Virus record (IMG/VR): IMGVR_UViG_2690316278_000014
Strand: one strand, 5' to 3'
Length of the DNA: 13,245 nucleotides
From: a virus
Taxonomy: Duplodnaviria; Heunggongvirae; Uroviricota; Caudoviricetes
Translations under genes and position numbers: made by a program
The notes under the pieces: generated by a model
What the model was told of the DNA's origin: nothing
What the model saw: the letters and a program-made list of their open reading frames with translations, nothing else
The model's database searches: none
Part shown: positions 1-13,245 of the stretch, piece by piece
Numbering within the stretch: position 1 is the stretch's first letter
Layout: the number at the start of each line of letters is the position of its first letter

Positions 1-293
1 TTATCGATCTATTAAACATTAAGTTAGCCTCATTAAAAAGCGAATTGCAATCACTTACCTTTTGGAAAGTATCGCCAAAAGATGAAGCTATATTCAATAA
101 TTATTTCTTCAGTAATCAAATTGCTTTAGGAACATTGAGGGAAGCGATAAGTTTTGATATAAATGACATTCATGATAGATATCATTACAATGTCAGCTAT
201 GGAAAGTTATTAGTAGATACATTTGATAGTTTAATAGAAGCACATGCAACCTTGAAAAAGGACATGAATAACTTATTCGTTTTCTCTAATTAG
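1..293 (+). CDS. 3' end of an unidentified ORF entering from the left window edge; about 97 C-terminal codons visible; product unknown
   Basis: The frame of the 45..293 ORF stays open back to nt 3 (IDLLNIKLASLKSELQSLTFWKV...), so the TTG at 45 is probably internal. Stop TAG at 291-293. No motif recognised. Confidence 0.3.
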   Translation, partial: IDLLNIKLASLKSELQSLTFWKVSPKDEAIFNNYFFSNQIALGTLREAISFDINDIHDRYHYNVSYGKLLVDTFDSLIEAHATLKKDMNNLFVFSN

Positions 294-471
294 AGTCCAC
301 AACTCCCAATAGACGGTGGGGTATCCTCACCGCTATAACTAACATCTCAACATTAAGATTTATAAGGTCTTCATTAAAGTACTCCCCCTTTCGTACCTCC
401 TATATAAATAGAGGAAGTAATATATATCACCATCGTAGGTGTTAAATTCCATTCTTATCATCTCGTAAACC

Positions 472-511
472 CTATAGTGGGTTAGTAGTTCTAACCCTCA
501 ATCTATAGTGG
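472..511. repeat. Direct repeat CTATAGTGG (472-480 and 503-511) flanking an inverted repeat GGGTTAG-tagtt-CTAACCC (479-497)
   Basis: Read directly in the convergent intergenic region between the + ORF ending at 293 and the - gene ending at 550. No downstream T-tract on either strand, so not a canonical intrinsic terminator. Confidence 0.5.
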
Positions 512-549
512 CATCTAACATTTACCTTACATTCCAAAAAATATTATTC

Positions 550-1982
550 TTAAGTCTTTTTATCTTGCTTAAGTAATGCAATGAGTCTGTGAGAGTTAGG
601 GATTTTATGTTCATTCCCCTCCACATCTAAAATAGTTATATCTTCTAAATGACAAATATCACATTCATTATCTATCGTGACTAAGTCTGAGCTTACCAAT
701 TCAAATTTTTTTCTTTGCTTTTCTTTAATAACAATGCTCTCTTTTGGAGATGAATGGCTCCTAATGCCTTTTTCATAATGGCAAAGCATCCCTTCCAAAA
801 CTGCATCACGCCTACCAACATTGATCACTATCACCTCGATTTTATAAGGTTCCTCATCAAAAGACTCGTAGACGAGGTCAGCTGTTATTTTTAGCCTTGA
901 TCTATCATGCCATGCTGCCCTACCGGAGAAGTATAAGGAAGTACATGCAANNNNNNNNNNNNNNNNNNNNNNNNNNNNNNNNNNNNNNNNNNNNNNNNNN
1001 NNNNNNNNNNNNNNNNNNNNNNNNNNNNNNNNNNNNNNNNNNNNNNNNNNNNNNNNNNNNNNNNNNNNNNNNNNNNNNNNNNNNNNNNNNNNNNNNNNNN
1101 NNNNNNNNNNNNNNNNNNNNNNNNNNNNNNNNNNNNNNNNNNNNNNNNNNNNNNNNNNNNNNNNNNNNNNNNNNNNNNNNNNNNNNNNNNNNNNNNNNNN
1201 NNNNNNNNNNNNNNNNNNNNNNNNNNNNNNNNNNNNNNNNNNNNNNNNNNNNNNNNNNNNNNNNNNNNNNNNNNNNNNNNNNNNNNNNNNNNNNNNNNNN
1301 NNNNNNNNNNNNNNNNNNNNNNNNNNNNNNNNNNNNNNNNNNNNNNNNNNNNNNNNNNNNNNNNNNNNNNNNNNNNNNNNNNNNNNNNNNNNNNNNNNNN
1401 NNNNNNNNNNNNNNNNNNNNNNNNNNNNNNNNNNNNNNNNNNNNNNNNNNNNNNNNNNNNNNNNNNNNNNNNNNNNNNNNNNNNNNNNNNNNNNNAAGCC
1501 TGTCGTGCTTTTGGATCACGCTCGTAGGAGTTTACTGTAACTTGCTTTTTTGCACCCTCAGCGTAGTTTTCAGGTGAGGTAATTTCATCTGGAAATGGAT
1601 TAGGTAAAAAGTCTGCATACCAAACTGTTCCTTCTTTCCGAAGGTAACGTTTTTCAAGTTTTGGAGTGAACCGTTTGATAACAGCTACATCTCTATTCTC
1701 ATCGTTTCGTCCCTGCTCCATATCAAACGTGTAAAGCTCATAACCTTCAGCTATCAATTGAATGTGTTCAATAGCTTGAATATATCCAAGATTTTTTCTT
1801 TCCTTTCCCTCCACAACTTTGGTTTTCCACCGCTCCCTCAGAATGACTGATCTTTCTTGCTCTTTTTGTACATCCCATGCACCAAAGATAACCATTTTCT
1901 TGTCGTGGTTCACAAATGACCAACTCCAAGTCCAGTTACTACAAGTAGCACCATGCGACTGGATGAATTGTTTTCTGTTCAT
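550..1982 (-). CDS. Hypothetical protein, possibly about 477 aa: Trp-rich N-terminal region plus C-terminal HNH-like (His-Me finger) signature. Interior 951-1495 is masked, so this may instead be two adjacent genes (1496..1982 and 550..950)
   Basis: ATG at 1980-1982 preceded by AGAGAGGGA about 5 nt upstream. N-terminal 162 aa (MNRKQFIQSHGATCSNWTWSWSFVNHDKKMVIFGAWDV...) is open to the mask. Below the mask a different frame is open from 950 to the TAA at 550-552 (133 codons) and contains CHYEKG ... SHSSP ... NECDICH ... EGNEHKIPNSH. The frame change across the mask is uninformative because N-run lengths are unreliable. Confidence 0.5.
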
Positions 1983-2354
1983 GGTATCCCTCTCTTAATT
2001 CCCTCTTTGTACACAAAAAATGCCTACTTGATCCAGTACTTTATGTAGCTATCCAATAGCATCATAGTAGTGGAAATGACCAGAGCGAGAGTTGTGGAAC
2101 TGGCGGGGCATGTCGTACTTACCAATTCACTTTAGGTACTTCATTTGCTGTACTAACATCTATCGAGCAAAGCGAGTAGTAACGCCTTGCGGGTTTTCGA
2201 GTACTGGCGAGAAAAACGCAACGTTACTAACCAATACTACGAGGAGTTCACGACGAGTAGTATTCGTGACGCAAGTCACAGTTTCTTGGAATACTGATAG
2301 AGAAAGAAATACATGGAATGAAATGGAATGGATTTCGTATCTCTATACTTAGTT

Positions 2355-2436
2355 GCCGTATTGATGGTAAATAGCGGGTTTCAGGGGCTTTTTTTGCCGT
2401 ATTACGGCATACATCCATGCCGTAATATGCCGTAAT
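2355..2436. repeat. Cluster of five GCCGTA(A/T)T motifs, including a 13-bp palindrome GCCGTAtTACGGC (2396-2408) and a tandem 10-mer ATGCCGTAAT x2 (2417-2436)
   Basis: Copies at 2355-2362, 2396-2403, 2401-2408 (inverted), 2419-2426 and 2429-2436. Lies immediately 3' of the 153-aa gene (stop at 2446-2448) and about 400 bp 5' of the 550..1982 gene. Confidence 0.6.
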
Positions 2437-2445
2437 AAGTTACAA

Positions 2446-2907
2446 TTAACGCAAGCCCTTTAAGTACTCGATCATGTCATCAATAAAGTCACCTTGTTTT
2501 TGTAGTTCCAATAGTTTACCAAACTCTTTATATGTTAGTGTTCTTTGTCCATATACTGGTGCTGGCAGTGCGTTTGGGTGTGCCAACATATACTGCTCTA
2601 TTCGTTTTGCTGCATCCGTGATCGCTGCCCCATAGTACCTGATCATACGTTCTTTTACTTGTTTCTTATTCTGTTGTACTTTAATAGCATTGATAGTATT
2701 GAATAGTAAATCATTCCGTAATTCATCTTCATTACTCAATACTGCAAACACATCATATACACTAATCTTATCTCTCACTTTAAGTTTAGCTACTGAGTCC
2801 TTCATGATGTTCTTGATGTCTTCGCATGGGATATCTTTATATAGCTTGTACTGGCTAATTAGTGCTTTTATGTTTCTGTTATCAAAAGTTGAATAGGTTT
2901 TTGCCAT
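2446..2907 (-). CDS. Hypothetical protein, 153 aa; no recognisable domain
   Basis: ATG at 2905-2907 with AGGA about 9 nt upstream on the - strand; complete ORF with TAA at 2446-2448. Protein begins MAKTYSTFDNRNIKALISQYKLYKD. Confidence 0.55.
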   Translation of the reverse strand: MAKTYSTFDNRNIKALISQYKLYKDIPCEDIKNIMKDSVAKLKVRDKISVYDVFAVLSNEDELRNDLLFNTINAIKVQQNKKQVKERMIRYYGAAITDAAKRIEQYMLAHPNALPAPVYGQRTLTYKEFGKLLELQKQGDFIDDMIEYLKGLR

Positions 2908-3001
2908 GATAAATAATCCTGTATAAATTAATTAATCGTGACCCGTAGTGATTACAGGCCATTTAATAAGTTTGGCTTCATTGCCATTGAGTTTTGAATA
3001 G

Positions 3002-3030
3002 ATGCCAGTACTGGAATACTGGCATTTTTT
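3002..3030 (+). terminator. Terminator-like hairpin ATGCCAGTA-ctggaa-TACTGGCAT followed by T5-6, contains the perfect palindrome CCAGTACTGG; function uncertain (terminator shape only in + orientation, or an operator-like palindrome)
   Basis: 9-bp stem at 3002-3010 / 3017-3025, T-run 3026-3030. Overlaps the stop codon of the HNH gene (3029-3031) and lies about 95 nt upstream of the 153-aa gene start. No convincing + strand gene upstream. Confidence 0.3.
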
Positions 3031-3583
3031 ATGGTTTACGTTGAATGGTTAGGCTTTGTATTCTTTGTCTTTGCTTATTCGTAAGATATGTTGTGTACCA
3101 TTTTGAATAGGTAGTACCTTTGAATAACTTACCTATATTCTGAGGGCAAATATTAATACCAGTTTGATTTAAAAACCATTTAGTGATTGCATATTGAGAT
3201 AATTGTCCTTTAAGGTACTCTCCAACAATCATTAACCATTGCTTTAGAGTAAGCTTTTGAGTACGAGTACCTTTATGCTTTCTATTGGAATTATTAACCT
3301 TCTGAGTTACCCAACGTAAATTTTTTGCTTTGTTATTCATTTTATCGCGGTCGATATGATCTACAGTGTATCTTCCTCCAATGGGTTTAGCACCATTGAA
3401 TAAAGTACAAACCAAAACATGTACATATAGTGATTTGCCATTAATAGAAACTTTTTTGTATCCATTAGATGGGTTTTTCGTAGCTATATACTGTTTTGTT
3501 TTATCATTGTAAACATCGCCATTTTCAGATACGTAGTAATGTTTTGAATTTGGAATTAATCTCCAAGTGATTTTAGGGTTCAT
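3029..3583 (-). CDS. HNH homing-endonuclease-like protein (NUMOD4-type N-terminus plus HNH_3-type core), 184 aa
   Basis: ATG at 3581-3583 with AAGGA about 8 nt upstream. N-terminus WRLIPNSKHYYVSENGDVYN matches the NUMOD4 pattern (Y-x-VS-x-x-G-x-V) and YVHVLVCTLFNGAKPIGGRYTVDHIDRDKMNNKAKNLRWVTQKVN matches the HNH_3 core (HR-L/V ... V-N/D-H-I/K-D ... NN ... NL-x-W-V-T). The basic C-terminal tail is probably DNA-binding. Confidence 0.75.
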   Translation of the reverse strand: MNPKITWRLIPNSKHYYVSENGDVYNDKTKQYIATKNPSNGYKKVSINGKSLYVHVLVCTLFNGAKPIGGRYTVDHIDRDKMNNKAKNLRWVTQKVNNSNRKHKGTRTQKLTLKQWLMIVGEYLKGQLSQYAITKWFLNQTGINICPQNIGKLFKGTTYSKWYTTYLTNKQRQRIQSLTIQRKP

Positions 3584-3637
3584 ATCAAACGTCCTTGTTG
3601 TTATCGCGTCACTCCATGTGATCGCGTCTGCTACTAC

Positions 3638-3946
3638 TTAGAGGCCAGTAGCATTTAGCCTATATTCATCCCTCGCCTTCTCACATACGATTAGCAAACG
3701 GTTTAAACATTCCTTATGTTCATCTTCAGCAGCCAGTACAAACATTACCATTGGTAATCCGTCGATTAGGTAATTTCCATTCCATGTAATAGTACCTAAT
3801 ACTTCTGGATCACCAATTCGTTCATAATGTGCTTCTAATGAACCTTCCTGATACTTCACACAATAGAAATAGTGATAATCCATATCCCCTACTATTGTGT
3901 AATCATCAAAATATTGTACTAAATCAAAGTCATTCTTCATTACCAC
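3638..3946 (-). CDS. Hypothetical protein, 102 aa, overlapping the end of the upstream RHH-like gene; possible partner of a two-gene module
   Basis: Complete ORF (MVMKNDFDLVQYFDDYTIVGDMDYHYFYCVKYQEG...), TAA at 3638-3640. Start ATG at 3944-3946 or 3938-3940, both overlapping the upstream gene, whose stop is at 3930-3932. Confidence 0.5.
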   Translation of the reverse strand: MVMKNDFDLVQYFDDYTIVGDMDYHYFYCVKYQEGSLEAHYERIGDPEVLGTITWNGNYLIDGLPMVMFVLAAEDEHKECLNRLLIVCEKARDEYRLNATGL

Positions 3947-4115
3947 CGCCCTGTAAAATCATGTACTGATTAATTAAGTACTGAACACAGGCTGATAATG
4001 AATCTTTCTGTACCTTCCCACTACTAATTAGCTGGTTAAGTACAAGTACTTGATCGTCATTAAGACGTGCGGTTACTACATGATGTTTGCGTTCCTTTAA
4101 AGTTACTTTTTTCAT
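3930..4115 (-). CDS. Small ribbon-helix-helix-like (CopG/Arc/MobC-type) DNA-binding protein, 61 aa; candidate autoregulator or antitoxin-like component
   Basis: ATG at 4113-4115 with AAGGA about 7 nt upstream. Sequence HVVTARLNDDQVLVLNQLISSGKVQKDSLSACVQYLI has the beta-strand / helix / helix periodicity of RHH proteins. Assignment by pattern only. Confidence 0.5.
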   Translation of the reverse strand: MKKVTLKERKHHVVTARLNDDQVLVLNQLISSGKVQKDSLSACVQYLINQYMILQGGGNEE

Positions 4116-4132
4116 TTCTATATCCTTATAGG

Positions 4133-4152
4133 TGTATTTGTATACTGTATTT
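4133..4152 (-). promoter_or_regulatory. Operator-like element TGTATTT-GTATAC-TGTATTT immediately upstream of the RHH gene ribosome-binding site
   Basis: Two 7-bp direct repeats separated by the palindromic hexamer GTATAC, 18-37 nt upstream of the ATG at 4115. RHH regulators commonly bind such short repeats in their own promoters (inference). Confidence 0.3.
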
Positions 4153-4164
4153 ATAAATCCAAAT

Positions 4165-4192
4165 TAAAAAGATACCTCTCTCGCAAGAGAGG
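4165..4192 (-). terminator. Rho-independent terminator-like hairpin on the - strand (stem CCUCUCU / AGAGAGG, UGCG tetraloop, then UAUCUUUUUAAUUU)
   Basis: 7-bp stem at 4175-4181 / 4186-4192 with a 4-nt loop; on the - strand it is followed by a U-rich tract (4165-4174). Lies about 140 nt downstream of the 4332..5130 gene and about 60 nt upstream of the RHH gene, suggesting separate transcription units. Confidence 0.45.
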
Positions 4193-4331
4193 CAATCTTA
4201 ATTAAAAAGGAAATTTATTGTCGCTATATTATTTATGTTCAAAGCTGGAGCGGAAGGCAAAACGCATTATCGTTCTGATACTATTAGTATAGCACCAAAA
4301 CTTTTAGCGTTTCATTTTTCTTACTACGTAT

Positions 4332-5130
4332 TTATTTATCGATTTGATTTTTAATGGGGAAAGCAATAGTACTAAAATCATAGATAAAAACATGAGCANN
4401 NNNNNNNNNNNNNNNNNNNNNNNNNNNNNNNNNNNNNNNNNNNNNNNNNNNNNNNNNNNNNNNNNNNNNNNNNNNNNNNNNNNNNNNNNNNNNNNNNNNN
4501 NNNNNNNNNNNNNNNNNNNNNNNNNNNNNNNNNNNNNNNNNNNNNNNNNNNNNNNNNNNNNNNNNNNNNNNNNNNNNNNNNNNNNNNNNNNNNNNNNNNN
4601 NNNNNNNNNNNNNNNNNNNNNNNNNNNNNNNNNNNNNNNNNNNNNNNNNNNNNNNNNNNNNNNNNNNNNNNNNNNNNNNNNNNNNNNNNNNNNNNNNNNN
4701 NNNNNNNNNNNNNNNNNNNNNNNNNNNNNNNNNNNNNNNNNNNNNNNNNNNNNNNNNNNNNNNNNNNNNNNNNNNNNNNNNNNNNNNNNNNNNNNNNNNN
4801 NNNNNNNNNNNNNNNNNNNNNNNNNNNNNNNNNNNNNNNNNNNNNNNNNNNNNNNNNNNNNNNNNNNNNNNNNNNNNNNNNNNNNNNNNNNNNNNNNNNN
4901 NNNNNNNNNNNNNNNNNNNNNNNNNNNNNNNNNNNNNNNNNNNNNNNNNNNNNNNNNNNNNNNNNNNNNNNNNNNNNNNNNNNNNNNNNNNNNNNNNNNN
5001 NNNNNNNNNNNNNNNNNNNNNNNNNNNNNNNNNNNNNNNNNNNNNNNNNNNNNNNNNNNNNNNNNNNNTTTTCTTTTTTTGCTTTATTTTCTTTCTTACG
5101 CATTTTGGCAATCCTCTCTTTAGAATTCAT
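4332..5130 (-). CDS. Hypothetical protein with lysine-rich N-terminus (MNSKERIAKMRKKENKAKKE...); interior 4399-5068 masked
   Basis: ATG at 5128-5130 with AGGAG upstream on the - strand. The visible 3' end in the protein-like frame (...AHVFIYDFSTIAFPIKNQIDK) stops at TAA 4332-4334. The 5' and 3' visible parts are in different frames across the N-run, so length and continuity are unverified. Confidence 0.4.
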
Positions 5131-5249
5131 CTCATGGTTTCATCGCTCCTATTCGTTAGTGAATGACGCTATGGTACTGGTTTAACGTTGAAANNNNNNN
5201 NNNNNNNNNNNNNNNNNACGTTGAAAAGTCAAAAAAGTTAATTTTACCC

Positions 5250-5278
5250 TTGACTATTCTAACACACGCTGATATAAA
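5250..5278 (+). promoter_or_regulatory. Sigma70-like promoter TTGACT-17 bp-TATAAA on the + strand, pointing antisense into the 3' end of the recombinase gene
   Basis: TTGACT at 5250-5255, 17-nt spacer, TATAAA at 5273-5278. An inverted copy AGTCAA sits at 5227-5232. No + strand ORF follows, so a small or antisense RNA is possible but unproven. Confidence 0.3.
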
Positions 5279-5458
5279 TGATTTGCTGTATTTTGCACGG
5301 AAATCTTAAACCCATCGGGTGCGTAGTTATATCCAAAATTCATAATCCCTCTTTTATTGCTCTATCTACAATGCCGTTAGATTTCGACATCGTAGATATA
5401 TTGTTCAAATATTAACTCGCATAATTCATTCTACAAGACCATAAATTCTCATTAGCTT

Positions 5459-13245: not shown

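What the first reader, a model, noticed from the sequence alone, without database searches (positions are those of the whole stretch)
550..1982. Large unassigned protein with Trp-rich N-terminus and C-terminal HNH-like signature: candidate novel nuclease
The C-terminal 94 codons carry, in the order expected for an HNH / His-Me finger, a C-x-Y-x-x-G element (CHYEKG), an H-x-x-P element (SHSSP), then N-x-C-x-x-C-H (NECDICH) and EGNEH. The visible N-terminal 162 aa (SNWTWSWSFVNHDKKMVIFGAWDV...) resemble nothing I can name. An N-terminal recognition domain fused to a C-terminal HNH is the architecture of modification-dependent restriction and other defence nucleases, so this is my best candidate for an undescribed effector. 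The middle of the gene is masked and it may be two genes.
Basis: inference. Interest (0 to 1): 0.6.

Follow-up and report, generated by a model that had tools for sequence, protein, structure and literature searches.

The report
Two genes: restriction-like nuclease plus membrane protein
The "large protein" is two separate genes: a 247-residue McrA-type HNH nuclease whose real HNH motif is hidden under the mask and whose Trp-rich N-terminal domain is uncatalogued, followed by a small membrane-anchored protein whose "HNH-like signature" is a chance resemblance.

Summary
The quoted strings are in the sequence, but they do not belong to one protein. Three contigs that match the window's flanks almost exactly (1 mismatch in 2903 nt) supply the masked stretch. 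It contains the end of gene 1 (247 aa), an 82-nt spacer, and the start of gene 2 (157 aa).

**Gene 1** (start at 1982, minus strand) has three parts:
- a Trp-rich N-terminal domain of about 130 aa;
- a flexible linker;
- a canonical McrA-type HNH with two CxxC pairs, HVHH and CPNCH. This part lies entirely under the mask.

**Gene 2** (550 to the mask) is a transmembrane helix followed by an Ig-like beta-sandwich.

This is a moderately interesting new variant of a known kind.

The parts
1496..1982 (-). Gene 1, visible part: codons 1-162 of a 247-aa HNH endonuclease. It covers the Trp-rich N-terminal domain (residues ~1-130), the flexible linker (~133-152), and the conserved lead-in to the HNH domain (YERDPKARQA).
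   Evidence: ATG at 1982-1980, preceded by a GAGAGGG Shine-Dalgarno-like sequence. The 162 visible residues are the same as the first 162 of the 247-aa L008 product, which one search shows to be P0291. The AF2 model has pLDDT of about 90 over residues 1-130 and below 50 over 133-152.
1239..1495 (-). Gene 1, masked part: residues 163-247 plus the stop codon, which is the whole McrA-type HNH domain. Coordinates are nominal. They count 257 real bases back from 1495, and the mask is 133 N longer than the real sequence.
   Evidence: L008:7175-7918 gives CIDHHGTSCGCCEFNFEKVYGEHAKGFIHVHHIKPLHTVGEDYEVNPITDMVPLCPNCHAMVHRG.... Pfam HNH matches residues 171-226 at 27.6 bits against a cut-off of 21.4. EcoKMcrA (6ghc) matches at E 3.4e-5 with the single sequence and 1.5e-9 with the family profile. 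PADLOC mREase_IV matches at 4.7e-7.
1024..1238 (-). Intergenic spacer under the mask. The real length is 82 nt. The nominal span is inflated by the over-long mask.
   Evidence: L008 7919-8000. The 412 masked bases add up as 257 + 82 + 73.
550..1023 (-). Gene 2: a 157-aa protein with an N-terminal transmembrane helix and an Ig-like beta-sandwich. Residues 26-157 and the stop codon are visible at 550-948. The first 25 codons lie under the mask, so the upper coordinate is nominal.
1983..2445 (-). A 463-nt non-coding leader and probable promoter region upstream of gene 1. It contains a cluster of TGCCGTAAT direct and inverted repeats at 2388-2444.
   Evidence: The ORF list shows only ORFs of 86 aa or fewer here, none assessed as a gene. 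No Rfam family matches.

Best explanation
The interval holds two co-oriented genes on the minus strand. They are cargo of an integrative island that carries a large serine recombinase and sits next to yeaG. The host is probably Shigella sonnei or E. coli.

**Gene 1 (247 aa)** is a two-domain nuclease.
- Shown: it has a C-terminal McrA-type HNH (beta-beta-alpha-metal finger). The catalytic residues and the zinc-binding residues (CxxC...HVHH...N...CPNCH...H) are intact.
- Shown: it has an N-terminal beta-rich domain of about 130 aa with invariant aromatic residues (W17, W19, W21, W36, W52, W121). No sequence library tested here matches this domain.
- Inferred: the N-domain is the target-sensing module, and the protein acts as a stand-alone, methyltransferase-less (Type IV-like) restriction endonuclease. 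It would bind a feature of foreign DNA, most likely a modified base held in an aromatic pocket as in SRA-like readers, and the HNH would cut nearby.
- Inferred: because it lives in Dam+ Dcm+ enterobacteria, its trigger is probably not G6mATC or C5mCWGG. A phage-type modification such as hydroxymethyl-, glucosyl- or otherwise hypermodified bases is more likely.

**Gene 2 (157 aa)** is not a nuclease. It is a single-pass membrane-anchored Ig-like protein of unknown role. It often lies directly downstream of this HNH gene and is probably co-transcribed with it, but it is dispensable for the HNH family at large.
For: **Two genes.** Near-identical contigs supply the masked sequence, including gene 1's stop codon, an 82-nt spacer, and gene 2's ATG with an upstream GAGAG. 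The exact proteins are found on 484 and 408 contigs.

**HNH of gene 1.**
- Pfam HNH scores above its gathering cut-off.
- The closest solved relatives by sequence are EcoKMcrA and ScoMcrA.
- The Cys and His ligands are nearly invariant across 93 homologues.

**N-domain as a sensor module.**
- The AF2 model is confident.
- A profile search finds 323 clusters at 50% identity.
- In those proteins the domain is joined to three different nuclease types: HNH, HNH_2 or HNH_5 (52 family matches among 150 representatives), NOV_C/DUF3883 (5) and MUG113 (1).
- It also sits next to established modified-base readers: EVE (4), SAD_SRA (1, in P0274, which is N-dom-SRA-HNH_2) and DUF3427 (1).
- These are the modular architectures described for modification-dependent restriction enzymes (PMC6765204, PMC12707154).

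**Context.**
- No methyltransferase is adjacent in any locus read.
- The neighbours are island cargo, including a DpnII/MboI-like gene and genes with mSLOG, DUF4326, DUF488, DuOB or Tlde1 domains.
- The family occurs on 161 enterobacterial plasmids and in no phage record.

Against: - The HNH domain cannot be seen in the window itself. It is inferred from contigs whose flanks are identical.
- The N-domain co-occurs with genuine SRA and EVE domains in some proteins. It may therefore do something other than read a modified base, such as general DNA binding or dimerisation.
- No experiment on any family member was found. Modification dependence and the trigger are inference only.
- The gene 1-gene 2 link is not obligatory. 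Kluyvera has the HNH gene without gene 2. In the E. coli islands a different gene sits upstream of gene 2. Plasmid and Mangrovibacter copies of gene 2 lack an adjacent HNH.
Confidence: 0.62

Rival explanations
1. One reading: one large protein (1982 to 550) whose last 94 codons form an HNH / His-Me finger.
For: The strings CHYEKG, SHSSP, NECDICH and EGNEH exist. The AF2 model of gene 2 ends with strand-strand-helix (E123-133, E138-140, H144-152). This is superficially a beta-beta-alpha arrangement.
Against: - The unmasked sequence has a stop codon, an 82-nt spacer and a new start between the two parts.
- Both proteins are called separately on hundreds of contigs.
- No HNH profile matches gene 2.
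- The motif's Cys and His residues are not conserved.
- Gene 2 has a single CxxC, not the two pairs that bind zinc in McrA-type HNH domains.
Confidence: 0.02
2. Gene 1 is a modification-independent nuclease. The N-domain would be a general or structure-specific nucleic-acid-binding or oligomerisation module. The protein would act as a toxin, an abortive-infection effector, or an anti-plasmid nuclease controlled in some other way.
For: - The N-domain sits alongside genuine SRA and EVE readers in some proteins, which would make a second reader redundant.
- One fusion is to VWA and one to a glycosyltransferase.
Against: - No immunity or antitoxin partner is conserved next to gene 1.
- Tandem sensors are known in Type IV enzymes: ScoMcrA is SBD-SRA-HNH and YenY4I is PUA-DUF3427-DUF3883 (PMC6765204).
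- The conserved residues of the N-domain are aromatic rather than catalytic.
- An unregulated non-specific HNH would be toxic to its host, yet the gene is intact on 484 contigs.
Confidence: 0.2
3. Gene 1 and gene 2 form an obligate two-component system. For example, the membrane-anchored partner could tether, activate or restrain the nuclease at the site of DNA entry.
For: - The two genes lie on the same strand with a spacer of 78-82 nt in S. sonnei/E. coli, Enterobacter ludwigii and Citrobacter koseri.
- In E. hormaechei the stop and start overlap as ATGA.
- By the positive-inside rule, the charged stretch after the TM helix (RAAWHDRSRLK) would place the beta-sandwich in the cytoplasm. This is my inference from the sequence.
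Against: - The HNH family (436 proteins at E 0.001 or better, 161 plasmids) is far more widespread than gene 2 (24 proteins).
- Kluyvera carries a near-identical HNH without gene 2.
- In the E. coli islands gene 2 follows an unrelated 227-aa protein.
- All of the adjacent pairs lie in one island family, so shared ancestry explains the linkage.
Confidence: 0.13
4. Gene 1 serves the mobile element itself, for example as a homing, packaging or transfer-associated HNH, rather than host defence.
For: It is found on islands and conjugative plasmids. A second, homing-type HNH_3/NUMOD4 gene lies in the same island.
Against: - The HNH is of the McrA type with a Cys4 zinc site, and is closest to Type IV enzymes.
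- It is absent from 50,697 phage records.
- No terminase or relaxase partner is conserved next to it.
- Its position within the islands varies.
Confidence: 0.03

Closest known systems
TagI (SRA-HNH Type IV restriction endonuclease; PDB 6GHS)
   Different: - Pfam SAD_SRA does not match gene 1's N-domain, and there is no PDB sequence match outside the HNH.
- TagI cuts Dcm-methylated DNA (PMC12707154). Gene 1 lives stably in enterobacteria that are normally Dcm+, so its specificity is presumably different (my inference).
EcoKMcrA (NEco-HNH; PDB 6GHC)
   Different: The match covers only the linker and the HNH (query 130-233 against chain 175-278). The N-domains are unrelated in sequence.
ScoMcrA (SBD-SRA-HNH) and YenY4I (PUA-like-DUF3427-DUF3883)
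   Same: Relatives of gene 1's N-domain occur in the same multi-sensor layouts. P0274 is N-dom-SRA-HNH_2, P0186 is N-dom-DUF3427-NOV_C/DUF3883, and P0164 is EVE-N-dom-HNH. In these the N-domain occupies the slot that SBD or a PUA-like domain occupies in the characterised enzymes (PMC6765204).
   Different: Gene 1 itself has only the one sensor-like domain. No biochemical data exist for any of these N-domain proteins.
VcaM4I / TspA15I (EVE-HNH)
   Different: hhalign of the N-domain profile against an EVE segment gives a probability of 0.1%. EVE and the N-domain co-occur in single proteins, so they are distinct modules.
For gene 2: helix-anchored Ig-like proteins (archaeal type IV pilins, TRAP-alpha, ApaG-like beta-sandwiches)
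   Different: Identity is only 10-15%. I saw no pilin-type leader (G/A cleavage site) in the sequence, though I ran no test for one. These are generic fold matches and do not establish family membership.

Membership tests
HNH / His-Me finger nucleases (gene 1) | A match to an HNH sequence profile above the curated cut-off | tested here: met
   Pfam PF01844 matches at 27.6 bits against a cut-off of 21.4, residues 171-226. The test used the protein from contig L008, whose flanks are identical to the window. The region is masked in the window itself.
HNH / His-Me finger nucleases (gene 1) | The catalytic His...Asn...His residues plus, for the McrA type, two CxxC pairs that bind zinc | tested here: met
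   The sequence shows C171/C174, H191-V-H193-H194, N208, C217-P-N-C220-H221 and H225. All are invariant or nearly invariant in 93 homologues.
HNH / His-Me finger nucleases (gene 1) | A beta-beta-alpha-metal fold | tested here: met
Type IV (modification-dependent) restriction endonucleases | A sensor domain fused to a nuclease domain, encoded alone without a cognate methyltransferase | tested here: met
   The two-domain architecture is shown. No methyltransferase is adjacent in the window, in plasmids or in the related islands. PADLOC mREase_IV matches at 4.7e-7, but only over the HNH part.
Type IV (modification-dependent) restriction endonucleases | Cleavage or restriction that depends on a DNA modification | not testable with these tools
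   This needs biochemistry or phage assays. No published test of this family was found.
SRA / PUA-superfamily modified-base readers (N-domain of gene 1) | Sequence membership (Pfam SAD_SRA, EVE, ASCH, YTH) | tested here: not met
   No Pfam hit to the N-domain at E up to 1, and none across 150 representatives. hhalign against an SRA segment and an EVE segment gives a probability below 1%.
SRA / PUA-superfamily modified-base readers (N-domain of gene 1) | An SRA-like beta-barrel fold with a base-flipping pocket | tested here: inconclusive

The most novel reading that the evidence does not exclude
The Trp-rich N-terminal domain of about 130 aa is a previously uncatalogued class of DNA-modification reader. 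It would be an aromatic-cage module that evolution has attached to HNH, PD-(D/E)XK (DUF3883) and MUG113 nucleases, and placed beside SRA, EVE and DUF3427 domains. Its specificity would differ from Dam and Dcm methylation, for example a phage hypermodified base. Gene 1 would then be the minimal member of a new family of Type IV restriction enzymes that is widespread on enterobacterial plasmids and islands.
Probability: 0.35. Interest if true: 0.6.

Novelty: new variant of a known kind. Interest (0 to 1): 0.4.

Why it matters
If the N-domain is a reader with a new specificity, it would add a module to the small set of known modified-DNA sensors: SRA, EVE, YTH, ASCH, NEco, SBD, winged helix, DUF3427 and iEndoIII. 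Enzymes built on those sensors have become tools for mapping the epigenome.

It would also identify an uncharacterised defence gene carried by at least 161 plasmids in PLSDB, mostly from Klebsiella, Enterobacter and E. coli, and by a common Shigella sonnei island. That bears on phage therapy and on barriers to plasmid transfer.

There is a methodological point as well. A short Cys/His pattern read by eye produced a false HNH call, while the true HNH sat under the mask.

Tried and rejected
- **E. coli complete genomes.** A megablast of window 1-3000 gave no match. The island is apparently absent from that collection, although yeaG matches at 99%. The source is probably Shigella sonnei.
- **Phage records.** tblastn of the N-terminal part found nothing.
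- **Profile libraries on the visible fragments.** Pfam and PADLOC gave no hit.
- **Frame arithmetic across the mask.** I first took the different frames as proof of two genes. I dropped that argument once the mask proved not to preserve length (545 N for 412 nt). The two-gene result rests on the unmasked contigs instead.
- **YenY4I as a possible relative.** Rejected: it is a protein of about 600 aa with EVE-like, DUF3427 and PD-(D/E)XK domains.
- **END nucleases.** Unrelated: they use an iEndoIII sensor.
- **Other libraries.** Rfam found no family anywhere in the window. PHROGs gave nothing for gene 2 or for the small neighbouring ORFs.
- **Promoter and terminator scan.** Results were at chance level.
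- **hhalign of the N-domain profile** against the SRA segment of P0274 and the EVE segment of P0164 showed no similarity. The templates were single sequences, so this is only a weak negative.
- **Literature searches** for a description of this domain or island found nothing specific.

Full report
**1. What is in the window**

On the minus strand an ATG at 1982 opens a reading frame. It is visible for 162 codons, MNRKQFIQSHGATCSNWTWSWSFVNHDKKMVIFGAWDV...SYERDPKARQA, and then runs into a block of N at 951-1495. On the far side of the mask another minus-strand frame is open from the mask down to a stop codon at 550-552. The observed strings are therefore real.

**2. Recovering the masked sequence**

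The island is absent from 5,426 complete E. coli genomes, although the adjacent yeaG gene is 99% identical to E. coli.

A protein search with the visible 132 residues of the downstream frame found P0121, which is 100% identical. Its encoding contigs are L008 and L009 (Logan assemblies) and L010 (a Shigella sonnei assembly). They match the window's visible flank 1496-4398 with 1 mismatch in 2903 nt, and they match later segments exactly.

In all three contigs the masked stretch is 412 nt long, whereas the window has 545 N. The next long mask disagrees in length too (670 N against 495 nt), and at the 24-N mask the flanking segments even overlap by 9 nt in L008. The masks therefore do not preserve length, and no frame argument can be made across them.

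The real sequence contains three things:
- the last 85 codons and the TGA stop of the upstream gene;
- an 82-nt AT-rich spacer;
- the ATG and first 25 codons of a second gene.

The lengths add up: 257 + 82 + 73 = 412. The exact proteins are on record on 484 contigs (247 aa, named 'HNH endonuclease', E. coli / Shigella sonnei) and on 408 contigs (157 aa, 'hypothetical protein', S. sonnei).

**3. Gene 1: the true HNH is under the mask**

Directly after the last visible residues the protein continues CIDHHGTSCGCCEFNFEKVYGEHAKGFIHVHHIKPLHTVGEDYEVNPITDMVPLCPNCHAMVHRGNEV.... The evidence that this is a McrA-type HNH is as follows.
- Pfam HNH matches residues 171-226 above its gathering score.
- PADLOC's Type IV 'mREase_IV' models match residues 141-236.
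- The only solved relatives by sequence are EcoKMcrA (6GHC; E 3.4e-5 with the single sequence, 1.5e-9 with the family profile) and ScoMcrA (5ZMM). Both match over the linker and HNH only.
- In an alignment of 93 homologues, the two CxxC pairs, HVHH, CPNCH and the final His are invariant or nearly so.
- An AlphaFold2 model has mean pLDDT 83, about 90 over residues 1-130, below 50 over 133-152, and about 85-96 over the HNH.

**4. Gene 1: the N-terminal domain**

Residues 1-130 are beta-rich, with roughly ten strands and two helices. Nearly invariant aromatic residues include N16-W17-x-W19-S-W21-S-F23, F33-G-A-W36-D37, W52 and W121-Y122.

The domain matches nothing by sequence in Pfam, NCBIfam, PADLOC, PHROGs or the PDB.

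The structure comparisons disagree:
- Foldseek does not confirm this. Probabilities are 0.1 or less for MspJI and SRA, and weak PD-(D/E)XK-like matches (Hjc, HincII) compete with them.
- hhalign against an SRA segment and an EVE segment found nothing.

I therefore call the fold 'SRA-like, weakly supported'. It is not a member of the SRA family.

**5. Gene 1: what the domain's fusion partners say**

A profile of the N-domain alone was searched against 1.84 billion representative proteins. It found 323 clusters at E of 1e-3 or better. Among the best 150, Pfam finds the following:

| Partner domain | Members | Note or example |
|---|---|---|
| HNH | 44 | |
| HNH_2 | 5 | |
| HNH_5 | 3 | |
| NOV_C / DUF3883 | 5 | the PD-(D/E)XK domain of the McaZI / YenY4I group |
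| EVE | 4 | P0164, P0191 and P0210 carry EVE, the N-domain and HNH |
| MUG113 | 1 | |
| SAD_SRA | 1 | P0274: N-dom 15-143, SRA 147-292, HNH_2 345-400 |
| DUF3427 | 1 | P0186: N-dom, DUF3427, NOV_C |
| VWA | 1 | |
| Glycosyltransferase | 1 | |

Many of the short hits are probably fragments or stand-alone copies of the domain.

A module that is swapped among three nuclease classes, and that sits beside established modified-base readers, is the pattern described for modification-dependent restriction enzymes (PMC6765204, PMC12707154). P0186 mirrors YenY4I (PUA-like-DUF3427-DUF3883), and P0274 mirrors ScoMcrA (SBD-SRA-HNH).

No methyltransferase lies next to gene 1 in the window, on plasmids, or in related islands. 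The family is on 161 plasmids, mostly from Klebsiella, Enterobacter and E. coli, and in no phage record. Some sources already label relatives '5-methylcytosine-specific restriction protein A'.

**6. Mechanism proposed for gene 1**

- Shown: the protein combines an intact McrA-type HNH with a separate, conserved N-domain, joined by a flexible linker.
- Inferred: the N-domain recognises a feature of incoming DNA, most likely a modified base held by the invariant tryptophans. The HNH then cleaves nearby, as in TagI, EcoKMcrA and VcaM4I.
- Inferred from general knowledge that E. coli and Shigella are normally Dam+ and Dcm+: the trigger is not Dam or Dcm methylation. TagI-like SRA-HNH enzymes cut Dcm-modified DNA and are toxic in Dcm+ cells (PMC6765204, PMC12707154), so this enzyme should differ from them in specificity.

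I put the Type IV-like reading at about 0.6. The main alternative, at about 0.2, is that the N-domain is a modification-independent DNA-binding or oligomerisation module. Its co-occurrence with true SRA and EVE domains leaves room for that reading.

**7. Gene 2: not an HNH**

No profile library matches it.

Conservation in 23 homologues is as follows:
- H82-Y83, E135 and the nearly invariant G136 and H139 are conserved.
- C121 is Gly in every other sequence.
- C124 is mostly Tyr, and H125 is mostly Gln.
- The Pro of SHSSP is not conserved.

A plasmid homologue with 39% identity reads YNY, TEGDIYF and RGKEY at the three sites. With one CxxC and no conserved catalytic residues, the 'signature' is a chance resemblance.

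**8. Relation between the two genes**

Gene 2 lies directly downstream of a gene 1-family HNH in four settings:

| Host | Loci | Spacer |
|---|---|---|
| S. sonnei / E. coli | window and L008-L010 | 82 nt |
| Enterobacter ludwigii | L015 | 78 nt |
| Citrobacter koseri | L018-L020 | 81 nt |
| E. hormaechei | L021, L022 | ATGA overlap |

So co-transcription is likely. The link is not obligatory:
- Kluyvera has a 96%-identical HNH without gene 2.
- In the E. coli islands L011-L014 an unrelated 227-aa membrane protein sits upstream of gene 2, and the HNH gene lies two genes away.
- Mangrovibacter and the plasmid copies of gene 2 have no adjacent HNH.
- The HNH family is far larger than the gene 2 family (436 proteins against 24).

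All the adjacent pairs sit in one family of serine-recombinase islands, so shared ancestry can explain the linkage. I give an obligate two-component system about 0.13.

**9. Context**

The window's left 7.7 kb is an AT-rich island. Its contents, in window order, are:
- a large serine recombinase at 5459-7663 (minus strand, partly masked), which abuts the start of yeaG;
- small ORFs of unknown function;
- a homing-type HNH_3/NUMOD4 gene at 3029-3583 (minus strand);
- a 153-aa ORF;
- gene 1 and gene 2;
- the C-terminus of a convergent 221-aa membrane protein at 3-293.

Related islands carry other conflict-type cargo: a DpnII/MboI-like gene, genes with mSLOG, DUF4326, DUF488 or DuOB domains, and a Tlde1-domain gene.

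**10. Verdict**

The strings are real, but there is no single protein and no real C-terminal HNH.
A reader-plus-HNH nuclease is there, but its HNH is the masked one.
- Gene 1 is already deposited as 'HNH endonuclease'. Its HNH is ordinary. Its N-terminal domain is uncatalogued in every library tested here, and I found no paper describing it.
- I rate this a new variant of a known kind, the modular Type IV-like HNH restriction enzymes, with interest 0.4.

Noticed in passing
window 951-1495, 4399-5068, 5194-5217: The N masks do not preserve length. 545 N stand for 412 real bases and 670 N for 495. At the 24-N mask the flanking segments even overlap by 9 nt in the near-identical contig L008. Reading frames and distances across masks cannot be trusted.
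   Followed up: partly
window 5459-7663 (-), next to yeaG (8191-9600 visible) and yeaH (9745-11670): A large serine recombinase (Resolvase, Recombinase and Zn_ribbon_recom domains; 644 aa in L008) starts about 80 nt from the start of yeaG. It marks one end of an AT-rich integrative island. The same island family, with variable cargo, occurs in E. coli, Kluyvera, Enterobacter, Citrobacter koseri and Mangrovibacter (L005, L011, L015, L018, L023). In the two loci where a chromosomal flank was visible, it was not yeaG.
   Followed up: partly
window 3029-3583 (-): There is a second, unrelated HNH gene in the island. It encodes a 184-aa HNH_3 + NUMOD4 protein of the homing-endonuclease type (Pfam 9e-13; PHROG 59 at 2e-28). 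It is conserved in position across the related islands.
   Followed up: partly
window 2388-2444: A cluster of TGCCGTAAT-type direct repeats and a perfect 12-nt inverted repeat (TATTACGGCATA / TATGCCGTAATA) lies between the 153-aa ORF and the long leader of gene 1. It may be a protein-binding site or a hairpin. It does not look like a canonical terminator, and no Rfam family matches.
   Followed up: no
window 3-293 (+), and 322-393 (-): The C-terminal 93 residues of a convergent 221-aa membrane protein are present here, 58% identical to Kluyvera L005:6862-7527. There is also a short remnant similar to the 85-aa ORF that follows gene 2 in Enterobacter ludwigii (L015:6566-6823).
   Followed up: partly
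L021:3273-4468 (Enterobacter hormaechei): Here the stop codon of the HNH gene and the start codon of gene 2 overlap (ATGA), and the island is reduced to a 378-aa recombinase, the HNH gene, gene 2 and a Tlde1-domain gene. This is the strongest hint that the two genes are expressed as an operon.
   Followed up: partly
P0274, P0164, P0186, P0215, P0216 (representative proteins): The Trp-rich N-domain appears in several multi-domain proteins: N-dom-SRA-HNH_2; EVE-N-dom-HNH; N-dom-DUF3427-DUF3883; N-dom...MUG113; and VWA...N-dom. No Pfam model covers the domain itself, although it defines 323 clusters at 50% identity.
   Followed up: partly
L011:5244-5927 and L011:8488-9279 (E. coli island): In the E. 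coli version of the island, gene 2 is preceded by an unrelated 227-aa protein with a C-terminal transmembrane helix. The gene 1 homologue there is followed by a 263-aa protein with no Pfam hit on record. Neither was studied further.
   Followed up: no

Follow-up and report, generated by a model that had tools for sequence, protein, structure and literature searches.

The repeats that lie directly downstream of a 153-aa gene in a Shigella sonnei/E. coli island are probably the cognate binding sites of the protein family to which that gene belongs, judging from the way in which the repeat sequence changes with the protein. The gene, the repeats and a conserved non-coding core together form a larger, previously undescribed cis/trans module. 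Tentatively, we favour a model in which the 153-aa protein recognizes the repeats and the module serves as the replication origin of the island. The window (the whole stretch of DNA that was analysed, 13,245 nt) covers an island that lies beside yeaG/yeaH/yeaI. We infer binding by the 153-aa protein, the origin function and its mechanism from comparison of this DNA with its relatives.

On the minus strand the order of genes in the window is a 644-aa large serine recombinase, three small genes, a 184-aa HNH_3/NUMOD4 gene and the 153-aa gene, followed by the intergenic region that contains the repeats, an HNH gene and further cargo (Table 1). Eleven masked stretches of N take up 3,647 of the 13,245 bases, and several long open reading frames, such as those at 891–1982, 4332–5130 and 9745–11670, are artefactual because N was translated. 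An earlier note on this DNA had placed the repeats between the 153-aa gene and a nuclease candidate. They do adjoin the 153-aa gene, but the '363-aa nuclease' was a product of the masking and is really a 247-aa HNH protein. The C-terminal half of this protein resembles type IV methyl-directed restriction enzymes. The DNA encoding its N-terminal 160 amino acids is ~65% identical to HNH genes on enterobacterial plasmids; the Yersinia plasmid gene that was inspected encodes 180 amino acids and adjoins repA on an IncFII plasmid (compared locus L001, 2928–3470). In several relatives the slot of the 184-aa gene is occupied by a gene of 166–188 aa, and HNH was confirmed in L025, L016 and L019.

Table 1. 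Features of the window and of related loci, with the repeat motif of each protein lineage. Positions are those of the window unless a locus is named.
Feature	Position or loci	Strand	Remarks
N runs	951–1495, 4399–5068, 7372–7616, 7703–8088, 9845–10376, 11060–11644, 12725–13234		and four shorter runs
First cargo gene, 247-aa HNH protein	1239–1982	−	951–1495 masked
Intergenic region	1983–2445		463 nt, between the 153-aa gene and the 247-aa HNH gene
Conserved core	2128–2230		~110 nt, common to all lineages; hairpin at 2177–2229
Core loop TTTCGAGTAC-TG-GCGAGAAAAACGCAA	2195–2221		inside hairpin 2177–2229
Two small hairpins	2233–2279		the second is GTGAC-GCAA-GTCAC
Imperfect hairpin	2297–2346		z = −4.5 on the plus strand; loop holds the ATGGAATG tandem (2311–2330)
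Second decamer pair, ACATGGAATG / AAATGGAATG	2311–2330		
Array motif form GCCGTAAT	within 2340–2445		
Isolated distal site TTGCCGTATTG	2353–2363	unspecified	from motif count and relatives; contains GCCGTATT at 2355–2362
T7 tract	2389–2395		A7 on the gene strand; separates proximal from distal sites
13-bp palindrome GCCGTATTACGGC	2396–2408		two overlapping inverted half-sites (feature listed as 2396–2411)
Two tandem ATGCCGTAAT	2417–2436		phasing 10 bp; gene strand reads ATTACGGCAT twice
153-aa protein gene	2446–2907	−	candidate cognate DNA-binding partner of the repeats
184-aa HNH_3/NUMOD4 homing-endonuclease-like gene	3029–3583	−	immediately upstream of the 153-aa gene
DUF2188 gene	L059 25442–25663; L060 10689–10916; L016 13783–14004		
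Motif of lineage A, TACGGCA	the window		
Motif of lineage B, ACGGTTA	L013, L029, L056		
Motif of lineage C, TTAGC[CA]C	L027, L032, L038		
Motif of lineage D, AATTAGT	L030, L031, L036, L041		
Motif of lineage E, T[TC]TGCGA	L012, L052, L057		
Motif of lineage F, AATT[AT]CGAC	L015, L024, L033, L044		

The cluster had been described as five copies of an 8-mer in 82 bp, arranged as a single copy, a palindrome and a tandem pair, and all five were found where they had been placed. Over the whole window, GCCGTAWT occurs six times against an expectation of 0.56 ± 0.78 from 200 dinucleotide-preserving shuffles, none of which attained six copies. Five of the six are packed into 2355–2436, and the sixth, at 8652 inside yeaG, is probably due to chance. 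The array begins 10 nt past the stop codon of the 153-aa gene and contains a perfect 12-bp inverted repeat (2400–2411 pairs with 2426–2437); the proximal cluster is able to fold as a 12- to 13-bp hairpin or cruciform (z = −4.3/−3.4; hairpin 2398–2429, z = −4.3). In this lineage 33 nt separate the distal from the proximal sites, a spacer that is A/T-rich only at the T7 run. When the unmasked 20-kb S. sonnei locus (L002) was searched with up to one mismatch, the exact 10-mer on the gene strand was confined to this intergenic region; the 7-mer TACGGCA is present in that locus in nine copies (2.1 expected), five of which lie in the same region. As the sites are absent elsewhere in the 20-kb locus, they do not represent a dispersed regulon. 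Visual inspection revealed no DnaA box, and GC skew gave no signal.

The intergenic region as a whole folds better than shuffled sequences (z = −2.6/−2.1). Among the S. sonnei and E. coli copies it is nearly invariant apart from two length changes and one point substitution. The A/T tract at 2389–2395 differs in length among strains, being A7 or A6 (A6 in L003), and a TCCAT/ATGGA pentamer run (2311–2335) has one extra unit in some S. sonnei assemblies (+5 nt in L006). This second run bears on the other tandem decamer to which the earlier note had drawn attention. The decamer pair is present, but it does not form an operator-like array; it is a slippage-prone tract within a conserved hairpin loop, because the copy number of the pentamer is polymorphic among strains. 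Between the window and L019, the distal site and hairpin are 92% identical and the neighbouring gene only 80.6%, so that in this pair the non-coding segment is better conserved than the adjoining 153-aa gene.

A distant blastn search with the intergenic region matched 31 of 5,426 complete E. coli genomes. In these 31 genomes only the segment corresponding to 2109–2236 of the window was matched, at 76–88% identity and always in unannotated DNA, and the match always adjoined a hypothetical gene of ~155–175 aa within an integrase-bearing island. The proteins encoded beside these matches align with the 153-aa protein from end to end, at 14–23% identity. Located in the hairpin loop of this core is the stretch TTCGAGTAC-N1-3-GCGAGAAAAA-N0-1-CGC, whose identity across relatives holds by construction of the search; pattern scans with it recovered nine viral and 22 metagenome contigs and, among species-representative genomes, five loci in four genomes (Kluyvera, Mangrovibacter, Dryocola and two loci in one Serratia). 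The loop as a whole reads TTTCGAGTAC-N1-3-GCGAGAAAAACGC across the relatives. A family gene of 121–191 aa ends 225–451 nt from the core in all 27 loci with enough flank, the distance being 225–311 nt in 26 of them. Variable cargo starts at the left edge of the core. In the metagenome contig Ga0209461_10000015 (L038), ~21 tandem copies of the 9-mer AAGAATAAA at ~6300–6500 form an insertion of ~190 nt that separates the distal site from the core-side hairpins and brings the gene-to-core distance to 451 nt.

The core is non-coding, since indels of 1–3 nt fall inside it. It folds as a three-tier hairpin (2177–2229) in which the stems are variable and partly covarying and the sequence of the loop is invariant. 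RNAalifold on a mixed alignment of 29 sequences returned just five invariant pairs. Folding is about equally good on either strand; the plus strand has 8 G.T pairs and 10 mismatches and the minus strand 1 and 17, amounting to ~4 independent events. Blastn of 1496–4398 gave no match at all in phages, and the plasmids matched only the HNH gene. Given that no core match exists in the phage and plasmid collections, the core copies no oriT or cos site represented in them.

The 153-aa protein gave no match in Pfam, NCBIfam or PHROG, and no PDB entry was matched by sequence or fold, nor was there any likeness to Q21, Q-lambda or small terminases. Its sole PADLOC match, to Cas13a at E = 0.005, is marginal and implausible. 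Single-protein searches, whether k-mer-indexed or exhaustive, returned close relatives only. A profile search found 67 relatives, all of them annotated as hypothetical and none with a Pfam match, and every relative with a named source comes from the Enterobacterales. The AF2 model, built on a 35-sequence alignment, is all-helical with a pLDDT of 85.7, and in BFVD its only fold relatives are uncharacterised proteins of the Klebsiella jumbo phage RaK2 and of Pseudomonas phages. Two lineages of the family begin with an AT-hook-like KKRGRKPK, and DNA binding by this candidate is plausible. The protein is identical in S. sonnei 53G and many other assemblies, and 768 blocks of the collection record it. 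A tblastn search with two family lineages gave no match in phages; protein and core are both absent from 50,697 phage records (INPHARED) and 72,556 plasmids.

Between the gene and the core lies a short motif, in direct and inverted copies, that differs from one protein lineage to the next. There are two to five proximal copies per lineage, starting at or within the stop codon or the 3′ end of the gene, and in most lineages a single distal copy follows past a spacer of 30–100 bp, usually with a T/A run. In lineages B–D the spacer is ~25–31% GC by manual count. The orientations of the sites are mixed. A count matrix of six lineages by six motifs is block-diagonal with essentially no cross-occurrence; as the sequences compared had also served to define the motifs, this lack of cross-occurrence alone is independent evidence. 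The outlier lineage L034 has no match to any of the six, and in two lineage-E loci the match to the E pattern is weak or missing. L019, with 80% protein identity, keeps the motif of the window but has an altered copy number and altered spacers. The sites are degenerate in L016, a decayed island whose integrase is a 63-aa remnant and whose family gene is annotated with no more than 119 aa. The 153-aa protein, one of two binders that the earlier note had named, is the prime candidate because the sequence of the array changes with the lineage of the adjacent protein. Related elements, in which the earlier note had proposed to search for the motif, thus always hold a repeat array at the same position, with a sequence that varies with the protein lineage. 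The suggestion that the repeats are iterons or operators for a dimeric regulator is partly supported and seems right in kind: they behave as protein recognition sites would, whether as an operator, an iteron origin or another cis site.

The island family is widespread in Shigella sonnei and is found also in E. coli, Enterobacter, Klebsiella, Serratia and Kluyvera. The integrase of the islands is either a large serine or a tyrosine enzyme; some islands have a lambda-like head and packaging module and others defence-type cargo only. Intact relatives contain a head module in lambda order, TerS-TerL-head–tail joining protein (W)-portal-protease/MCP fusion, on the same strand as the family gene, as in L025 and AREA_C483, where the genes from TerS to MCP share that strand. 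The AREA_C483 element of E. coli spans the yeaG–mipA gap (~25 kb); its terS/terL is disrupted by an IS, and it also encodes a lysozyme-like protein, a methyltransferase and DUF2188. At ffs in E. coli, the KSC9-type island measures only 9.9 kb, is bounded by 22-nt att direct repeats and has retained the module. A small DUF2188 gene lies at the far end of three module islands, just inside the chromosomal flank, and may serve as another marker of the family's backbone.

PICIs and cfPICIs are recognized by an integrase, an AlpA, MerR or Stl regulator, a primase-replicase and TerS, and cfPICIs additionally have TerL, portal, capsid and connector genes, tail and holin genes being absent (PMC10085698). 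Neither AlpA nor a primase-replicase was detected in the elements studied here, which look like satellites related to cfPICI. The markers of PIMEs are int, alpA, repA and trbJ/trbL (bioRxiv 10.64898/2026.01.12.698999); PIME identity was ruled out, the island being without repA, trbJ or trbL. The literature on PIMEs and on small serine recombinases has no description of this module, and a study of E. coli defence islands names neither yeaG nor ffs as a site.

Several other properties of the islands were observed. AGTACT occurs 15 times in the window (2.0 expected) and is strongly over-represented throughout the island (378–7156 of the window; 5700–20462 of L002). In L002 there are 36 copies in the island part and none in the 5.7-kb chromosomal flank, and the density of GTAC falls from ~10 per kb in the island to 1–2 per kb in the flank. 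It is unusual for a palindrome to be over-represented, and AGTACT might be a dispersed binding or modification motif. The core and the att arms of the KSC9 island both contain CAGTACTG. That island (L060) also contains an internal inverted copy of its joined ends, equivalent to an attP-like junction: 2452–2590 is the reverse complement of 1223–1361, and 2569–2706 that of 11017–11154. Owing to this internal copy, the integrase gene is bracketed by 139-nt inverted repeats. A long run of GGCTGT hexamers with 12-nt spacing (6690–6903) lies in a 578-aa hypothetical cargo gene of the same island.

An origin of replication would use the components of the module in the order in which they occur: family gene, proximal sites (two direct at 10-bp phasing plus inverted), A/T tract, distal site, hairpins and core. 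We propose that the 153-aa protein, as a dimer or oligomer, would bind its own iteron-like sites on both flanks of the A/T tract and that the bound protein would distort or open the DNA. Machinery shared by all lineages, for which host or helper priming or a nickase are candidates, would use the invariant hairpin core, probably as single-stranded DNA, and the lineage-specific sites would keep related islands from cross-reacting. This function is favoured because the layout resembles the SaPI/PICI ori and the non-coding ori of PLE, because no other replication gene is recognizable in the elements, because the module sits in the slot of the PICI pri-rep and ori, and because no promoter is predicted. 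The minimal 9.9-kb islands with intact att repeats, which retain the module, also argue for an origin. Against it, the protein has 153 amino acids only, no helicase, primase, winged-helix or Rep signature and no structural relative with a known function. The spacer of the window is short and barely A/T-rich, with a single site on its distal flank where the SaPI ori has two or more, and neither a DnaA box nor a GC-skew signal speaks for an origin. Furthermore, the ~190 nt of tandem 9-mers between distal site and core in L038 fit a transcribed leader better, and −10-like hexamers (TATAGT, TATAAT and TAAAAT) recur in the spacer of other lineages.

A more specific proposal, which we consider unlikely, is that the module represents a new type of replicon in an undescribed family of enterobacterial satellites. 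A protein of ~155 aa with a novel fold would read the iterons, and the hairpin core would be recognized in single-stranded form, perhaps by the neighbouring I-HmuI-like HNH nickase or by a helper factor that starts rolling-circle or primed replication. The satellites would have a serine or tyrosine integrase, a lambda-like head module or none, and a hot spot for defence cargo.

The main rival, possible if rather doubtful, is that the segment is instead a transcriptional control region, with the 153-aa protein acting as an activator, a repressor or a Q-like antiterminator at a promoter in the spacer. Minus-strand transcription dependent on the activator would then run through a hairpin/core leader into the cargo and, in elements of full size, on into terS-terL-portal-capsid. 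The position resembles that of lambda Q-qut-PR′, with late genes on the strand of the family gene, and a 10-bp inverted repeat with a 6-nt spacer resembles the operator of a dimer. The −10-like hexamers of most other lineages lie in the spacer with sites on both flanks, and the 190-nt insertion tolerated by L038 between distal site and core would suit this arrangement as well. However, a scan for sigma-70-type promoters predicted none in the region in any of four lineages (the window, L013, L030 and L057), no −35 element was seen, and the lineage of the window itself lacks a convincing −10. Cargo genes that immediately follow the module often lie on the other strand, the protein has no fold likeness to known regulators, and minimal islands without late genes retain the module; the slight excess of G.T over A.C, a weak indication, favours folding of the plus strand and not of the transcribed one. 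The more particular idea that the repeats control the downstream nuclease gene, as the earlier note had it, has lost ground: the downstream gene differs among relatives and can face the other way, the window and three relatives have no predicted promoter, and the repeats lie 373–454 nt upstream of the HNH start codon. A partition-like site, which had been offered as another option, is unlikely, no ParA/ParB-type gene having been found.

Another explanation is that the module is a packaging site comparable to cosB, in which the core would be the site of cleavage or initiation by a terminase that the whole family shares, and the 153-aa protein a specificity factor on the repeats. A distal site, a bendable spacer and at least two proximal sites beside a core parallel cosN-cosB, the relatives do encode the lambda-order head module, and minimal islands would require the cis site alone. 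This is nevertheless improbable. The module lies ~6 kb from terS, which cos normally abuts, and a bona fide TerS (phrog_57) is already present in the elements. Lambda cosN, GGGCGGCGACCT, is absent from the elements at up to two mismatches, the distance from the core to the sites is variable, and the protein has no fold likeness to small terminases. The absence of core and protein from the INPHARED phages means, in addition, that no phage site in that collection is copied.

Still less probable is a function at the RNA level, either as a 3′-UTR hairpin that stabilizes or terminates the mRNA of the 153-aa gene or as a small RNA gene. There is a strong hairpin right after the stop codon, the folding of the intergenic region beats that of shuffles, and the core hairpin has an invariant loop and covarying stems. 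On the gene strand, however, the hairpin is followed by A7 and not by a U-run, and the scan for intrinsic terminators found nothing at 2390–2445. A hairpin does not explain the direct tandems, the isolated distal copy or the tracking of the protein lineage by the motif, and no promoter was found. Rfam 15 had nothing at E ≤ 1 in the window and nothing at E ≤ 5 in the module of five relatives; a tRNA scan found none. Retrons, IS110 bridge RNAs and TnpB/IscB guide RNAs were dropped as candidates, there being no RT, DEDD or RuvC protein. Lastly, slippage does occur nearby (the length polymorphism of the pentamer and the A-tract, the 9-mer expansion of L038), but there is very little chance that the repeats are non-functional products of slippage or local duplication in AT-rich island DNA, given a motif enrichment far above chance, a motif conserved at 80% protein identity while spacers change, an architecture shared by independent lineages despite different motifs and a segment better conserved than the neighbouring gene.

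As a determinant of replication (or packaging), the module would define the backbone of a family of satellite-like islands. An uncharacterised protein family gains a testable function, for which the six lineages and six motifs are ready specificity controls. The invariant stretch of the core is a conserved DNA marker for finding such islands and marks the boundary of a cargo hot spot.

Parts of the module can be compared with two systems of lambda. In lambda cosB, R3 is followed by an IHF bend (I1) and by R2 and R1 next to cosN, and the sites are read by gpNu1. The islands share with it a lone site and, in the opposite orientation, a pair of sites, a bendable spacer, an adjacent conserved core and a small helical protein, here a candidate for binding, that is encoded beside the sites. 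Unlike cosB, the array is not beside terS, has no cosN, coexists with a separate TerS and adjoins a gene for a protein unlike small terminases. The lambda Q-qut-PR′ region comprises a small, diverse regulator gene and, directly behind it, the binding element, promoter and leader; a cargo hot spot and the late genes follow, all on one strand with the regulator. In the islands, as in the lambdoid Q-QBE/qut-PR′ modules, a small diverse gene is followed by a lineage-specific element and a conserved leader-like segment, upstream of a cargo hot spot and same-strand late genes. In contrast to those modules, neither a promoter nor a sigma-dependent pause element was identified, the protein has no likeness to the Q fold and the module persists without late genes.

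Closer to the proposed function is PLE of Vibrio cholerae, which has a large serine integrase and a non-coding region with several types of repeat that acts as ori; some of the repeats are semi-palindromic and adjoin a poly-A tract, and they are needed in cis along with a single protein of the island (PMC7145576). Like PLE, the island described here is of the satellite type, has a large serine integrase and contains a long non-coding region with several types of repeat, some of them semi-palindromic and beside a poly-A tract. The two differ in that the RepA of PLE is a RepA_N protein unrelated to the 153-aa family, in that the ori of PLE is not directly downstream of repA, and in their hosts and helper phages.

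The SaPI ori consists of short repeats just downstream of the initiator gene, in opposite orientations and cognate-specific, which flank an A/T-rich centre with at least two sites on each side (PMC9371898). In PICIs and cfPICIs, pri-rep and ori lie between the integrase and regulators and the accessory and packaging genes (PMC10085698). The module differs from these in its all-helical 153-aa protein, which has no detectable Rep homology, in its one distal site, and in the ~110-nt invariant hairpin core, which has no counterpart in the description of SaPI. It is like them in that short (5–10 bp) repeats in both orientations start right behind the stop codon of the putatively cognate gene and in most lineages flank a spacer, which is A/T-rich in lineages B–D but in the window only at the T7 run, in that the repeat sequence is specific to the protein of the element, as seen here in the co-variation, and in the position of the module, after the integrase and regulators and before the accessory and packaging genes.

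Follow-up and report, generated by a model that had tools for sequence, protein, structure and literature searches.

Several described systems resemble the locus analyzed here. In toxin-antitoxin modules such as CcdAB, ParDE and RelBE, two small genes lie in overlapping frames, with the DNA-binding gene first. Leader-RNA immunity regions are found in P1 and P7, where the c4 RNA precedes icd-ant, and in P4, where the CI RNA lies in the PLE leader. Phages also encode free-standing homing endonucleases of the NUMOD4/HNH_3 type. The small RHH regulators CopG (pMV158), Arc (P22) and Aca14 (PMC13551039) are proteins of approximately 45–60 aa with the pattern of a strand, a helix, a G-x-x-S/T turn and a second helix. 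They are encoded by the first gene of an operon, and AT-rich repeats or palindromes lie beside or over a -10-like hexamer. Aca14 (PMC13551039), an autoregulator of phage accessory operons, is a demonstrated RHH-type Aca regulator whose inverted repeats lie over the -10.

In a pair of small genes in the window (the whole 13,245-nt stretch of viral DNA that was analyzed), the first shared the features of CopG, Arc and Aca14 listed above. It differed from these systems in that no curated RHH model scored above threshold with the 61-aa product, the candidate binding site lay downstream of a strong terminator, a promoter of its own was not clear, and DNA binding was a prediction from the sequence. 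The initial annotation had described the pair as a toxin-antitoxin-like or regulatory module. The features fitted a small regulatory module; the toxin-antitoxin assignment was not supported, as 26 related loci had the first gene only. We interpreted the locus as an autoregulating RHH-type regulator heading an operon, joined by a lineage-specific orphan passenger gene, and give this reading a probability of roughly 55%.

The right part of the window was E. coli chromosome. At 99% identity, the yeaG gene (8191–9600) matched thousands of genomes; yeaH came next. Similarity to E. coli began at 7617, and everything to the left of this position was an island of 32–42% GC. In searches of 5,426 complete E. 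coli genomes, 50,697 phage records and 72,556 plasmids, the island DNA found no match, and only yeaG and yeaH matched E. coli. Related loci contained tail genes as well as lambda-type genes for the small and the large terminase, which indicated that the island was a prophage or a remnant of one. Other E. coli and Shigella assemblies had copies at the yeaG site in visible decay, in which the integrase was fragmented and an IS element had inserted. The low-GC island of the window is a decaying prophage adjoining yeaG.

Along the minus strand, the 3' end of a gene for a small hydrophobic protein was followed by a terminator, a repeat, an AAGGA Shine-Dalgarno sequence, the 61-aa gene, the 100-aa gene, an HNH gene and a hairpin. 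A promoter-like site upstream of the terminator straddled the stop codon of the hydrophobic-protein gene. The features are listed here in this order, preceded by the recombinase gene.

5459–7663, minus strand: gene for a large serine recombinase, the first gene of the island, partly masked and apparently frameshifted.
4304–4398, minus strand: visible 3' part of the small hydrophobic-protein gene (57 aa in relatives), with the stop codon at 4306–4304 and the start, which is masked, at approximately 4477.
4286–4315, minus strand: conserved promoter-like site, with the -35 element (A)TGAAAC at 4315–4309, a spacer of 17–18 nt and the extended -10 element TGcTATACT at 4294–4286.
4163–4194, minus strand: intrinsic terminator, with a stem-loop at 4194–4173 and a T-run to 4163, ending 48 nt before the ATG of the 61-aa gene.
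4133–4152, minus strand: AAATACA-GTATAC-AAATACA, an array of ATAC hexamers and heptamers and a candidate operator, overlapping a weak -10-like TATACA at 4144–4139.
4123–4127, minus strand: Shine-Dalgarno sequence AAGGA, 7 nt upstream of the ATG of the 61-aa gene; an AAGGA-type sequence was kept in the relatives.
3930–4115, minus strand: ORF of the 61-aa gene, encoding a small RHH-pattern protein, with the stop codon TGA at 3932–3930.
3638–3940, minus strand: 100-aa gene, from the ATG at 3940, lying after the RHH gene and before the HNH gene.
3029–3583, minus strand: gene for a NUMOD4/HNH_3 endonuclease of 184 aa (Pfam HNH_3, 9e-13; PHROG 59, 2e-28; PADLOC 'homing endonuclease', 1e-18).
3000–3027, no strand assigned: conserved hairpin just past the HNH stop codon, at the end of the shared cassette, with a T-run on the plus strand only.

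Both small ORFs of the initial annotation were present, on the minus strand, the RHH-pattern gene overlapping the one downstream. The 61-aa gene is real. Its pN/pS was 0.04–0.32 across six alleles, indicating strong purifying selection. The downstream gene is real as well; what needed correction was its start and length. It had been taken as a 102-aa ORF (3638–3946, minus strand) starting at GTG 3946. Five relatives, by their gene calls, and P0001, the sole homologue in the databases, all had a product of 100 aa, starting two codons later at ATG 3940.

From this ATG, the 100-aa gene overlapped the end of the 61-aa gene by 11 nt. The overlap was conserved in six alleles, together with the Shine-Dalgarno-like sequence GGCGGTGG, and the two genes are probably translationally coupled. 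In five alleles with an intact 100-aa gene, its pairwise pN/pS ranged from 0.25 to 2.3, with a pooled value of approximately 0.5, which indicated a weaker constraint than that on the 61-aa gene. A sixth intact allele, in L012, was found later.

The 61-aa protein was small and basic. An alignment of 18 members of its family (A6) contained homologues of 47–60 aa, which ended directly past the second helix (…QY-x-x-L-N-S-K). They shared the pattern K-x-x-V-x-V-R-L-N/T-x-x-Q…L-I-x-x-G-K-x-K-T-x-S-x-A-I-Q-Y-L-I-N-Q-Y. This was made up of basic residues, a strand of alternating residues (V-x-V-R-L), a helix cap (N/T-x-x-Q), an amphipathic helix, a turn (G-K-x-K-T-x-S) and a second helix (A-I-Q-Y-L-I-N-Q-Y). 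Structure prediction had been proposed for both products. The AF2 model of the 61-aa protein (pLDDT 63) was extended at residues 10–19 and helical at 20–32 and 37–55, and that of the 100-aa protein was unusable (see below). The alignment and the model of the 61-aa family both contained the beta-alpha-alpha pattern of a strand, helix A, a G-x-(x)-S/T turn and helix B.

A member-wise Pfam scan of the family produced matches to RHH_1 in two members (best E 0.0034) and to the RHH-type NikA-like model in one (E 0.016). Both were sub-threshold, and the curated threshold was reached by no RHH model. With hhalign, the family fell in register with NikR (34 columns, E 0.003), omega, CopG and ParD, at low probabilities and with approximate reference sequences. 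No such alignment was obtained with the HTH, AbrB or Rop controls, and hhalign with a shallow alignment of the family was uninformative. On this evidence, an RHH fold is likely rather than certain.

The 61-aa protein of the window extended beyond the end of its family by a tail of seven residues, QGGGNEE. In the E. coli and Shigella relatives at the yeaG site (L003–L007), a stop at Q55 removed this tail, and the 100-aa gene was intact there. The tail overlapped the ribosome-binding site and the start codon of the 100-aa gene. We interpreted it, from the alignment, to be the junction made by insertion of that gene, and the 54-aa variants produced by the Q55 stop to be a return to the ancestral protein length.

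The large terminase of L002 was used to scan IMG/VR, and 66 related phage loci were obtained. By tblastn and HMM, homologues of the 61-aa protein (28–56% identity) were present in 26 of these loci. Not one of these 26 further loci contained a homologue of the 100-aa protein by the same methods. The 61-aa family was found in 38 fetched loci and the 100-aa family in 11 only, all of them of the window's own sub-lineage (HMM and tblastn). The spread of the 61-aa family over diverged loci indicated that its gene belongs to the core of this phage group. The confinement of the 100-aa gene to one sub-lineage indicated an insertion peculiar to it, and no ancestral partner.

The gene next to the 61-aa gene in 16 diverged relatives encoded either an HNH endonuclease, after a gap of 17–87 nt, or a P-loop/DEAD-like protein of 650–686 aa. 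A third type of follower in diverged relatives was a P-loop protein of 464–510 aa (PHROG 2467), and the HNH followers belonged to two different PHROG families. In Kluyvera sp. CRP, several deletions and a frameshift had left only fragments of the 100-aa gene. Both the 61-aa gene, which was under purifying selection, and the HNH gene were intact in this strain. The slot after the regulator gene thus varied (HNH, P-loop/helicase-like or 100-aa orphan), and it may serve as a landmark for lineage-specific accessory genes.

By nucleotide similarity, the shared cassette extended from approximately 4396 to 2969, that is, from the small membrane-protein gene to the hairpin. It was flanked by four unrelated serine integrases (24–31% identity in the two comparisons measured; the fourth type was in L012), and the genes beyond it differed between loci. 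Across the loci with unrelated integrases, the 61-aa protein was 88–98% identical.

These phages form a group of uncultured temperate phages with a GpA terminase of the lambda type and with large serine integrases; the closest cultured phage shared only 36% identity in the terminase. The 61-aa gene adds to a known kind of regulator and the 100-aa gene is an orphan; since the group has no cultured representative, nothing here had already been described. The 61-aa proteins would make up a family of very small regulators with the RHH pattern, not described before and conserved across this uncultured prophage group (66 IMG/VR loci by terminase). A scan of genome collections added no locus, and a scan of metagenomes added one. 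A collection of 5.8 billion proteins held only a handful of near-identical copies, and word-indexed protein searches returned close relatives only (at least 88%).

The 100-aa protein had a pI of 4.39, a net charge of -11 and 14% aromatic residues. Substitutions between alleles were scattered and often charge-swapping. The initial annotation had recognized no match for this product, and it proved to be an orphan in searches of Pfam, PHROG, NCBIfam, PADLOC and PDB, with no toxin or defence family among them. No credible relative was found among 1.84 billion representatives, and an exhaustive phmmer search returned only one fragment and two spurious repeat proteins. A tblastn search of phages gave a weak match (E 3–10) inside a 319-aa T4-like protein, which was judged to be due to chance. 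That both products are structural phage proteins, one of the outcomes which the annotation had named as refuting it, was not the finding of the homology searches; the refutation came from the distribution of the genes.

The AF2 model of the 100-aa protein (pLDDT 42, unusable) contained five strands and a long C-terminal helix. Polo-box-like structures matched by this model reflected the topology of a beta-meander plus a helix only. The product is probably beta-rich with a C-terminal helix. The evidence lent a toxin no positive support, and the protein would most likely be an accessory passenger of the protein-binding or inhibitor type.

An operator-like repeat had been annotated at 4133–4152. 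The 20-nt repeat was exact and unique in the window. Its spacing pattern alone was unremarkable: in the 6-kb island, spaced 7-mer pairs gave 25 overlapping matches (approximately 13 separate sites), against approximately 7 expected from a Markov model. The heptamer itself was not enriched. The 7-6-7 repeat, taken alone, is within chance in this AT-rich island.

Comparison with the relatives gave a different kind of evidence. In the L030/L042 group, whose RHH protein was only 53% identical, an array (AAATAAC-GTATAC-GTATAC-AAAT) occupied the corresponding position, and L063 had part of it. It was kept in these loci though the terminators and coding sequences had completely diverged. The form conserved was the hexamer array …GTATAC-(A/G)(A/T)ATAC…, and the central ACAGTATAC was retained despite single substitutions in L001 and L003. 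This conservation, in two or three diverged groups, would be expected of a promoter or operator and lent some comparative support to an operator-like repeat.

No consensus sigma-70 promoter was found between the terminator and the ATG. The best candidate there was weak (TTAATT, 17 nt, TATACA; 4167–4139), with its -10 embedded in the ATAC repeats, and GTATAC/ATAC-A-GTAT overlapped this -10-like hexamer (4144–4139). Two other potential sites were rejected. The 13-bp palindrome ATACTA-A-TAGTAT over the upstream extended -10 was broken in L002 and L003, and clustering of ATAC-N-GTAT sites was seen in L010 only and was absent from the other loci.

The terminator had been regarded as insulating the pair from the upstream gene. 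It was present, with the stem-loop followed by TCTTTTTAAT, and proved to be more than a mere insulator, belonging to a conserved unit of promoter, short RNA (50–135 nt) and terminator. It came after the small hydrophobic-protein gene, homologues or analogues of which (50–67 aa, with an LPLKIP motif) occurred in 15 of 20 lineages. The terminator hairpin was kept in seven lineages despite indels in the loop and a G.U-to-G-C change. In diverged relatives, the promoter consisted of a -35 TGAAAC, 17 nt and TGnTATAAT or TATACT, the hexamers being at 4314–4309 and 4291–4286 in the window, and it was stronger than the candidate downstream of the terminator. It was located 50–135 nt before a terminator with an unrelated stem in every lineage with upstream sequence (about 20 distinct). 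That terminator ended 25–52 nt before the RHH start in all the lineages examined.

In L061 and L067, the gap between the terminator and the RHH gene was only 25–27 nt, which left no room for a promoter and a leader. In these two loci at least, transcription must enter the RHH operon by read-through. In the window, too, transcription from the upstream promoter may continue past the terminator into the operon, in which case the site downstream would be no classical operator.

The RNA predicted from the 4286–4315 promoter to the terminator was approximately 115 nt long and could be an sRNA or a leader. Like the c4 and CI regions of P1/P7 and P4, the unit has a conserved promoter giving a short RNA upstream of, and co-oriented with, an operon, and several relatives had little room for a second promoter. 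Unlike them, it showed no sequence or Rfam similarity and no demonstrated complementarity to the downstream ribosome-binding sites, and its RNA ends at a canonical intrinsic terminator. No Rfam family was assigned to the short RNA, and no covariation was detected in it beyond the terminator. Pairing with the ribosome-binding sites of the RHH and small-membrane-protein genes was no better for cognate than for non-cognate combinations (p = 0.996 and 0.73). A CUCC/UUCC motif recurred in the RNA shortly before the terminator. An antisense ORF of 24 codons beneath the invariant 18-mer ATAAATAATATAGCGACA was rejected, as it was not conserved outside the sub-lineage; its likeness to an ORF in L061 came from the conserved promoter DNA.

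Of the features of the locus, this unit is the more intriguing one. Should the RNA have a regulatory role, the unit would be an unrecognized control element of these phages. On a further reading, which we consider rather unlikely, the cassette would be a new phage control region, combining an RNA switch with a new acidic 100-aa effector, captured by the operon in this sub-lineage and acting against a function of the host or a competitor, for example a defence system. The RNA, anti-Shine-Dalgarno-like in its CUCC, would lie between the gene of a membrane protein, possibly toxic, and the RHH gene. It would act like a type I toxin-antitoxin system or the leader-RNA immunity of P1 and P4, gating read-through into the RHH operon.

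In the preferred reading of an RHH-type autoregulator with an orphan passenger, the 61-aa regulator gene would head an operon at the integrase-proximal end of the prophage, after the membrane-protein gene and the promoter-RNA-terminator unit. The operon of the relatives continues with an HNH endonuclease and/or P-loop/helicase-like genes. A dimer of the RHH protein would bind the ATAC array (4152–4133), between the terminator and the start codon and over the weak -10. Such binding would autoregulate the operon, as it does with CopG, Arc or Aca14. The 100-aa gene was inserted between the regulator and the HNH gene in one sub-lineage, replacing the last codons of the regulator and producing the 11-nt overlap.

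A type II toxin-antitoxin pair, in which the 61-aa protein is the RHH antitoxin and autorepressor and the 100-aa protein a new toxin, was suggested by the resemblance to CcdAB, ParDE and RelBE in gene order, small sizes and overlapping, co-oriented frames. The cassette also lies in a prophage region with defence-type genes (mREase_II in L010); the loss of the second gene and retention of the first in Kluyvera is an order that such a pair allows, and the strands and C-terminal helix of the AF2 model superficially recall CcdB or MazF. We rejected this reading because of the distribution of the genes across the relatives: with the first gene present and the second absent in 26 related loci, the two are not inherited as a pair. 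Unlike in CcdAB, ParDE and RelBE, moreover, the 61-aa protein has no neutralizing C-terminal domain, a truncated 54-aa variant coexisting with an intact 100-aa gene, and its partner is absent from most members, acidic (net charge -11), orphan (no toxin family in Pfam, NCBIfam, PADLOC or PDB) and the less well conserved of the two. The pair is thus very improbable as a toxin-antitoxin system, and a false lead is removed: an RHH gene with an overlapping small ORF is insufficient for such a call unless the two are inherited together. An anti-defence operon of the Acr type is a less remote alternative, although still a doubtful one. Here the 100-aa protein would inhibit a protein of the host, immune or other, with the RHH protein as its Aca-type repressor, for which Aca14 is an RHH-type precedent (PMC13551039). 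A small, acidic, fast-evolving, lineage-specific orphan with many charge-swapping substitutions, encoded in tight coupling with a small autoregulator-like gene, agrees with this role. In the databases searched (Pfam, PHROG, NCBIfam, PADLOC and PDB), the protein showed no homology to a known anti-defence protein, however, and the regulator is upstream, not downstream, of the candidate effector. The regulator is also a core gene before other genes in most relatives, which argues that it did not evolve as a dedicated regulator.

The 100-aa gene might instead be a functionless or selfish passenger tied to the mobile HNH gene, with no role for phage or host. Its position exactly at the slot beside HNH genes that vary between loci (two alleles, 37% identity), the pooled pN/pS of approximately 0.5 with some pairs above 1, its erosion in Kluyvera and its confinement to one sub-lineage would all be accounted for. 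This is nevertheless difficult to reconcile with an intact frame in six distinct alleles beside at least four different integrases, the conserved 11-nt overlap and GGCGGTGG, and several pairs with pN/pS of 0.25–0.4, and we regard it as unlikely. Recombination directionality factors (RDFs) of serine integrases are in some cases about 60 aa long, as in TP901-1 Orf7 and SPbeta SprB. The 61-aa protein is small and basic and its gene was near the integrase in every locus, as an RDF of the adjacent large serine integrase might be. A factor that contacts the integrase should co-vary with it, and this was not seen: the protein stayed 88–98% identical beside different integrases (24–31% identity in two comparisons). 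An RDF is therefore the least credible of these explanations, with hardly any probability left to it.

The last gene of the cassette resembled the free-standing NUMOD4/HNH_3 homing endonucleases of phages. It is the next gene after the pair, HNH genes came after the RHH gene in most relatives, and different HNH families occupied the same slot. The pair itself differs from homing endonucleases, as neither small gene is part of the endonuclease. An omega-epsilon-zeta-like module, made up of an RHH regulator, an acidic antitoxin and a toxin dependent on it, was rejected, as the third gene encodes the NUMOD4/HNH_3 endonuclease. This HNH gene stayed intact where the 100-aa gene was lacking, in Kluyvera and in more than 10 further lineages. 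The possibility of the 100-aa protein as an antidote of the HNH enzyme was also rejected, since the HNH gene persisted without it and the two diverged independently. The HNH alleles diverged to 37% identity (two alleles) while the 100-aa protein stayed at approximately 90%.

The RHH-like gene, encoding a predicted ribbon-helix-helix regulator, is preceded by a promoter, a short RNA and a terminator, and beyond these by a gene for a small hydrophobic protein.

Window 4163-4315, minus strand: promoter, short RNA and terminator unit (equivalent positions in related loci L001-L078)
Window 4304 to about 4477 (start masked), minus strand: small hydrophobic-protein gene (also L010:2398-2571, L037:360-527 and others)

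Across about 20 diverged phage lineages, the promoter of the unit was conserved (-35 TGAAAC, 17 nt, TGnTATAAT/TATACT). The RNA predicted from it was 50-135 nt long and carried a CUCC/UUCC motif, and its 3' end was formed by an intrinsic terminator merely 25-52 nt upstream of the RHH-like gene. No Rfam family matched the predicted RNA. It may act as an sRNA or as a leader-attenuator.

Within the short RNA, an 18-nt stretch, ATAAATAATATAGCGACA (window 4216-4233, minus strand), was unchanged in each of the seven close lineages; Kluyvera, whose flanking sequence had diverged, was one of them. An antisense ORF of 24 codons runs across this stretch; its conservation was absent in more distant relatives.

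The terminator hairpin is flanked by a 16-nt direct repeat, AATCCAAATTAAAAAG and AATCTTAATTAAAAAG (plus strand; window 4156-4171 and 4194-4209). Such an arrangement would fit an insertion of the hairpin accompanied by a duplication.

In 15 of 20 lineages, the small hydrophobic-protein gene directly preceded the RNA unit. Its product (50-67 aa) has a single long transmembrane stretch, an LPLKIP motif and a basic tail. Together with the short RNA, the gene resembles a type I toxin-antitoxin system in layout, but in pairing tests the RNA matched cognate ribosome-binding sites no better than non-cognate ones.

On the other side of the RHH-like gene, the following features were found.

Window 3029-3583, minus strand: HNH endonuclease gene following the RHH-like gene (also L010:3245-3772 and relatives)
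Window 2446-2907, minus strand: gene for a 153-aa protein, MAKTYSTFDNRNIK… (see also L027:793-1254, L059:2915-3475)
L010:5838-6644, L001:12516-13310 and window 891-1982, minus strand: defence-type genes, a few genes 3' of the cassette

HNH endonuclease genes fill the slot 3' of the RHH-like gene. They belong to two or more families (PHROG 59/959 and 953/374) and diverge down to 29-38% identity; L043 and L067 have nothing in this position. The slot looks like either a homing-endonuclease hotspot or the place of a fast-evolving conserved partner. In the window, a direct repeat, GACGCGAT, occurs at 3628-3621 and 3610-3603 (minus strand), in the sequence that separates the 100-aa gene from the HNH gene.

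The 153-aa protein gave zero matches across all libraries searched. Some relatives have homologues at the same position, and others have proteins of about 155-160 aa, unlike in sequence. Directly 3' of the window's 153-aa gene, at 2417-2437, the sequence ATGCCGTAAT-ATGCCGTAAT-A forms a direct repeat in tandem. One of the defence-type genes encodes a methyl-directed restriction enzyme of type II (PADLOC mREase_II, 2.9e-63; DUF6998); another is an ORF with 92% DNA identity to a Kluyvera gene that has a weak HNH (PF01844) match.

Window 5459-7663, minus strand: large serine recombinase in three reading frames (7663-6635, 6654-6487 and 6481-5459)

The L010 recombinase is a single ORF of 676 aa, whereas the window copy is split across these frames, with the exact lesions under masked sequence. 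In relatives at the same yeaG site, the recombinase was likewise fragmented and an IS was present (in L003, an IS1222 frameshift element).
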